In this document: positions 1-64,000 of the stretch, in pieces | Layout of the letters: every line of letters starts with the position of its first letter | How positions within the stretch are numbered: the first letter of the stretch is position 1 | Source: an uncultured Bacilli bacterium | Lineage (GTDB): Bacteria; Bacillota_I; Bacilli_A; RF39; UBA660 | Assembly (NCBI GenBank): GCA_947629815.1 | Contig: CANRFG010000002.1 | Coordinates: forward strand, 7,539 to 71,538 | Reading direction: 5' to 3' | DNA length: 64,000 nt | Notes under the pieces: model-generated | The model's input: the letters and a program-made list of their open reading frames with translations, nothing else | The model's database searches: none | What the model was told of the DNA's origin: nothing | Made by a program: the position numbers and the translations under genes

Positions 1-1
1 T

Positions 2-1072
2 GGTAAAATCTCATCAGTTTCAAGAAGTGATGTTAATATAGTTGCGACAGTTAATCCTAAGACAAAGCAAGTATTGTTGACTACTATACCAAGAGATTAT
101 TATGTACAATTAAATGGAACTACAGGTTATAAAGATAAGTTGACTCATGCAGGTGTATATGGCGTTGATAAATCTTTAAAAACTATTGAAGATTTATTAG
201 ATATTAAAATAAATTATTATGTAAAAGTAAACTTTACTTCACTTATTAAAATGGTAGATGCAGTTAATGGAATAGATGTATATTCTAAATATAGTTTCAA
301 AGGAGAAAAATATACATTTAAAGCTGGTTATAATCATATGAATGGAGAACAAGCCTTAGAATTTTCAAGAACTAGAAAAACATTAGCAGGTGGTGATAGA
401 GCAAGAGGGGAAAATCAAGAAGCAGTTATAGCAGCTTTAATAGATAAAGTTTGTTCTAAAACTATAATAACTAATTATATTAGTATATTAGATTCATTAG
501 ATGATTCATTTGTTACTAATATGGAAGAAAGTAAAATAACAGATTTAATAAAAATGCAATTAAACGATATGTCTAAATGGAATGTTACAAGTATTTCATT
601 AGATGGAACTAATGGATATGATTATACATACTCATATAAAAATCAAAAACTTTATGTAATGATTCCAATTGAATCTACAATTACATCAGCAAAAAGTAAA
701 ATAAAAGCAGTATTTGATGGAGAAAAATTAGATTCTTCATATGAAGAATTCGATGGCTCTTCTAGTACAGTAACAACTAAGTCAAATAATACAAATAATT
801 CAAAACCAAATAGTACAAGTACAACTAATACAAATCCAAGTAGTAATTCTAGTAGTTCTAATGAAACTACAAATCAACCAAGTTCTAATGAAGAAAATAC
901 TACTAATAATAATTCGACAGAGGAAAATGATAATAAAACAGAACTAAATAGTGAAACAGATAATCAATCTAATAATGAATCAAATGAGCAATTTAAAGAG
1001 CCTGAGAATAATGATTCTAATTGTACTATGGTTGATGGTGAATGTATGGAGCAACATACACCTGATGCATAA
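2..1072 (+). CDS. LytR-CpsA-Psr (LCP) family cell-envelope phosphotransferase, 5-prime truncated by window edge; C-terminal Ser/Thr/Asn-rich low-complexity tail
   Basis: Frame 2 is open from the window edge (GKISSVSRSDVNIVATVNPKTKQVLLTTIPRDYYV). The LCP core motifs are present (YVKVNFTSLIKMVDAVNGIDVY ... GEQALEFSRTRKTLAGGDRARGENQ). The listed ORF start at 74 is an internal TTG. Confidence 0.8.
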   Translation, partial: GKISSVSRSDVNIVATVNPKTKQVLLTTIPRDYYVQLNGTTGYKDKLTHAGVYGVDKSLKTIEDLLDIKINYYVKVNFTSLIKMVDAVNGIDVYSKYSFKGEKYTFKAGYNHMNGEQALEFSRTRKTLAGGDRARGENQEAVIAALIDKVCSKTIITNYISILDSLDDSFVTNMEESKITDLIKMQLNDMSKWNVTSISLDGTNGYDYTYSYKNQKLYVMIPIESTITSAKSKIKAVFDGEKLDSSYEEFDGSSSTVTTKSNNTNNSKPNSTSTTNTNPSSNSSSSNETTNQPSSNEENTTNNNSTEENDNKTELNSETDNQSNNESNEQFKEPENNDSNCTMVDGECMEQHTPDA

Positions 1073-1095
1073 AATAATGTATAATAATGTAAAAA

Positions 1096-1117
1096 ACACA
1101 ACAATTGTGTTTTTTTT
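1096..1117 (+). terminator. Rho-independent terminator (ACACAA-caa-TTGTGT + T7)
   Basis: Perfect 6-bp stem followed by a 7-T run directly after the LCP stop codon. Confidence 0.6.
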
Positions 1118-1154
1118 GAAATGTTTTATAGTATAATGATATTGGTGATATACT

Positions 1155-2390
1155 ATGGATAAAAGTATAAAAGAAGCTTTATTTAACGAATATAATAGAC
1201 AAAATAATAATATTGAACTTATAGCTTCAGAAAATTTTGTTTCAAATGATATTTTAAAATTGCAAGGAAGTATACTAACAAATAAATATGCAGAAGGATA
1301 TCCTGGAAAAAGGTATTATGGTGGATGTAAATATATAGATGATATCGAAAATTTGGCAATAAAATATGCATGTTTATTATTTGATTGTAAATATGCGAAT
1401 GTACAACCACATAGTGGAAGTTCTGCTAATATGGCAGTTTATAGAGCTTTATTACAACATGGAGATAAAGTAATGGGTATGAATTTAAGTCATGGTGGGC
1501 ATTTAACACATGGACATAATATTAATTTTAGTGGAATAGACTATAAAATTGTTTCTTACGAACTAAATAAAGAAACAGAATTGATTGATTATGACGAATT
1601 AGAAAAAAAAGCATTAGAAGAAAAACCAAAAATGATAATAGCTGGTGCAAGTGCTTATTCAAGGAAAATAGATTTTAAAAGATTTAGAGAAATATGTGAT
1701 AAATGTGGAGCTATACTTATGGTAGATATGGCTCATATAGCAGGTTTGGTTGCAGCAGGACTACATGAAAATCCAATTTATTATGCAGATGTAGTAACAT
1801 CAACAACACATAAAACCTTAAGAGGCCCAAGAGGTGGATTAATACTAACTAATAACGAAGAAATAATAAAAAAAATAAATAAAACTATATTTCCAGGTAT
1901 ACAAGGTGGACCACTTATGCATGTTATTGCTGCAAAAGCTCAATGTTTTTACGAAGCATTACAACCATCATTTAAAGTATATCAAGAGCAAGTATTAAAA
2001 AATATAAAAGCTTTATCAAAAGTTTTAACTGAAAATGGTATTAGAATAGTATCAAATGGAACTGATAATCACTTAATACTTGTTGATGTCAAATCAATAG
2101 GTTTAAATGGACTTGAGGCAGAACAAATACTAGATAGTATAAATATAACTGTAAATAAAAATACAATTCCATATGAAACATTATCGCCAACAATAACAAG
2201 TGGAATTAGAATAGGAAGTCCTGCTATGACAACAAGAGGAATGAAAGAAGAAGAATTTACTTTAATAGGCAACATTATAGTTGAAGCGTTAAAAAATAAA
2301 GATGATGAAAAAAAATTAAATGAGCTAAAAGAACAAGTATCAAATTTAGTTAAAAAATTTCCATTAGAAATAGAGGGATATAATGAGTAA
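1155..2390 (+). CDS. glyA: serine hydroxymethyltransferase
   Basis: Full-length SHMT motifs ([23 protein letters not shown]), 411 aa. Confidence 0.95.
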
Positions 2391-3219
2391 TATAGATGGT
2401 AAATTAATAAGTTCAAAAATAAGAGAAGAAATAAAAACAGAAGTTAAAAATTATATGATAAAACCATGCTTAGCTGTGATACAAATAGGAAATGATGAAG
2501 CAAGTAATATTTATATAAACGCTAAGGAAAAAGCTTGTAATGAAGTTGGAATATATTTAAAACATATAAAATTTGATGAAACAACAAGAGAAATAGAAAT
2601 AATAAATAAAATAATTGAACTTAATAATGATGAATATGTACATGGTATACTACTACAATTACCAATACCTCAAAAATTTAACGAAGAAAGATTAATTAAT
2701 TATATAGCTAGAAATAAAGATGTAGATGGATTAACTGATATAAATGTTGGTAAACTTCTTAATAATAAAAAATGTTTGGTTTCTTGTACACCACAAGGAA
2801 TAATGAAGTTATTACAAGAATCAAATGTTGAAATAAGTGGTAAAAATGTTGTAATAGTTGGAAGAAGTAAATTAGTAGGAAAACCACTTATGAGTTTATT
2901 TTTAAATAATGATGCAACTGTTACAATATGTCACTCAAAAACACAAAATTTAAAAGAATTTACTAAAAATGCTGATATATTAGTAGTTGCAGTTGGGTGC
3001 AAACACCTAATAACAAAAGATATGGTTAAAGATGGAAGCGTTGTAATCGATGTTGGAATAAATAGAGTAGATGGAAAAATATATGGCGATGTTGATTATG
3101 AAAATGTAAAAAATAAAGCCTCTTTAATTACTCCTGTTCCAGGAGGGGTTGGACCAATGACAGTTGCTATGCTTTTAAATAATGTTAATATTTCATATAA
3201 AAATATGACTAATAAATAG
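2383..3219 (+). CDS. folD: bifunctional methylenetetrahydrofolate dehydrogenase/cyclohydrolase
   Basis: FolD motifs ([56 protein letters not shown]). It overlaps the glyA stop, consistent with an operon. Confidence 0.93.
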
Positions 3220-3236
3220 TAAATTATTGACTAAAA

Positions 3237-3467
3237 CATAAAAAAAATATATAATTTACTTATAAATTATCTTTTTAACAAGTTATTATATGTAGTATTA
3301 AAGAGAGAATGTATTGGGTGTAAGCATTTATACAAGTATAATAAAAGACATTAAAAATTATAGATAAATCGTTCATTCGCGTTAAGAATTTAAGCGCATG
3401 TTATTATTATAATATGAATTAAGGTGGCACCGCGGATTTTCCGTCCTTATTTTTAAGGACTTTTTTT
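3237..3467 (+). promoter_or_regulatory. T-box riboswitch leader (sigma-A promoter TTGACT-17-TATAAT at 3237-3265; AGAGA box about 3300; T-box sequence AATTAAGGTGGCACCGCGG at 3417-3435; terminator GTCCTTA-tttt-TAAGGAC + T7 at 3443-3467) controlling hisS-aspS
   Basis: Near-consensus T-box 19-mer sits immediately 5-prime of an intrinsic terminator and directly upstream of hisS. This is the standard T-box expression-platform arrangement. Confidence 0.85.
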
Positions 3468-3482
3468 ATTAGGAGGGATAAT

Positions 3483-4754
3483 ATGATACAAAAGCAAAAA
3501 GGGACATATGATGTATATGATGAAATAGGAAGAAAAATATTATATATCGAAGATTTACTTAAAGCATTAATGGAAAAATATAACTATGAGTATTTAAGAA
3601 CACCTTTATTTGAAGCAAGTGAATTGTTCCATAGAGGAGTTGGAGAAACTTCTGATATAGTATCTAAAGAAACATATGACTTTATTGATAGAGGAAATAG
3701 AAATATAACATTAAGACCAGAAGGAACTGCAGGAATTGTTAGAAGTTTTATTGAAAATAAAATGTATGCTAGAAACGATTTACCTGTAAAAACTTGGTAT
3801 TATGGTCCAATGTATAGATATGAAAGACCACAATCAGGTAGGTATAGAGAATTTTATCAATTTGGTGTAGAAGCCTTTGGAAGTAATGACCCTGCCTTAG
3901 ATGCTGAAATAATTAGTATTCCTGTTAATTTTTATAAATTATTAGGTTTAAAGGGAATAAAAGTTAATATTAATAGTTTAGGTGATACTGAGTCAAGATT
4001 AAAATATAAAGAAGCATTAATTAAATATTTAAAACCACATATATCTAATCTTTGTGAAGATTGCCAAAATAGATTTTTAAAAAATCCACTTAGAATATTA
4101 GATTGTAAAGTAGATAAAGATAGTGAAATTTTAAAAAATGTTCCAAATATTTTAGATTATTTAAATGAAGAAAGTAAAACACATTTTGAAAGTGTTCAAA
4201 AATATTTAAAACAATTAGACATTGAATATGTTGTAAATCCAAAAATAGTAAGAGGCCTTGATTATTATACTAATACTGTATTTGAAGTTGAAGCATCTGT
4301 AGAAGGATTTGGTAGTCAAAATGTTTTGTGTGCAGGTGGTAGATATAATAATCTTGTAGAAACTATAGGTGGCCCTAAAGTAGAGGGAGTAGGCTTCGCA
4401 CTTGGACTTGAAAGATTACTTACCGCTCTTGAATTTGAAGATATAAATTTAATAGATAAAAAATCAGTTGATGTATATATTATACCTATGGGTAATAATG
4501 AAAAAGAAATTTCAATGAAATTACTTAATAATATTAGAATGAATGGTTTCAGCGCAGATATCGATTATTTAAGTAGAAACATTAAATCTAATTTTAAACA
4601 AGCAGATAGATTAAATGCTAAATACATAATAATAATTGGAGAAGATGAACTTAAAACAAATACTATTACAATAAAAAATAATAAAACAAAAACTGAACAA
4701 AAATTAAATTTTGATGATATAATAGATTACTTAGATAAGGAGTTTAAGGAATGA
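3483..4754 (+). CDS. hisS: histidyl-tRNA synthetase
   Basis: Class II HisRS motifs (LRPEGTAGIVRS, YYGPMYRYERPQSGRYREFYQFGVE, GGRYNNLV). Confidence 0.95.
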   Translation: MIQKQKGTYDVYDEIGRKILYIEDLLKALMEKYNYEYLRTPLFEASELFHRGVGETSDIVSKETYDFIDRGNRNITLRPEGTAGIVRSFIENKMYARNDLPVKTWYYGPMYRYERPQSGRYREFYQFGVEAFGSNDPALDAEIISIPVNFYKLLGLKGIKVNINSLGDTESRLKYKEALIKYLKPHISNLCEDCQNRFLKNPLRILDCKVDKDSEILKNVPNILDYLNEESKTHFESVQKYLKQLDIEYVVNPKIVRGLDYYTNTVFEVEASVEGFGSQNVLCAGGRYNNLVETIGGPKVEGVGFALGLERLLTALEFEDINLIDKKSVDVYIIPMGNNEKEISMKLLNNIRMNGFSADIDYLSRNIKSNFKQADRLNAKYIIIIGEDELKTNTITIKNNKTKTEQKLNFDDIIDYLDKEFKE

Positions 4755-6058
4755 AAATAAAAGATTTAGCTAATTATGATAATAAAGAAGTAGTAGTACA
4801 AGGATTTGTAGATAATATAAGAAATTTACAATATGTTGCATTTGTTATATTAAGAGATAAATTTGATAAAGTACAAATAACAATTGAAAAAGAAATAGAA
4901 GAAAATAAATCCTTAATACAAATTATAGAAAATTTACCACTTGAGAGTACTTTAAAAGTTACAGGTAAAGTTATGAAAAATGAAAAAGTTAAACTAAATG
5001 GAATTGAAATAATACCTTCTAAAATAGAAGTAACAAGTACATCTTTAGGTGAACTTCCAATAGATATTAAAAATAAAGATAATACATTAAGAGAAACAAG
5101 ATTAGATTATAGATATTTAGATTTAAGAAGAGTAGAAAATCAATTATTATTTAAGTGTCAATCATATATTGAACAAATGATGAGAGAATATTTTTACAAT
5201 AATGATTATACAGAAATACATACTCCAAAAATAAGCGCAAGTAGTGCTGAAAGTGGAGCTGAAATGTTTAAACTAGATTATTTTGGACAAACTGCTTGTT
5301 TATCTCAATCACCACAATTTTATAAACAAATGACTATGTCTTCTGGATTTGATAAAGTATTTGAAATAGGGCCTGTTTTTAGAGCAGAAAATTCTCATAC
5401 TAGTTATCATGCAACTGAAATTGAAATGATTGATGTTGAAATATCATGGATTAATTCAGTAGATGATGTAATGGATGAAGAAGAAAAATGGGTTAAATAT
5501 TTTATGTCTAAATTAAAAGAAAAATATGGAGAAGAAATTAAAAAAGTATTTAATGTTGAAATATCAAATGTAGATACAGATTTTCCAAGAATAAAATTTG
5601 AAGATGCTAAAAAGATAATAAAAGAAAAATATAATTTTACATCTGAAAGAGAAGACGATTTTGAAAGAAAAGAAGAAGAATTAATATGCAAATATGCTAA
5701 AGAAAAATACAATAGTGATTTTGTATTCATAACTAATTTTCCTTATAGTGCAAGGTCATTTTATGTAATGAAAGATGATAATGGTGTAACACAAACTTAT
5801 GACTTACTTTTTAAAGGTATAGAAATAACAAGTGGAGCACAAAGAGAACATAGATATGATATACTTAAAAAACAAATAATTGAAAAAGGAATTGATACAA
5901 ATTTATTACAATTTTATTTAGATTTCTTTAAATATGGTTGTCCTCCACATGGTGGTTTTGGTGTAGGTATGGGAAGAATACTTATGCAAATATTTGAAAT
6001 AGATAATATTAGAGAAGCTACTTTAATATATAGGGGACCAACTAGGTTAAATCCATAG
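4751..6058 (+). CDS. aspS: aspartyl-tRNA synthetase, short archaeal/type-2 form (435 aa; AsnRS not fully excluded)
   Basis: Class IIb motifs (GFDKVFEIGPVFRAENSHTSYHATE, GCPPHGGFGVGMGRILM). The C-terminus RGPTRLNP resembles the type-2 AspRS ending (...RLtP). It is translationally coupled to hisS, as in Firmicute hisS-aspS operons. Confidence 0.7.
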   Translation: MKIKDLANYDNKEVVVQGFVDNIRNLQYVAFVILRDKFDKVQITIEKEIEENKSLIQIIENLPLESTLKVTGKVMKNEKVKLNGIEIIPSKIEVTSTSLGELPIDIKNKDNTLRETRLDYRYLDLRRVENQLLFKCQSYIEQMMREYFYNNDYTEIHTPKISASSAESGAEMFKLDYFGQTACLSQSPQFYKQMTMSSGFDKVFEIGPVFRAENSHTSYHATEIEMIDVEISWINSVDDVMDEEEKWVKYFMSKLKEKYGEEIKKVFNVEISNVDTDFPRIKFEDAKKIIKEKYNFTSEREDDFERKEEELICKYAKEKYNSDFVFITNFPYSARSFYVMKDDNGVTQTYDLLFKGIEITSGAQREHRYDILKKQIIEKGIDTNLLQFYLDFFKYGCPPHGGFGVGMGRILMQIFEIDNIREATLIYRGPTRLNP

Positions 6059-6076
6059 TAGTTAGGGGGTATTGGT

Positions 6077-7480
6077 ATGGACGAGAGACTTAAAAATTTA
6101 AAAGTTGCTGTTTTATTGCAAAAAGGAAAAGTAGACGATAATTTAACAATTTTATTTCCTATTGGATTTTCTTTAGGAGAAGTAAGTAAAGATAGAAATT
6201 TAATGTATGAATATTCAACTGACAGAGTATATAAAAATGCAAAGCAAATTTTACTTGATGATGAAGAAATTTACTCATTTTATAATGATTTTTCATTGGA
6301 TGAATTATTACAAAGATATGAAAACAAGAATTTACCACAAATATTTAAAATTTTAGGTAATTATTATCGTGAAAATGTGTATTTCTTTGATGAAACTAAT
6401 ACGATTAAAAACATGGAAATAAAAGAATTTGAAAAAAAATATGAAATAACATTAACAAATGAAGATATTGATGAAGTTGAGGAAGAAAATGAAAAAATTA
6501 CAACTTTACCACCTATAAAAAAGGCATATGATACTATTAGTGAAAATGTATTTTCTCAAGATTCAGCAATTAAAAAAATTTTAACGGCAATTTATAAAAA
6601 CTTTTTGATTTCTGATTCTAGATTTAAAACAAATATAATTATGTATGGTGAATCTGGGGTAGGTAAGACAGAAATATTAAGACAAGTAAAAAATGTTTTT
6701 GGTTTGCCTGTTGTAATAGAAGATATGAACAATTATACTCAAACAGGTTATATTGGTAAAAATATTGAAGATTTACTTAAGAAACTTTATATAGAAGCAG
6801 GATGTAATATTTTTCTAGCGCAAAGAGGTATATTATGTTTAGATGAAATTGATAAAAAAGTTTCGAATTCTTCTTTAAATGGTGATTCAATAGCAACTAC
6901 TTCTGTTTTAAATGCTTTGTTAAAATTAATCGAAGGTGGAGAATATGAGTTTGAATATGATGGTAATATTGTTAAATTTGATACTTCATATTTAACTGTG
7001 ATAGCGAGTGGTGCTTTTTCTCAATTAAAAGACAGAGTAGATTCAAATAAAAAGAAAATTGGTTTTAATAATGAAATTTCTAAAAGTTATGAATTTGTAA
7101 CTGATGATTTTATAAGTTATGGTCTTCCAAGAGAATTTGTAGGTAGATTTAATTGTATCATCAAATTAAATGACTTAAAAAAGGAAGATTTAAAAAACAT
7201 ATTATTAAATTCAAATATAAGTTCTTTAAAGATAAATATCGATATGTTAAAGAAGTTAGATACAGATGTACATTTATCAGATAATTTAATTGATAAAATT
7301 GTTGAAACTGCCTATAATCAACATACAGGCGCTAGAGCATTAAATAAAATTATTAATGAATTGTTTGATGATGCCTTCTTCGATATATTTTCTACTGATG
7401 TTGAAGATAGTTTGATGCTAGAATTTAATGATGATGCAATGGAAAATAATAAAAAATTTGTAATTTCTAAAAAAGGATGA
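6077..7480 (+). CDS. ClpX-family AAA+ unfoldase paralog lacking the N-terminal C4 zinc-finger domain (novel 170-aa N-domain)
   Basis: Walker A GESGVGKTE; pore-1 loop GYIG; AQRGILCLDEIDKK; LNALLKLIEGG; an IGF tripeptide (KKIGFNN) at the ClpP-docking-loop position; sensor-2 TGARALN. No CxxC motifs at the N-terminus. Confidence 0.7.
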   Translation: MDERLKNLKVAVLLQKGKVDDNLTILFPIGFSLGEVSKDRNLMYEYSTDRVYKNAKQILLDDEEIYSFYNDFSLDELLQRYENKNLPQIFKILGNYYRENVYFFDETNTIKNMEIKEFEKKYEITLTNEDIDEVEEENEKITTLPPIKKAYDTISENVFSQDSAIKKILTAIYKNFLISDSRFKTNIIMYGESGVGKTEILRQVKNVFGLPVVIEDMNNYTQTGYIGKNIEDLLKKLYIEAGCNIFLAQRGILCLDEIDKKVSNSSLNGDSIATTSVLNALLKLIEGGEYEFEYDGNIVKFDTSYLTVIASGAFSQLKDRVDSNKKKIGFNNEISKSYEFVTDDFISYGLPREFVGRFNCIIKLNDLKKEDLKNILLNSNISSLKINIDMLKKLDTDVHLSDNLIDKIVETAYNQHTGARALNKIINELFDDAFFDIFSTDVEDSLMLEFNDDAMENNKKFVISKKG

Positions 7481-8091
7481 TGATAATGATTATAAATTAT
7501 CAATTAAAATTAGAAGAAATAATAAATGAAAATAAAGATAAATTACCAACATTACTTCTTCATAGTTGTTGTGGACCTTGTAGTAGTTATGTTTTAGAAT
7601 ACTTAAATAAATATTTTAAAATAACAATATTATATTATAATCCTAATATATATCCTTATGATGAATATAAAAAAAGACTTGATGAACAAGTAAGATTAAT
7701 AAATGAATTAAATGTTGAAAATAAAATAAGTATGCTAGAATGTAGTTACGATAATAACGAATATGAGAATGTAATAAAAGGTTTAGAAAACGAAAAAGAG
7801 GGTGGAAGCAGGTGTCATAAGTGTTATGAACTTAGATTAGAAAAAACTGCTAAACTAGCTAAGGAAAATAATTTTGATTATTTTTCTACTACATTAACTG
7901 TAAGCCCTTATAAAAATTCTCAAGTTTTAAATGAAATAGGTTCTAAATTAGAAAAAAAATATAATGTTAAATATTTATATTCTGATTTTAAGAAAAAAAA
8001 TGGATATAAGAGAAGTATAGAATTATCTAAAATATACAATTTATATAGACAAAATTATTGTGGTTGTATTTATTCAAAAAAAACGGATTAA
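7477..8091 (+). CDS. queH: epoxyqueuosine reductase QueH (DUF208)
   Basis: LLLHSCCGPCSSYVLEYL cysteine cluster and CGCIYS C-terminal motif typical of QueH; 204 aa. Confidence 0.85.
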   Translation: MMIMIINYQLKLEEIINENKDKLPTLLLHSCCGPCSSYVLEYLNKYFKITILYYNPNIYPYDEYKKRLDEQVRLINELNVENKISMLECSYDNNEYENVIKGLENEKEGGSRCHKCYELRLEKTAKLAKENNFDYFSTTLTVSPYKNSQVLNEIGSKLEKKYNVKYLYSDFKKKNGYKRSIELSKIYNLYRQNYCGCIYSKKTD

Positions 8092-8104
8092 TCCGTTTTT
8101 TATA
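8075..8104. terminator. bidirectional intrinsic terminator between convergent queH and def (A-run, AACGGA-ttaa-TCCGTT, T-run)
   Basis: Perfect hairpin flanked by A7 and T5 runs; it overlaps the stop codons of both genes. Confidence 0.6.
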
Positions 8105-8648
8105 TTAGTCTTATTTCATTTTCATTAAAGAAAGGTTTATTTTTATCTATTCTATCAAAAAATAATATTCCATTTAAGTGGTCTATTTCATGTTGAAATG
8201 CAATTGATAAATCTTCCCTTGCTCTAATTCTTATTTTGTTTCCATCTTCATCGAATCCTTCAACAGTAACTCTTGCATATCTTGGAACATGTCCTTCAAC
8301 ATCTCTATTTACGCTTAAACAACCTTCGCCAGCTTCTGCAGCAATCATTTCTTCAGAATTACTTATAATTTTAGGATTAATTACTACATAATTATCAAAT
8401 TTTCCTTCTTCATATTCATGTACGATTATTATTATTCTTTTATTTAATCCAAGTTGAGGAAAAGCAAGTCCCATTCCTGGTCTTAAGTTATATTTTTTTT
8501 CGTATTCTTCTATTTGACTATATGTTAATTCTTGAATAGCTTGTTTTATTAATTTTTTATCTTCTTTTGTTAATGGAAAAACAACATCAATTGATTTTTC
8601 TCTTAAACTTTTTTCTTTTTCATCTAAAATATTAAGTTTTTTAAACAT
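8100..8648 (-). CDS. def: peptide deformylase
   Basis: Def motifs GMGLAFPQLG, EGCLSV and QHEIDHLNG are present. Confidence 0.9.
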   Translation of the reverse strand: MFKKLNILDEKEKSLREKSIDVVFPLTKEDKKLIKQAIQELTYSQIEEYEKKYNLRPGMGLAFPQLGLNKRIIIIVHEYEEGKFDNYVVINPKIISNSEEMIAAEAGEGCLSVNRDVEGHVPRYARVTVEGFDEDGNKIRIRAREDLSIAFQHEIDHLNGILFFDRIDKNKPFFNENEIRLI

Positions 8649-8727
8649 AATACCAACTCCACGAATATTATTTTAGCACAAAATACTAAAAAATAAAAGA
8701 AACTTCGAATTTTCGAAGTTTTTATTA

Positions 8728-8901
8728 TTAGTTTTGACCAGGTCCAAAAGCACGAGCTCCTATTACAATAACTAATAATATGAATAATACTAATATGATA
8801 GCAGCACCATATCCAGCGCCATATCCGTAACCTCCACCATTAGAGTATCCACCGCAAGGTTGACCGCAACCATATCCTTGGTATCCACCATAGTAATACA
8901 T
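8728..8901 (-). CDS. YjcZ-family sporulation micro-protein (57 aa, Gly/Tyr-rich N-terminus plus one hydrophobic helix); absent from the supplied ORF track (below its length cutoff)
   Basis: Hand translation gives MYYYGGYQGYGCGQPCGGYSNGGGYGYGAGYGAAIILVLFILLVIVIGARAFGPGQN. A strong RBS (GGAGGTATTAAT) precedes the ATG at 8899-8901. The terminator hairpin at 8701-8720 follows the stop codon. Confidence 0.6.
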   Translation of the reverse strand: MYYYGGYQGYGCGQPCGGYSNGGGYGYGAGYGAAIILVLFILLVIVIGARAFGPGQN

Positions 8902-9050
8902 ATTAATACCTCCATTTCCTAATATAGTTTATTAATTATGTTTAAATAATGTTATATAAAATGTCTAGTTTTTAAATTTTTATTTATGAATTGTTTAATT
9001 AATTTAAAATATGTGTTATTATATAAGAGTAGGTGAGTATATGAAAGGTA

Positions 9051-10198
9051 TTAAAAATACATATCGTGATTTAGATAAACCATTACTTTTTATTACAATC
9101 GGACTATTTATATTTGGTTTATTTAATATAGTAACTGCTTCTAGTAATGAAGCTGTTGAGAGATATGGTGTTTCTATATATTATTATTTTAGTAGACAAT
9201 TATTTATACTTTTTATAGGTTTTATAGCAAGTTTAATTATTTTTAAATTAAATACAAAAACTTATAAACCTCTTTTTACTGTTGCCTTTTTGGTTATTTC
9301 AGCTATTCTTTTTTATTTACTTTTATATGGTTCATTTAATAGAGGTGCAAAGAACTGGGTAAGTATTGGAGGATTTTCTTTTCAGCCTAGTGAATTTGCA
9401 AAACCAATTATAATAGTTTGTTTATCACTTATATTTGATAGTTTTTATAAAATTTTTAGAAATAAAAATAAAAAACATTATAATTTAATAGCTTTAGTAC
9501 TTTTTGTTGGTCTTATGTTACCAGCTATAATATTTTTACAAAAAGATTTAGGAACTATGTTTATAATGATTTGTATATTTTTAGTAATGTTTTTTGGAAG
9601 TCCAATACTAAGAGTAGAAAAAGTAAAAACTATTGGATTACTAGCAGTGCTTGGTCTTATAGCAGTATTAATGATGCAAGTAATTACAGGACATGTACTT
9701 AGTAATGCTCAACTTGCTCGTTTTAATTTTTTTAGTCCTTGCAGTAATTATGAAACAGGTGGTTATCAAACTTGTAATGGTTTTATTGCTATAAATAATG
9801 GTGGGCTTTTAGGTAGTGGTATTGGTAATAGTAAGCAGAAATATTCTTATATTCCAGAACCTCATACTGATATGGTATTTTCTATAATAGCTGAGGAGCA
9901 AGGCTTTATTAAAGGTTCTATTATTCTTATATTTATGTTTTATGTTGTTTACAGAATACTTAAAATATCTGCAAATGCTTCTACTATTAAAGGCAAATAT
10001 ATTTGTTTGGGGGTAGCATCGTATATATTTATGCATATGTTAGTCAATTTAGGTGGTATACTTGCTATTATGCCACTTACAGGTGTTCCTCTTCCTTTCT
10101 TAAGTTATGGTGGTTCGTTTACTTTATCGTTGATTGTTTCTTTAGCAATTGTTCAAAGAGTCAATATTGAAACAAGAAATCAAAAAATAAAAGTATAA
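9051..10198 (+). CDS. SEDS-family peptidoglycan glycosyltransferase (FtsW/RodA/SpoVE family)
   Basis: Polytopic membrane protein with the SEDS C-terminal signature (PLTGVPLPFLSYGGSF). The ATG at 9051 has RBS AGGTGAG; the listed 9011 start is less likely. Confidence 0.85.
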
Positions 10199-10306
10199 AT
10201 TTATTTAAAAATTTATATTTTTTATATAAATCTGTAAAGTGGATATGATAAAAGTGTAAAGTTTTATACTTTTTTTTCATTTTTTTAAAATTATGCCCCA
10301 AACCAC

Positions 10307-10340
10307 TTGACAAATGTCATGGGGGGGGGGGCATAATATA
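10307..10340 (+). promoter_or_regulatory. promoter of pilin-like gene 1: -35 TTGACA (10307-10312), spacer containing an 11-nt poly-G tract (10321-10331), -10-like CATAAT/TAATAT (10332-10339)
   Basis: Seen directly. The spacer length is 19 nt to CATAAT or 21 nt to TAATAT, set entirely by the G-run length. Confidence 0.55.
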
Positions 10341-10367
10341 AGTAAATAATAGAAAAGAGGAAGTAAA

Positions 10368-11444
10368 TTGAGAAAAGGTTTTACATTAGTAGAATTGTTA
10401 GCGGTAATAGTGATACTTGCAATAATAGCGTTAATAACAGTACCAATAATAATGAATGTGGTTGAATCATCAAAAAAAGGAGCAGTTAAAGAAAGCCCGC
10501 AAGAATGGTTTATATTTGAAGATAATAGTGATGGGACAGCAACAATAACAGGAGTATCTGATGTATGGAAAAATTTAGAGGATGAAAATAAATATGATAT
10601 AGCAATCCCTTCAAAATCAACTAATGGAAATAGTGTAACAACAATAGGAGAATATGCATTTAATGGAAACAATCTCACAAGTATTGTTATTCCAAAAAGT
10701 GTCACAACAATAGGAGGCTATGCATTTGAATATAATAATCTCACAAATTTAGTAATTCCAGATAATGTTATAACAATAGAAGATGGTGCATTTGAATATA
10801 ATAATCTTGAAAGTTTAGATTTAGGAAATGGAGTTCAGGCAATTGAAGGGTTTGCATTTTCTTTTAATAAACTCACAGGAGAGTTAGTAATTCCAAATAG
10901 TGTCACAACAATAGGAGCAGGTGCATTTGCTGATAATTTATTAACGAATTTAACAATACCAAAAAGTGTCACAACAATAGGTCCAATGGCATTTAATACA
11001 AATTTATTACCAGATGAACAAGCATTTATTTATAAAAGAAATGAAGATGGTACAGAGGATAAAACAACAATAGTAAGTTATGGTGGTAGTAAAAAAGATA
11101 TAAATATACCTAATAACACTATAATAATTGGATTAGGCGCATTTATGGGTAATAATCTCACAAGTGTAATAATTCCAAATAGTATTACAACAATAGGAGA
11201 TTCTGCATTTGAAGGTAACAATCTAACAAATATAATAATACCTGAAAATATTATAACAATAGAATCATATGCTTTTCGTAAAGATGACTATTCAAATCTA
11301 AATTTAACAAAAATAATAAATAAAACAGGAAAAGAATTTGACTGGGATGCAATTATAAATGGTTCAATTGGTAAAAACTATACATTTGTAAAAGGAACAG
11401 TAGAAAGTGATTATGGAAATGTAGAAGTAACAGATACTGAATAA
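10368..11444 (+). CDS. modular type IV pilin-like protein: prepilin N-terminal cleavage/methylation domain fused to BspA-type leucine-rich repeats (LRR_5); TTG start
   Basis: N-terminus RKGFTLVELLAVIVILAIIALITVPII is a class III signal / N-methylation motif. About ten repeats of the form TIGxxAFxxNNLTxxxIP follow. RBS AGAGGAAG precedes the start. Confidence 0.8.
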   Translation: MRKGFTLVELLAVIVILAIIALITVPIIMNVVESSKKGAVKESPQEWFIFEDNSDGTATITGVSDVWKNLEDENKYDIAIPSKSTNGNSVTTIGEYAFNGNNLTSIVIPKSVTTIGGYAFEYNNLTNLVIPDNVITIEDGAFEYNNLESLDLGNGVQAIEGFAFSFNKLTGELVIPNSVTTIGAGAFADNLLTNLTIPKSVTTIGPMAFNTNLLPDEQAFIYKRNEDGTEDKTTIVSYGGSKKDINIPNNTIIIGLGAFMGNNLTSVIIPNSITTIGDSAFEGNNLTNIIIPENIITIESYAFRKDDYSNLNLTKIINKTGKEFDWDAIINGSIGKNYTFVKGTVESDYGNVEVTDTE

Positions 11445-11451
11445 AAGATAG

Positions 11452-11481
11452 ACTATTGATTTTTAAATCAATAGTTTTTAT
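11452..11481 (+). terminator. intrinsic terminator (ACTATTGAT-ttttaa-ATCAATAGT + T5)
   Basis: 9-bp perfect stem followed by a T-run after the pilin 1 stop. Confidence 0.65.
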
Positions 11482-11570
11482 ATTTTATATTAATTTATAA
11501 AAAAGTTTTAAAAATGTATTTCTATGTATAAAATATGATATAATTAAATAAATACAGAAGGAGGATTTTT

Positions 11571-12953
11571 ATGTATTGTGAACAATGTGGAGAAAAATTA
11601 GAAAAAGATGCAGTTTTTTGTTCTAATTGTGGTGCTAAAGTAAATAAAGAAGAAATAAAAGAAGAAACTAAGCAAGAAACTAAAGAAGAAATTATCGAAA
11701 CAAAGGAAGAACAAGAAGAAAGTAGCGAAATAGTTAAAGAAAATAATAAAAGAGAAGAAGATTCAGTTTTAACTGAAGAAAACAAAGAAACAAAAGAAGA
11801 AATAAAAGAAGATGTAAAACAAAATACAACATCTAAAGAAGTAAAAAATAAAAAAAGTAAGAAACCACTTATAATTACTTTGATATCTATAGTTGGCGCT
11901 GTCATATTATTTGTTTTAGGATATTTCTTATATCAATTTATTGATTTATCTTCACCAATTAAAGAAGATTGGGGTCAAAAATATTACACTTATTTAAAAT
12001 CAGCAGAAGAAGATAAAAATATAGATATAAAATTACCAGAAGATTTAAAAAATTCTAAAATTGGATTTTATGAAATAAAAGGTTTAAATGAACCTATTAT
12101 GATAATAACATATGAAAAACAAAACAACAATTATATGAATATATATTATATAAAAGATAATGAAGTAAAAGTAATTGATTTTAATAATCCTACAAGTATA
12201 CAATTTTTGTATAATATAGAAGAAGATAACTATGACTATTATACATACACACTAAATAACAATAATGAAACCTATAAAAAAATAATTGATGAAATAAATG
12301 GAAGTTCTAAAGATTATACATTTAATGATGAAGAAAAAGATAGTGTAATAGATGTAAATGGAAATGAAATATACATTTTAAAAATGGATAAAACATTCAT
12401 AAAATTAAATACTCAAAATAATACATTAGATTATAATAATAATTTAAAAATAAAAGAATTAAAAAATTTAATTATCGATACAATTAAACAATATGAACCA
12501 CAAGATAAACTTATAAATGATGACATTAAAAACAAAGTTGAAGAAGAAAAGAAAACAGTTAATTCTAAAATAGAAGAAATAAAGAAAGCAGAAGAAGAAG
12601 TAGAAAAGAAAAAAGAAGAAGAACTAAAAAAAGGATACCAAGTTGGAAATGCAACACTTGCTTATGGAACATATAAATTTGATGTTAGTGACTTTAAAGA
12701 CTTAGGATTTAAAGAAGATGATGAGGTTTTAATTCTTAATGTAGATAAAACTTGTCATTATACAAGAAAATCAAATGTAGGTCAACCTATTGATACTGAT
12801 TGTACTTTTGAAAGTGATGATATACTAAATTCATTTGAATTTCAAAAGGGAATAAGCTTATATGATAAAGATGGAAATTTAATATATGGATTTATGGTAT
12901 ATCAAAATAATAGTTTAAGTGACCAATGGCATGGATTAAAGTTTAAAAATTAA
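11571..12953 (+). CDS. zinc-ribbon (CxxC-x14-CxxC) / Lys-Glu-rich linker / single-TM / extracytoplasmic-domain protein, unknown function
   Basis: N-terminus MYCEQCGEKLEKDAVFCSNCGAKV (zinc ribbon). A charged EK-rich segment follows, then a TM helix (PLIITLISIVGAVILFVLGYFLY) and a 330-aa external domain. A strong RBS GGAGGA precedes the start. Confidence 0.7.
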   Translation: MYCEQCGEKLEKDAVFCSNCGAKVNKEEIKEETKQETKEEIIETKEEQEESSEIVKENNKREEDSVLTEENKETKEEIKEDVKQNTTSKEVKNKKSKKPLIITLISIVGAVILFVLGYFLYQFIDLSSPIKEDWGQKYYTYLKSAEEDKNIDIKLPEDLKNSKIGFYEIKGLNEPIMIITYEKQNNNYMNIYYIKDNEVKVIDFNNPTSIQFLYNIEEDNYDYYTYTLNNNNETYKKIIDEINGSSKDYTFNDEEKDSVIDVNGNEIYILKMDKTFIKLNTQNNTLDYNNNLKIKELKNLIIDTIKQYEPQDKLINDDIKNKVEEEKKTVNSKIEEIKKAEEEVEKKKEEELKKGYQVGNATLAYGTYKFDVSDFKDLGFKEDDEVLILNVDKTCHYTRKSNVGQPIDTDCTFESDDILNSFEFQKGISLYDKDGNLIYGFMVYQNNSLSDQWHGLKFKN

Positions 12954-12982
12954 TATCTAGTAAAAAACTAGATATTTTTTTA
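12953..12982 (+). terminator. intrinsic terminator (ATATCTAGT-aaaaa-ACTAGATAT + T7)
   Basis: Perfect 9-bp stem overlapping the stop codon, followed by a T7 run. Confidence 0.65.
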
Positions 12983-13095
12983 TAATCTGTAAAGTGTATA
13001 TAATAAAAGTGTAAAGTTTTAAAAAGTATGTTATTTAATGATTGACAAATGTTATATAACGATAAATAATATAGATAATAGGAAAGAGGAAGTAA

Positions 13096-14388
13096 ATGAA
13101 AAAAGGATTTACATTAGTAGAATTATTAGCAGTAATAGTAATACTTGCAATAATAGCATTAATAACAGTACCAATAATAATGAATATAGTAGAATCATCA
13201 AGAAAGAGTTCTGCAACAGCATCAGCATATGGATACATTGATGGAGTAAAAATAATGTATGCAAAAGAAATGTTATCTGGAAGTGATTTTACATTAGATG
13301 GAAAATTTAATGTAGATGCTGAAGGTAAATTAGATGGACATAATGTAGAAGTAGAAGGAACAAAAGCAAAAGGTGGATATTTAACATATAGTGATGGAAA
13401 AATAACAGAAGGATGTTTAACAATAGGAGATTATAAAGTAACAATAGAAAATGATACTGCAAAAGAAACTGTAAAAGGAGCATGTGATAGTTCTTCAAAT
13501 GGCGATGAATCAGGAACAAATGTAGTATTTAATGATGGAAGAGAGATATATTTTAATGTTGATACAGGAGAAGAATGTACAGTAGAAGATTATGAAGCAG
13601 CAGGAGGACTAGAAGTACAAAGTAAAACAGGTAATAAACAAGGTTGTATGAAATTTTATGCATTTTTAGATAGTGAAGATTCTGAAACAGTTAATTTGCT
13701 ATTAGACCATAATACAACTGCAGAGGTAAAATGGAATTCAAGTCTAAATAATACTGAAGGTCCAAGTACAGAAGATGGTCAATTGTTATCTCAGTTAAAT
13801 AAAGATACAGAAAATTGGCATGGAACAGAAATACCAAAGAACTATTTAGCATCATGGGAATATGATAATCAAACATATAATTATACAGTAGACTATAGCA
13901 AATATAAAGCTCGATTAATAACAACTGAAGAAATTGCTAAAATTGTAAAAAAAGAAGAAAAAAAACTTGAAGAATTATGTGATGATTCATGCATTGATAG
14001 CTATGGCACATTTGATATAACAAATGGTGAGTATTGTGATAGTTACATTTATGATGATTCGGCTTCTGAGGTTTATTGTGTATCTCCTAATTTTGCTACT
14101 GGAGGTAATTATAATGGTGGTATCGTAACTTATGGATGGTTGTTTGATAATTTATCAATTGGTTCTGCTAGTTGTATAATTTATGGTTGTAAAAATGGAC
14201 AAATTGATGATTCATATAATTATTGGACGGCATCTCCTTATGTTTGTGAGTCGTATGTATATGATAATATTATTTATTATTCATGGGTAGTGTCTTACGA
14301 TGGTACTGCTAATAACAATAATATTGGAGGACTCGCAGGTATTCGCCCTGTTATTGAGGTTTCGAAATCTAAATTGTCTAATAGTTAA
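13096..14388 (+). CDS. modular type IV pilin-like protein 2: the same prepilin N-terminus fused to a Cys-rich C-terminal module
   Basis: N-terminus KKGFTLVELLAVIVILAIIALITVPII is nearly identical to pilin-like gene 1 (the first ~110 nt are about 89% identical at nucleotide level). The C-terminal 150 aa contain many Cys residues (CDDSCIDSYG..CDSYIYDD..YCVSPNF..CIIYGCKNGQ). Confidence 0.8.
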   Translation: MKKGFTLVELLAVIVILAIIALITVPIIMNIVESSRKSSATASAYGYIDGVKIMYAKEMLSGSDFTLDGKFNVDAEGKLDGHNVEVEGTKAKGGYLTYSDGKITEGCLTIGDYKVTIENDTAKETVKGACDSSSNGDESGTNVVFNDGREIYFNVDTGEECTVEDYEAAGGLEVQSKTGNKQGCMKFYAFLDSEDSETVNLLLDHNTTAEVKWNSSLNNTEGPSTEDGQLLSQLNKDTENWHGTEIPKNYLASWEYDNQTYNYTVDYSKYKARLITTEEIAKIVKKEEKKLEELCDDSCIDSYGTFDITNGEYCDSYIYDDSASEVYCVSPNFATGGNYNGGIVTYGWLFDNLSIGSASCIIYGCKNGQIDDSYNYWTASPYVCESYVYDNIIYYSWVVSYDGTANNNNIGGLAGIRPVIEVSKSKLSNS

Positions 14389-14508
14389 TAAAAAAAAGGT
14401 TAATACGTTAAGTGTTAACTTTTTTTATTAATTTGTATGAAAATAAAATTTTTTTATAAAAAGGAAATTGAATTTATATATAGTATTTTAATAATGAGGA
14501 GGTGAAAC

Positions 14509-15192
14509 ATGAAATATTACTTTGATAAATATAAAATTTATATTTTAGTTATAATTATATTAATATGTGGTTTTAGTATATTTATTTTTATAAATAATAA
14601 AAAAGTTAAAGTAGAAGAAAATATTAAAACAATAGAAAATAATACTTTTGAGCAAAATAAAGAAGAAGAAATAAAAACAGTAAAAGTAGATATTAAAGGA
14701 AGTATAAAACAACCTGGTTTATATGAAATGAATGAGAATGATAGAGTACAAGATGTAATAGAAAAAGCAGGTGGACTTACAGAAAATGCTGATGTTACTT
14801 TAATAAATTTAAGCAAAAAAGTAACAGATGAAATGATTATTAAAATATATAGTAAAGAAGAAATAAAAAACTACAAAAAAAATAATACAGAAACTATAAT
14901 AAAATATATTGAAACAGAATGTAATTGTCCTGATATTACAAATGATGCTTGTATAGATAATTCTGTAAATACTACAAACTCAACAAATACAAATACAAAT
15001 AATAAAATATCAATAAATAACGCTACAAAAGAACAATTAATTTCTATATCAGGTATAGGAGAATCAAAAGCAGAAGCAATAATAACTTATAGAAAAAATA
15101 ATGGACCATTTAAAAGTATAGAAGAAATAAAAAATGTAAGTGGAATAGGAGACTCTTTATTTGAAAAAATCAAAGATTTTATCACTATTTAA
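14509..15192 (+). CDS. comEA: competence protein ComEA (TM anchor, SLBB domain, tandem helix-hairpin-helix DNA-binding domain)
   Basis: SLBB motif KGSIKQPGLYEM..RVQDVIEKAGGL; C-terminal HhH motifs INNATKEQLISISGIGESKAEAIITYR and VSGIGDSLFEKI. Confidence 0.88.
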   Translation: MKYYFDKYKIYILVIIILICGFSIFIFINNKKVKVEENIKTIENNTFEQNKEEEIKTVKVDIKGSIKQPGLYEMNENDRVQDVIEKAGGLTENADVTLINLSKKVTDEMIIKIYSKEEIKNYKKNNTETIIKYIETECNCPDITNDACIDNSVNTTNSTNTNTNNKISINNATKEQLISISGIGESKAEAIITYRKNNGPFKSIEEIKNVSGIGDSLFEKIKDFITI

Positions 15193-17221
15193 AATATTAT
15201 TTTTATTATTAGTAATATTAAGAATAATATTTTCATTTACATTTGATAAACAAAGAGAAATACCAAATTATAATGTATTTAGAGGAGAAATATTAAGTAT
15301 TAAAATAGATGATGATAAAATAACTATTAAACTTAATTCTAAAGAAAAAATCATTGTAAATTATTATTTAAAAGAAAATGAAGATTACTCATATTTAAAA
15401 GTAGGAGACATTATAGAAGTAGAAGGAAATTTAGATTATCCAAGTGAAAATTCTAATTTTAATTTATTTAATTATAAAAATTATTTATTAAGTGAAAAAA
15501 TATATTTTACTTGTACTGCAACTAAAATTACCTTTATAAAAAATAGTAGTAATTTATTAATTAAAATGAAAAATTTTTTAATAGATTACATAAATAATTT
15601 TAAAAGTAAAAATTATTTATATACTTTTATATTAGGTGATAGTAGTACATTAGATACAAATGTAAAATCTTCCTTTCAAAATAATGGAATAAGTCATTTA
15701 TTTGCTGTATCAGGTATGCATATAACACTTATTTCTTCTATTTTTATATTTATTTTAAATAATTTCTTAAAAAATAAAAATACAAGTTATTTAATAACAA
15801 TAATATTTTTGTTTATATATTCATTTATTACAAATTTTTCTCCTTCTGTTTTAAGGTCGTTTTTACTATTTTTATTTATTTTTATTAATAATAAATATAA
15901 TTTAAAATTTAAAACTATTGAAATAATTATATTTATATTGTGTTTGTTATTATTATATAATCCATTTTATATTTATAATATAGGTTTTGTTTTTTCATTT
16001 ACAATTTCTATAGGTTTAATATATTTTTCAAAAAAAATAAACAATTTTAAAAACTATTTTTCTAAAATATTTATAACATCACTTATTTCTTTTTTATTAA
16101 GTATACCAATACTTATAAATAATTTTTTTGAAATTAATTTATTAACTCCATTTATAAATTTAATATTTGTACCACTTATTTCTATAATTATTTTTCCTTT
16201 TTCTTTAATAGTTTTATTTATACCATTATTGGATAATTTATTTTTAGTTATTGTAAGTATAATGGAAAATATATCATTGTTTATAAATAATTATTTTAAT
16301 TTAAGTATTGTATTAAAAAATATGAATTTAATAACAATATTTTTATATTATTTATTTATAATTTTAGTATTAAATAAATTTTTAAATAAAAGATACATAT
16401 ATATTATTCCAATTATAATTTTTATATTTGTATATTCAAATATAAATTATTTTAATAATACTACTAATATAACTATGATGGATGTAGGGCAAGGAGATTC
16501 AATATTTATTCAGTTACCTTACAATAAAGGAAATATTTTATTAGATACAGGAGGTATAGTAAGTTATTATGATAGTTATTCCATTACAGATAAAATAACT
16601 ATTCCATATTTAAAATCAGTTGGTGTTTATAAAATTGATTATTTAATATTAACTCATGGAGATTTTGACCATATGGGTGAAAGTATCAATTTAGTTTCTA
16701 ATTTTAAAGTAGAAAATGTAATATTTAATTGTGGTGAATACAATAATCTTGAAAAATCTCTAATTGAGGTATTAAATGAAAAGAAAATACCATATTATTC
16801 TTGTATTAAAAAATTAAATATTGAAAACAACGAATTTTATTTTTTAAATGATGGAAACTATGATAATGAGAATGATAATTCAAATGTTATATATACTGAA
16901 TTTAATAATTATAAATTTATTTTTATGGGAGACGCAAGTAGTAAAGTTGAAAATAATATTTTAAAAAAATATAGTTTAAGTGAAATAGATGTATTGAAAG
17001 TAGGACATCATGGAAGTAAAACAAGTAGCAGTAAACAATTTGTTAATAGCATTAGCCCTAAATATTCATTAATAAGTGTTGGGAAAAACAATAGGTATGG
17101 ACATCCAAATGAAGAAGTTTTAAATAATTTAGAAAGTTCAAAAATATATAGAACAGATTTAAATGGAAGTATATTATTTGAAATTAAAAATGGAAAATTA
17201 AAAATAAAAACATGTTTATAG
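15161..17221 (+). CDS. comEC: DNA internalization competence protein ComEC/Rec2 (polytopic channel plus C-terminal metallo-beta-lactamase domain)
   Basis: Competence domain (ISHLFAVSGMHITL) and an MBL domain (HGDFDHMGE, LKVGHHGSKTSSS). The TTG start overlaps comEA and has RBS AGGAG. Confidence 0.85.
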   Translation: MKKSKILSLFKILFLLLVILRIIFSFTFDKQREIPNYNVFRGEILSIKIDDDKITIKLNSKEKIIVNYYLKENEDYSYLKVGDIIEVEGNLDYPSENSNFNLFNYKNYLLSEKIYFTCTATKITFIKNSSNLLIKMKNFLIDYINNFKSKNYLYTFILGDSSTLDTNVKSSFQNNGISHLFAVSGMHITLISSIFIFILNNFLKNKNTSYLITIIFLFIYSFITNFSPSVLRSFLLFLFIFINNKYNLKFKTIEIIIFILCLLLLYNPFYIYNIGFVFSFTISIGLIYFSKKINNFKNYFSKIFITSLISFLLSIPILINNFFEINLLTPFINLIFVPLISIIIFPFSLIVLFIPLLDNLFLVIVSIMENISLFINNYFNLSIVLKNMNLITIFLYYLFIILVLNKFLNKRYIYIIPIIIFIFVYSNINYFNNTTNITMMDVGQGDSIFIQLPYNKGNILLDTGGIVSYYDSYSITDKITIPYLKSVGVYKIDYLILTHGDFDHMGESINLVSNFKVENVIFNCGEYNNLEKSLIEVLNEKKIPYYSCIKKLNIENNEFYFLNDGNYDNENDNSNVIYTEFNNYKFIFMGDASSKVENNILKKYSLSEIDVLKVGHHGSKTSSSKQFVNSISPKYSLISVGKNNRYGHPNEEVLNNLESSKIYRTDLNGSILFEIKNGKLKIKTCL

Positions 17222-17804
17222 AAAGGAGATAATGAATTACTATGATAAATAAAAAAAGAATTAATTAATAATAATTTAAATAGAAAAATTAAAAATTATT
17301 CAATTAATAAAAATGACTTAGAAACATATTATAAAGTTGGGAAAATGCTTAATGAAGAAGGAAACATTATGGAGATTGTATAATTATGATGATTTAAATA
17401 AAATAAAATATTATATTAAAGTATTAGAAGAACAAAAAGTGTTAGTTCGAGAACTTTGATTAAAAATAAAATCAATGGAATATGAGAGATTACCAATAGA
17501 AACTAAAAATAAATTAGCATAATTATATATTAATTTAGTTTTATAGTTTACACTTAATTAAACATTAAGAATATATTATTAATGAAATTAAAACAAGTTT
17601 TTAAATGAATATAATTAATAGAAATGTATATATTAAAAATAGTTTAAAAACTGTTTTTTAGGTACGCTAATCGCATATTAGCGTTTATATATAGATAGGC
17701 ATATTTTTATATGCCTTTTATTTTAAAAATAAATAATAATAAAATAATTTTAAATTTAGTATTGTCAAAAAAAATTAAATATGTTATTATTATTTTGTTG
17801 TTAT

Positions 17805-17881
17805 GGCGACGTAGCTCAGTTGGCTAGAGCACTCGGTTCATACCCGATAGGTCGAGAGTTCGAATCTCCCCGTCGCTACCA
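17805..17881 (+). tRNA. tRNA-Met (anticodon CAT; elongator-like; tRNA-Ile-lysidine not excluded)
   Basis: Hand-folded cloverleaf: acceptor GGCGACG/CGTCGCT, anticodon loop TTCATAC, T-loop TTCGAAT, encoded CCA. It closely resembles Bacillus elongator tRNA-Met. One A-C mismatch is present in the T-stem. Confidence 0.75.
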
Positions 17882-17892
17882 ATATGATGTTT

Positions 17893-17924
17893 ACCATTGA
17901 TATTCAATGGTTTTTATTTTTTTT
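17893..17924 (+). terminator. intrinsic terminator after tRNA-Met (ACCATTGA-tat-TCAATGGT + T-run); first copy of a repeated terminator module
   Basis: 8-bp stem plus T-run. Almost the same 45-50-nt module recurs after tRNA-Glu at 25527-25575. Confidence 0.7.
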
Positions 17925-18125
17925 GGTCTTGTTTATTTAATTTATTAGGAATTTGTACTTTTTAGTCAAATAAAACTACTTGAAAAAAAGCTGACTTTAT
18001 GATATATTGAATATGTCAAGGAAACTTGAATAAAATAAAAAAGGAACATTCAATATCGCATGTTGAGTGTTGCCAATATAATTTTGGTTTCACCTAAATC
18101 ATTGCTGAGTTAGGTGATTTTCTTT

Positions 18126-18209
18126 TTATATTAAAACTATAAATAGTAATAATACTAATAGGAAGATAAGAATTACTAAAGATAGAATTAAAAAATCCTT
18201 CTTATTCAT
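18126..18209 (-). CDS. possible 27-aa hydrophobic micro-peptide (MNKKDFLILSLVILIFLLVLLLFIVLI)
   Basis: Strong RBS GGGAGGCGATAGT before the ATG; a bidirectional terminator hairpin (CACCTAA...TTAGGTG at 18094-18118) follows the stop. There is no homology evidence. Confidence 0.3.
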   Translation of the reverse strand: MNKKDFLILSLVILIFLLVLLLFIVLI

Positions 18210-18547
18210 ACTATCGCCTCCCTTCTTTATGAAGTTTGGCAATCACCCAACTATTAAATGTTCCTAAAACAATTATACCAAACGTTTGTTCTTTATACAA
18301 TATAAATAGATAACTTTTTATCAAAAGAAAATAATATAGGTTATTCAATTGTAAGAAGTCATTTATGTGGTAAATGTTTATTTATGAAAATATTAAGTAA
18401 ATATAATAAACGACTTGTTAAAAGTCGTTTTTATGTTAAATAAAATTAATAAAACATATAAAAATTTTAAATTTAACAATTTTAAATCTTTATGTTTAAA
18501 ATTATAAGTGATATAATATTTATGTTGTATCGATTGGAGAATGTAAT

Positions 18548-19060
18548 ATGGAAAAAAAGAAAAAAGAAATTGTTAAAATGTTACTCAATCAAAACTTAGA
18601 TGAAAAAGACGAAGAAGAAATATTAGACCTTTTAATTAATAATCCAATATCAATAGATGTAGATAAAGAAAACGACGAAAAAATGACATTTGGAGATAAG
18701 GTTGCAGATAAATTTTCTGCCATAGCAGGTAGTTGGGCTTTTATAATATCATTTTGTGTATTTTTAATTATATGGATTATTATAAATGGAATTTTACTTA
18801 AAGATTCAATTGACCCATATCCATTTATATTATTAAACTTATTATTATCTTGTCTAGCATCATTACAAGCTCCTATAATAATGATGAGTCAAAATAGACA
18901 AGCAAAAAAAGACACCATTAGAAATAAAAACGATTATCGTACCGATTTAAAAAGCGAATTAATATTAGAATCTTTACACGATGATTTAGATAAAATAATG
19001 CAAAATCAAAATAAAATTTTAGAACATTTAAAAAAAATAGAGAACGAAAATAATAATTAA
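18548..19060 (+). CDS. DUF1003-family membrane protein
   Basis: Conserved DUF1003 core FGDKVADKFSAIAGSWAFII ... DPYPFILLNLLLSCLASLQAPIIMMSQNRQ. Confidence 0.7.
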   Translation: MEKKKKEIVKMLLNQNLDEKDEEEILDLLINNPISIDVDKENDEKMTFGDKVADKFSAIAGSWAFIISFCVFLIIWIIINGILLKDSIDPYPFILLNLLLSCLASLQAPIIMMSQNRQAKKDTIRNKNDYRTDLKSELILESLHDDLDKIMQNQNKILEHLKKIENENNN

Positions 19061-19090
19061 ATATTTTTTAAAGTTTTAGAGGTGTGTTTT

Positions 19091-19726
19091 ATGAAAGAAA
19101 AATATAACAAATATTTAAATGAAAATCCAAATTTTGATAAAACTACAATGATTGGGATTATATGTTCATTAATTGTTATTTCAGGAGTGTTTGGTTTTTG
19201 GTTTGAGTTTATATTTTATTATTTTAATGGAGGTATGCAAGAAATTTATTGGAGAGGTGGAAACTTTTTACCTTGGATAAATATATATGCATATGGTGCA
19301 TTAGGAATTTATTTCTTAACATTTAAATATCGTAAAAAACCATTAAAAGTATTTTTATTAAGTATGATTATATGTGGTATTTTAGAATTTGCTTCAGGAT
19401 ATGTAATGTATACATTTTTCGATGGTTGGAGATGTTGGGATTACAATAAAGAAATATTAAATTTTGGTAATATTGGTGGTTTTGTATGCTTTAGAAGTGT
19501 AAGTTTTTTTGGACTAGCAGGATTATTACTAATATATGTAATTATGCCAATTTTATTTGAAATAGCTAAAAAAATGAATAAAAAAGTATTCTTAACTATT
19601 TCAGTTACTTTATGTGTTATTTTCATAATAGATGAATTATATAATTTAATTTTTGCTAGATTATTTCATACTCCAAGAGCACGTGATATTTACGAAAAAA
19701 TAGGATTTAATTTTGTAAAATTTTAA
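19091..19726 (+). CDS. polytopic membrane protein, unknown function
   Basis: Five predicted TM helices. The ATG at 19091 has RBS AGAGGTG; the listed 19082 start is a GTG two codons upstream. Confidence 0.55.
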   Translation: MKEKYNKYLNENPNFDKTTMIGIICSLIVISGVFGFWFEFIFYYFNGGMQEIYWRGGNFLPWINIYAYGALGIYFLTFKYRKKPLKVFLLSMIICGILEFASGYVMYTFFDGWRCWDYNKEILNFGNIGGFVCFRSVSFFGLAGLLLIYVIMPILFEIAKKMNKKVFLTISVTLCVIFIIDELYNLIFARLFHTPRARDIYEKIGFNFVKF

Positions 19727-19790
19727 AAACATAAGTGTAATAATTATTTCTATAATTTAACTTCGACTATAATAAAGTAGGAGGAGTAAA

Positions 19791-20771
19791 ATGGAAAAAA
19801 TATTTGGAATAGATATAAGTGAATTTCAAACAAATATAAATTTAAATAAAGCAAAAGAAGAAGGAATTAAATATGCTATACTTAGAGGTGGATTTACAGG
19901 ATATGGTAAAGCTAAAGGTAAAGCGATGGATTCTTCTTTTTTAGCGCATTATAATACATGCAAAAAATTAGGAATACCTGTTGGAGCTTATTGGTTTTCA
20001 AGAGCAGTAAGTAAAGAAGAAGGAGAAGCAGAAGCAAAATACTTTTATGACAATTGTCTTAAAGGAAGACAATTTGAATATCCTGTTGCGATAGATGTAG
20101 AAGATTCATATTATCAAGCAAAAGCATCTAAAGAAGCAGTTACACAAGCTATTATAGGATTTTGTGAATATTTGGAAAATAAAGGGTATTATGTAGTAAT
20201 ATATGCAAACACTGATTGGTTTAAAAATAAAATGAGCATCAATAATTTAAATGCCTATGACAAATGGGTAGCATATTGGGGAACACAAAAACCTAATAAT
20301 ATATCAGCTGGAATTTGGCAGTTTGGTGGAAGTACTAATAAAATAAGAACTAACAAAGTTGCAGGAATAGTATGCGACCAAGATTATGCTTATAAAGATT
20401 ATCCTACACTAATTAAAAATAATGGATTTAATGGATATGAAAAATCAAATGAAGAAACACCAAATATACCTAAAAAAACAATAGAACAACTTGCAAATGA
20501 AGTAATTGATGGTTTGTGGGGAAATGGAAATGATAGAGCGCAAAAATTAACAGAAGCAGGATATAATTATGATGAAGTTCAAAATAGAGTAAATGAAATA
20601 ATGAATAGTAAAAGTAAAGAAATAAAATATATAGTAAAGAAGGGAGATAATTTAAATTTAATTGCAAAAAAATATAACACAACTTGGCAAAAAATATATA
20701 ATGATAATAAATCTATAATAGGAAATAATCCAAATTTAATCAAAGCAGGTCAAGTATTAATTATAAAATAA
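19791..20771 (+). CDS. GH25 muramidase (lysozyme) with Cpl-7 (CW_7) and C-terminal LysM cell-wall-binding modules; no signal peptide (endolysin/autolysin-like)
   Basis: GH25 N-terminal motifs (GIDISEFQ, DSSFLAHYNTCKKLGIPVGAYWFSRA). The Cpl-7-like segment is EVIDGLWGNGNDRAQKL..VQNRVNEIM. The LysM module is YIVKKGDNLNLIAKKYNTTWQKIYNDN...IKAGQVLII. Confidence 0.8.
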   Translation: MEKIFGIDISEFQTNINLNKAKEEGIKYAILRGGFTGYGKAKGKAMDSSFLAHYNTCKKLGIPVGAYWFSRAVSKEEGEAEAKYFYDNCLKGRQFEYPVAIDVEDSYYQAKASKEAVTQAIIGFCEYLENKGYYVVIYANTDWFKNKMSINNLNAYDKWVAYWGTQKPNNISAGIWQFGGSTNKIRTNKVAGIVCDQDYAYKDYPTLIKNNGFNGYEKSNEETPNIPKKTIEQLANEVIDGLWGNGNDRAQKLTEAGYNYDEVQNRVNEIMNSKSKEIKYIVKKGDNLNLIAKKYNTTWQKIYNDNKSIIGNNPNLIKAGQVLIIK

Positions 20772-20904
20772 AAAATTTAAAATACTATTACTTAATTGTA
20801 GTAGTATTTTTTTGTTTACAATATCACAAAATTTTCATATTTATTTTGTTGATTATTATTAATAATAAGTCTATAATATAAATATATTTATAAAGGAGGC
20901 AAAC

Positions 20905-23466
20905 ATGTTAAAACTAGAGAAAATAACCAAGATATATGAAGTAGCTGGTAATAAGCAAAAAGCACTTGATGATATAAGTGTTAACTTTAGAAAAAGTGAA
21001 TTTGTTTCAATACTAGGTCAAAGTGGAAGTGGTAAAACAACTTTACTTAATATAATAGGTGGTTTAGATAAATATACAAAAGGAGATTTAATAATAAATG
21101 GTATTTCAACAAAAAAATATAATGATCGTGCATGGGATACATATAGAAACCATAGAGTAGGTTTTGTATTCCAAAGTTATAATTTAATACCACATCAAAC
21201 AGCCTTACAAAATGTAGAACTTGCTCTTACTTTATCTGGAATAGGTAAAGAAGAAAGAAGAAAAAGAAGTATTGAGGTATTAAAAAAAGTAGGTCTTGAA
21301 AAACAAATGAATAAAAGACCAAATCAAATGTCTGGTGGACAAATGCAAAGAATCGCAATAGCTCGAGCACTTATAAATGACCCAGATATATTGTTAGCAG
21401 ATGAACCAACCGGAGCTCTTGATTCAGAAACAAGTATTCAAATAATGAAATTATTAAAAGAAATTTCAAAAGATAAATTAGTAATTATGGTTACACATAA
21501 TCCAGAACTTGCAAATGAATATTCTACAAGAATCATAAAATTATTAGATGGAAAAATAACAGATGATTCAAATCCATTTGATGAAAGTTACGAAAAAGAA
21601 ACAGATTCAAATAATAAAAAAAATAAAAAGACTAAAAAAACTTCAATGAATTATATTACTGCGCTTTCTTTAAGTTTAAACAATTTACTTACTAAAAAAG
21701 GAAGAACAATTTTAACTGCTTTTGCAGGTTCTATAGGTATTATAGGTATCGCACTTATTTTATCGCTTTCTAATGGAATACAAAAGTACATTGATAAAAC
21801 AGAAGAAGAAACATTAAGTTCTTATCCTTTAACTATTGAAAAAGAAAGCATCGATATGAGTTCTTTAATAACTTCACTTACAGGAAATAAAGAAAAAGAA
21901 GAGTATAATGATAACAAAATACATGCTGTAAATATAATGGGTGATATGTTTACTACAATGACACAACAAATACAAACAAATGATTTAAAAACATTTAAAA
22001 AGTATTTAGAAGATAATAAAGATATAGAAAATTATACATCAAATATACAATATTCTTATGATATAACACTAAATCTTTATAAAGAAGATAAAGATAAAAT
22101 AACACAAGTAAATCCTACTACAATATTTAATGCTCTTGGAATGAATACAACAGGTATGTCAAGTGCTTATAGTAGTATGATGAATAATTATGATGTATTT
22201 TATGAAATGCTTGGAAATGAACAATTAAATAAACAACAATATGACTTAGTAGATGGTAGATGGCCTGAAAAATATAATGAAGTTGTATTACAAGTGGATA
22301 AGAATAATCAAATATCTGATTATACTTTATATAGTTTAGGAATATTAGACCAAGATTATTTAAAAGAACAATTCACAAATATGGTAAATGGTAAAGAAGT
22401 TAAATTTGACGAAACATCTTATAATACAAGTGATTTAATCGGTTTGAAATTTAAACTTTTATTAAATACAGATTTTTATCAAAAACAAAATGGTCTTTGG
22501 GTTAATATGTCAAAAGATGAAAATTATTTAAAAGAAAAATTAAAAGATGCTGAAGAAATAGAAATCGTTGGAATTATTAGACCAGATGAAGAAGCAGTTG
22601 TATCATCATCTGGCGCAGGTATGATTGGATATAGACATGATTTAGTTGAGTATATAATTAATAAAACAAATGAAACAGATATAGTAAAAGAACAATTAAA
22701 AAACGAAAAAATAAATGTATTTACAGGTGGAGAATTTACATCTAATACAACATTTGATATGAGTAGTTTATCTAATGAACAACTTCTTTATTTACAAAGT
22801 TTATCTCAAAAAGAATTAGCAGAGTTTATAAATTCTTATACTGAAAATATGACTTCAACTTATGAAGAAAATTTAGAAAAATTAGGTGTTGCTGATCTTG
22901 AAGATCCAAGTTCTATATCTATTTATCCTAAAGATTTTGATTCTAAAACTGAAATAGTTAATATAATTGATGAATATAATAAAGATAAAAACGAAGAAGA
23001 TAAAATTAATTATACAGATATAGTTGGTATAATGATGGGTTCAGTTTCAACAATTGTAAATGTAATTAGTACAGTTTTAATTGCTTTTGTTGCAATAAGT
23101 TTAATAGTATCATCAATAATGATTGCTATAATAACATATATATCTGTTATTGAAAGAACGAAAGAAATTGGTATTTTAAGAGCAATAGGAGCAAGTAAAA
23201 AAGATATTTCACGAGTATTTAATGCAGAAACTTTAATAGAAGGATTAATAGCTGGAGTTTTTGGTATAGTTGTTACTATTTTAATAAATATACCTGCAAA
23301 TATAATTATTAAAAATGCAGTAAATATAAGTAATTTATCTAAATTACCTATAAATGGAGCGATTATATTGATAATAATAAGTGTTTTACTAACAGTTATT
23401 GCTGGATTTATACCTGCTAAACTTGCAAGTAAAAAAGACCCTGTTGAAGCACTTAGAACTGAATAG
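20905..23466 (+). CDS. fused ABC transporter ATP-binding protein / FtsX-family permease (MacB-like)
   Basis: Walker A GQSGSGKTT, signature LSGGQMQRIAIARAL, Walker B LLADEPTGALD. The C-terminal 4-TM FtsX-like domain carries IGILRAIGASKKDI. Confidence 0.88.
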   Translation: MLKLEKITKIYEVAGNKQKALDDISVNFRKSEFVSILGQSGSGKTTLLNIIGGLDKYTKGDLIINGISTKKYNDRAWDTYRNHRVGFVFQSYNLIPHQTALQNVELALTLSGIGKEERRKRSIEVLKKVGLEKQMNKRPNQMSGGQMQRIAIARALINDPDILLADEPTGALDSETSIQIMKLLKEISKDKLVIMVTHNPELANEYSTRIIKLLDGKITDDSNPFDESYEKETDSNNKKNKKTKKTSMNYITALSLSLNNLLTKKGRTILTAFAGSIGIIGIALILSLSNGIQKYIDKTEEETLSSYPLTIEKESIDMSSLITSLTGNKEKEEYNDNKIHAVNIMGDMFTTMTQQIQTNDLKTFKKYLEDNKDIENYTSNIQYSYDITLNLYKEDKDKITQVNPTTIFNALGMNTTGMSSAYSSMMNNYDVFYEMLGNEQLNKQQYDLVDGRWPEKYNEVVLQVDKNNQISDYTLYSLGILDQDYLKEQFTNMVNGKEVKFDETSYNTSDLIGLKFKLLLNTDFYQKQNGLWVNMSKDENYLKEKLKDAEEIEIVGIIRPDEEAVVSSSGAGMIGYRHDLVEYIINKTNETDIVKEQLKNEKINVFTGGEFTSNTTFDMSSLSNEQLLYLQSLSQKELAEFINSYTENMTSTYEENLEKLGVADLEDPSSISIYPKDFDSKTEIVNIIDEYNKDKNEEDKINYTDIVGIMMGSVSTIVNVISTVLIAFVAISLIVSSIMIAIITYISVIERTKEIGILRAIGASKKDISRVFNAETLIEGLIAGVFGIVVTILINIPANIIIKNAVNISNLSKLPINGAIILIIISVLLTVIAGFIPAKLASKKDPVEALRTE

Positions 23467-23602
23467 ACAAACAAAAACAAAAGTAAAAAAAAGACAGTAG
23501 TCTTTTTTTTTAACTAAAAAAATATAATTTTATAAATTATTATATTTTTTTATTAAAATGTTAAAATTTCCATAAAAATATGATAAAATTAATATGTTAT
23601 AT

Positions 23603-23677
23603 TGCCCTATAGCCAAGCGGTAAGGCATCGGACTCTGACTCCGACATGCGTTAGTTCGAATCTAACTAGGGCAGCCA
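23603..23677 (+). tRNA. tRNA-Gln (anticodon CTG)
   Basis: Cloverleaf with U1-A72 and acceptor TGCCCTA/TAGGGCA. It is nearly identical in backbone to Bacillus tRNA-Gln, but the anticodon loop CTCTGAC has C34 rather than U34. CCA is encoded. Confidence 0.8.
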
Positions 23678-23716
23678 ATTTGTTAATTAATTATTTTTAT
23701 ATAAAGGAGACTAACT

Positions 23717-25375
23717 ATGACAAATAAAGATTTAGCTGATTTAATATTCCCAAATATTACAAAAACAATTGAAGATTATGAGAAAATGTATCCAAAAAGA
23801 AAATTAGATGAGGAAGCATGTGTTACTCGTTTCGCACCTTCTCCAACAGGTTATATGCATTTAGGAGGATTTTTTCAAGCATTAATTGATTTTAATATAG
23901 CAAAAAGTACAAATGGAATATTTTATCTTAGAAATGAAGATACTGACCAAAAAAGAGAAGTAGATAAAGCAGTAGAATTAATTATGGAAACATTAAAACA
24001 TTATGATATTATTCCAGATGAATACGAATATAAAGGAGAAATAGTTGGAGAATATGGACCTTATATACAAAGTGAAAGAAAAGAAATATATCATACATTT
24101 ATTAAATATTTAATAGAAATTGGTAGAGCTTATCCATGCTTTTGTACTAAAGATGAAATAAACGAAATGAGAAGTACTCAAGAAGAAAGAAAAATGAGAC
24201 CAGGATATTATGGAAGATTTGCTCGTTGTAATAATATGAGTGTAGATGAGGCTATTAAAAGAATAAAAAATAATGAACCATATGTAATAAGATTCAGGTC
24301 AAATGGTGATTTTGAAAATAAAATAATTTTTAATGATTTAGTAAAAGGCAGACTTCACTTAAATGAAAATGATATAGATGATGTAATAATGAAAAGTGAT
24401 AATTTACTTCCAACTTATCATTTCGCACATGTTGTTGATGACTATTTAATGCATACAACACATGTTGTAAGAGGAGAGGAATGGTTGCCATCAGTTCCAA
24501 AACATATACAAATGTTTGAGGCTTTTGGTTTTGAGCCCCCTAAATATATACATACACCTTTAATTGTTAAAAAAGATGGTGGAAGTATTAGAAAAATATC
24601 TAAAAGAAAAGACCCAGAAGCTTCAATGAGTTATTATGATGAATTAGGTTATCCAACATTAGCAGTTATCGAATCACTTATGACTATTATAAATTCTAAT
24701 TATGAAATTTGGCATACAGAAAATCCTGATAAAACATTTTTAGATTTTAAATTTAATCCAGAAAAAATGTCTTCTTCCGGTGCTTTATATGATTTAGATA
24801 AATTAGATAATATTTCTAAAGATATAATATCTAAAATGAGTGCAGAAGAACTATTTCAAAAATCATACGAATGGGCAAAAAAATATAGTGAATCATTAAC
24901 TTCAATAATTGAAAAAGATAAAAAATATTATACTTCAATTTTAAATATTGAAAGAGAAAAAGTAAAACCAAGAAAAGATATAGCTAAATATTTTGATATT
25001 GAAAATTTAATATGGTATATGTATGATGATATATATTTTAGTAAAGATTTAGAATATGAATGGCAAAAAATAACAGACAAAGAAGAAATTAAAAAAATAT
25101 TAAAAACCTATATTTCAAAATATTATAATGTAGAAAGTCAAGAAGCTTGGTTTGATGAGGTTAAAAAACTTGCTGAGGAACTAGGGTATGCAAGTAATAT
25201 GAAAGAATATAAAAATAATCCTGAGTTATTTAAAGGAAATGTTGCTGATGTAGCAACTGTCCTAAGGGTTGCTTTAACTAGTAAATCAAATACTCCAGAT
25301 TTATATGAAATAATGAATTTATTTGGTAAAGAAAGAGTAAAAAACAGATATAATAAATTAATTGAAAAGTTTTAA
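23717..25375 (+). CDS. gltX: glutamyl-tRNA synthetase (552 aa; probably non-discriminating)
   Basis: Class I GluRS N-terminus TRFAPSPTGYMHLGG; KISKRK (KMSKS-like) motif. Confidence 0.88.
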   Translation: MTNKDLADLIFPNITKTIEDYEKMYPKRKLDEEACVTRFAPSPTGYMHLGGFFQALIDFNIAKSTNGIFYLRNEDTDQKREVDKAVELIMETLKHYDIIPDEYEYKGEIVGEYGPYIQSERKEIYHTFIKYLIEIGRAYPCFCTKDEINEMRSTQEERKMRPGYYGRFARCNNMSVDEAIKRIKNNEPYVIRFRSNGDFENKIIFNDLVKGRLHLNENDIDDVIMKSDNLLPTYHFAHVVDDYLMHTTHVVRGEEWLPSVPKHIQMFEAFGFEPPKYIHTPLIVKKDGGSIRKISKRKDPEASMSYYDELGYPTLAVIESLMTIINSNYEIWHTENPDKTFLDFKFNPEKMSSSGALYDLDKLDNISKDIISKMSAEELFQKSYEWAKKYSESLTSIIEKDKKYYTSILNIEREKVKPRKDIAKYFDIENLIWYMYDDIYFSKDLEYEWQKITDKEEIKKILKTYISKYYNVESQEAWFDEVKKLAEELGYASNMKEYKNNPELFKGNVADVATVLRVALTSKSNTPDLYEIMNLFGKERVKNRYNKLIEKF

Positions 25376-25439
25376 ATTTCTAAAACTTTTTTTATTGTAA
25401 AATAATAAAATACATGATATATTATTAATGTATTTATTT

Positions 25440-25516
25440 GGCCTGTTGGTGAAGTGGCTTAACACATTGCCCTCTCAAGGCAACATTCACGAGTTCGAAT
25501 CTCGTACAGGTCACCA
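25440..25516 (+). tRNA. tRNA-Glu (anticodon CTC)
   Basis: Cloverleaf: acceptor GGCCTGT/ACAGGTC, anticodon stem TTGCC/GGCAA with loop CTCTCAA, T-loop TTCGAAT, encoded CCA. Confidence 0.78.
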
Positions 25517-25526
25517 ATTAGTTATT

Positions 25527-25558
25527 AACCATTGATTTTCAATGGTTTTTATTTTTTT
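25527..25558 (+). terminator. intrinsic terminator after tRNA-Glu (AACCATTGA-ttt-TCAATGGTT + T-run); second copy of the repeated module
   Basis: Same hairpin as at 17893-17924 with a one-base loop difference; followed by TTTTTATTTTTTTGGTCTTGTTT in both copies. Confidence 0.7.
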
Positions 25559-25690
25559 GGTCTTGTTTTTGGTCTTTTTTAATTAGTATTAAAAAAGATG
25601 TATTTAAATATTATTCTTTCATTTTCCTTGACTTTTTATTAATATGTGATAGAATAATTAACGCACTTAAAAAAAGGAGTTGAACTTTAA

Positions 25691-26812
25691 ATGAGTAAAA
25701 CAGAACAAGAATTTATTAAAGAATTAAGATTAATGATATTAAATAAGAGTGATAAAGATTTAAATTATAGTATTGAATGCACAAATAATATAGAAGGTAT
25801 GCCACTTACATTTAATAAAAGATATATCAAAGTAGTAACATATTACTTTGATAAACAAGTAATTGAATATTATGAGTTAAATAATATTAAACCTATTTTA
25901 AGTGAAGTTAGATTCATTAAAGAAGAAGGATATTATTTAAGTTTTGTAAAAGAAAATACATCTAATAATAGCATGGCAAATTTCAAAATAAATTTAGTAG
26001 AAGATAACAAAATAAAATATTCAAAGACAGTTAAATCTTTATTAAATCTAGATACAGAAGACTTAAAACCATTTACTATTAATAGTTATAATGATGAAAT
26101 TGATAAAAATAACAAAAACAATTATTTTATAGAAAATGGTAATTTAACTTATACATTACATGAAGAAATAAAAGAAGCAGACGAAACATATGGAAATGTA
26201 GTAGGTGCTTGCTTTGAAAAGGTTCCATTTAATGAAGATAACATACAATATAAATTTAATACAGCAATAAAATTTTCTGAAAAAACATTATTTGAAAATT
26301 ATAATATATCAGCTATGATATTTAATGGTAGTGTTAATTGTGATGGAGTAAATATATTCCCAAGTTTAGAAATATATAAAAATAAAGAAAGCATAATTAT
26401 TATATATTCAAGTTCAGATAAAACTCAATCACTTTTAGCTAATACATTTAAACCAAAAAGAAACAAAAACAAAGATAAAAAGGTACCATTACTACCAATT
26501 ATGAGTAGTGGTTGTATAACAAATGAGGAAATAAATATTATTGTTGAATATTTATCTAAAAATTATAATAATGAATTTATAGATGTAGCATGCTCTAAAT
26601 TATTAGAATTTGGAGAAAAACTAGAACTTAAGGATTCAACAATATGGCAAGCAGACCAATTAACTCCAGCTTATTTCTTAAACAAATCAAATGATGAAAT
26701 AATAGAAACAATTGAGAAAAATAAAGATTATTACTATGAATTAATAGAAAATCAATATAATTCATTTGTAAATATTCAGAAAGAAAAAACAAAAATTTTA
26801 AAAAATAATTAA
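25691..26812 (+). CDS. hypothetical protein (373 aa), no recognisable domain
   Basis: Long ORF with RBS AAAGGAG and an upstream TTGACT-16-TAGAAT promoter. Confidence 0.55.
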   Translation: MSKTEQEFIKELRLMILNKSDKDLNYSIECTNNIEGMPLTFNKRYIKVVTYYFDKQVIEYYELNNIKPILSEVRFIKEEGYYLSFVKENTSNNSMANFKINLVEDNKIKYSKTVKSLLNLDTEDLKPFTINSYNDEIDKNNKNNYFIENGNLTYTLHEEIKEADETYGNVVGACFEKVPFNEDNIQYKFNTAIKFSEKTLFENYNISAMIFNGSVNCDGVNIFPSLEIYKNKESIIIIYSSSDKTQSLLANTFKPKRNKNKDKKVPLLPIMSSGCITNEEINIIVEYLSKNYNNEFIDVACSKLLEFGEKLELKDSTIWQADQLTPAYFLNKSNDEIIETIEKNKDYYYELIENQYNSFVNIQKEKTKILKNN

Positions 26813-26904
26813 AAATTTAAAAGTCAATATGACTTTTATTTTTTTGATTTAATAACACTTTCTTACTAAAAAATATAGAATAAAATAAAATAAGAAGGTG
26901 TAAT

Positions 26905-27420
26905 ATGAAATTAATTGATTTTGTAAAAGAACAAATAGAAGTTATAAAAGAAAAAGACCCTGCTATTAATAGTAGTATGGAAATATTACTATACCCAAGT
27001 TTTAGAGCTCAATTTTCATATAAAATCGCACATTTTTTATATAAAAGAAAACATTTCTTTTTAGCGAGATTAATATCAGAAACAACTAAAATAACGACAG
27101 GGATTGAAATACACCCAGGAGCAGAAATAGGAAAAAGACTATTTATAGACCATGGTTTTGGAGTAGTAATAGGAGAAACTGCTATAATAGGCGATAATGT
27201 AACTATATATCATGGAGTTACATTAGGAGGAACAGGAAAAGAAAAAGGAAAACGACATCCTACTATAAAAGATAATGTAATGATAGGTTGTGGCGCAAAA
27301 GTACTTGGAAATATTACAATCGGAAAAAATGTTAAAATAGGAGCAAATGCTGTTGTTTTAAATGATATACCAGATAATACTACAGTAGTTGGAATACCTG
27401 CTCACTCTACAAAGAAATAA
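26905..27420 (+). CDS. cysE: serine O-acetyltransferase (short form)
   Basis: Left-handed beta-helix hexapeptide core [46 protein letters not shown]. Confidence 0.8.
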
Positions 27421-27489
27421 TATCCAACTAATATTTAACACCTTGAAAAAAACGACAATTTTTGATAAAATTAGTTGCGTAGTAGGTGT

Positions 27490-29439
27490 GATATGAAAGA
27501 AAAGATAAAAAAAATATTAAAAAATTATAGTTTATTATTGTTTATAATTATTTCTATGTTATATTTAGAAACTATTTTCCATATATTTTGTTTTAAAAAA
27601 TTTGATTTTTTAAATTTAATAAATATATATTTATTTACAATACCAATTTCAATAATTACATATTTTATATCAAGTTTATTTAATAAAAAAGCAAACAAAG
27701 TATTAACATTTATATTTACAATATTATATACTTTACTTTTTGTTTCACAATTTATTTATTTTAACTTATTTAACGCTATATATGGTCCAAATTCAATTGC
27801 TTTTGTAAATCAAGTATTAGTAGTATTGAATGAGGTTTTTGCCACTATATTACAAAATTGGTATGTAATATTATTGATGATTTTGCCTTTAATATTTTTA
27901 ATAGTATTTAATAATAAATTATATTTTGAATTTAATAAGAAAAAAAACATAATTATATCAATAATATACTTTATAATTTTTTATTTAGTAAGTATTTTAT
28001 CAATTAATATAAATAAAAACACTTTATATTGTAATTACAACTTATACTATAAAATAAAACAACCTGTTTTAACTTCAAACAATTTAGGGCTTACAACAAG
28101 TTTTAGATTAGAGGTACAAAGAGCAATATTTGGTTTTAAAGAACAAGCAATTATATCAAGTAATGAAAAATTAAATATAGATGAAAATAAAGAATACAAT
28201 ATGATGGATATAAATTTTGACTATCTTAATACTTTAACAAAAGATAATGATATTATGACTTTAAATAATTTCTTTCAAAATAGACAACCTACTGAAAAAA
28301 ACGAATATACAGGATTATTTAAAGATAAAAACTTAATATTTATTGTAGCAGAATCTTTAGATAAAAGTGTAATATCTAAAGATATAACTCCTACATTATA
28401 TAAATTATCAAAAGAAAGTATACAATTTAATAATTACTATGTTCCTTTATATCCTGGAAGTACAGGGGCTGGTGAATATATGACAGGTTGGGGGCTTTTA
28501 GCTTCTAATGTAGCAAAACTAGACCAACTTTCACAAACAATAGGTAACAACAATGAATTTAGATTAAATAATAGTCTTAAAAAATTAGGATATAAAACTC
28601 ATGCTTATCATGATTATTATGGATATTTTTATCATAGAGATGAATATTTTAAAAACGATAATTACGATGATTATTCATTCTGTGATACAGGTTTGGTATC
28701 ATCATGTGAAGAATTCAGAGGTAGCGATTTAGAAATGATTCAAAATAGTATTAAAAACTATATAAATGATGATAAATTCTTCACATATTATTTAACTGTT
28801 AGTGGGCATGGTAGTTATAGTTATAATGAAAGTTCAATAATAAGAAAAAATTATGACAAAGTTAAAAATCTAAGTTATTCAGATGATATTAAAGGTTTGT
28901 TAGCATCAAATATTGAGTTAGATAAGGCATTGGAATATTTAGTTAAAACTTTAGAAGAAAACAACTTACTAGATGATACAGTAATAGTTATAACACCTGA
29001 CCATTATCCTTACTATTTAAAACCAAATCAATTTAATGAATTAGATAGTGAAGATAGAACAGATAAGTTTTTATTACATCATCAAAATTTAATCATTTGG
29101 AATAATGATAATTCTAATATAGCTACTGATAAATATATTTCTAATATAGATATATTACCAACTATTTTAAATTTATTTGGAATTGAATATGATTCTAGAT
29201 TATTTATAGGAAGAGATGCTTTATCAAATTCACCATCAACTGTTATTCTTTCAGACCAAAGTTGGATAAATGAATATGGTAGTTATGATACAGTAGAAGA
29301 TAGTTTCAAAGAAAAGAAACCTGTTGATAGTAATTATGTTGAAAGTATGAATCAAACAATCAATACTTATTTTAGTATTTCTAATATGATTCAAGAAAAA
29401 AAATATTATAATTTCATATTTGAAAACATAAAAGTGTAA
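27490..29439 (+). CDS. LTA-synthase family protein (N-terminal polytopic membrane domain plus extracellular sulfatase-like domain)
   Basis: Five TM helices followed by a sulfatase-fold domain (LIFIVAESLD, VITPDHYPYY). The ATG at 27490 has RBS AGGTGTG. Confidence 0.75.
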   Translation, partial: DMKEKIKKILKNYSLLLFIIISMLYLETIFHIFCFKKFDFLNLINIYLFTIPISIITYFISSLFNKKANKVLTFIFTILYTLLFVSQFIYFNLFNAIYGPNSIAFVNQVLVVLNEVFATILQNWYVILLMILPLIFLIVFNNKLYFEFNKKKNIIISIIYFIIFYLVSILSININKNTLYCNYNLYYKIKQPVLTSNNLGLTTSFRLEVQRAIFGFKEQAIISSNEKLNIDENKEYNMMDINFDYLNTLTKDNDIMTLNNFFQNRQPTEKNEYTGLFKDKNLIFIVAESLDKSVISKDITPTLYKLSKESIQFNNYYVPLYPGSTGAGEYMTGWGLLASNVAKLDQLSQTIGNNNEFRLNNSLKKLGYKTHAYHDYYGYFYHRDEYFKNDNYDDYSFCDTGLVSSCEEFRGSDLEMIQNSIKNYINDDKFFTYYLTVSGHGSYSYNESSIIRKNYDKVKNLSYSDDIKGLLASNIELDKALEYLVKTLEENNLLDDTVIVITPDHYPYYLKPNQFNELDSEDRTDKFLLHHQNLIIWNNDNSNIATDKYISNIDILPTILNLFGIEYDSRLFIGRDALSNSPSTVILSDQSWINEYGSYDTVEDSFKEKKPVDSNYVESMNQTINTYFSISNMIQEKKYYNFIFENIKV

Positions 29440-29502
29440 ACTAAATATTATTTTTTATAAATTTATAGACTTTTAATATTTAGTATGTTATAATTAAATT
29501 GC

Positions 29503-29671
29503 CTAAAGATAAGAAATCGTCTGTTAAGAAAAACCTACAAATAAACGATTGGGAATCTAATTTATATGTGGTGTTGAATACCTTTTTATAAGGAATCCTA
29601 AAGCCTATAATGTGATGCCCACCTGGTAGACAGGGTTTATCGTTTCGGACGCCTACATCCTTAGGCTTTTT
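29503..29671 (+). ncRNA. candidate structured small RNA (6S/SsrS-like?), 5-prime and 3-prime ends paired in a long-range closing helix, ending in a hairpin and T6 run
   Basis: GC-enriched 170-nt ORF-free segment. The 5-prime GCCTAAaGATaagaaatCGTC pairs with the 3-prime GACGcctacATCcTTAGGC. The T6 run is followed by an independent TTGATT-17-TATAAT promoter for tcdA. Confidence 0.3.
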
Positions 29672-29718
29672 TATTGATTTAAATAGACGATTGTGCTATA
29701 ATTAACAATGGTGAAAGT

Positions 29719-30402
29719 ATGATAGAACAGTTCGAAAGATTAGAACTTCTTGTTGGACAAACTAAGTTAAAAAAAATATTTGATACAACTGTACTTGTTA
29801 TTGGTCTTGGTGGAGTTGGAAGCTATGCTGTTGAAGCATTAGTTCGTTCTGGTATTAAAAAGATTATATTAGTTGATTCAGATAAAATAGATATAACTAA
29901 TTTAAATAGGCAACTTATGACTAACTATAATAATATTGGAAAATATAAAGCAGAGGCCTTAAAAGAAAGAATAAAAACCATTAATAAATATATTGATGTT
30001 GAATGTATAAATGAATTTATTTCAAATGATAATATAGATAAATTATTTGATAGAAAAATTGATTATGTAATTGATGCTTGTGATACAGTAAATACTAAAA
30101 AAGAAATAATTAGAAAATGTGTTAAAAATAAAATTAAATTTATTTCAAGTATGGGCGTTGGAAATAAAATGAATTCTTCTAGATTAAAAATAGTTGATAT
30201 TAGAAAAACGAGTTATGACCCAATATCAAAAATAATTAGAAAAATGATAAAAGATGAAAAAATAAATAGTAAAGTCCCTGTTGTATTTAGTGATGAAATA
30301 CCTATTAAAGTAAAAGAAAAGATTGGTTCAAATTCATTTGTTCCTGCAACAGCAGGATTATTATGCGCAAGTTATGTAATAAATGATATTGTAAAGGATT
30401 GA
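29719..30402 (+). CDS. tcdA: tRNA threonylcarbamoyladenosine dehydratase TcdA (ThiF/MoeB E1-like fold)
   Basis: Rossmann GLGGVGS motif with NLNRQ; 227-aa TcdA/YrvM-type. Confidence 0.75.
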   Translation: MIEQFERLELLVGQTKLKKIFDTTVLVIGLGGVGSYAVEALVRSGIKKIILVDSDKIDITNLNRQLMTNYNNIGKYKAEALKERIKTINKYIDVECINEFISNDNIDKLFDRKIDYVIDACDTVNTKKEIIRKCVKNKIKFISSMGVGNKMNSSRLKIVDIRKTSYDPISKIIRKMIKDEKINSKVPVVFSDEIPIKVKEKIGSNSFVPATAGLLCASYVINDIVKD

Positions 30403-30406
30403 TAGT

Positions 30407-30943
30407 ATGAAACAAGATTTATACAATATAGCTAAATGTATAAGTGGTAGAGTTTTACTTATTGGTATAGAAGATGCAAATATTTTTGATATTATTAATT
30501 CTAATGATAAAATTTTAATTTGTGATTCATTAAATAATTTTAAATCTAAAAAAATGTATTGTGATAGTACTACTAAGTCTAATTCTAAAGTTATAAAAGT
30601 TAAAAAATTAAGAAAAGTTTTTAAAAAAAAGAATGTTGATTTTATTATTTGTAATATTTTGGAAATGAAAAAACATATGAAATCATTTTTAAGTGATAGT
30701 ATATATATAAATAGTAATATGCTTTATATTTATGGAAATGAAAATGATTTTGATTCTGAAGAATTAATAAGTAAATATAAACGATATTGTAATGATATAA
30801 AAATAGAAAAATTTGATGATAATTTTATTATATATATTGATAATAAAAATACAAAAACAAATAAAGTCAAAGATAAATTTTATTATGTAATTGATACTAT
30901 TTCTAATATTAGAAATATAATTGCTGATATTATAATGGGGTGA
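30407..30943 (+). CDS. hypothetical protein (178 aa)
   Basis: ORF tightly packed between tcdA and the third pilin-like gene; no recognisable domain. Confidence 0.5.
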   Translation: MKQDLYNIAKCISGRVLLIGIEDANIFDIINSNDKILICDSLNNFKSKKMYCDSTTKSNSKVIKVKKLRKVFKKKNVDFIICNILEMKKHMKSFLSDSIYINSNMLYIYGNENDFDSEELISKYKRYCNDIKIEKFDDNFIIYIDNKNTKTNKVKDKFYYVIDTISNIRNIIADIIMG

Positions 30944-30948
30944 ATTAA

Positions 30949-31824
30949 ATGAGAGAAAAAGGTTTTACATTAATTGAACTTGTTTGCGTTATATTGTTGC
31001 TGGCTATAATTATTTCTTTATCTACAATAGCTATTGTTAATGTTGTTCAAAACAGCAAAGAAAGAGAAAATAAAGCTTCTATGGAACTTATAAAGACTGC
31101 AGTAAATGATTATATTGATAAATATGAGAATGATTTTCATATAGAAAATGGTGTTACATATTGTATTGATGTACAGGATTTAATAGATGAAAATTTACTT
31201 ATTTCAAATATTAGTTATGATGGAGAAAAAATAAACGAAAAAACTGTAAAAACAGAATATAACAATAATAATTATTCTTATAAACTAGATGATAAAGAAA
31301 CTTGTATGATTTCTGAAACTAAAAAATATGAAATTACTAATTTAGTTTCAAATGGTAGTTTTGAAAATGGAACAACAGATTGGTCAGGAGATGTAATGAC
31401 AATATCAGATGATACCTCATCTAGTGGTACAAAAAGTTTGTATATTAAAGATATAGATGAAAATCATAATTTTTGGTATACACAAACTATTAACAATATA
31501 TCTGTAGGTGATAAAATATACTATACCTTAAAGTCAAAAGTTTTAAACGGAAGATTTAATATTATTTTGGATGATGATAATGGTACTTCTTTACCAGCTA
31601 GGGAATCATCTGAATTTGTTAAAATTTCTAGTATTTATAGTTCAAAACATGATACCTTTAATGTTCAAGTAGGGTCATCCTATGCTGTTATTGGAGAGGG
31701 ATATATAGATGATGTTATAATTATAAATTTAACAGAAACATTTGGCGCAGGAAATGAACCTTCTAAAGATTGGTGTGATGAACACATAAATTATTTTGAT
31801 GGAACTACGGTTATTTATAAATAA
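30949..31824 (+). CDS. modular type IV pilin-like protein 3: prepilin N-terminus plus a CBM4/9/22-like carbohydrate-binding-type C-terminal module
   Basis: N-terminus REKGFTLIELVCVILLLAIIISL is a prepilin methylation motif. The C-terminal NGSFENGTTDWSG motif is characteristic of CBM_4_9-type beta-sandwich modules. Confidence 0.7.
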   Translation: MREKGFTLIELVCVILLLAIIISLSTIAIVNVVQNSKERENKASMELIKTAVNDYIDKYENDFHIENGVTYCIDVQDLIDENLLISNISYDGEKINEKTVKTEYNNNNYSYKLDDKETCMISETKKYEITNLVSNGSFENGTTDWSGDVMTISDDTSSSGTKSLYIKDIDENHNFWYTQTINNISVGDKIYYTLKSKVLNGRFNIILDDDNGTSLPARESSEFVKISSIYSSKHDTFNVQVGSSYAVIGEGYIDDVIIINLTETFGAGNEPSKDWCDEHINYFDGTTVIYK

Positions 31825-32744
31825 GTTATTATTAATACAAGTAAACTAGAAACAACGCCATGTATTATTCTTGCAAATAAATAGGGCAGATATTTAATAT
31901 TTGTTCCTTTTAATATACTTTTTACTTGTACATGTATACATATACCCCCAAATGATAAGAAAAAGGTTGAAATTACAGCTTTTAGGTTAATATTTATATT
32001 TAACATGCTTACATATTTTAAACCTTGTGTCATTTCTATAATGCCATTTAAAATATATTGAATAATATTAGGTAAATCTAAATTACTATCAATAATTGTT
32101 GTAATAACTAAAAAAGTAGTAATAATACCAAGTAATAAAAGTAAAGTATCAATTGTTTTAGTTATGGAATTAGTAAGTATTTCAATAAAAGATTTATTAT
32201 TTAATTCTTTCTTATTATTTATCTTATTTGAATTTAGACTAGGGTGATAATTCCTAAAAATAATACCTACTATTATATTTCCTAAATAATGACAAATAAG
32301 TATAACTAAAGCAAGTCTTTTATTTAAAAATAAAGTTAATGTTCCTAATATAAAAAGAGGATTTGAAAAATGAGTAAATAATAATACTTTAGTTGCTTCA
32401 TATTCATTAATAAGTCCTTTATCATATAATTCCTTAGTATATTTTGAATTACTTGGAAAACCTGAAAAAATACTTAATACAAATATAAAAGCACACTCAC
32501 TTTTAATTTTAAATAATTTCATTAAAGGAGAAAAATATTTAGAAACAATTTCAATAAAACCATAATTAATTAATAAATCTGATAAAATAAAAAAAGGAAA
32601 TAAAGTTGGAAATATATTGTTTTTCCATATTTCCATAGAAAATGATATAGTACTTACAATAGATGTAGAGTTTGTTAATATTTCAAATATAAAAAAAAAT
32701 AAAATTGTTATAATAAAATAATTTACATATTTCTTCATATTCAC
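31815..32744 (-). CDS. ylbJ: sporulation integral membrane protein YlbJ
   Basis: Collinear similarity to B. subtilis YlbJ (IWKNNIFPTLFPFFILSDLL, LFARIIHG). Confidence 0.75.
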   Translation of the reverse strand: MNMKKYVNYFIITILFFFIFEILTNSTSIVSTISFSMEIWKNNIFPTLFPFFILSDLLINYGFIEIVSKYFSPLMKLFKIKSECAFIFVLSIFSGFPSNSKYTKELYDKGLINEYEATKVLLFTHFSNPLFILGTLTLFLNKRLALVILICHYLGNIIVGIIFRNYHPSLNSNKINNKKELNNKSFIEILTNSITKTIDTLLLLLGIITTFLVITTIIDSNLDLPNIIQYILNGIIEMTQGLKYVSMLNININLKAVISTFFLSFGGICIHVQVKSILKGTNIKYLPYLFARIIHGVVSSLLVLIITYL

Positions 32745-32783
32745 ACCTACATTCTTATAAAATTGATTAGAAAGGATAAATCT

Positions 32784-33791
32784 ATGATTAATAAATTATA
32801 TGAAAAAATAAAGTTATATATAAAAGAAAATTACAAATTTTTATTAGGAATACTAGTTATATTTTTTCTTGGTACTTTTAAACTTCCTTTTTTTATAGAT
32901 GCTCCAGGAGGAATTATAAATGTTAATGATAAAATAGAAATAGAAAATTCAAATGATATTAATGGTAGTTTAAATTTATCATATGTAACAGAACTAAATG
33001 CAACAATACCTACTTATTTATTCGCACTTTTAAATAAAGATTATGATATTATCCCACAAGAAGAAATGAAATATGATAATGAAACAATAGAAGAAGCTAT
33101 GAAAAGAAGCGATATATTATTAAAAGAATCAGTAAGCTATTCAACTTATGTTGCTTATAAAAAAGCAAATAAAGAAATTAATATAACAAGTAGTGAAGTT
33201 TATGTTGCATATATTATAGATAGAAACACAAACGATTTAAAAATAGGGGACCAAATATTAAAAATAGATGATATAGAGATTAAAAGCAAGGAAAAATTAA
33301 ATGAAGTTTTATCTAAATATAATGAAAATGATACAATAAATATCAAAGTTAAAAACGATAATAAAGAATATACAAGAACCGCTAAAATGAAATTAATAGA
33401 TGGTAAAGCTGCTATTGGAATATTAATATCTGAAGTATATGATTTAGAAACTTCTCCAACTATTAATTATAAATTTGATAGTTCAGAAACAGGTCCATCA
33501 GGTGGTTTAATGCTTACTCTTGCTATTTATGATTATTTAACAGAAGAAGATTTAACGCGTGGCAGAAAAATCGTAGGAACAGGTACAATAGATTTTGATG
33601 GTAATGTAGGACAGATAGGTGGAGTTAAATATAAATTAAAAGGAGCAATTAAAAATAAAGCAGATATATTTATAGTTCCAGCAGGAGAAAACTATGATGA
33701 AGTAATGGATTTAGTAAAAGAAAATAATTACAATATAAAAATAATCAAAGCATTAAACTTTGACCAAGTAGTAAATGAACTAAAAAAATAA
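32784..33791 (+). CDS. ylbL: SepM/YlbL-family Lon-like S16 serine peptidase with PDZ domain
   Basis: N-terminal TM, PDZ region, and C-terminal Lon-proteolytic-like domain (GPSGGLMLTLAIYDYL ... IDFDGNVGQIGGVKYKLKGA). Adjacent to ylbJ as in Bacillus. Confidence 0.78.
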   Translation: MINKLYEKIKLYIKENYKFLLGILVIFFLGTFKLPFFIDAPGGIINVNDKIEIENSNDINGSLNLSYVTELNATIPTYLFALLNKDYDIIPQEEMKYDNETIEEAMKRSDILLKESVSYSTYVAYKKANKEINITSSEVYVAYIIDRNTNDLKIGDQILKIDDIEIKSKEKLNEVLSKYNENDTINIKVKNDNKEYTRTAKMKLIDGKAAIGILISEVYDLETSPTINYKFDSSETGPSGGLMLTLAIYDYLTEEDLTRGRKIVGTGTIDFDGNVGQIGGVKYKLKGAIKNKADIFIVPAGENYDEVMDLVKENNYNIKIIKALNFDQVVNELKK

Positions 33792-33838
33792 ATTTAATTT
33801 TTAAATAAGAATTTATCTAATGATAAAGTCAATTTTAA

Positions 33839-34240
33839 TTAATTGATAATATAACTTTTTTCAATATATTTTTGTATTTTATTTTCACTTATAGGATAAA
33901 TAGTGGCAACATAATTATCCTTGTTCTTTTGCAAATTCAATTTAACAACAACGCATACATTTTCCTCTATTTTTTTAAAATAAAGTAAAGAATTTTTACA
34001 TTTATCATAATAAACAAAAAGTGGATTATTTATTATATTTTCAATGTTAGTTATTGCTTTATTATAATTATCTACGCTTGAAAATTCAGAAATGTGTTTT
34101 GTTATGTGTAAGTATAAATCTAATGATTGAACAATTGTTGTGTTTTTATAATCATATAATTTATATTTATCAATTATGTCATTTGAAATTACACCAACAA
34201 TTTTTTTTATTTGCTTTTTGCTCATATTAATCACCACCAT
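33839..34240 (-). CDS. hypothetical protein (133 aa)
   Basis: ORF with RBS GGTGGTGA, preceded by a 230-nt structured leader. Confidence 0.5.
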   Translation of the reverse strand: MVVINMSKKQIKKIVGVISNDIIDKYKLYDYKNTTIVQSLDLYLHITKHISEFSSVDNYNKAITNIENIINNPLFVYYDKCKNSLLYFKKIEENVCVVVKLNLQKNKDNYVATIYPISENKIQKYIEKSYIIN

Positions 34241-34245
34241 AAAAA

Positions 34246-34475
34246 AATAACCTCCAATCTAAAAATTAAATTGGAGGATTTGAACAAATTTAAGTAGTCT
34301 CCCAGTCCTACATGTATTCTTTCGGCTACGCCTACTCAAACCAAAATAAATTGGCGTTAGTGCAAGAAGAAAATTTACACCCTTTAAATTTGAACAATGT
34401 TATTTTAATACATAAACAACAAAAACTTTGTCAAAAATTGCTCGACAATAAGAATATATCATATTTTTTATTACT
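34246..34475 (-). promoter_or_regulatory. candidate cis-regulatory leader/attenuator: promoter TTGACA-17-TATATT (about 34470-34442, minus strand), 200-nt GC-enriched leader, and terminator hairpin CCTCCAAT-N11-ATTGGAGG + T7 ending 18 nt before the start codon
   Basis: The only promoter for the 33839..34240 gene lies upstream of a strong intrinsic terminator, so expression requires regulated read-through. One hairpin arm is a CCTCC anti-SD-like sequence. Confidence 0.4.
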
Positions 34476-34512
34476 TGTCAAATCTTATTTTATATAAATT
34501 ATATAATTTTAA

Positions 34513-34785
34513 CTATTCTTTTAATCCTTTTTCAACGCCATTCATAAGTCTTAATAAATCAATGACAAGTATTAAACCTAATAAATTAAGTATTACAAAT
34601 AAAACCATATTTTTATTAAAATTACCAATTCCATTAAAGAAACAAAGACCAATTAAAACCAAATAAAATAAAATACAAATAATATAAATAGTATATCTTT
34701 TACTTGATTTTACTTTTTTATTTGTTAACATTGAAAGTAATCCACCATTCATTAAATCTTGAGTGATATTATAAGTATTTTTCAT
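34513..34785 (-). CDS. small membrane protein (90 aa, 2 TM)
   Basis: Strong RBS GGAGGGAAG 8 nt before the ATG; two hydrophobic helices. Confidence 0.55.
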   Translation of the reverse strand: MKNTYNITQDLMNGGLLSMLTNKKVKSSKRYTIYIICILFYLVLIGLCFFNGIGNFNKNMVLFVILNLLGLILVIDLLRLMNGVEKGLKE

Positions 34786-34883
34786 AAAACTTCCCTCCTA
34801 AATAAGTATATAAAATTTATAAATTTTTATCAAGTATATTTTACTTTAATTATTAGTTTTGGTATAATTAAATAGGTGGTAAA

Positions 34884-37418
34884 ATGAAACTAAACGAAGT
34901 CGATGTAACAAAAGTTTCCCCTGGAATAAGACAATATATTGATGTAAAAAAACAAAATCCAGATGTAATAATTTTTTTTAGATTAGGTGATTTTTATGAA
35001 ATGTTTTTTGAAGATGCAATAAACATTTCAAGAGAATTAGAATTAACACTTACAGGAAAAAATGCTGGATTAGAAGAAAAAGTACCAATGTGTGGTATAC
35101 CTTATCATGCTGCTAAATTATATATAGATAAATTAGTAGAAAAAGGATATAAAGTAGGTATATGTGAACAATTAGAAGACCCAAAAACTGCTAAAGGAAT
35201 CGTTAAAAGAGATTTAATACAAATAATAAGTAAGGGTACAATAATGGATAACGAATCCTTAAAAGAATATGAAAATAATTATATTGGTAATATTATAGAT
35301 TTCACACATGCATATGGTGTAAGTTACATAGATATATCAACAGGAGAAGTTAATGTATTTTTAATAGAACATAATAACTCTAAATTAGTAAGTGAAATAG
35401 TAAGTATCGGAATAAAAGAAATAATAGTAACAGATAAAGTAGACTTGTCGATTACTTCAATGCTTGAAAATCAATTTAAAATATCAACTACTGTATTTAA
35501 TGATATAACATCAACAGAATATGAATACATTTATAAAGATATTGAAGATATTAGATATATAGAAACAATAAGACATTTACTAACATATATAACAACAACT
35601 CAAAAAAGAAATATGCAACATATGCAAAAAGCTATTATAAGAGAAAATAAAAATTACTTAAAAATGGATATTCATACTAAAAGAAACTTAGAACTTACAG
35701 AAACATTAAGACTTAAACAAAGAAATTATTCATTAATTTGGTTACTAGATAAAACAAAAACTGCGATGGGCTCTAGAATGCTTAAAAACTATATAGAAAA
35801 TCCATTAATAAATGTAGATGAAATAAATAGAAGATATGATTTTGTTCAAAAATTATTAGAACAATTTATATTAAAAAGTGACTTAGAAAAATGTTTAATA
35901 GAAGTATATGACTTAGAAAGATTAAGTGGTAGAATTGCGTTTGGAAGTGCGAATGCTAGAGATTTATTACAACTTAAAAACTCTATAAAAGTATTACCAA
36001 ATATTAAATCATTACTTGAACAAATTAATTATGACAAATCATTTGATACATTAGAAGAATTATATAACTTATTAGAAGAAAGTATATATGAAAATCCACC
36101 TGTTTCAATAAAAGAAGGATATTTAATAAAAGAAGGATACGATAAAGATTTAGACGAATTAAAAGAACTAAGAAAAGGTGGAAAAGACTTTATCGCTAAA
36201 TTTGAAACAGAAGAAAGAGAAAGAACAGGAATTAAAAATTTAAAAGTAGGCTACAATAGAGTATTTGGATATTATATAGAAGTAAGTAAAGGAAACACAA
36301 ATCTTATAAAAGAAGAATATGGTTATGAAAGAAGACAAACACTTGCTAACTGCGAAAGATATATAAGTCCAATACTAAAAGAAAAGGAATCACTTATATT
36401 AAATGCAGAAGAAAAAATAATAGATTTAGAATATGAATTATTTAATTTAATCAAAGATAAAGTAAAAGAATATATTCCAAAACTTCAAAATATTTCAAAA
36501 ATAATAAGTGAAATAGATGTATTACAATCTTTCGCAACCATTACTGAAGAAAATAATTATGTAAGACCTATTATTACAAAAAACGAAATAGAAATAATAG
36601 AAGGTAGACATCCTGTTGTAGAAAAAGTATTAGAAGGTAGCGAATATGTAGAAAACGATGTAATAATGGATGAAAAAACAAATGTACTTCTTATTACAGG
36701 TCCTAATATGGCCGGTAAATCAACTTATATGAGGCAAATGGCAATAATTGCTATAATGGCTCAAATTGGTTGCTTTGTACCTGCTAAAAGCGCTAAATTA
36801 CCAATATTTGATGCGATATATACAAGAATAGGTGCAAGTGATGATTTAGTAAGTGGAGAATCGACATTTATGGTAGAAATGTTAGAAGCAAATAATGCAA
36901 TACAAAATGCAACAGAAAGAAGTTTAATATTATTTGATGAATTGGGTAGGGGAACTGCTACTTTTGATGGTATGGCTTTAGCACAATCAATAATAGAATA
37001 TATACATGACAACATTAAAGCAAAAACTTTATTTTCAACACATTATCATGAATTAACTGATTTAGAAAACACACTTAAAAACCTTAAAAATGTTCATGTT
37101 TCTGCTCATGAAGAAAATGGTAATATAACTTTTCTGCACAAAGTAAAAGAAGGTAGTATTGATAAAAGTTATGGTATTCATGTTGCTAAACTTGCAAACC
37201 TTCCTGATAGCTTAATAAATAGAGCAAATCAAATATTAAAAATATATGAAAACAAAGAAATTAAAAGAGATGTAAAAATACAAGAAGCACTTCCTATAGA
37301 AGAGTTAATTCCTAAAAAAAGTGAAATAGAAAATATGTTAGATTCAGTTAATCCTTTAGAAATAACTCCAATTGAGGCTTTAAATATACTATATAAATTA
37401 AAAGAAAAAATGAAATAG
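34884..37418 (+). CDS. mutS: DNA mismatch repair protein MutS
   Basis: Full-length MutS with Walker A GPNMAGKSTYMRQ and FDELGRGT motifs. Confidence 0.95.
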   Translation: MKLNEVDVTKVSPGIRQYIDVKKQNPDVIIFFRLGDFYEMFFEDAINISRELELTLTGKNAGLEEKVPMCGIPYHAAKLYIDKLVEKGYKVGICEQLEDPKTAKGIVKRDLIQIISKGTIMDNESLKEYENNYIGNIIDFTHAYGVSYIDISTGEVNVFLIEHNNSKLVSEIVSIGIKEIIVTDKVDLSITSMLENQFKISTTVFNDITSTEYEYIYKDIEDIRYIETIRHLLTYITTTQKRNMQHMQKAIIRENKNYLKMDIHTKRNLELTETLRLKQRNYSLIWLLDKTKTAMGSRMLKNYIENPLINVDEINRRYDFVQKLLEQFILKSDLEKCLIEVYDLERLSGRIAFGSANARDLLQLKNSIKVLPNIKSLLEQINYDKSFDTLEELYNLLEESIYENPPVSIKEGYLIKEGYDKDLDELKELRKGGKDFIAKFETEERERTGIKNLKVGYNRVFGYYIEVSKGNTNLIKEEYGYERRQTLANCERYISPILKEKESLILNAEEKIIDLEYELFNLIKDKVKEYIPKLQNISKIISEIDVLQSFATITEENNYVRPIITKNEIEIIEGRHPVVEKVLEGSEYVENDVIMDEKTNVLLITGPNMAGKSTYMRQMAIIAIMAQIGCFVPAKSAKLPIFDAIYTRIGASDDLVSGESTFMVEMLEANNAIQNATERSLILFDELGRGTATFDGMALAQSIIEYIHDNIKAKTLFSTHYHELTDLENTLKNLKNVHVSAHEENGNITFLHKVKEGSIDKSYGIHVAKLANLPDSLINRANQILKIYENKEIKRDVKIQEALPIEELIPKKSEIENMLDSVNPLEITPIEALNILYKLKEKMK

Positions 37419-37426
37419 AGGTAAAT

Positions 37427-38710
37427 ATGAAAATATTAATAAAAAATGGATTAGTAGTTACTATAAATAAAAATGATGAAATAAAAAAAATGGACATTTT
37501 AATAGAAGATGATGAAATAAAATTTTTAGGTGATAATTATAATGGAAATGTTGATAAAGTAATAGATGCAACAAATAAAGTAATTTTACCGGGTCTAATA
37601 AATACACATACACATTTAGGTATGTCTATATTTAGAGGAACTAGTGATGGACTTTCATTAATGAATTGGTTAAATAATAAAATATGGCCTCTTGAAGATA
37701 AATTAACACCTAAAGATGTATATTATAACAATTTACTTTCTTGTATTGAAATGATAAAAACAGGGACAACTACTTGTTGTGATATGTATTTTGGTGTCAC
37801 TGAAGGTATAAATGCAATAATTAATAGCAAAATAAGATGTGTTTATACAAGATGTTTAATGGATAATGATGGTTTAGGAGATGAAAAAATAAAAGAATTT
37901 TTAGATTTATATAATAATTATAAAGATAAAAATCCTCTTCTAACTTTTAGTGCATCAGTACATTCAATGTATACTTGTTCATATGAATATTTAAAAAAGG
38001 TTAAAAAATTAGCAGATGAAAACAATTTATTATTAAATATACATTGCGCTGAAAATATAGAAGAAATAAACACAATAAAAGAAAAATATAATAAAACTCC
38101 TATACAATTGTTAGATGAACTTGGATATTTACAAAGTAAACTTCTTTTAGCCCATGGCACTTATATAACTGATGAAGATATAAAACTATTAAAAAATAAA
38201 AATGTTTCTATTGCTCATAATCCAATAAGTAATTTAAATTTAGGTTGTGGTATTGCTCCAATTAGTAAATTTGTTAAATACAATATAAATGTTTCAATAG
38301 GAACAGATGGACAGGGTAGTGGAAATAACTTAAATTTATTCAATCATATAGGATATGTTGATTTATTACAAAAAGGTTTTAATAAAGATGCACAAATAAT
38401 TGAATCATATGATGTACTTAAAATGGCTACAATAAATGGCGCTAAAGCACTTGGACTTGATAATTTAGTAGGAAGTATAGAAGTAGGTAAAAAAGCAGAT
38501 ATTATTATATTAGATATGAATAATATAGAAATTTTTCCAACAAACAATCTAATATTTGATATAGTACATAATATATCTATAAATAATATAGAAACAACTA
38601 TTATAAATGGAAATATATTGATGGAAAATCATAAATTATTACTAGATGTAAATATAGATGATTTAAAAGAAAATATTAATAATATACTTAAAAAGATGGG
38701 TGAAATATGA
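37427..38710 (+). CDS. amidohydrolase, 5-methylthioadenosine/S-adenosylhomocysteine deaminase family (MtaD-like)
   Basis: Metal-binding HTH motif (LPGLINTHTHLGMSIFRG), chlorohydrolase-family layout, 427 aa. Confidence 0.75.
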   Translation: MKILIKNGLVVTINKNDEIKKMDILIEDDEIKFLGDNYNGNVDKVIDATNKVILPGLINTHTHLGMSIFRGTSDGLSLMNWLNNKIWPLEDKLTPKDVYYNNLLSCIEMIKTGTTTCCDMYFGVTEGINAIINSKIRCVYTRCLMDNDGLGDEKIKEFLDLYNNYKDKNPLLTFSASVHSMYTCSYEYLKKVKKLADENNLLLNIHCAENIEEINTIKEKYNKTPIQLLDELGYLQSKLLLAHGTYITDEDIKLLKNKNVSIAHNPISNLNLGCGIAPISKFVKYNINVSIGTDGQGSGNNLNLFNHIGYVDLLQKGFNKDAQIIESYDVLKMATINGAKALGLDNLVGSIEVGKKADIIILDMNNIEIFPTNNLIFDIVHNISINNIETTIINGNILMENHKLLLDVNIDDLKENINNILKKMGEI

Positions 38711-39093
38711 AAATATTAAAAAAAGAAAATTGGTGGATTTGGTTATTATTAACTTTATTTTCAAGTGGTAGTAGTACATTAGTATTAGGTGCTTTACTTG
38801 ATGTTTATAGAAAAAATGCATGGTATAGAAAATGGTATTATTGGGTACTAGGAATTCCATTTATATTCCCACTCTTAATAATGATATTTATATTTTACTT
38901 AGAAATTATGTGCAAAACAGCAGCCAAATTAGAAGTTTCAGGTAAGGAAATATACTTATCACCTTATACATGGATAATATGTGTGATTATTCCAATTATT
39001 GGTTGGATAGTTGCTATTATAATGTCTATTTATATACAAGTAGATATAATATATCGTTTATATATAGGAAATGGAGAAAAATATATTAATTAA
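38707..39093 (+). CDS. hypothetical membrane protein (128 aa, Trp-rich)
   Basis: ORF overlapping the mtaD stop; 3-4 TM helices. Confidence 0.5.
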   Translation: MKILKKENWWIWLLLTLFSSGSSTLVLGALLDVYRKNAWYRKWYYWVLGIPFIFPLLIMIFIFYLEIMCKTAAKLEVSGKEIYLSPYTWIICVIIPIIGWIVAIIMSIYIQVDIIYRLYIGNGEKYIN

Positions 39094-39161
39094 ATATATT
39101 TTTTCTTTTTACTTGATTTTGGTTTTAATTTTTTATATACTTATTATGGAGGGTATAGGTT

Positions 39162-39551
39162 ATGGATGTAAAAGTAAATTTTAATGGAACTGAAAAAAAT
39201 AAAAATGAAATAATATACAATAATATTATTGATACAATGGAAGATATGAATATTTCTAAACAAGAACAAATAGAATATTTAAAACAAAAAATAACTTATT
39301 TAGAAAATACTTCAAAAGAAAGAGCAATTATAATTATAACTGTATTAATAGGATTTATACTTTTATTATTTGGAGTTTATTTAATGAGTATAAATATTAA
39401 AACATATGGTGCGATATTTATAGTTGTAAGTTTTATAGCAGTAATAACTAAACTTATATTAGTTATTAGAAAATTACAAGCATCATCTAAAGATGGAAAA
39501 TTTGATAGTGTTGAACAATTAAGAAAAATATTAAACTTAAAATTAAAATAA
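39162..39551 (+). CDS. hypothetical membrane protein (129 aa)
   Basis: ORF with RBS GGAGGG; two TM helices. Confidence 0.5.
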   Translation: MDVKVNFNGTEKNKNEIIYNNIIDTMEDMNISKQEQIEYLKQKITYLENTSKERAIIIITVLIGFILLLFGVYLMSINIKTYGAIFIVVSFIAVITKLILVIRKLQASSKDGKFDSVEQLRKILNLKLK

Positions 39552-39588
39552 TTTTAAGTTTTTATAATTTTATATAAGGAGTTTAATA

Positions 39589-40191
39589 ATGAATAAAAAT
39601 TACAATAAATATGTTGATACCATTTATTTAATAAAAAAACTAGAAGAAGAATTAGATTTACCTTTTTTTGAAATCTTAGAAAAAGTTAAAAAATCTAATA
39701 TTCAAATGGAAGAACAAGAAGTAGATAAATATTTTTATGGTATTGTAAACTTAGATTACTTGAATAAATGTATTTTAATACTTAAAAATAAATGTATAAC
39801 TTTATTAGAATTAATATTAAAATTAGCTAACAATAATATAAGTGATATTGAAAGCGAACTTGATAATTTAGATATAATATTAAATAAAAGAGGAAAAATA
39901 TTGTACAGCGATATTATTAGATTAACAAAACCAACTATATACAATATAAATACATTATTTTGTATGGTTAAAATGTCAAGCGAAAAAGAAACATATATGA
40001 CTGAATTTAATCTTTTAGACTTTGTAAAAGAATATGAAGTGTTTTTATATGATGAATATCCAAGTACTTTATTACAATTTAAAAATATCAATTATGTAAA
40101 AAAGGGATTTATTAATCTAACTAATAATCAAATAGAAGAATCTAAAAAAAGAATAGAAACAAAAGTACTAAGATTAAATAAAAAAGACTAA
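39589..40191 (+). CDS. hypothetical protein (200 aa)
   Basis: ORF with RBS AAGGAG; no recognisable domain. Confidence 0.5.
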   Translation: MNKNYNKYVDTIYLIKKLEEELDLPFFEILEKVKKSNIQMEEQEVDKYFYGIVNLDYLNKCILILKNKCITLLELILKLANNNISDIESELDNLDIILNKRGKILYSDIIRLTKPTIYNINTLFCMVKMSSEKETYMTEFNLLDFVKEYEVFLYDEYPSTLLQFKNINYVKKGFINLTNNQIEESKKRIETKVLRLNKKD

Positions 40192-40307
40192 ATATAATTT
40201 TTTTAGAAATGATGCATATAATGTATTAAAAGTAAATAGTTTTTATTAAAAAAAATAAAAAACTTTTCAAATTTGACAAAAAAGTGTAAATTTGATATAC
40301 TTGATAT

Positions 40308-40933
40308 ATATTGATTGGCACATTATTCTAGTCAATATGATTTATTAGGAAGACGGGGCTAAAAATCCGTTAAAGAGCATATCTGTGAAACTTTTGGTGT
40401 TTGCTTCTTACGCCCAGTTTGGGGTGAATGCTGGAAGGTAGAGTTATGGGCGCACATAATGGCATATGTTTCCGACCCATTCCTCATGGAGACCTAATCT
40501 TGTGGTAAGCATATACACATACCGTTGACTTGACTTACTACGACTTAGGCTTGAACCTACTTTGTGGCGAAAGTTATGAGTAGTGTAGCTTGTCTTGAGT
40601 GGATATTTGGAACGAATGAACAATTTTAAGTAATTTATAGCTAAGATTATTTAAAAATCGCATTCTGAAATTATGTCTGCAAAAAAGAATTATTAATAAA
40701 TCAGTTGGGGAGGAAATCTCCTAGAGTGTCATTGATATAGGATTGCAGTGTGTACTAAGTGGCAATCGAGTAATATAATAGGTAACTATATATCTGCTTT
40801 TTTAAAGGGGAACCGCAAGTATGGTAACATCTTGTAAGAGCAGGGGAAATCCAACTCGACCTAAGACACAAAGTTAACTATATTAATAGCCAGACAAGAG
40901 TTTTAAAGGGGGAAATTACCCTTTTTATTTTTT
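40308..40933 (+). ncRNA. large structured noncoding RNA, about 625 nt; candidate OLE (ornate large extremophilic) RNA
   Basis: ORF-free on both strands and markedly GC-enriched against a 22-25% GC background. It has its own promoter (TTGACA-17-TATACT at 40273-40301) and intrinsic terminator (AAAGGG-N8-CCCTTT + T-run at 40905-40933). The size matches OLE. A small polytopic membrane protein follows immediately, and nusB-xseA-xseB lie adjacent, which is the conserved OLE/oapA neighbourhood. Confidence 0.45.
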
Positions 40934-40950
40934 AATTTCTGAGGTGACTT

Positions 40951-41493
40951 ATGGCAAAAAAGAAAACTAATAACACAAAATGGATAATAAAAATAACTGT
41001 TTTGGCCTTTATAATTTCATTAATATTCTCTTTAATATCAGAACTTGCTTTAAATAATGTTGGTATAATTATTGGAGTTATTGTTTTATTTATATTTATA
41101 TTAATAGGAGTAGTATTTGATATGATAGGTGTTGCAGTTACAGTATGTGATGAAAAACCTATTCATTCCATGAATTCTAGAAAATTAAAAGGCGCTAATG
41201 TAGCAGTTATCCTTAAAAAAAATTCAGCAAAAGTTTCATCTTTTTGTAACGATGTAGTAGGTGATATTTGTGGTATTATATCAGGTTCTGCTGGTATCGT
41301 TATTGCTACAACTATTTCAATTAAACTTAATGTAAATCCATTATATGTAAATTTAATTGTAACAGGTTTAGTAGCTGCGCTTACTATAGGTGGTAAAGCA
41401 ATGGGAAAAGATATAGCTATTAAAAAAAGTAATAATATAATGAATATTTTTTCTAAATTTATTTCTTATTTTTATACTCCAAAAAATAAATAA
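40951..41493 (+). CDS. small polytopic membrane protein, candidate OapA (OLE-associated protein A)
   Basis: 180 aa with four hydrophobic helices and a conserved-looking acidic motif (FDMIGVAVTVCDE). RBS GAGGTGA. Position directly 3-prime of the large ncRNA. Confidence 0.4.
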   Translation: MAKKKTNNTKWIIKITVLAFIISLIFSLISELALNNVGIIIGVIVLFIFILIGVVFDMIGVAVTVCDEKPIHSMNSRKLKGANVAVILKKNSAKVSSFCNDVVGDICGIISGSAGIVIATTISIKLNVNPLYVNLIVTGLVAALTIGGKAMGKDIAIKKSNNIMNIFSKFISYFYTPKNK

Positions 41494-41554
41494 AAATTAT
41501 TTAAAATTTATAGATTTTATAAATGTCTTTTGATAAAATAAAATAGGTGGTTAT

Positions 41555-41956
41555 ATGATGCAATTAAATAGAAGTGAATTAAGAGTAAAAATAATGACAA
41601 TTTTATATCAAATAAGTATATATGAAAAAAATAAAATAAAATATAATTTAGACGATATTTTTAAAGAAACACTTGATATAGATAATGAATTTGTTAAAGA
41701 AACTGTATATGGAGTAATTACATATAAAAATGAAATAGATAAAATCGCAAATGAAAATATGAAAGATTGGACAATAGATAGATTAGGATATACTGACCAA
41801 GCTATACTTAGAATGGGGATATTCGAGTTATTATATACAGAAACACCAGATATAGTCGCTATAAATGAGGCTGTAGAACTTGCTAAACAATATAGTGATG
41901 ACAAAGTTAAAAACATGATAAATGGTGTTATGGATAGTATTCTTCATAACAAATAG
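41555..41956 (+). CDS. nusB: transcription antitermination factor NusB
   Basis: NusB fold motifs (RVKIMTILYQ, DRLGYTDQAILRMGIFELLY, INEAVELAKQY). Confidence 0.88.
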   Translation: MMQLNRSELRVKIMTILYQISIYEKNKIKYNLDDIFKETLDIDNEFVKETVYGVITYKNEIDKIANENMKDWTIDRLGYTDQAILRMGIFELLYTETPDIVAINEAVELAKQYSDDKVKNMINGVMDSILHNK

Positions 41957-41964
41957 GTGATGAT

Positions 41965-43233
41965 ATGAATGATGTAAGTAAATATTTAACTGTTACTGCA
42001 CTAACAAGATATATCAAATATAAAATAGATAATGACGAAAACTTAAGATTAGTTTTTTTAAAAGGAGAAATTTCAAATTTTAAAGAACATACAACAGGAC
42101 ATTTATATTTTTCTGTAAAAGATGAAACAAGTAAAATAAACGCTATTATGTTTAGTTCAAATGCTAAAAAAATAGGATTTAAAATTACAGATGGTATGAA
42201 AGTATTGATAGTTGGTAGAATCAGTGTATATGAGGCAACAGGTAACTATCAAATATATGTTGATGAAATGATGGAAGATGGTATAGGAAATCTATATTTA
42301 GAATTTGAAAAATTAAAGAAAAAACTTTCAGAAGAAGGATTATTTGATAAAGAAAAGAAAAAACCAATACCTAAATTTCCAGAAAAAATAGGTATTGTTA
42401 CTGCTTCTACAGGAGCTGCTATAAAAGATATAATTTCTACAATAAAAAGAAGATATCCTATATGTAAAACATATTTATTTCCAAGTTTAGTTCAAGGTGA
42501 AAATGCAGCAGATGATATAGTTAATAAAATATCTACTGCTCAACTTTATGATTTAGACATATTAATAATTGGTAGAGGTGGAGGCTCTATAGAGGATTTA
42601 TGGCCTTTTAATGAAGAGAAAGTAGCGCGTGCAATATTTTCATCAAAAATACCTACAATAAGCGCTGTTGGGCATGAAATTGACTTTACAATAGCAGATT
42701 TTGTTGCAGATTTACGAGCCCCTACACCAACAGGAGCGGCTGAAATGGCTGTTCCTAATATTACAGATGTTGTAAAACATATAAACAATTTAAATATTAG
42801 AATAAATGAAAGTATAAATACTAAGATAAATTATCAAAAATTAAAAGTTGATTCTTTGAGAAACTCATTTATACTTAAAAATCCAATGTTAATTTATGAA
42901 AACAAAAAACAAAAACTTGATTTATTATTTGAAAACTTAAATAAAAATATTTTCATAAATTTATCTAATAAACGACTTTTAATAGATAATTTTAAAAATA
43001 ATTATATAATTAAAAATCCAAATATTTTATATGAAAAACAAAAAGATAAATTATTAAATATAATACAAAAACTTGAACTTGTTAATCCACTAAGTATACT
43101 TAAAAAAGGATATACTTTAACATATAAAGAAAACAAGTTAATTAAATCAGTTAAAGATATAAATAAAGATGAAATAATAAAAATTAAATTACATGATGGA
43201 TTAATTACATCAAAAGTAATAGATAAGGAGTAA
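41965..43233 (+). CDS. xseA: exodeoxyribonuclease VII large subunit
   Basis: OB-fold N-terminus (VFLKGEISNFKEHTTGHLYFSVKDE) and catalytic core (RGGGSIEDLWPFNEE). Confidence 0.9.
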   Translation: MNDVSKYLTVTALTRYIKYKIDNDENLRLVFLKGEISNFKEHTTGHLYFSVKDETSKINAIMFSSNAKKIGFKITDGMKVLIVGRISVYEATGNYQIYVDEMMEDGIGNLYLEFEKLKKKLSEEGLFDKEKKKPIPKFPEKIGIVTASTGAAIKDIISTIKRRYPICKTYLFPSLVQGENAADDIVNKISTAQLYDLDILIIGRGGGSIEDLWPFNEEKVARAIFSSKIPTISAVGHEIDFTIADFVADLRAPTPTGAAEMAVPNITDVVKHINNLNIRINESINTKINYQKLKVDSLRNSFILKNPMLIYENKKQKLDLLFENLNKNIFINLSNKRLLIDNFKNNYIIKNPNILYEKQKDKLLNIIQKLELVNPLSILKKGYTLTYKENKLIKSVKDINKDEIIKIKLHDGLITSKVIDKE

Positions 43234-43234
43234 T

Positions 43235-43456
43235 ATGACAAAAGAAAAAAAATTCGAAGAAAAAATGGAAGAATTAGAAAACATAGTAAATGAACTTGAA
43301 AATGGAAACACAGATTTAGATGATTCAATAAATAAATATACTAAGGCTATGCAATTAATAAAAGAATGCGACGAGAAATTAAAAAATGTCGAAGAACAAG
43401 TAAATAAAATAGTACTTGAAAATGGCGAAATTAAAGATTTTAATATAGAAGAATAG
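43235..43456 (+). CDS. xseB: exodeoxyribonuclease VII small subunit
   Basis: 73-aa coiled-coil protein with the XseB signature (FEEKMEELENIVNELENG); translationally coupled to xseA. Confidence 0.85.
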   Translation: MTKEKKFEEKMEELENIVNELENGNTDLDDSINKYTKAMQLIKECDEKLKNVEEQVNKIVLENGEIKDFNIEE

Positions 43457-43543
43457 GCAAATTTTTGATTTGTCTTTTTTTATAAAAAGAATTTACTATA
43501 TTAAAATTATTTGATATAATACATATACAAAATTTTATTAAAG

Positions 43544-44605
43544 GTGTTTAAAATGAAAAAATATGAATTATCAATTAAAGATTATGATTGGTTGAAAAAA
43601 ATAATTAATATTAGTATTTCAATAAAAAAATTGTATGATAATCTAATTAAATTAGAAGTATTAGGTAATAAAAATACAGATGAATATTTAAAATACTTAA
43701 ATTATTTAGATATTGGTATTGAAATAGAAGATAAAATATATAAAGAAGCAAACTTAAATTTTCCAAAAAGTGATGCTCTTGCTGGTTTTTTAAATGGTTT
43801 TTTAGTTGAAAAAAACTTGAATAAAAATGTATTAGCAAGAGATTTAGATATTAATAATAAAAATATACTACCAAAAGATTTAGATATAGTTTTAATGCGT
43901 ATAATCTCTGTATTAGTTTATAATTGTATTTCTGATTATGAATCTATTCAAAAGATGTCTAATAATGACTTAAAAGAATTAAAAGAAACATTTGGTATAA
44001 AAAACTTAGTTGGTTTATCCATTTATAGTGGAATTGAATTAAAAAAATCACTTGATAAAGATTCTAATATGGGTTTTCTTACTTTTTTACAAGAATTTAT
44101 AAAAGATAATAATTATTCTAGTTTTAAAGAAGATTTAATTGAATATAAATATTATAATATATTTATGAATAAAAATGTTGAAAATTATATAAAAGAAAAT
44201 CATTTTGAAATACCTAAATTTTATACTAATTCTAGATTTATAGCAGATTTAACTAGAACTGATTTATATTTATATCAACTATTTAAAAATAATTATGCAA
44301 ATAGAATTGCAATGGAATCTATTTTAAATATTTTAGAAATTTCAGATAGTGATTATATGAAAACCAATGAATCTATCTTTTCAATTTTAAATCAATGTTA
44401 TTTGCGTTCTTCACTTTTACAAATGAACGATGATTATATAAGTGATTCTAATTATGCTTTTCATGAATTTGTAGAAGGTAAAGAATATAATAAAAATTAT
44501 CCTGAACATAATATAAGTGAACAAATAATAATAAGTTGTTTTAAAGGAATTAAAAAAGACAGAGAAAAACAATTTGAAGTGTCAATTAGATATAGAAAAA
44601 AATAA
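43544..44605 (+). CDS. hypothetical protein (353 aa) occupying the position where ispA lies in Bacillus; no polyprenyl-synthase DDxxD motifs
   Basis: Long ORF; no recognisable domain. Confidence 0.5.
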   Translation: MFKMKKYELSIKDYDWLKKIINISISIKKLYDNLIKLEVLGNKNTDEYLKYLNYLDIGIEIEDKIYKEANLNFPKSDALAGFLNGFLVEKNLNKNVLARDLDINNKNILPKDLDIVLMRIISVLVYNCISDYESIQKMSNNDLKELKETFGIKNLVGLSIYSGIELKKSLDKDSNMGFLTFLQEFIKDNNYSSFKEDLIEYKYYNIFMNKNVENYIKENHFEIPKFYTNSRFIADLTRTDLYLYQLFKNNYANRIAMESILNILEISDSDYMKTNESIFSILNQCYLRSSLLQMNDDYISDSNYAFHEFVEGKEYNKNYPEHNISEQIIISCFKGIKKDREKQFEVSIRYRKK

Positions 44606-44725
44606 AATTTTATTTTAAATAATTTTAACTTTAAGCTACATAATAATAATGTAGCTTATTATTTTTTACTAATGCCATATAATTAAATCCATACACATAA
44701 TTTTATTAGAAGGAGTTGTTTAAAA

Positions 44726-45712
44726 ATGATTTTAAAAAAATCCTTTACAAACTTACTAATTCTTCTAACATTATTTATTATTCCGATTAAAGCATCTGGT
44801 TATTCAGATTATCTAATAGTTGGAGGAGAAAATGTAGGTATCAAACTAAATTCTAAAGGTGTTATGGTAGTTGGACTATATACAATTAATAATATTTCTC
44901 CAGCAAAAGACGCAGGAATAAAAGTAGGGGATACTATAACAAGTATTAACGATAAAAAAGTATCCAATGTGTATGATATGACATCTCAAATATCAAAATA
45001 TGTTGATGAAACAATAAAAATTGGATATGTTAGAGATGACATAGAAAAATATGCAAATATAAAACTTGTAAAAACAGATAATGAATATAAAACAGGTATG
45101 TATATAAAAGATAATATAACAGGTATAGGAACACTTACATATATAGACCCTAATACAAAATTATTTGGTGCTTTAGGGCATGAAATAATTGAGAAAAATA
45201 CAAACAAAATATTAGATTCAAATAATGGTATAATATTTGATTCTACTGTTACAAGTATTAAATCAAGTACATCTGGAAATCCTGGAGAAAAAAACGCAAA
45301 ATTAGAACCTGATGATACTAAGGGAACTATTTTTGAAAATACAAGTCATGGAATATTTGGTAATTATACAGATACCTTACCAAATAAAAAATTATATAAA
45401 GTTGCTTCAATAGATGATATTAAAACAGGGGAGGCTAGTATATTTACTGTACTAGAAAACAAAGAAATAGGACAATATGATATCAATATTACAAATATAA
45501 ATAAAACTTCTAATAATACTAAAAATATACAATTTGAAATAACAGATGAAGAACTTTTAGAAAAAACAGGTGGAATTGTTCAAGGAATGAGTGGTTCACC
45601 AATAGTTCAAGGAGATTATATAGTTGGAGCTGTAACACATGTTATAATAGATAATCCAACAAATGGGTATGGAATATTTATAACTAATATGCTAGAAGAA
45701 GCAGAGAATTAA
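44726..45712 (+). CDS. spoIVB: SpoIVB peptidase (S55) with PDZ domain
   Basis: Signal peptide, PDZ region, and S55 catalytic motifs (GIGTLTYIDP..FGALGHEI, GIVQGMSGSPIV). Confidence 0.85.
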   Translation: MILKKSFTNLLILLTLFIIPIKASGYSDYLIVGGENVGIKLNSKGVMVVGLYTINNISPAKDAGIKVGDTITSINDKKVSNVYDMTSQISKYVDETIKIGYVRDDIEKYANIKLVKTDNEYKTGMYIKDNITGIGTLTYIDPNTKLFGALGHEIIEKNTNKILDSNNGIIFDSTVTSIKSSTSGNPGEKNAKLEPDDTKGTIFENTSHGIFGNYTDTLPNKKLYKVASIDDIKTGEASIFTVLENKEIGQYDINITNINKTSNNTKNIQFEITDEELLEKTGGIVQGMSGSPIVQGDYIVGAVTHVIIDNPTNGYGIFITNMLEEAEN

Positions 45713-45757
45713 GAGATTATTCTCTTTTTTCTTGTAAAAAAAATCTACTTATGTAGA

Positions 45758-46450
45758 TTAATTTTTAATTATGTCATTATATTCTTGTTCATCAATATAG
45801 TTGTATTCCCTCATTGCGCTTATAACATGTTTTTGTCTTTGATAAGCAAGTTCTGGATTAACATCTAATGAATATACAGATGGAGCATTTGGAATTCCTG
45901 CTAATAAAGATGCTTCATTTAAGTTAAGTTCAATTGGTTTCTTATTAAAATAACCTTTACTAGCAGAAGAAACACTATAATATCCACTTCCATAATAAAT
46001 AGTATTTATATATAATTCTAAAATTTCATTTTTACTTAAATTTTTTTCTAAATTATATGCCATAAACATTTCAGCAACTTTTCTAACCATTTTTTTCTCT
46101 TGAGTAAAATACATATTTTTTGCTAACTGCTGTGTAATAGAGCTACCACCTGTTACATAAGCTCCTTTTTTAACATTAGTAAATATTGCCTTTACAGTAG
46201 AAATTAAATCAACTCCATTATGAGTATAAAATCTATGGTCTTCAACTGCAACAATTGCTTCTTTAAAATATGGTGATACATCTTCTATTTTAGTATAATC
46301 ACTTTTACTTTTAATTTCATTTATTTTAATATCTAAAGGTGTTTCTTTAAGTACTTGTTTATATAAATTATATCCACTAATTAAAAAATAACCACATATA
46401 CAAATAAATACTAAAAACAAACTTAATATAATTGTTTTAATAACTTTCAT
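45758..46450 (-). CDS. monofunctional peptidoglycan glycosyltransferase (GT51 transglycosylase domain, membrane-anchored)
   Basis: GT51 motifs EDHRFYTHNGVD, GGSSITQQLAKN and INTIYYGSG. Confidence 0.82.
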   Translation of the reverse strand: MKVIKTIILSLFLVFICICGYFLISGYNLYKQVLKETPLDIKINEIKSKSDYTKIEDVSPYFKEAIVAVEDHRFYTHNGVDLISTVKAIFTNVKKGAYVTGGSSITQQLAKNMYFTQEKKMVRKVAEMFMAYNLEKNLSKNEILELYINTIYYGSGYYSVSSASKGYFNKKPIELNLNEASLLAGIPNAPSVYSLDVNPELAYQRQKHVISAMREYNYIDEQEYNDIIKN

Positions 46451-46481
46451 AAAACACCTTCTTTCATTAAATTAAAAAAGC

Positions 46482-46574
46482 CTATGGCCTAACAAATATA
46501 ATTGATATTACAAATGATGCTACAATAGCGAAAAGCATTAAATATATTACAATTTTTTGTGTCTTTGGTTTCAT
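46482..46574 (-). CDS. possible 30-aa membrane micro-peptide (MKPKTQKIVIYLMLFAIVASFVISIIFVRP)
   Basis: RBS GAGGTGAATTAC before the ATG; a single TM helix; not in the ORF track (below its length cutoff). Confidence 0.3.
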   Translation of the reverse strand: MKPKTQKIVIYLMLFAIVASFVISIIFVRP

Positions 46575-46663
46575 GTAATTCACCTCTAGTAATAATTATA
46601 ATATAAATTTTAATATTTTGGAATATTATTTTAAATTTTAAATAAGATTTATTAGGTGATTAA

Positions 46664-47293
46664 ATGAAAAAATATTTGGACAAGTTTAAAGGACTAATTA
46701 AATTAAACAAAAAAACACTACTTTTTTTTACTATTTTATTAATAATAGGAATATTATCAGGTTCTATATTTATGGCAATATTAAATGATACTGATAAACA
46801 ATTAATAAATGAATATTTTAATAATTTTATCTCTAATATTGAAAATAATAATTTGAATTATTTTGAAGCAATTAAAAATGGTTTATTTAATAACTTATTA
46901 TATATTTTAATTATATGGATATTAGGTATTTCAGTAATAGGTATTCCAATAGTAATATTAATGTTTTTTGTAAAAAGTTTTACTTTAGGTTTTTCTATTT
47001 CTAGTATAATATTTAATTATAAATTTAAAGGTTGTTTACTAAGTTTTATAAATATATTTCCACATCAAATACTTAATTTTTTAGTTTATATAATTCTTAC
47101 TACTTATTCTATTTTTCTTTCACTTAGAATAATAAATTCGATAATTAAAAAGAAAACAATAGATTTTAGAATGATAATGAATAAATACATTAAAGTATTA
47201 ATATTTTCAGTTATAGTAATTGTAATTTCTATTATTATAGAAGTATTTTTAACTCCAATTTTAATAAAGTTAATAATACCTTTTATAAAATAA
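46664..47293 (+). CDS. stage II sporulation protein M-like polytopic membrane protein
   Basis: 209 aa with five TM helices in a SpoIIM-like topology; weak similarity only. Confidence 0.45.
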   Translation: MKKYLDKFKGLIKLNKKTLLFFTILLIIGILSGSIFMAILNDTDKQLINEYFNNFISNIENNNLNYFEAIKNGLFNNLLYILIIWILGISVIGIPIVILMFFVKSFTLGFSISSIIFNYKFKGCLLSFINIFPHQILNFLVYIILTTYSIFLSLRIINSIIKKKTIDFRMIMNKYIKVLIFSVIVIVISIIIEVFLTPILIKLIIPFIK

Positions 47294-47314
47294 TTATAAA
47301 TAGAAAGGGATTTT

Positions 47315-47818
47315 ATGAAAAACTCATATACATTAAAAGAAATAATATTTGGATTAAGAGATAATTATTTAACAAATCATAATTTAAGTTTTAATCATAA
47401 CATTACTTATTTACTTATAGATGAAATAATTTCAATATATGGAAATTGGTGCAAAAGAATATTTGTTTACAATAATAAATTAGAAATTAAATTATATAAT
47501 GAATTTGGACAATATCTTGATAAATTTAATATTACATATGACGCTATAAACGATAAATTAATTTTTAATTTACATATTAAAAATAAAGCTTACTATATAT
47601 CACACGATTCAAAATTAATAGATATTTTATTAAATAAAAAACTAATCAAAACAAAAATTCCTACAAATTATAGAAATATTATAGATAATAGCGAAAATGC
47701 AAAAAAACAAATATATATAGATAAATCATTACATTCTTATGATAAAACAATTAGTTATTTAATTAATGATGAAATAAATGATAAAAAAATAAAGCTTATA
47801 AAAAAAAGCAATTTATAA
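47315..47818 (+). CDS. hypothetical protein (167 aa)
   Basis: ORF with RBS AAAGGGA. Confidence 0.5.
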   Translation: MKNSYTLKEIIFGLRDNYLTNHNLSFNHNITYLLIDEIISIYGNWCKRIFVYNNKLEIKLYNEFGQYLDKFNITYDAINDKLIFNLHIKNKAYYISHDSKLIDILLNKKLIKTKIPTNYRNIIDNSENAKKQIYIDKSLHSYDKTISYLINDEINDKKIKLIKKSNL

Positions 47819-47887
47819 GTTTTTTTATATAATTAATAAAATATACTATTTAAAAACACTTATGTTATAATATTAATGGTGGTATTT

Positions 47888-48991
47888 ATGAAAAAAGTTG
47901 TTATAGGAATGAGTGGTGGAGTAGATAGTAGTGTTGCTGCTATAAAATTACTTGAGCAAGGATATGAAGTAATAGGTCTTTTTATGCGAAATTGGGACGC
48001 TTCTTTAAATAATGATATATTAGGTAATCCAACTTTAAATGAAAATATATGTCCACAAGAACAGGATTATAATGATGCTTTAGAAGTTTGTAAAAAATTA
48101 TCTATCCCACTTCATAGAATAGATTTTGTAAAAGAATATTGGGATTATGTATTTACTTACTTTTTAGATGAATTAAAAAAAGGAAGAACTCCTAATCCTG
48201 ATATAATGTGTAACAAATATATAAAATTTGATATGTTTGTAAAAGAAGCTAAAAAATTAGGTGCGGACTTTATCGCAACAGGTCATTATGCTAGAATAAA
48301 AGATAATAAATTATTAAGAGCAATCGATAGTAATAAAGACCAAACATATTTTTTATCACAATTATCTAAAAAACAATTAGAAAATGTTTTATTTCCAATT
48401 GGAGACTTAGAAAAAAAAGAAGTAAGGGAAATTGCTTTAAAACACGATTTAATAACTGCTAAAAAGAAAGATTCAACAGGAATATGTTTTATAGGAGAAA
48501 GAAATTTTAAAAACTTTTTAAAAAATTATTTACCAAATACTCCTGGTAAAATGATAAATATAGAAACAAACGAGGTAGTAGGGGAGCATATAGGATTAAT
48601 GTATTATACAATTGGTCAAAGAAAAGGTCTTGATGTAGGTGGTACAAAAGAAAGATTATTTGTTGTTGGAAAAGACTTAGAAAAAAATATTTTGTATGTA
48701 GATGAAGGAGAAGATAACGAGTATTTGATATCAGATAGCGCAATTATAGAAAATGTAAATTGGATTTCTGATAAAAAAATAAATAAATGTACTGCTAAAT
48801 TTAGATATCGTCAACCTGATAATGATGTTACATTAGAATTTATAAATGATGAAATATTAGTAAAATATCCACAAGGAGTTAAAGCAGTTACTCCAGGACA
48901 AGCATGTGTATTTTACGATAATGAAGAATGTTTAGGTGGAGGAATTATAAAAGAAGTAAGAAAAAATGGCCAAAAATTATGGTATTTGTAA
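47888..48991 (+). CDS. mnmA: tRNA-specific 2-thiouridylase MnmA
   Basis: PP-loop [15 protein letters not shown] and catalytic Cys motifs (GICFIGE). The ATG at 47888 has RBS GGTGGTA. Confidence 0.92.
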
Positions 48992-49060
48992 ATATACTAT
49001 CACTTTACACTTGACATTTGACTATTAAGTGTTAAAATGATAATAGGAGGTTTTAATAAC

Positions 49061-49837
49061 ATGGAGAGATTAAATGAAATATTAAGAGAATTAGGAATTT
49101 CTAAAGTAAAACTTGCTAAATTTTTAGGTGTATCTAGACAAATGATTTATAATTATTTAGAATTAGATGACATAAACAAATGGCCAAAAGATAAAAAAGT
49201 ATTATTATTAAATTTATTAGGTATAAAATCACCTGATGAGATAAAAAATATTAAAGTAGATACTGATTATATTATGGATGTAGAAACAAGAATTAATAGC
49301 CTTTTTGAAAATTCAATGAGAAATCAAATGTCAGATACTGATATTTATGAAGGACTTGGAAAAAAAGAAAGAGAACTATTAGATAATATTATAAGTATCG
49401 TTAAAGAAAAATTAGAAGATGATAATGACGATTCTTATTATTCAGTTAAATATATGTATAACTATATGCAATCTATTGACACTTCAAAAGAATTAAAATA
49501 TATTTTAGCATATGTTGCAAAAGCTGCTGGATTTGAAAAGCCATTAGAATTTGTATTTAACCAAGATGAACAATTTGTATTTGAAAGTATACTTTTTTCA
49601 GCGCTTACATTATTTAATAGTGGTGGTTCTTCTAAAACTAAGATTATCGAATGTCATAAGAGGTTTGTATCTCAAATAGAACATAAAGTTGAAGAAAAAA
49701 TGAGTCGTACTATGGAACTTAATACAATTAAAGTTCAAGCTTTAAAAGAACTTGGATATACAGAAATAACTGAAAAAAATGCTGCAGAAGTATTTGAAAA
49801 GATAGCAGAAATACAATCAAGAAAGATAAGTAGTTAA
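49061..49837 (+). CDS. XRE-family helix-turn-helix transcriptional regulator (258 aa) with helical C-terminal domain
   Basis: HTH segment LNEILRELGISKVKLAKFLGVSRQMIYNYLEL. RBS AGGAGG lies 10 nt before the ATG at 49061. The promoter TTGACA overlaps an inverted copy of the GTGTAAAGTG motif. Confidence 0.7.
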   Translation: MERLNEILRELGISKVKLAKFLGVSRQMIYNYLELDDINKWPKDKKVLLLNLLGIKSPDEIKNIKVDTDYIMDVETRINSLFENSMRNQMSDTDIYEGLGKKERELLDNIISIVKEKLEDDNDDSYYSVKYMYNYMQSIDTSKELKYILAYVAKAAGFEKPLEFVFNQDEQFVFESILFSALTLFNSGGSSKTKIIECHKRFVSQIEHKVEEKMSRTMELNTIKVQALKELGYTEITEKNAAEVFEKIAEIQSRKISS

Positions 49838-49957
49838 GGTAATTTTATAGAGAAGTTAACATAATATTAATTATACGAAGTTATAAAAACTTCTTTTTTT
49901 ATATGTTTTTAAGTATATTATATTATATATTACAAATAATATTATTGGGTGATTAAA

Positions 49958-50098
49958 ATGAAAAAGAATAAAGATTTAAAAGCTAGAAGCAATGCACAAA
50001 GCAATGCTAAATCAAATGCTAGAACTACATCATCAAATGCTAATGCAAATTCATCTATGAATAGTTCAATGAACGATAATTCATATGATTGCAAATAA
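49958..50098 (+). CDS. possible 46-aa hydrophilic Asn/Ser/Ala-rich small protein (MKKNKDLKARSNAQSNAKSNARTTSSNANANSSMNSSMNDNSYDCK)
   Basis: RBS GGGTGA before the ATG. Composition resembles minor small acid-soluble spore proteins. Not in the ORF track (below its length cutoff). Confidence 0.35.
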   Translation: MKKNKDLKARSNAQSNAKSNARTTSSNANANSSMNSSMNDNSYDCK

Positions 50099-50148
50099 TT
50101 TGATGTATTTTATTACCCACTTAATAAAGGAACTAAATTAGTTCCTTT

Positions 50149-50901
50149 TTAAAATATTATTGAATTAATATACATAAATATTATTCCAATTATAAAAAAT
50201 ATTATTGTTATTTTTTTACAATTATATTTTAATGAAGTTGGAAATAATTCATATAGTGATATATATATCATTATACCTGCAATAATAGAAAAAATAGAGC
50301 CCATTATTACATCATTCACTACCCTACTCAAAAACAAATAGGCGAGTAGAGCACCAAATGGTTCAGAAATTGCAGAAATTAAAGTATAAAATAAGGCTTT
50401 TTTCTTGCTATTTGAAGAATAATATATTGGAATTGATATACTAATACCTTCTGGTATATTATGAAATGCTATTGCTATTGCAAGCGTTATTCCAAGAGAC
50501 ATATCAGAAGTACTTGCTAAAAATGTTGCTATACCTTCTGGTATATTATGTATAATTATAGCAAGCATCGAGAATACCCCTACTCTATATAAATTTCCTT
50601 TTTTATTTTGAACAGGTAATTTTATATTTATATATGATGCTATTAAAATACCTACTACTATAAAAATCAAACATATTAAAATCATTGGTATAGTGTTATA
50701 TTTTGTACTTATTAAATTAACACTTTCTGGTATTAAATCAGTTAATGAAACACATAACATAACTCCTGCTGCAAAAGCAAGTGAACATATTAAAATTTTT
50801 TCATTTTTTTTATGAAAAACAAGTAATGTTCCTAGCATAGTAGAAAATCCTGCAATTGTAGTTAATAAAAAACCATATAATGTATTCATATTATCCCTCA
50901 A
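50149..50901 (-). CDS. zupT: ZIP-family zinc transporter
   Basis: Two HNIPEG metal-binding motifs and eight TM helices. Confidence 0.85.
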   Translation of the reverse strand: MRDNMNTLYGFLLTTIAGFSTMLGTLLVFHKKNEKILICSLAFAAGVMLCVSLTDLIPESVNLISTKYNTIPMILICLIFIVVGILIASYINIKLPVQNKKGNLYRVGVFSMLAIIIHNIPEGIATFLASTSDMSLGITLAIAIAFHNIPEGISISIPIYYSSNSKKKALFYTLISAISEPFGALLAYLFLSRVVNDVIMGSIFSIIAGIMIYISLYELFPTSLKYNCKKITIIFFIIGIIFMYINSIIF

Positions 50902-50953
50902 ATAAATATATGAAACTTATATGATTTTATTATATTTAATTATTTATTTATGA

Positions 50954-51205
50954 TTATTTATTAGTATTATGGTAGTAATTAAATGTAGATAATTGTTCAC
51001 TTACCCACTCTAAATCATCTAGTTCAATATAACTATCATTTAAATAATCTTCTATTTTAAAAATAAGCTCATTTATATTTTTATAATCTAAATAATTTAT
51101 ATTATATTTATTTAATACATCAATCTGTTCATCAGACAAATATATACCATTTTTTCTTTGTTTAATACTTCTTTTATTAAATTCTAACTCAATATTTTCT
51201 TCCAT
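50954..51205 (-). CDS. hypothetical acidic protein (83 aa)
   Basis: ORF only. Confidence 0.4.
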   Translation of the reverse strand: MEENIELEFNKRSIKQRKNGIYLSDEQIDVLNKYNINYLDYKNINELIFKIEDYLNDSYIELDDLEWVSEQLSTFNYYHNTNK

Positions 51206-51292
51206 AATATTATTCCTTATTTTCTCTTATTAGAAAATTCACATAGCGCTACCCAAATAGCTAAAGCTATAATTAAAATATATAACATAACA

Positions 51293-51988
51293 TCACCTTT
51301 TATATTTCTTTATGCTTTTCTTATCTAATTTACTTACTCTATATGAATCATTTATTTTACTAATTGATTTATTTATAATAAATTTATCTAAATTATTATT
51401 TTCAAATAATTTAATAGTTTTATCTTTATATTTTATAAAACAAATAGAAATAAGCCAAGCAACAGCCATTTTTACATAATAATCACTATTATTACATTTT
51501 TTAATTAATTCTATTATATCATCAATATATAAATCATTAATATAATAATTAAGTAATAAAACATATCCAAATCTAACTATCCAATTATTTTTACTTGAAA
51601 TATAATCTTTTATTAAAATAAATCCATTTTCTTGATTTTTTTTAAAATATTTCATGTTGCTAGCAACTATATCATTTACAGCCCAATTATCTATATATTT
51701 TAAATAATCATTTAATAAATCTATATTATTTGTATTTGAAATAACAAGTCCAAGAATTAAAGTTTCCTCATAATATTCATGTTTGTTATTTTTAATAAAG
51801 TCCAAATAATTACCTTTTGAAATAGATAAAGCTATTTTTTTTAATATAGGGGTTTTTATACCTATTAATTTTATATTATCATTTTTTAATAATTTAAAAT
51901 GAAAATCCCTATATTTTTTATCTTGTAATGAAAATAAATAATTTATAAATTCTTGATAATTATTCCAATCAAATGTTTCTAAATTCAT
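51293..51988 (-). CDS. DNA alkylation repair protein (AlkD/AlkC-like HEAT-repeat glycosylase family)
   Basis: Family motif NWAVNDIV and overall helical-repeat layout, 231 aa. Confidence 0.6.
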   Translation of the reverse strand: MNLETFDWNNYQEFINYLFSLQDKKYRDFHFKLLKNDNIKLIGIKTPILKKIALSISKGNYLDFIKNNKHEYYEETLILGLVISNTNNIDLLNDYLKYIDNWAVNDIVASNMKYFKKNQENGFILIKDYISSKNNWIVRFGYVLLLNYYINDLYIDDIIELIKKCNNSDYYVKMAVAWLISICFIKYKDKTIKLFENNNLDKFIINKSISKINDSYRVSKLDKKSIKKYKR

Positions 51989-53337
51989 AAAACACTATTT
52001 ATAAAATTCATAAATTCATTTTGAATTTCATTTAATCTTTCCATAGTTTCTGCTTCAAATCTTAAAGTTAAACAAGGTGTTGTATTAGATACTCTAATAA
52101 GAGCCCATGAATCATTAAATTCAACTCTAACACCATCTGTTTCATTAATATTATAACCTTTAGATTTACAATAATCTTTTACTTTTGAAACAATTTCAAA
52201 TTTTTTAATATCATCTGTATTTACTTTTATTTCTTCTGTTGAATAGTATCTTTTTATATCTTTTAATTCATTACTTAAAGTAGTGTTGTTATTAGATAAA
52301 ATTTCTAACATTCTAAGACCTGCATATATTCCATCATCAAAACCTAAAAATTTATCTCTAAAATATATATGTCCAGAATATTCTCCACCAAAAATATAAT
52401 TTCCTTCTTGCATCATCATATTTATATATGAATTACCTGTTCTATACATTGTTTTTTCTATACCTAATTTATCTAATTCATTAATTAAACTTCTTGAACA
52501 TTTAACATCAAATAACGCTCTTTTATTACCAATTGTATTATATAAATACTTATACATTACAATTAAATAATAATCTGTTTTAATGATATTCCCTTGTTCA
52601 TCAACAAGCCCTACTCTATCTGCATCTCCATCTATTCCTATTCCTAAATCATAATGTAATTCTTTAACCATATTTGATAATTCAATCATATTTTTATTAA
52701 CTGAAGGGTCAGGGTCATGTTTAGGAAAAGTTCCATCACTTTCACAATTAATTAGTTTATATTCTACATTTAATCTATCTAATATATCTTTAATTATTAT
52801 AGAGCCTGTTCCATTACCACAATCTACTACAATTTTAAGTTTTGAACCTAAATTTATAGTTTTTGTAATTAAATTTATATAATCATTTTTTATATCTTTA
52901 TGTATTATATTTCCCATACCTGCTGTAAAATTATTATCTTTAACAAATTGTTTAAATTCAATTATTTTTTCTCCATAAGCATTTCTTTCTCTTTCAAATG
53001 ATATTTTAAAACCATTATATATAGAAGGATTATGACTTGCTGTAACCATAATACCACTATTTATGTTATAAAATATTTTTGAAAAATAGTACATAGGAGT
53101 TGTAACTAGTCCTAAATCTATTACATGTATACCACTTTCTGTTATACCTTTAATTAAATTAGAAGATAGTTCAGGTGATGATATTCTATTATCATGACCT
53201 ACAACAGTAATATCATCTCCCCTATTTTTTATATAACTACCAAAACCTCTACCTATTAAATATGCTTCTTCATTTGTTAAATCTTCATTATAAATTCCTC
53301 TTATATCATACTCTCTAAATATATTATCTTTTATCAT
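51985..53337 (-). CDS. alpha-D-phosphohexomutase (phosphomannomutase/phosphoglucomutase type)
   Basis: Active-site loop GIMVTASHNPSIYNGFK, N-terminal FREYDIRG, metal loop GIGIDGDADR. Confidence 0.85.
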   Translation of the reverse strand: MIKDNIFREYDIRGIYNEDLTNEEAYLIGRGFGSYIKNRGDDITVVGHDNRISSPELSSNLIKGITESGIHVIDLGLVTTPMYYFSKIFYNINSGIMVTASHNPSIYNGFKISFERERNAYGEKIIEFKQFVKDNNFTAGMGNIIHKDIKNDYINLITKTINLGSKLKIVVDCGNGTGSIIIKDILDRLNVEYKLINCESDGTFPKHDPDPSVNKNMIELSNMVKELHYDLGIGIDGDADRVGLVDEQGNIIKTDYYLIVMYKYLYNTIGNKRALFDVKCSRSLINELDKLGIEKTMYRTGNSYINMMMQEGNYIFGGEYSGHIYFRDKFLGFDDGIYAGLRMLEILSNNNTTLSNELKDIKRYYSTEEIKVNTDDIKKFEIVSKVKDYCKSKGYNINETDGVRVEFNDSWALIRVSNTTPCLTLRFEAETMERLNEIQNEFMNFINSVL

Positions 53338-53348
53338 ATAAATCCTTT

Positions 53349-54251
53349 CTAATTTCCACCATGTGGGTGAAATGAATCATAATTTTCTTTTAATTTTTTA
53401 TTAGAAACATGTGTGTATATTTGTGTTGTTGAAATATTGGAGTGTCCTAGCATTTCTTGTATGCTTCTTAAATCAGCGCCACCATTTAGTAAATGTGTTG
53501 CGAAAGAATGTCTTAATGTATGTGGTGAAAAAGATGTTTCTATATTCTTTTCTTTAGCGATTGTTTTAAGTATTTTAAAAAATCCTTGTCTAGTCATTTT
53601 TTTGCCATGATTATTTAAAAATAAGTAATCATTATTTTCTTTTTTTATTAATAAATTTCTATACTCTTTTATATAAATATCTAAATAATATAAAGTGTAA
53701 TCTCCAAGTGGTATTATTCTTTCTTTAGAGCCTTTTCCAATTGTTCTTACAATACAATTTTCTAAATCTAAATCAGTTACTTTTAAATTAACGAGTTCAC
53801 TTACTCTAAGTCCTGTTCCATACATTAATTCTATCATTGCTTTATTTCTATAACTAAATTTATCTTTTAAATCAATATCTAATAGTTTTAAAACTTCTTC
53901 TTCACTTAATACTTTTGGAAGTGTTTTAGTTAATTTAGGAAGTTCCAAATCAAGTGATGGATTATTTTTAATATACTTTTCTATTATTAAAAACTTATAA
54001 AATGACCTTATAACAGATATGGAATGAGCAATTGATTTTTCTGTCAATTCATTTTTTTTCAAATATTTTAAATATTCTTTTATATCAGATGAATTTACTT
54101 CTTTTAAATAAATTTTTTGCTCTTTTAAATAGTCATAATATTTTTTTAGTTCCATTGTATATGAATCAACTGTATTGTTACTATACTTTTTATCTATTAA
54201 TAAATAGTTTTTATATTCTTCTATTTTATTAGTAAATTCTATATCATTCAT
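53349..54251 (-). CDS. tyrosine site-specific recombinase, XerC/XerD family
   Basis: Catalytic R..HxxR..Y region (LRHSFATHLLNGGADLRSIQEMLGHSNISTTQIYTHV). No flanking repeats or mobile-element cargo. Confidence 0.85.
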   Translation of the reverse strand: MNDIEFTNKIEEYKNYLLIDKKYSNNTVDSYTMELKKYYDYLKEQKIYLKEVNSSDIKEYLKYLKKNELTEKSIAHSISVIRSFYKFLIIEKYIKNNPSLDLELPKLTKTLPKVLSEEEVLKLLDIDLKDKFSYRNKAMIELMYGTGLRVSELVNLKVTDLDLENCIVRTIGKGSKERIIPLGDYTLYYLDIYIKEYRNLLIKKENNDYLFLNNHGKKMTRQGFFKILKTIAKEKNIETSFSPHTLRHSFATHLLNGGADLRSIQEMLGHSNISTTQIYTHVSNKKLKENYDSFHPHGGN

Positions 54252-54393
54252 ATCATCACCATAATAATTATATCATGTATTTTTAATTTAATTAAAATTT
54301 ATTTTATACATTTACATATTTAATATAATTAATATTTTATTACTATACCCAATTTATTAAGAAATGTGTTAAAATATAAGAAGTGGTGGTATT

Positions 54394-55605
54394 ATGAATG
54401 AACCTTTAGCTATTAAATTAAGACCAAAAAAAGTAAAAGATGTAATTGGTCAAGAACATTTAATTGGAAAAGATAAAATAATAACAAATATAGTAAATAA
54501 TAAAAAATTATTTTCGATGATTTTTTATGGTAAACCAGGTGTTGGTAAAACAACACTTGCTCTTGCTATTACAAATGAACTTGGTTTTAAATATAGAATG
54601 CTTAATGCTGTTGTTAACGCTAAAAAGGATTTTGATGTTGTTATTGAAGAAGCAAAAATGTATGGTAATATTGTCTTAGTTTTAGATGAAATTCATAGAT
54701 TAAACAAAGATAAACAAGATATTTTACTTCCTTATTTAGAAAATGGTGTTATAACACTTATTGGTATGACTACTTCAAATCCTTATCATAGTATTAATCC
54801 TGCTATAAGAAGTAGATGTCAAATATTTGAACTTAAAGAACTTACTAATGAACATGTAGTTATAGGAATTAAAAGAGCCATAAAAAGTGAATTTTTACCT
54901 AATATAAAAATAGATAAAAAAAGTATTGATTACATCGCCTCATTATCTAATGGAGATTTAAGATTTGCTTATAATTTACTTGAAATGGCTTACTACTCTA
55001 CTAGTGATTTTAATATAAATTTAGATGTTTTAAAAAATATAAATAGTAAACCTGCTTTTTTTCATGATAAAAACGAAGATGGTTATTATGATGTAATAAG
55101 TGCTTTTCAAAAATCTATTCGTGGAAGTGATGTTAATGCTTCTCTTTATTATTTAGCAAGATTAATAGAAGCAGGAGATTTAGATATAATATTTAGAAGG
55201 ATGAGCGTTATTGCATATGAAGATATTGGGCTTGCTAATAGTTCTATGGGACCTAAAGTAGATGCTTGTATAAATGCATGCAATCGTCTTGGACTTCCTG
55301 AGGCTAGAATTCCTTTAGCAGCAACTGTAATAGAACTTGCTTTATCTCCTAAATCTAATAGTGCTTGTATGGCAATAGATGATGCTTTAAATGTTGTTAG
55401 AAGTGGTAATAGTGGTAATGTACCTGATAATATTAAAACTACTTCTCCTGATTATTTATATCCACATAATTATAAAGGTAGTTGGGTAAAACAACAATAC
55501 TTACCTGATAAAATTAAAAATATTAAATTTTATGTACCAAAAAATAACAAATATGAAAATATGTTAAAAGAAGTAATCGATAAGATAGAAAGAAATAGTA
55601 AATAG
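54394..55605 (+). CDS. rarA: replication-associated recombination protein A (MgsA/RarA AAA+ ATPase)
   Basis: Walker A GKPGVGKTT, Walker B LVLDEIHR, and the RarA C-terminal helical domain. Confidence 0.88.
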   Translation: MNEPLAIKLRPKKVKDVIGQEHLIGKDKIITNIVNNKKLFSMIFYGKPGVGKTTLALAITNELGFKYRMLNAVVNAKKDFDVVIEEAKMYGNIVLVLDEIHRLNKDKQDILLPYLENGVITLIGMTTSNPYHSINPAIRSRCQIFELKELTNEHVVIGIKRAIKSEFLPNIKIDKKSIDYIASLSNGDLRFAYNLLEMAYYSTSDFNINLDVLKNINSKPAFFHDKNEDGYYDVISAFQKSIRGSDVNASLYYLARLIEAGDLDIIFRRMSVIAYEDIGLANSSMGPKVDACINACNRLGLPEARIPLAATVIELALSPKSNSACMAIDDALNVVRSGNSGNVPDNIKTTSPDYLYPHNYKGSWVKQQYLPDKIKNIKFYVPKNNKYENMLKEVIDKIERNSK

Positions 55606-55618
55606 AAAGAGGTATTAT

Positions 55619-57241
55619 ATGGAAAAAATATATATATTTGGTCATAGAAATCCAGATACTGATAGTGTTTGTTCTTCAATAGCGTTATCTTATTTAAAAA
55701 ATAAATTAGGAATGAATACAGTACCTGTTATATTAAGTGATATAAACAATGAAACTAAATTTGTTCTTGACTATTTTAATATTAAAAAACCAATGTTTTT
55801 AAATGATGTTAAATTAAAAATTAAAGATACTGATTATAGAAAAAATCATTTTATAAATGCTTATGAATCAGTATATGCTGGATATAAAAAAATGGTAGAA
55901 TCAGGTACTAGTAAAATACCAATTGTAGATGATAATCAAAGATTTTTAAGCGTTCTTTCAATGAAAAATATAGCGACAGACCAAATCGAAGGAAATACAC
56001 AAATACTTACAACTTCATATGATAATATTATAAATACTATAAGTGGAGAATCTTTATTAAAATTTGATAATAAAATACATGGGGAATTAATGATTGCAGG
56101 ATATAAAAGTACTACATTTATTGAAAATATCAAACTTAATAGTGATACTATATTAATTGTTGGAGATAGACATTCAATTATAGAATATGCAGTAAATCAA
56201 AAAGTTAAATTAATTATTTTAACAGGAAACGCAAATATAAAAGAAGAACATTATAATATTGCGCTTAAAAATAATGTAAATATTATAAGAACTTATCATT
56301 CTACTTTTGAAGTCGCAAAAATGATTAATTTATGTAATTATATTTATAAAATATCTACTACTAAAGATGTACTTTGTGTTAACGAAGATATGCCCATAGA
56401 TGAATTTACAAAACTTGCTAATCAAACTAAATTTAGTTATTATCCTGTTATAAGTAAAAATGAAAAATGTCTTGGTATAGTTAGATTATCTGATGTTGGA
56501 TATACTAAAAAGAAAAAAATTATTTTAGTTGACCATAATACAGCAAGACAAAGTGTAGAAGGAATAGAAGAAGCAGAAATTATTGAGATAATTGACCATC
56601 ATAATTTAGGTAATCTTGGTACTTCTAAGCCTATTAATTTTAGAAATATGCCTGTTGGTAGTACTTGTACAATTATATATTTGTTGTTTAAGGAAAATAA
56701 TATTGAAATACCTCCTCATATTGCAGGGTTGTTAATTAGTGGTATATGTTCAGATACAATTATTTTAAAGTCCCCTACTACTACTGATATTGATAGAAAA
56801 GCTATAAATGAATTATCTTATATTGCTTCCATTAATTATAATGAATATGCACTTGAAATGTTTAAAAAAGGTTCTTCATTTATAGGAAAAACTAAACAAG
56901 AAATTTTATATACAGATTTTAAAAATTACCCTATTGATAATAATAAAATTGGTATTTCACAAGTACTTACTACAAATCCTAGTGAAATATTAGATGAAAA
57001 AGATGAATTTATAAATGAAATGAATAATATCAAAAAATCTGGCGAATATTATTTAATTACTATGCTTGTTACTGATATATTAAATAATAATTCTTATATT
57101 TTATATACAGATGGTTGTGATGATATTATTAAAAAAACATTTAATTTAAAAGAAATATATGAAGGAAAATTATTAGAAAATATTGTTTCAAGAAAGTTAC
57201 AAGTTGTACCACAATTATTAGATAATTTAGAAAAAAAATAA
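55619..57241 (+). CDS. CBS-domain-containing family II inorganic pyrophosphatase (DHH-CBS-CBS-DHHA2)
   Basis: DHH motif IFGHRNPDTDSVCS, central CBS pair, DHHA2 motif (DHHN..G). Confidence 0.82.
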   Translation: MEKIYIFGHRNPDTDSVCSSIALSYLKNKLGMNTVPVILSDINNETKFVLDYFNIKKPMFLNDVKLKIKDTDYRKNHFINAYESVYAGYKKMVESGTSKIPIVDDNQRFLSVLSMKNIATDQIEGNTQILTTSYDNIINTISGESLLKFDNKIHGELMIAGYKSTTFIENIKLNSDTILIVGDRHSIIEYAVNQKVKLIILTGNANIKEEHYNIALKNNVNIIRTYHSTFEVAKMINLCNYIYKISTTKDVLCVNEDMPIDEFTKLANQTKFSYYPVISKNEKCLGIVRLSDVGYTKKKKIILVDHNTARQSVEGIEEAEIIEIIDHHNLGNLGTSKPINFRNMPVGSTCTIIYLLFKENNIEIPPHIAGLLISGICSDTIILKSPTTTDIDRKAINELSYIASINYNEYALEMFKKGSSFIGKTKQEILYTDFKNYPIDNNKIGISQVLTTNPSEILDEKDEFINEMNNIKKSGEYYLITMLVTDILNNNSYILYTDGCDDIIKKTFNLKEIYEGKLLENIVSRKLQVVPQLLDNLEKK

Positions 57242-57258
57242 GAAATTTTCTTATTTTT

Positions 57259-57819
57259 TTATATTAAAACATATTGTTTTGAATGATGATGTTTTACTTC
57301 ACTTAATCCTAAATTTTTTATAAGTTTATTATTTAATTCTTGCATTTCAATAGCTATTTTAAGAGAATTTAAGTCTACTTCTATTAAACCTGTATAATTT
57401 AATTTATATAATAAAATATATAAATTATTTATAGTAGTTTTATAAGAAGCACATCTTTTACCAATTATAAATTCAAGTTGTTTTAATTCCTCATATTCTA
57501 TTGTTCCATCAGGGTTTATATATATTTCAACATCTTTACTTATTTTAGTAGTACCTCTTTTAAATGAGAATTTCAATTTATAAGTATATGTACTATTTTC
57601 AAATACATTATAATATGCTCCACTAGAAATATTATAAAGCCATGAATTTTTAGGTGAATGTTCAATTTCAAATTCATTTAAACTACTCATTTTATTTTGA
57701 GTTAACTCATTTTCTTCATAAATTTTATCAATTTCTTTTGGATTAAGTTTAGATAATTCTAATAAATTAAATAATTCATAATTATATTTTGCAATTAATT
57801 GTTCTTCAAAACCTTCCAT
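57259..57819 (-). CDS. hypothetical protein (186 aa)
   Basis: ORF only. Confidence 0.45.
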   Translation of the reverse strand: MEGFEEQLIAKYNYELFNLLELSKLNPKEIDKIYEENELTQNKMSSLNEFEIEHSPKNSWLYNISSGAYYNVFENSTYTYKLKFSFKRGTTKISKDVEIYINPDGTIEYEELKQLEFIIGKRCASYKTTINNLYILLYKLNYTGLIEVDLNSLKIAIEMQELNNKLIKNLGLSEVKHHHSKQYVLI

Positions 57820-57910
57820 TTTTATATTCCCCTTTCAAAAAGACCATGATATTTTAGCATAATAATTAAAAAAAAGCAAATTGAATGTATAAAACATAAT
57901 CATATTTGCA

Positions 57911-58834
57911 TTAAACACTAATTAAAAACAATTCTAAACCAATATATTTATCTTTTTTACCTGTTTTTATTTCTTCATCTAATATAGCTAATTTATATAA
58001 ATTTGATATCAAATCCTTTTCACTATAATTTTTTCCTTTTTCGATAGCTAACTTTATTCTATATGGATGTATATCTAAAATATCTGCTATATCATTACCA
58101 CTATAACCTTGTTTATATAGTCTTTTTGCTTGATAAATAATTCTAAATTGATTAGCGAGCATTACTATTATTTTTATTGGTTCTTCATTCATTTTAATCA
58201 TTTCATTATATATTGATATTGCTTTTTCTTTATCTTTAGATACTATACTTTCTATTAAAGCAAATATATCAATATCTATATTTTTACTTGTTAAATTAGT
58301 TACATCATCTTTTGTGATTATTTTATTATCATCTTTATATATTTTAATTTTTTCTATTTCATTACTTAATATATCTAAATTATTACCTACCCTATCTTTT
58401 AAATAATTAAGTGTTAAAGAATCTATTTTATAATCTCCAAACATATCTTTTAATGTATTATTATCAAAATCATTAAAATCTTTAACTATACCTGTTTTTT
58501 TTATTTCTTTTGTTATTTTTTTTCTTTCATCTAATTTTTCATTATTTACTATAAATATAAGAATACAATCTGGATTTGGATTAGATATATAGTTATTTAA
58601 AATATCTGTATCTATTTCTTGTTTAACACCTGTAAATATATAACTATTGTTTACTATTATAAGTTTTTTATTTCCAAACATATCTATAGTATTTGCATCT
58701 TCTAATATTTTGTTAAGTCCATCATCTAAGTCATATGTAATTATACTAAAATTTTGTATTTTATTTTCTTCTTTTATTTTTTTTATATAATTTTCTATTA
58801 AGTGTGTTTCTTTTCCATATAATAAGTAAATCAT
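57911..58834 (-). CDS. holA: DNA polymerase III delta subunit
   Basis: N-terminus IYLLYGKETHLIENY and the delta-subunit length and layout. Confidence 0.75.
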   Translation of the reverse strand: MIYLLYGKETHLIENYIKKIKEENKIQNFSIITYDLDDGLNKILEDANTIDMFGNKKLIIVNNSYIFTGVKQEIDTDILNNYISNPNPDCILIFIVNNEKLDERKKITKEIKKTGIVKDFNDFDNNTLKDMFGDYKIDSLTLNYLKDRVGNNLDILSNEIEKIKIYKDDNKIITKDDVTNLTSKNIDIDIFALIESIVSKDKEKAISIYNEMIKMNEEPIKIIVMLANQFRIIYQAKRLYKQGYSGNDIADILDIHPYRIKLAIEKGKNYSEKDLISNLYKLAILDEEIKTGKKDKYIGLELFLISV

Positions 58835-58920
58835 TGTTAACTCCTATCTAATAGAATTATAACATTATTTATTTTTTTAATAAACATTTATTGAATAAAA
58901 AATCAAGAAAAAATTCTTGA

Positions 58921-59733
58921 TTATTTTTTTAATTTTTGAACTTTAGCAATTTTTTTTAATTCATTACTTACAGCTTTTTCTTCAATTTTAGAAATAATAT
59001 CATTGTTCATGACTTCAACAATACACTTAATAATATCTTTAGAATCAATATAATATCCTTTTGAAAATATGAGTTTTTCATCAATTATAGAATATCCATT
59101 TGTAAAATTTAATTCATCTGAAATACGACCATCAAAATAATTAGTATATGACTCACTTAATTTTGAACCATCATATTTGTAGAATTTTTTAATTGTTCCA
59201 TCAATATTCAAATAACTTGTTTTGTATGAAGAACATTGAAATTTATTATATTTTTGTTGTAAAACAATCTTAGATAATGGAACATCACCATCATTAAAAT
59301 TAGAAATTTCAACAATAGAAAATAATTTATTAAAATTCTTTAATTCATCTATATTTACAAATTTAAATAAAGGTTTTCCATCATTATTTATTGCTACAAG
59401 CATTTCAAAATTATCATTTATCCAAGTAAGATTACCATTTTTTACAACCATAGCAAATCCATATTTATTAAAATCAGTCGCAATAGTAAATTTATATGGC
59501 ATCAAAAAATCATCTTTTTCTCTTTTATATGAATATAAACCATTCCATAACTTAATAACTTTATAACCATTTGAAAAATTTCTTTTTTCAACAATATCAT
59601 TTACAAGTGATTTTTTATTTTCAGAATTAATTTCTATAAAACATTCGTTATCTCCATTAAAATAATATCTATTTGTAAAAGTATTACCTTTGACAATTTT
59701 ATTTATTATTTCTGGTAATTCTTTATCAATCAT
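58921..59733 (-). CDS. hypothetical WG-repeat-like beta-rich protein (270 aa)
   Basis: Repeated (N/K)GY..I..W/YG-type segments. The start ATG at 59731-59733 has RBS GGGAGG. Immediately downstream of the two-component system. Confidence 0.5.
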   Translation of the reverse strand: MIDKELPEIINKIVKGNTFTNRYYFNGDNECFIEINSENKKSLVNDIVEKRNFSNGYKVIKLWNGLYSYKREKDDFLMPYKFTIATDFNKYGFAMVVKNGNLTWINDNFEMLVAINNDGKPLFKFVNIDELKNFNKLFSIVEISNFNDGDVPLSKIVLQQKYNKFQCSSYKTSYLNIDGTIKKFYKYDGSKLSESYTNYFDGRISDELNFTNGYSIIDEKLIFSKGYYIDSKDIIKCIVEVMNNDIISKIEEKAVSNELKKIAKVQKLKK

Positions 59734-59788
59734 TATAATACCTCCCACAAGATTTATTATACAACCATATATATTAAAAATCAAGAAT

Positions 59789-61240
59789 TCAATCTTGATT
59801 CTTTTTTCTAATATTTTTTTTATTTTTACTTACAATTTCCTCATTTTTTATTTTTTTAGGTAATTCAAAATAGAAAACAGTTCCCTCTTTATTTTTAGAT
59901 TCAACTCCATAATTACAATTATGATTTATAAATATATTTTTTACAATAGAAAGACCAACTCCACTACCAACATGAACTCTTGAATGTGTTTTATCTACTT
60001 TATAATATTTGTCCCATATATTTTTGATTTCTTCTTCATCTATTCCATTTCCTGTATCTTTTACTTCTATTCTAAAATTATCTTCTTTTTCAATAACATT
60101 TATTATTACTTTTTTATCTTCTCCTGTATAATTTATAGCATTATTAATTAAATTATAAAGTGCTTGCTCAATTCTTTTTTTATCAGCGCATACTATAGAA
60201 TTATCAAGTAAATTTAATTCAAAGTTATATCCATCATTTTCTACCATGATGTCATATCTTTTTACTATACTTTTTATTAAATCATTTATATCAAATTGTT
60301 CTATATTTAATTTTTGAGTTCCAGATTGTATTTTTGATAAGTCTAAAATATCATTTACAAGTACATTTAATCTATCTGTTTCTTCTATTATAATATTTAA
60401 ATCTTTTTGCATTTTTTCTTTATCTTTATATGTTACATCTCTAACCATTTCTGCATATGCTTTTATCATTGTAAGTGGTGTTTTTAAATCATGACTTACA
60501 TTTGCAAGTAATTCTCTTCTCAACTCTTCTGTTTTTGATAGTTCATTTTTAGTGTATTCAAGTGTTTGAGCAAGTTCGTTTAATTCCAAAATAGATTCGT
60601 TTGTATCGAATTTAGCGTTGAAATCTCCTTGTGATAATTTTTTAGCTTCATTATTTATTTTAATAACTCCACTTGATATTTTTTTAGAAACAAAATAAGA
60701 AACTATCAATGATAAGATTATAACTAATAAAGTTACATAAAAAAATTGGTTTTTTAATACTGTTATAGTTGTATCAATTGGTTCAATAGATGCACTTATA
60801 AATGCGTAGTTAGTTTCATCTAATTTTATACCATAAATAATACTTTTATTTTTAAATCTTGGATTAACTAAAGTATATATTTTTTTAGATAAATTACTAT
60901 TTATAAAATCTTTCTTATAAAAAGAGCCATCTTTACTTGTTTCTCCTCCCATACAACCTTTATCATATAATACAGATAAATATTTTGTTGTATCATTGTT
61001 TATTATTTCTATACAAACTTCATTTTCCATTGAAATTTTATCTAATATATCTTCATAATTATTACTTTGAAAACTTGATAACATTTTTTCAACAGAATTT
61101 TCTAACTTATTTACTACGAAATTTTTATAATAAGATTTTAAAAATAATATTTGAAATATCCATAAAAATAATAATATTGAAGCAGAAAAAATTATAAAAT
61201 ATATCCATATTTTAGTTCTTAAATTACTTTTTTGTTTCAT
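59789..61240 (-). CDS. sensor histidine kinase (2 TM, HAMP, HisKA, HATPase_c)
   Basis: H-box SHDLKTPLT and N/G1/G2 boxes (NLINNAINYT, DTGNGI, GSGVGLSIV). Confidence 0.88.
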   Translation of the reverse strand: MKQKSNLRTKIWIYFIIFSASILLFLWIFQILFLKSYYKNFVVNKLENSVEKMLSSFQSNNYEDILDKISMENEVCIEIINNDTTKYLSVLYDKGCMGGETSKDGSFYKKDFINSNLSKKIYTLVNPRFKNKSIIYGIKLDETNYAFISASIEPIDTTITVLKNQFFYVTLLVIILSLIVSYFVSKKISSGVIKINNEAKKLSQGDFNAKFDTNESILELNELAQTLEYTKNELSKTEELRRELLANVSHDLKTPLTMIKAYAEMVRDVTYKDKEKMQKDLNIIIEETDRLNVLVNDILDLSKIQSGTQKLNIEQFDINDLIKSIVKRYDIMVENDGYNFELNLLDNSIVCADKKRIEQALYNLINNAINYTGEDKKVIINVIEKEDNFRIEVKDTGNGIDEEEIKNIWDKYYKVDKTHSRVHVGSGVGLSIVKNIFINHNCNYGVESKNKEGTVFYFELPKKIKNEEIVSKNKKNIRKKNQD

Positions 61241-61889
61241 TATATTTATATCCTACTCCTCTTACTGTAACAATTAAATTTCTATATTTTCCTAAATTAT
61301 TTCTAAGCATTTTTATATGTGTATCTATTGTTCTATCATCGCCAAAAAAATTATATCCCCAAATTTTTGTTAAAAGTTGTTCTCTAGAAAGAGCAATTCC
61401 TTTATTTTCAATAAAATATACTAAAAGTTCATATTCTTTTGGTGTCAATTTTACTTCTTTATTTTTTATAGTTACTACTCTTCCTGCATAGTCGATTTTT
61501 AAATCTTCATATGTATATACATCTTCAATATTTTTAACTCTTTTAAGTATTGCTTTTATTCTTGCCATCAATTCTTTAGGACTAAATGGTTTTGTTAAAT
61601 AATCATCTATTCCTAAATCAAATCCTGCTAATTTATCAAATTCTTCACTTCGTGCAGACAAAACAATAGTAGGAATGTTTTTTATTTTTTTTATTTCTTT
61701 AAATGCACTGAAACCATCTAATTTAGGCATCATTATATCGAGTACCATTAAATCTATATCGTTATTTTTTATTTTTTCTATTGCATCTAATCCATTTTCT
61801 GATTCTATTACCTCAAAATTTTCTAGTATACAATATTCTTTAATTACATTTCTTATTAATTCTTCATCATCTACTATAAGTATTTTCAT
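61224..61889 (-). CDS. OmpR/PhoB-family response regulator
   Basis: Receiver domain (MKILIVDDEE, DLMVLDIMMPKLDG) and winged-helix output domain (RTIDTHIKMLRNNLG). Confidence 0.9.
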   Translation of the reverse strand: MKILIVDDEELIRNVIKEYCILENFEVIESENGLDAIEKIKNNDIDLMVLDIMMPKLDGFSAFKEIKKIKNIPTIVLSARSEEFDKLAGFDLGIDDYLTKPFSPKELMARIKAILKRVKNIEDVYTYEDLKIDYAGRVVTIKNKEVKLTPKEYELLVYFIENKGIALSREQLLTKIWGYNFFGDDRTIDTHIKMLRNNLGKYRNLIVTVRGVGYKYNETKK

Positions 61890-61954
61890 TTAATCACACC
61901 CTATAAACATATTATACAATTATTATGTATTTTTAGTGAAAAAAAAAGAAATAA

Positions 61955-64000
61955 TTATTTTATTTCTTCTAATTTAACGCTTACTAATTTACTTACACCT
62001 GATTCTTGCATAGTAATTCCATATAATAAATCTACATATTCCATTGTTTTCTTTTTATGTGTTATCAATATAAATTGTGTTTTATCTTTTAATCCATTTA
62101 TATAATTTCCAAAACTATCTACATTTACTTCATCTAGTGCTGCCTCTACCTCATCTAATATGCAGAAAGGTACAGGTCTTGATTTAAGTATTGCGAAAAG
62201 CAAACTGATTGCTGTAAAAGTTTTTTCTCCACCTGATAACAAAGATATACTTGTAAGTGTTTTTCCCGGAGGAGACGCTACTATTTCTATACCTGTTTCT
62301 AATAAATCATTTTCATCTGTAAGTTTTAGTTCTGCTGTTCCACCTCTAAATAAACTTTTAAAAGTTTCATTAAAGTTTTTATTTATTATTTTAAATGTTT
62401 CCATGAATTCTTTTTTCATTACTGTATCCATTTCTTTTATTATTTCAAGTAATGTATTTTCTGCATTTACTAAATCTTCTCTTTGTTTAATTAAAAATTC
62501 ATATCTTGTACTTATTTTTTCATATTCAGAAGGCGCTGCTAAATTAACTTCTCCTAAATCTTTTAATTTTTTCTTTAAAGTTGTAACTTTACTACGAGCT
62601 AAATCAACATCGAGTTCTAATTTATATAAAGAAACTGCATTTTCATAAGTAATGCTATATGTTTCGTTTAATAAATTAAGTAAATTATCAAGTTTAACAT
62701 CTAATCTATTTACTTCTATTTCTGCTTCTTTTAATTCATTACTTTTTTGATTGTAAATAGAATTTTCTTTTTTAATAATATGTTCGAATTGTTCTAATTC
62801 TTCATTTATTTCATCTTTTTTACTATTTAATATTTTTAATTCATTTTCAATATTATTTTTAGTATTAATAGTTTCATAATATGTATTTAATATTTCTTCT
62901 TCTTCTTTATCTAAAGAATTATTTAATAAATTATTTGTTCCTTTAATTTCTAAATTAATATTGTCTTTATCTAATAATAAACTACTATATTTACTGTTTT
63001 TATCACTTATTTTACTTTCAATATTTATTTTTTCTTTATTTATTAAGTATAAATTTTCTTCGTTTATTTTAATATTTTCATCTATATTATTTATTTGTAT
63101 TTCTATTTCATTTATATCTTTATCAATATTTTCTAGTTCTTTTAGTGATTTTTCATATTCGTATTTAATTGTTATTATATTATTTTGTTTTGTATCTTTA
63201 CCACCTGTTATGGCACCACCTACATGTGATAATTCACCATCTAGTGTTACAACTTTATAACGATAATTTATTTTTTTAGAAAATTTATTTAATGTATCAA
63301 TATTATCACATATTATAACATTTCCAAATTGATTTTCTATAATATTTTTATATTTTGGATCATATTTAATTAATTTATCTGCAGTTGAAATAACTTTTTC
63401 TCCATCTATCATATTTTTTGTTTCATTATCGATTGTTTTTGATTTAATTATATTAAGTGGGAAAAAAGTAGCTCTACCAATATTATTGTTTTTTAAATAT
63501 GTAATTGCTTCTTTTATAGAATTTTCATTATCTGCGATTATTGTAGATGATGATGCACCTAAACTTGTAGAAATTGCTTTTTTATATTTATCATCTGTAT
63601 CGATTATATTTCCAATTACATCATGAATACCTGTTAATTTAGGATTTGAAAGTATGCTTTTTACAGGATATGGTAGAGTTGAATTATTTTCTATATTTTG
63701 TTTTAATGTTTCTTTTTTATTTTGTAAATATGTTTCTTCTCTTAATTTATTTGATAATTTATTTTGAATATTTGTTTTTTCGTTTTTTAAATTTTCTATA
63801 ATGTTTTCATATTTGTTATAGTTTTCTTCTATTTTTTCTTGTTCTAATTTTAATGTAGATAATTCATTATTTACTACATTTAATTCACTATCTATTTTTA
63901 GTAAACTTTCTTTTAATTCTAAAATATTATTGTGAAGTTTTATATCATCAACTTCGTATTTTTTTCTTTCTAATATTATTTGTTTTTGACCATTTATTTT
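61955..64000 (-). CDS. smc: chromosome segregation protein SMC, C-terminal about two thirds (gene continues beyond the window edge)
   Basis: Signature/Walker B region LSGGEKTFTAISLLFAILKSRPVPFCILDEVEAALD and hinge (GRATFFPLN). The reading frame stays open upstream of the listed Met through the window end. Confidence 0.88.
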   Translation of the reverse strand, partial: KINGQKQIILERKKYEVDDIKLHNNILELKESLLKIDSELNVVNNELSTLKLEQEKIEENYNKYENIIENLKNEKTNIQNKLSNKLREETYLQNKKETLKQNIENNSTLPYPVKSILSNPKLTGIHDVIGNIIDTDDKYKKAISTSLGASSSTIIADNENSIKEAITYLKNNNIGRATFFPLNIIKSKTIDNETKNMIDGEKVISTADKLIKYDPKYKNIIENQFGNVIICDNIDTLNKFSKKINYRYKVVTLDGELSHVGGAITGGKDTKQNNIITIKYEYEKSLKELENIDKDINEIEIQINNIDENIKINEENLYLINKEKINIESKISDKNSKYSSLLLDKDNINLEIKGTNNLLNNSLDKEEEEILNTYYETINTKNNIENELKILNSKKDEINEELEQFEHIIKKENSIYNQKSNELKEAEIEVNRLDVKLDNLLNLLNETYSITYENAVSLYKLELDVDLARSKVTTLKKKLKDLGEVNLAAPSEYEKISTRYEFLIKQREDLVNAENTLLEIIKEMDTVMKKEFMETFKIINKNFNETFKSLFRGGTAELKLTDENDLLETGIEIVASPPGKTLTSISLLSGGEKTFTAISLLFAILKSRPVPFCILDEVEAALDEVNVDSFGNYINGLKDKTQFILITHKKKTMEYVDLLYGITMQESGVSKLVSVKLEEIK

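Follow-up and report, generated by a model that had tools for sequence, protein, structure and literature searches.

The 64-kb stretch of DNA analysed here (hereafter the window), which originates from an uncultured Bacilli bacterium, contains an intergenic gap of 279 nt (positions 29440-29718) flanked by two protein-coding genes on the plus strand. The upstream neighbour, an LtaS-like sulfatase-family gene (27475-29439, plus strand; 654 aa open reading frame, Pfam Sulfatase 2.7e-25), ends with its stop codon at 29439 and lies outside the element described below. The downstream neighbour, tcdA (29719-30402, plus strand; Pfam ThiF 1.2e-43), starts with an ATG at 29719 and is predicted to encode a ThiF-family tRNA threonylcarbamoyladenosine dehydratase of 227 aa, the name TcdA being adopted from the database sources naming its homologues. 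An earlier interpretation of this DNA, referred to here as the sequence-only reading, had given the length of the gap as 230 nt, which had to be corrected. It had also described part of the gap as richer in GC than its surroundings, and indeed the GC content amounts to 35-37% over positions 29500-29750 versus 13-25% in the flanks.

The mechanical call of the LtaS-like gene opens at a TTG and yields the 654 aa product, and the corresponding gene on an identical metagenome contig (L001, 775-2721) was called with 648 aa. Based on the latter gene call the true start of the LtaS-like gene is probably located six codons downstream of the mechanical TTG.

Small RNAs of the 6S family, with ssrS of E. 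coli as the prototype, imitate an open promoter and keep RNA polymerase sequestered. The sequence-only reading had favoured a 6S RNA in the gap and had proposed a search with the respective covariance model and the full Rfam library. The whole window was scanned against Rfam 15 at gathering thresholds, followed by a permissive rescan of positions 29300-29850. The 6S/SsrS model RF00013 was found to match positions 29497-29671 on the plus strand with 55.7 bits (gathering score 46.4, E = 2.3e-8 for the whole window), which is the single 6S match in the 64 kb. The match covers the full model (positions 1-187 of 187), its margin over the gathering score being only 9 bits. In the permissive rescan 6S was the only family of note at the element, since no other Rfam family reached E = 1 or better on its strand. 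A psRNA6 candidate on the opposite strand (12 bits, E = 0.48) was rejected. The predicted transcript of the 6S RNA gene extends from about 29501 to about 29672 and thus comprises roughly 172 nt.

Two further observations concern non-coding RNAs in the wider neighbourhood. Three isolated tRNA genes are located on the plus strand upstream of the 6S locus (17805-17878, 23603-23674 and 25440-25513). A full-length OLE (ornate large extremophilic) RNA was detected on the plus strand at 40299-40909 (391 bits), about 10.6 kb downstream of the 6S gene, and an OLE RNA is also present about 1.7 kb upstream of tcdA in a related locus of Acholeplasma sp. CAG:878 (L060, 687-1293; 365 bits). The host appears to belong to a lineage of uncultured gut Bacilli or "Mycoplasmatota" with a very low GC content.

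The predicted RNA folds into the long irregular hairpin expected of the family. In the minimum free energy (MFE) fold of positions 29497-29677 the closing stem is formed by a 5' strand at 29501-29523 (29501-29506, 29508-29510 and 29518-29523) and a 3' strand at 29646-29666 (29646-29651, 29657-29659 and 29661-29666), with GCCUAA (29501-29506) pairing with UUAGGC (29661-29666), GAU (29508-29510) with AUC (29657-29659) and CGUCUG (29518-29523) with CGGACG (29646-29651). The terminal helix is therefore paired as the sequence-only reading had described it, apart from its beginning, which lies at 29501 and not at about 29503. The closing stem is followed by helix P2, supported by the Rfam alignment and by the MFE fold, in which 29528-29535 (GAAAAACC) pairs with 29634-29641 (GGUUUAUC). 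The 5' strand of P2 at the same time represents the downstream part of the predicted template for product RNA (pRNA) synthesis.

The 5' strand of the central bubble (29536-29550, UACAAAUAAACGAUU) corresponds in the alignment to the open 5' bubble of RF00013 (16 nt) and is unpaired in the consensus. It is followed by an apical (internal) stem-loop at 29551-29620, closed by GGG (29551-29553) with CCC (29618-29620), and by the 3' bubble strand (29621-29634), which contains a small hairpin formed by CCUG (29622-29625) and CAGG (29631-29634). All these elements are located on the plus strand. The unconstrained MFE fold closes part of the 3' bubble unlike the consensus, and the canonical open-bubble fold is less favourable than the MFE by 3.1 kcal/mol.

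The MFE of the window RNA is not significantly below that of shuffled sequences (z = -1.66; 11 of 200 shuffles fold as well). Due to this low z-score we did not rely on the fold energy; the significance of the structure is instead based on the covariance-model score and on the covariation among relatives.

Related loci were collected by a genome scan based on a TcdA alignment, which yielded 80 loci mostly from gut metagenome-assembled genomes (MAGs) with TcdA proteins 38-67% identical to that of the window. The database sources assign the homologues to uncultured Bacilli, "Mycoplasmatota" and Mollicutes-like MAGs. The exact TcdA protein was found on three ENA metagenome contigs which match the window identically in every shared gene. 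Rfam 6S matches of 53.3-79.9 bits were detected directly upstream of tcdA in four related loci (L044, L031, L021 and L010), and these together with the window copy served to build a covariance model of our own, termed R1, which scores the window RNA with 165.7 bits. Already in the alignment of these five copies RNAalifold reported compensatory changes in 16 of 43 base pairs. The R1 search of 83 sources returned 40 matches with scores of 49-200 bits, all on the tcdA strand, corresponding to 37 distinct sequences. Uncultured low-GC gut Bacilli hence carry the same RNA at 36 distinct related loci, where TcdA is 45-65% identical to that of the window.

The covariation in the orthologous intergenic regions, which the sequence-only reading had suggested to inspect, proved to be extensive. 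In the R1-fitted alignment of the 37 distinct sequences 35 of the 43 base pairs change on both sides, with up to six pair types per pair among relatives, and standard pairs occupy 89.9% of the cells, compared to 30-52% if the partners are slid by one to three columns. None of 500 shuffles reached any of the observed covariation measures; as the shuffles ignore relatedness, these counts are not to be read as probabilities. All 14 model pairs of the closing stem (helix 1) are compensatory, and 92.3% of its cells are paired. P2 (AAAACC/GGUUU(U)) is paired in 94% across relatives and the GGG/CCC with its neighbouring apical pairs in 98.2%. The 8-bp middle apical helix shows compensatory changes in eight out of eight pairs, and the hairpin of the 3' bubble (helix 6) in four of six with 96.3% of its cells paired. 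Since the R1-fitted alignment leans towards the model, a second alignment of 33 sequences was made by plain MAFFT without fitting to the model. From this alignment RNAalifold recovered the outer nine pairs of the closing stem, the middle helix and the apical hairpin, with compensatory changes in 22 of 26 pairs.

These data bear on the simplest objection, namely that AT-rich intergenic DNA merely resembles RF00013 by chance. Such a view could point to the fold-energy z-score of only -1.66 and to the frequency of promoter-like hexamers in DNA of this composition (five found versus 3.3 expected). However, the E-value of 2.3e-8 refers to the whole window, and 36 further loci, with TcdA proteins only 45-65% identical to that of the window, have kept both sequence and structure, compensatory changes included. 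In view of the slid controls and of the large number of independent pair types chance pairing appears implausible, and we regard a fortuitous match as having a negligible probability. The initial idea of a 6S RNA is consequently borne out by the full-length RF00013 match together with the covariation across 37 distinct sequences.

The 6S RNA gene (29497-29671) appears to possess its own promoter. A promoter-like site at 29466-29494 on the plus strand, which was absent from the list of the sequence-only reading, consists of a -35-like TAGACT (29466-29471), a 17-nt spacer and an extended -10 element TGtTATAAT (TG at 29486-29487, TATAAT at 29489-29494), and scored 10 of 12 in the promoter scan, with the TG extension. 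With few exceptions the 37 distinct loci show a TGnTATAAT-like extended -10 element that ends 2-3 nt ahead of the model match. From this fixed spacing the transcription start of the 6S RNA is predicted near G29501. The combination of an extended -10 with a poor -35 element is found in the promoter of the 6S gene in the window as well as in the related loci. In E. coli, promoters with these features are reported to show the highest sensitivity to 6S RNA, a hint at a potential autoregulation of the 6S gene.

At the 3' end a terminator-like structure was predicted by the terminator scan at 29651-29672 on the plus strand, consisting of T6 (29667-29672) preceded by a local 5-bp hairpin (29651-29666), by the closing stem or by both. 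The hairpin and T6 noted by the sequence-only reading are thus both present; however, the local hairpin and the long-range closing stem compete for the same UUAGGC segment, and the former is not conserved among relatives, the conserved 3' end in most of them being the closing stem followed by a T-run.

The location of the element 60 nt downstream of the LtaS-like stop codon on the same strand and its T-run end could also be explained by a 3'-UTR structure or terminator of the LtaS-like gene, an alternative that the sequence-only reading had considered. However, a tblastn search did not detect an LtaS-like gene within 3 kb upstream of the 6S RNA at any locus outside the species of the window, which is represented by the window and the three identical contigs. 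The upstream gene differs between the loci, with HisS-like, phosphoglucosamine-mutase-like, pilin-like, FtsK-like and other open reading frames being recognised by eye from their translations, while tcdA is constant downstream. Taking furthermore into account that a conserved promoter separates the stop codon from the RNA, we rejected the assignment to the LtaS-like gene as very improbable. In L031 the HisS-like gene (1321-2697; identified by eye) is located directly upstream of the 6S RNA, which recalls the gene order of B. subtilis, hisS-aspS-bsrA-yrvM.

In the window the 6S RNA ends 47 nt before the ATG of tcdA. In 30 of the 36 distinct relatives the start codon of tcdA follows the RNA at a distance of 16-85 nt; in the remaining six loci the distance is 440-1140 nt. 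The shorter spacers fall into two types. Spacers of 42-85 nt, as in the window, carry a TGnTATAAT-like motif between the T-run and the Shine-Dalgarno sequence (L010, L021, L031, L076, L044 and others). In 18 loci with spacers of 16-36 nt (L056, L042, L077, L064, L041, L062, L074, L078 and ten further ones) the Shine-Dalgarno sequence follows right after the T-run and no TGnTATAAT-like motif was detected.

The tcdA promoter-like site identified by the scan in the window, TTGATT-17-TGcTATAAT (plus strand, TG at 29694-29695), corresponds to the one proposed by the sequence-only reading, but is positioned at 29674-29702 and not at 29676-29704. Its -10 element ends 7 nt before the Shine-Dalgarno sequence GGTGA (29710-29714). 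Such a separate promoter-like TGnTATAAT, with the -10 element ending about 6-8 nt before the Shine-Dalgarno GGTGA, was observed in the window and in L010, L021, L031 and L076. An mRNA originating from this site would start at or just before the ribosome-binding site of tcdA.

Since 16-36 nt do not leave room for a promoter, expression of tcdA in the 18 short-spacer relatives seems to depend entirely on read-through from the 6S promoter. As tcdA lacks room for its own promoter in many relatives, the 6S RNA may represent the 5' part of a longer transcript that needs processing.

The tight and conserved linkage to tcdA on the same strand, and in particular the 18 relatives in which the T-run is followed by the tcdA start without space for a promoter, might be taken to indicate a cis-acting 5' leader of tcdA, that is, an attenuator or riboswitch controlling read-through rather than a trans-acting RNA. 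However, the element matches the full-length 6S model whereas no cis-regulatory Rfam family was matched; the window and the closest 6S-bearing relatives have a separate TGnTATAAT between the T-run and tcdA; and the RNA is found as far as 440-1140 nt from tcdA in six loci. Moreover, a genuine 6S RNA is co-transcribed with its downstream gene in E. coli (ssrS with ygfA), so that read-through is compatible with a 6S identity. A function as a cis-acting leader therefore seems quite unlikely.

Thus, we consider the element between the LtaS-like gene and tcdA to be a 6S (SsrS) RNA gene of the Bacillus 6S-1 type, with a probability of roughly 93% judged from the sequence comparisons. The assignment to the 6S-1 rather than the 6S-2 subtype is suggested by synteny and structural features. 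6S RNA is a kind of RNA that is already known, and routine Rfam annotation would find the element.

The linkage of 6S RNA and tcdA is specific to a clade and not general. In 14 loci among those closest in TcdA sequence (L006-L009, L011-L016, L018, L019, L022 and L024; 56-67% identity) no 6S RNA was detected up to 3 kb from tcdA using R1 with the filters switched off (best E = 0.09). Rfam scans of 20 loci that are more distant, among them Effusibacillus, Selenomonas, Clostridiaceae, Erysipelotrichaceae, Fusobacteria and Acholeplasma-like MAGs, likewise revealed no 6S RNA in the vicinity of tcdA. An Rfam scan of 20 sources detected no 6S RNA in 15 of them. In the 14 close lineages the 6S gene was presumably either moved to another position or lost.

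The candidate template for the synthesis of the pRNA, GAAAAACCUAC (29528-29538), does not vary among the five Rfam-confirmed copies. The pattern AAAAC-C-N-AC is conserved in the clade and the C(N)AC motif of the 5' bubble is kept in relatives. The pRNA is predicted to start opposite C29538, plus or minus one position, which would result in a pRNA with the sequence 5'-GUAGGUUUUUC. The pRNA predicted from C29538 starts with G and contains GG at positions 4/5. The known pRNAs of E. coli, A. aeolicus and R. sphaeroides likewise have GG at these positions (PMC8414754). Where relatives have C-U-A-A, shifting the start by one base in the 3' direction would yield a pRNA that begins with A and has GG at positions 5/6.

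In B. subtilis 6S-1 RNA a small hairpin is already present in the 3' bubble (PMC8876501), and a hairpin opposite the 5' bubble has been reported for B. subtilis 6S-1 as well as for the 6S RNAs of lactic acid bacteria (PMC8414754, PMC8876501). [quoted passage not shown]

A candidate counterpart was identified in the window RNA, where 29543-29549 (AAACGAU, plus strand) is complementary to 29639-29645 (AUCGUUU, plus strand). This potential helix crosses P2, the positions 29639-29641 being shared with the 3' strand of P2. When 8-14 nt of the predicted template were blocked, the MFE structure of the window RNA formed exactly this 7-bp helix. Based on these predictions the pairing of 29543-29549 with 29639-29645 may be regarded as a candidate resembling the collapse helix of B. 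subtilis 6S-1.

Every relative contains two segments complementary to each other, for instance ACGAU/AUCGU, GUGAU/AUCAC, AAGAU/AUCUU, AUGAC/GUCAU and GGAU/AUCC, and the alternative helix occurs with at least six different sequences among the relatives. A column-wise search of the R1-fitted alignment did not recover the alternative helix. Because the bubble columns are not homologously aligned, we used duplex prediction for each sequence combined with a permutation of cognate and non-cognate segments. The mean duplex energy of cognate segments was -6.59 kcal/mol compared to -4.02 kcal/mol for non-cognate ones, and none of 10,000 permutations reached the observed mean.

The release switch by a collapse helix has so far been argued mainly from biochemistry with the RNAs of B. 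subtilis and A. aeolicus. By analogy, the following mechanism may be proposed for the window RNA. Transcription of the 6S RNA, driven by its own extended -10 promoter, would start at about G29501 and end at the U-tract around 29672. The RNA would adopt the form of a long irregular hairpin with closing stem, P2, a large central bubble and apical stem, and thereby mimic an open promoter. As growth slows, it would bind and sequester the housekeeping sigma-A RNA polymerase holoenzyme. Upon a nutrient upshift the polymerase would presumably copy the 5' bubble and the P2 strand, starting from C29538, into the pRNA 5'-GUAGGUUUUUC. The product RNA would then invade P2 so that the freed 3' strand could pair with the distal 5' bubble (29543-29549 with 29639-29645), and the collapse of the bubble would release the polymerase. 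We infer this polymerase-sequestering and pRNA-released function from the family membership and the conserved anatomy; expression, polymerase binding, synthesis and exact start of the product RNA, and the refolding are all ascribed to the window RNA by this analogy.

A broader scenario, which we put forward as tentative and rather doubtful, would regard the 6S gene and tcdA as a conserved transcription unit of a large clade of uncultured low-GC gut Bacilli, possibly reaching back to Bacillus, in which tcdA is often expressed by read-through, the collapse helix is under selection and the 6S gene has been relocated or lost in some lineages. If this scenario applied, the level of a t6A-modifying enzyme would be coupled to the 6S promoter, the covariation of the alternative helix would amount to comparative evidence for selection on the collapse-helix release switch, and the absence of the 6S RNA beside tcdA in the closest TcdA relatives would mark its relocation or loss in some lineages.

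The main value of the present analysis lies in the annotation of a 6S gene with its promoter, its ends, its predicted pRNA template and a candidate release switch in uncultured low-GC gut Bacilli. The synteny of Bacillus 6S-1 and tcdA extends to this uncultured clade of Bacilli, and the patchy presence of 6S RNA at the tcdA locus is likewise worth recording. The comparative support for the collapse helix and the apparent co-transcription of 6S RNA and tcdA are modest additions to the biology of 6S RNA; a new kind of element is not involved.

Compared with known representatives, the window RNA agrees with the RF00013 family in its full-length match above the gathering score and in the architecture mimicking an open promoter. 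The apparent co-transcription with the downstream gene in many relatives resembles the situation of ssrS-ygfA in E. coli. In the E. coli 6S RNA, the 3' bubble of the free RNA is unstructured and a long hairpin forms there upon pRNA synthesis, without a collapse helix (PMC8876501, PMC12005410). Unlike the E. coli RNA, the window element looks Bacillus-like owing to its 3'-bubble hairpin and its candidate collapse helix. With the 6S RNAs of lactic acid bacteria it shares the canonical structure, the 3'-bubble hairpin, a TATAAT promoter, a conserved GG in the predicted pRNA and a rho-independent terminator (PMC8414754). However, those genes are located between rarA and uspA (PMC8414754), whereas the window RNA and its relatives lie upstream of tcdA.

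Several features distinguish the window RNA from B. subtilis 6S-1. It is shorter (about 172 nt versus 190 nt) and far more AT-rich, aspS is not its upstream neighbour, and the GG of the predicted pRNA is found at positions 4/5 and not 5/6. Both RNAs nevertheless have in common the closing stem, P2, central bubble and apical stem, and a predicted template started by C, so that the pRNA would begin with G. They furthermore share the position immediately upstream of yrvM/tcdA, yrvM being the tcdA gene of B. subtilis. [quoted passage not shown] (2002) given in PMC3299989, and the position of bsrA near aspS and yrvM (tcdA), which the sequence-only reading had put forward, is confirmed. Finally, the small pre-formed hairpin in the 3' bubble and the potential to form a collapse helix also place the window RNA beside B. 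subtilis 6S-1 (PMC8876501).

Follow-up and report, generated by a model that had tools for sequence, protein, structure and literature searches.

Organisation of the locus

The window, by which we mean the whole 64 kb stretch of DNA analysed, has a GC content of 23.2% and carries on its plus strand a large structured RNA gene (ole) followed by the gene of a small membrane protein (oapA) and by nusB, xseA and xseB. The features of this part of the window are listed below.

40273–40301, plus strand: ole promoter (-35 TTGACA 40273–40278, 17-nt spacer, TG 40293–40294, -10 TATACT 40296–40301)
40299–40909, plus strand: OLE RNA gene (RF01071), structured core 40315 (P1 5' strand) to 40893 (P1 3' strand)
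40904–40936, plus strand: intrinsic-terminator-like hairpin (40904–40927) and U-tract (to about 40936) between ole and oapA
40941–41493, plus strand: oapA, with ribosome-binding site GAGGTG (40941–40946) and coding sequence 40951–41493 (180 aa)
41251–41265, plus strand: DxxxD motif DVVGD, residues 101–105 of the oapA product
41555–41956, plus strand: nusB (TIGR01951, 122 bits)
41965–43233, plus strand: xseA (TIGR00237, 482 bits)
43235–43456, plus strand: xseB (TIGR01280, 76 bits)

The gene order continues beyond ole-oapA-nusB-xseA-xseB with a 353-aa ORF, spoIVB and then a transglycosylase gene and spoIIM, and mutS lies upstream. GC content in 200-nt windows reached 0.405–0.445 over 40300–40599 compared with 0.15–0.25 in the flanks. 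The rise to about 40% GC described in the initial annotation, which was made from the sequence alone, is therefore real at its peak, but the mean over the whole OLE match is only 36.5%. All the features that it listed were recovered, displaced by a few bases at most.

We conclude that positions 40299–40909 almost certainly encode a full-length OLE (ornate, large, extremophilic) RNA, and positions 40951–41493 its obligate membrane partner OapA. The locus is an ordinary, canonical member of a well-studied and already known RNA family, reportedly described by Puerta-Fernandez et al. in 2006. No observation speaks against its membership. The family has been modelled in Rfam and was the subject of a GTDB-wide survey in 2024 (Fernando & Breaker, PMC11332333).

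Family membership and covariation of the RNA

All 4227 Rfam families were scanned across the window at their gathering thresholds. The OLE model, RF01071, matched 40299–40909 on the plus strand with 391.1 bits (gathering threshold 50, E = 2e-111), and the match, 611 nt long and not truncated, aligned to model positions 1–616 of 616. This bears out the candidate OLE call of the initial annotation, which had also listed other large RNAs to be considered; RNase P, tmRNA, 6S, group I and II introns, GOLLD, HEARO and ROOL gave no match in the region in the same scan, and only OLE matched there. The sole 6S match of the window lies elsewhere, at 29497–29671.

Related loci were retrieved through the downstream 180-aa protein, taking one genome per GTDB species, and 17 loci were scanned for OLE. 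Full-length OLE RNAs scoring 374–505 bits were found in 15 of them, mostly with the 3' end a few tens of nucleotides ahead of the protein start. In one of the remaining two loci the OLE was cut by the end of the locus, and the other (L012) was without OLE, none being detected within 4 kb of its OapA homologue even at E ≤ 0.01. The closest relatives, with 53–81% protein identity, are genomes of uncultured gut bacteria that carry the labels Bacilli, Bacillota, Tenericutes or Mollicutes. Farther relatives, at about 47% protein identity, include Oscillospiraceae and the cultured Papillibacter cinnamivorans, the OLE of which scored 505 bits.

Conservation of the structure was assessed in 15 OLE sequences (the window and 14 relatives) that were aligned with MAFFT, the Rfam consensus structure being projected onto the alignment via the window sequence. 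Standard pairs occupied 89.9% of cells in the projected structure, compared with 36.5–46.0% when the 3' partners were slid by 1–3 columns, and 89 of the 151 pairs, spread over 19 helices, changed on both sides (25–37 in the slid controls). None of 500 shuffles equalled any of the observed measures of pairing or covariation. Covariation among relatives, the absence of which would have counted against the initial call, is thus strong. RNAalifold, run on the same alignment, independently recovered P1, P2, P4–P10 and P12–P15; P1 (40315–40319 with 40889–40893), P2 (40324–40331 with 40721–40728) and the small P15 hairpin are additions to the projected Rfam structure. The OLE architecture was also reproduced when the window sequence was folded alone (z = -3.0). 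Across the 15 sequences, which are 56–93% identical to that of the window, 204 of 611 positions are invariant; the literature gives about 25% highly conserved nucleotides for OLE RNAs.

The downstream membrane protein

The ATG of oapA at 40951 stands 42 nt past the end of the OLE match, and most of the 15 loci that have a full-length OLE share this arrangement. An AlphaFold2 model of the 180-aa product (mean pLDDT 79) contains long hydrophobic helices at residues 9–36, 39–65, 92–126 and 130–158, and peaks of hydropathy cover the same four segments, in line with the four-helix membrane protein anticipated in the initial annotation. OapA proteins are recognised by four membrane helices and by a DxxxD motif that is missing from CNNM domains (PMC11332333; PMC12265935). 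In the window protein this motif is DVVGD, inside an invariant SSFCNDV-GDI block, and D101 and D105 did not vary in either of two alignments, of 19 and 22 homologues.

Profile searches with the 180-aa protein returned no usable Pfam or NCBIfam match, only a sub-threshold hit to Serinc (E = 0.0014). The Pfam CNNM family PF01595 was not matched at E ≤ 0.01, CBS and CorC_HlyC domains were not detected, and a sequence search of the PDB gave nothing at E ≤ 1. A precomputed PF01595 match is carried by many close homologues, and related database records leave the protein nameless or call it a "hypothetical protein". Because the profile and PDB sequence searches gave no usable match, the OapA assignment is based on synteny, motif and fold. 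The link to the OapA proteins that have been studied is indirect, through the homologues beside OLE in Papillibacter and Oscillospiraceae; the OapA of Halalkalibacterium halodurans is likened to the window protein by position, topology and motif rather than by direct alignment. OapA is described as binding OLE RNA cooperatively, with two proteins to one RNA, and as recruiting it to the membrane (Block et al. 2011, as cited in PMC12265935). Judging from its sequence and modelled fold, the window protein would behave as an OapA, with RNA binding as a predicted property.

A protein of this kind could also be a stand-alone fragment of a CNNM/CorC/MpfA-type Mg2+ transporter that lies beside ole by chance. 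Its modelled fold is closest to the transmembrane domains of CorB and CorC (15–17% identity over aligned residues), some homologues have the Pfam CNNM match, and the homologue in L012 has no OLE nearby. MpfA/CorC proteins, however, consist of a CNNM domain with a CBS pair and CorC_HlyC after it, and have three membrane helices, a conserved proline and no DxxxD (PMC11332333). Compared with MpfA, CorB and CorC (PDB 7M1U, 7CFG), the window protein possesses an additional, fourth helix and a DxxxD motif, which is absent from CNNM domains. It has neither the CBS pair nor CorC_HlyC and is therefore not a transporter of the MpfA type. Together with the tight linkage to ole (15 of the 17 loci scanned), this makes a chance neighbour highly unlikely. 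An origin of the 40951 protein in an unrelated family had been named as grounds for rejecting the initial call; what was found instead is OapA-type linkage, helices and DxxxD motif, and we treat the gene as oapA below.

Predicted promoter, terminator and transcript

The sigma-A-type promoter predicted in the initial annotation, TTGACA-17-TATACT at 40273–40301, stands: it matches the consensus at 11 of 12 positions, has a TG extended -10 and is the top promoter match within 39500–42000. Promoter-like matches as a class were not enriched (17 found, 21 expected). The window promoter is nevertheless credible because a promoter is conserved upstream of OLE in all 13 low-GC relatives, with 10–12 of 12 matches, TG in every case and a position 10–17 nt before P1. 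Transcription would thus probably start near 40308.

An intrinsic terminator had also been predicted, near 40905–40933. We found a hairpin at 40904–40927 followed by the U-tract, a site at which the terminator scan gave three overlapping calls (0.2 expected). The hairpin is weak, at about -9 kcal/mol, and no stabler than shuffled sequences (z = -0.8). Such a hairpin with its U-tract separates ole from oapA in about 10 of the 15 relatives, the loops or stems differing in sequence; L003, L005, L008, L014 and L018 lack it, and there ole continues directly into the oapA ribosome-binding site. Between 40937 and 42000 the scan found no terminator-like site. From 40308 to the U-tract we infer a transcript of about 625–630 nt, in agreement with the length of about 625 nt first proposed.

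These signals suggest that the dedicated ole promoter would drive synthesis of an RNA about 625 nt long and that the majority of transcripts would stop at the weak hairpin and U-tract (40904–40936). Termination would then be partial, with the oapA-nusB-xseA-xseB message produced by read-through, and OLE RNA would be made in excess over OapA. The gap between the U-tract and the ribosome-binding site of oapA is only about 15 nt, too short to hold another promoter. The genes nusB, xseA and xseB are probably co-transcribed with oapA. The window ole differs, in its own strong promoter and the terminator-like hairpin before oapA, from that of H. halodurans, which is reported to be polycistronic (PMC12265935).

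More speculatively, ole could be an autonomous and strongly promoted unit in which the weak terminator gates oapA-nusB-xseAB, so that OLE doubles as a leader some 600 nt long, the ratio of RNA to OapA being set by read-through. Taken with a hairpin loss that is lineage-wide (see below), this would amount to an undescribed structural and regulatory subtype of the OLE locus, which we think rather doubtful. This canonical OLE locus has only minor lineage-specific traits, namely the lost hairpin, the gene order and an autonomous promoter paired with a weak terminator.

Stems, loops and subtype of the OLE RNA

The structural elements of the RNA were located as follows, the features of P13 being read from the model alignment and the sequence.

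40333–40707, plus strand: OLE domain 1 (P3 to P9)
40333–40348 and 40693–40707, plus strand: P3/P3.1 strands (RNAduplex)
40358–40365, plus strand: A-rich L4 loop GCUAAAAA
40391–40437, plus strand: P5/P5.1 hairpin
40638–40643, plus strand: palindromic L9.3 loop UAGCUA
40773–40793, plus strand: P13 hairpin, predicted OapB-type site (5-bp stem, bulged A 40778, 3-bp stem, GUAA 40782–40785)
40824–40827, plus strand: second GUAA loop, in P14.1

P3 is annotated neither by the projected Rfam structure nor by RNAalifold. RNAduplex nonetheless found a P3 duplex of 11–15 bp in every sequence, with lineage-specific sequences such as UGAUUUAUUA/UAAUAAAUCA in the window and CCGCUUC/GAAGCGG in one relative (L031). 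The contacts of the OLE dimer known from cryo-EM are made by the A-rich L4, by the complementary L5.1 and L6.1 loops and by the palindromic L9.3 (PMC12265935, PMC12286853). All have counterparts in the window RNA, where the L5.1 loop is GCCCA (within CGCCCAG) and the L6.1 loop UGGC (AAUGGCAU). The L9.3 palindrome is AGCU in the window and five relatives and GGCC in the remaining relatives. Switching between GGCC, GAUC and AGCU has been published as evidence for an intermolecular kissing loop (Kretsch et al. 2025, PMC12286853), hence the AGCU form was dropped as a new observation and the window case is confirmatory.

OLE RNAs have been divided into three types, the full-length type, variant 1 with short P7–P9 and often without the OapB site, and variant 2 without P7 and P8, which is common in RF39 (PMC11332333). 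The trimmed variants occur in the same type of host as the window OLE, namely gut Bacillota that are uncultured and AT-rich and are represented by metagenome assemblies only. The window RNA, in contrast, has P7 (17 modelled pairs, helix 6), P8 (11 pairs, helix 7), a long P9 (35 pairs in four segments, helices 8–11) and the P13 site. OapB binding requires the GNRA loop and one-nucleotide bulge of P13 (PMC7936274), and in the helix of P13 (helix 17) seven of eight pairs change on both sides. With P7, P8, a long P9 and a P13 bearing a GUAA loop and bulged A all present in its sequence, the window OLE is therefore of the full-length type, neither variant 1 nor variant 2, despite its very AT-rich gut host.

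Like other full-length RF01071 RNAs, it is about 600 nt long, has P1–P10 and P12–P15, keeps the conserved nucleotides and has the L4, L5.1/L6.1 and L9.3 motifs, the P13 GNRA loop and bulge, and oapA directly downstream. It differs from them in lacking a small hairpin at model positions 424–435, between P10 and P12, and in a P7 loop 13 nt larger than that of the model. Its stems are AT-rich, the 36.5% GC of the whole RNA comparing with 54–60% in two Clostridia examples, and the same two Clostridia OLEs retain the hairpin at 424–435.

Such departures might indicate that ole is a decaying, non-functional relic, a pseudogene in a reduced AT-rich genome. The host is extremely AT-rich (23% GC), one small hairpin has been lost, 13 of the 153 modelled pairs are non-canonical in the window sequence, and reduced gut lineages are reported with trimmed OLE variants and without OapB and OapC (PMC11332333). 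The hairpin, however, is missing in the window and in all 12 low-GC relatives and its loss is therefore a stable lineage trait, not recent decay. Moreover, the RNA holds its 36.5% GC against a 23% GC background, the 204 invariant positions hold across lineages, every major stem and dimer motif is kept, the promoter is conserved at 10–12 of 12 positions and oapA is intact with its key motif invariant. A relic is accordingly very improbable.

Two further readings have almost no probability left. Size, GC enrichment and the missing ORF, the sole facts available before the search, are common to many structured RNAs, but a different or unclassified large RNA resembling OLE just in size and composition is refuted by RF01071 being the single match in the region among 4227 Rfam families, with 391 bits over the full model, and by an OLE consensus structure preserved with abundant compensatory changes. 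Nor does the region plausibly encode one or more small proteins with incidental RNA structure. As first stated, neither strand of 40192–40950 contains an ORF of at least 60 aa; minus-strand ORFs of 31–59 aa do occur, the longest (59 aa) at 40444–40623. A small ORF conserved in relatives, which the initial annotation had named as evidence against an RNA, was sought across 15 homologous OLE regions and none was found, the longest ORF varying in strand, frame and sequence. We therefore take nothing in the OLE region to be protein-coding, and the small-ORF reading of 40192–40950 is rejected; the substitutions in helices are compensatory, and promoter and terminator both lie on the plus strand.

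Proposed function of the locus

In H. halodurans, OLE RNA forms a membrane-localised particle with OapA, OapB and OapC that is needed for tolerating cold, short-chain alcohols, excess Mg2+ and poor carbon sources (PMC12265935). Clostridium OLE RNAs form a homodimer in cryo-EM, and it is proposed that its P3 stems cross the bilayer next to an OapA dimer (PMC12265935). Because every RNA and protein element of this membrane-dimer model is conserved at the window locus, the same mechanism most likely applies here by analogy. Two OLE RNAs would dimerise through their A-rich L4 loops, L5.1–L6.1 contacts and a kissing loop of the palindromic L9.3, and the RNA would be anchored beside the P3 stem, at the cytoplasmic membrane or through it, by a dimer of the four-helix, CNNM-like OapA. 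The resulting RNA–protein particle may help the cell to withstand stresses of the kind listed above for H. halodurans. The host itself fits the known OLE hosts, typically anaerobic or extremophilic Bacillota: it is a Bacillota gut anaerobe with SpoIVB and SpoIIM genes near the locus.

OLE ranks among the largest enigmatic non-coding RNAs of bacteria, and it is now proposed to be a membrane-spanning RNA dimer. The locus represents no new kind of system; it is a clean OLE example from an uncultured gut bacterium of 23% GC. It points to the parts of OLE that resist extreme AT pressure, which are the conserved joining regions, the dimer loops, P3 and the P13 site, and to parts that are dispensable, such as the small hairpin at model positions 424–435 and the length of the P7 loop. 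For annotation, 40299–40909 should be labelled ole and 40951–41493 oapA.

Neighbouring genes and accessory proteins

The gene neighbourhood described in the initial annotation was confirmed: nusB, xseA and xseB, identified by Pfam and NCBIfam equivalog matches, follow the membrane protein, and folD is adjacent to glyA, at 1155–3219. As also claimed there, ispA and dxs appear to be missing, neither being found among the size-compatible ORFs scanned, which are a subset of the ORFs of the window. The order in H. halodurans we take to be nusB-folD-xseA-xseB-ispA-ole-oapA-dxs.

A KOW-type OapB and an L7Ae-type OapC (YbxF) were sought among the small ORFs of the 64-kb window and not found; two minus-strand ORFs of suitable size (34513–34785 and 50954–51205) had no Pfam or significant PDB match. 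The RNA itself retains the P13 site and the conserved nucleotides of its k-turn region. The 353-aa ORF, which the initial annotation had called unknown, indeed has no match in Pfam or NCBIfam. This ORF and another of 200 aa were found in the same strain only, except that the 353-aa ORF also occurs in the nearest relative, with 44% identity, and both were rejected as OLE partners because in other lineages they do not accompany ole-oapA. Genes for DNA repair, transcription/translation, sporulation and the cell wall have been reported near ole (PMC12265935; PMC11332333), and the neighbours of ole in the window fit this pattern.

Mosaic identity around the OLE RNA locus

The OLE RNA gene (ole) and the genes 3' of it are bordered by two ORFs for which no family could be assigned.

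39589-40191, + strand: 200-aa ORF, directly 5' of the ole promoter
43544-44605, + strand: 353-aa ORF (orf353), located 3' of xseB

The 200-aa ORF had no match to any family and no counterpart in the closest relative, L009. Gene-by-gene comparison with this relative showed that identity is mosaic across the ole region, at 94–99% for the three upstream genes, only 81–92% for oapA, nusB, xseA and xseB, and 44% for orf353. The absence of the 200-aa ORF from L009, together with this mosaic identity, suggests that the surroundings of the ole locus have undergone both a strain-specific insertion and recombination. Searches of orf353 against Pfam and NCBIfam returned no match, and outside the same strain it was detected solely in L009, where adjacent genes retain 86–92% identity, hence orf353 is fast-evolving relative to its neighbours.

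OLE RNA structure and linkage to OapA

In the Rfam OLE model, P10 and P12 are separated by a small hairpin (model positions 424–435) that is deleted in the window, at approximately 40729. This hairpin is also missing in all low-GC relatives (12 of 12; columns 491–499 of the alignment of 15 OLE RNAs) and is kept in both Clostridia sequences (L031 and L065). A further relative, L012, encodes an OapA homologue (4001–4525 of that locus; 54% identical) in which the DxxxD motif is kept. No OLE RNA was found within 4 kb on either side of it, even at E ≤ 0.01; either ole lies farther off or this OapA occurs without a linked ole.

A 6S RNA gene (RF00013, 55.7 bits) was detected by the Rfam scan at 29497–29671 (+), approximately 10.6 kb upstream of ole; in another relative, L018, a 6S gene (3049–3229, 69.7 bits) lies immediately 5' of ole (3306–3905).

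Other features of the window

17805-17878, 23603-23674 and 25440-25513, + strand: three tRNA genes (Rfam scan, 61–67 bits)
33839-34240, - strand: 133-aa protein, PBECR3 family match (E 4e-15)
34513-34785, - strand: 90-aa ORF that could not be annotated, adjoining the 133-aa protein
53349-54251, - strand: 300-aa tyrosine recombinase, phage-integrase family (E 2e-55)

PBECR3 is a phage-Barnase/EndoU/colicin/RelE-like nuclease family, and the 133-aa protein and 90-aa ORF may form a toxin-immunity module beside mutS. The tyrosine recombinase could be XerC/XerD or a mobile-element marker.
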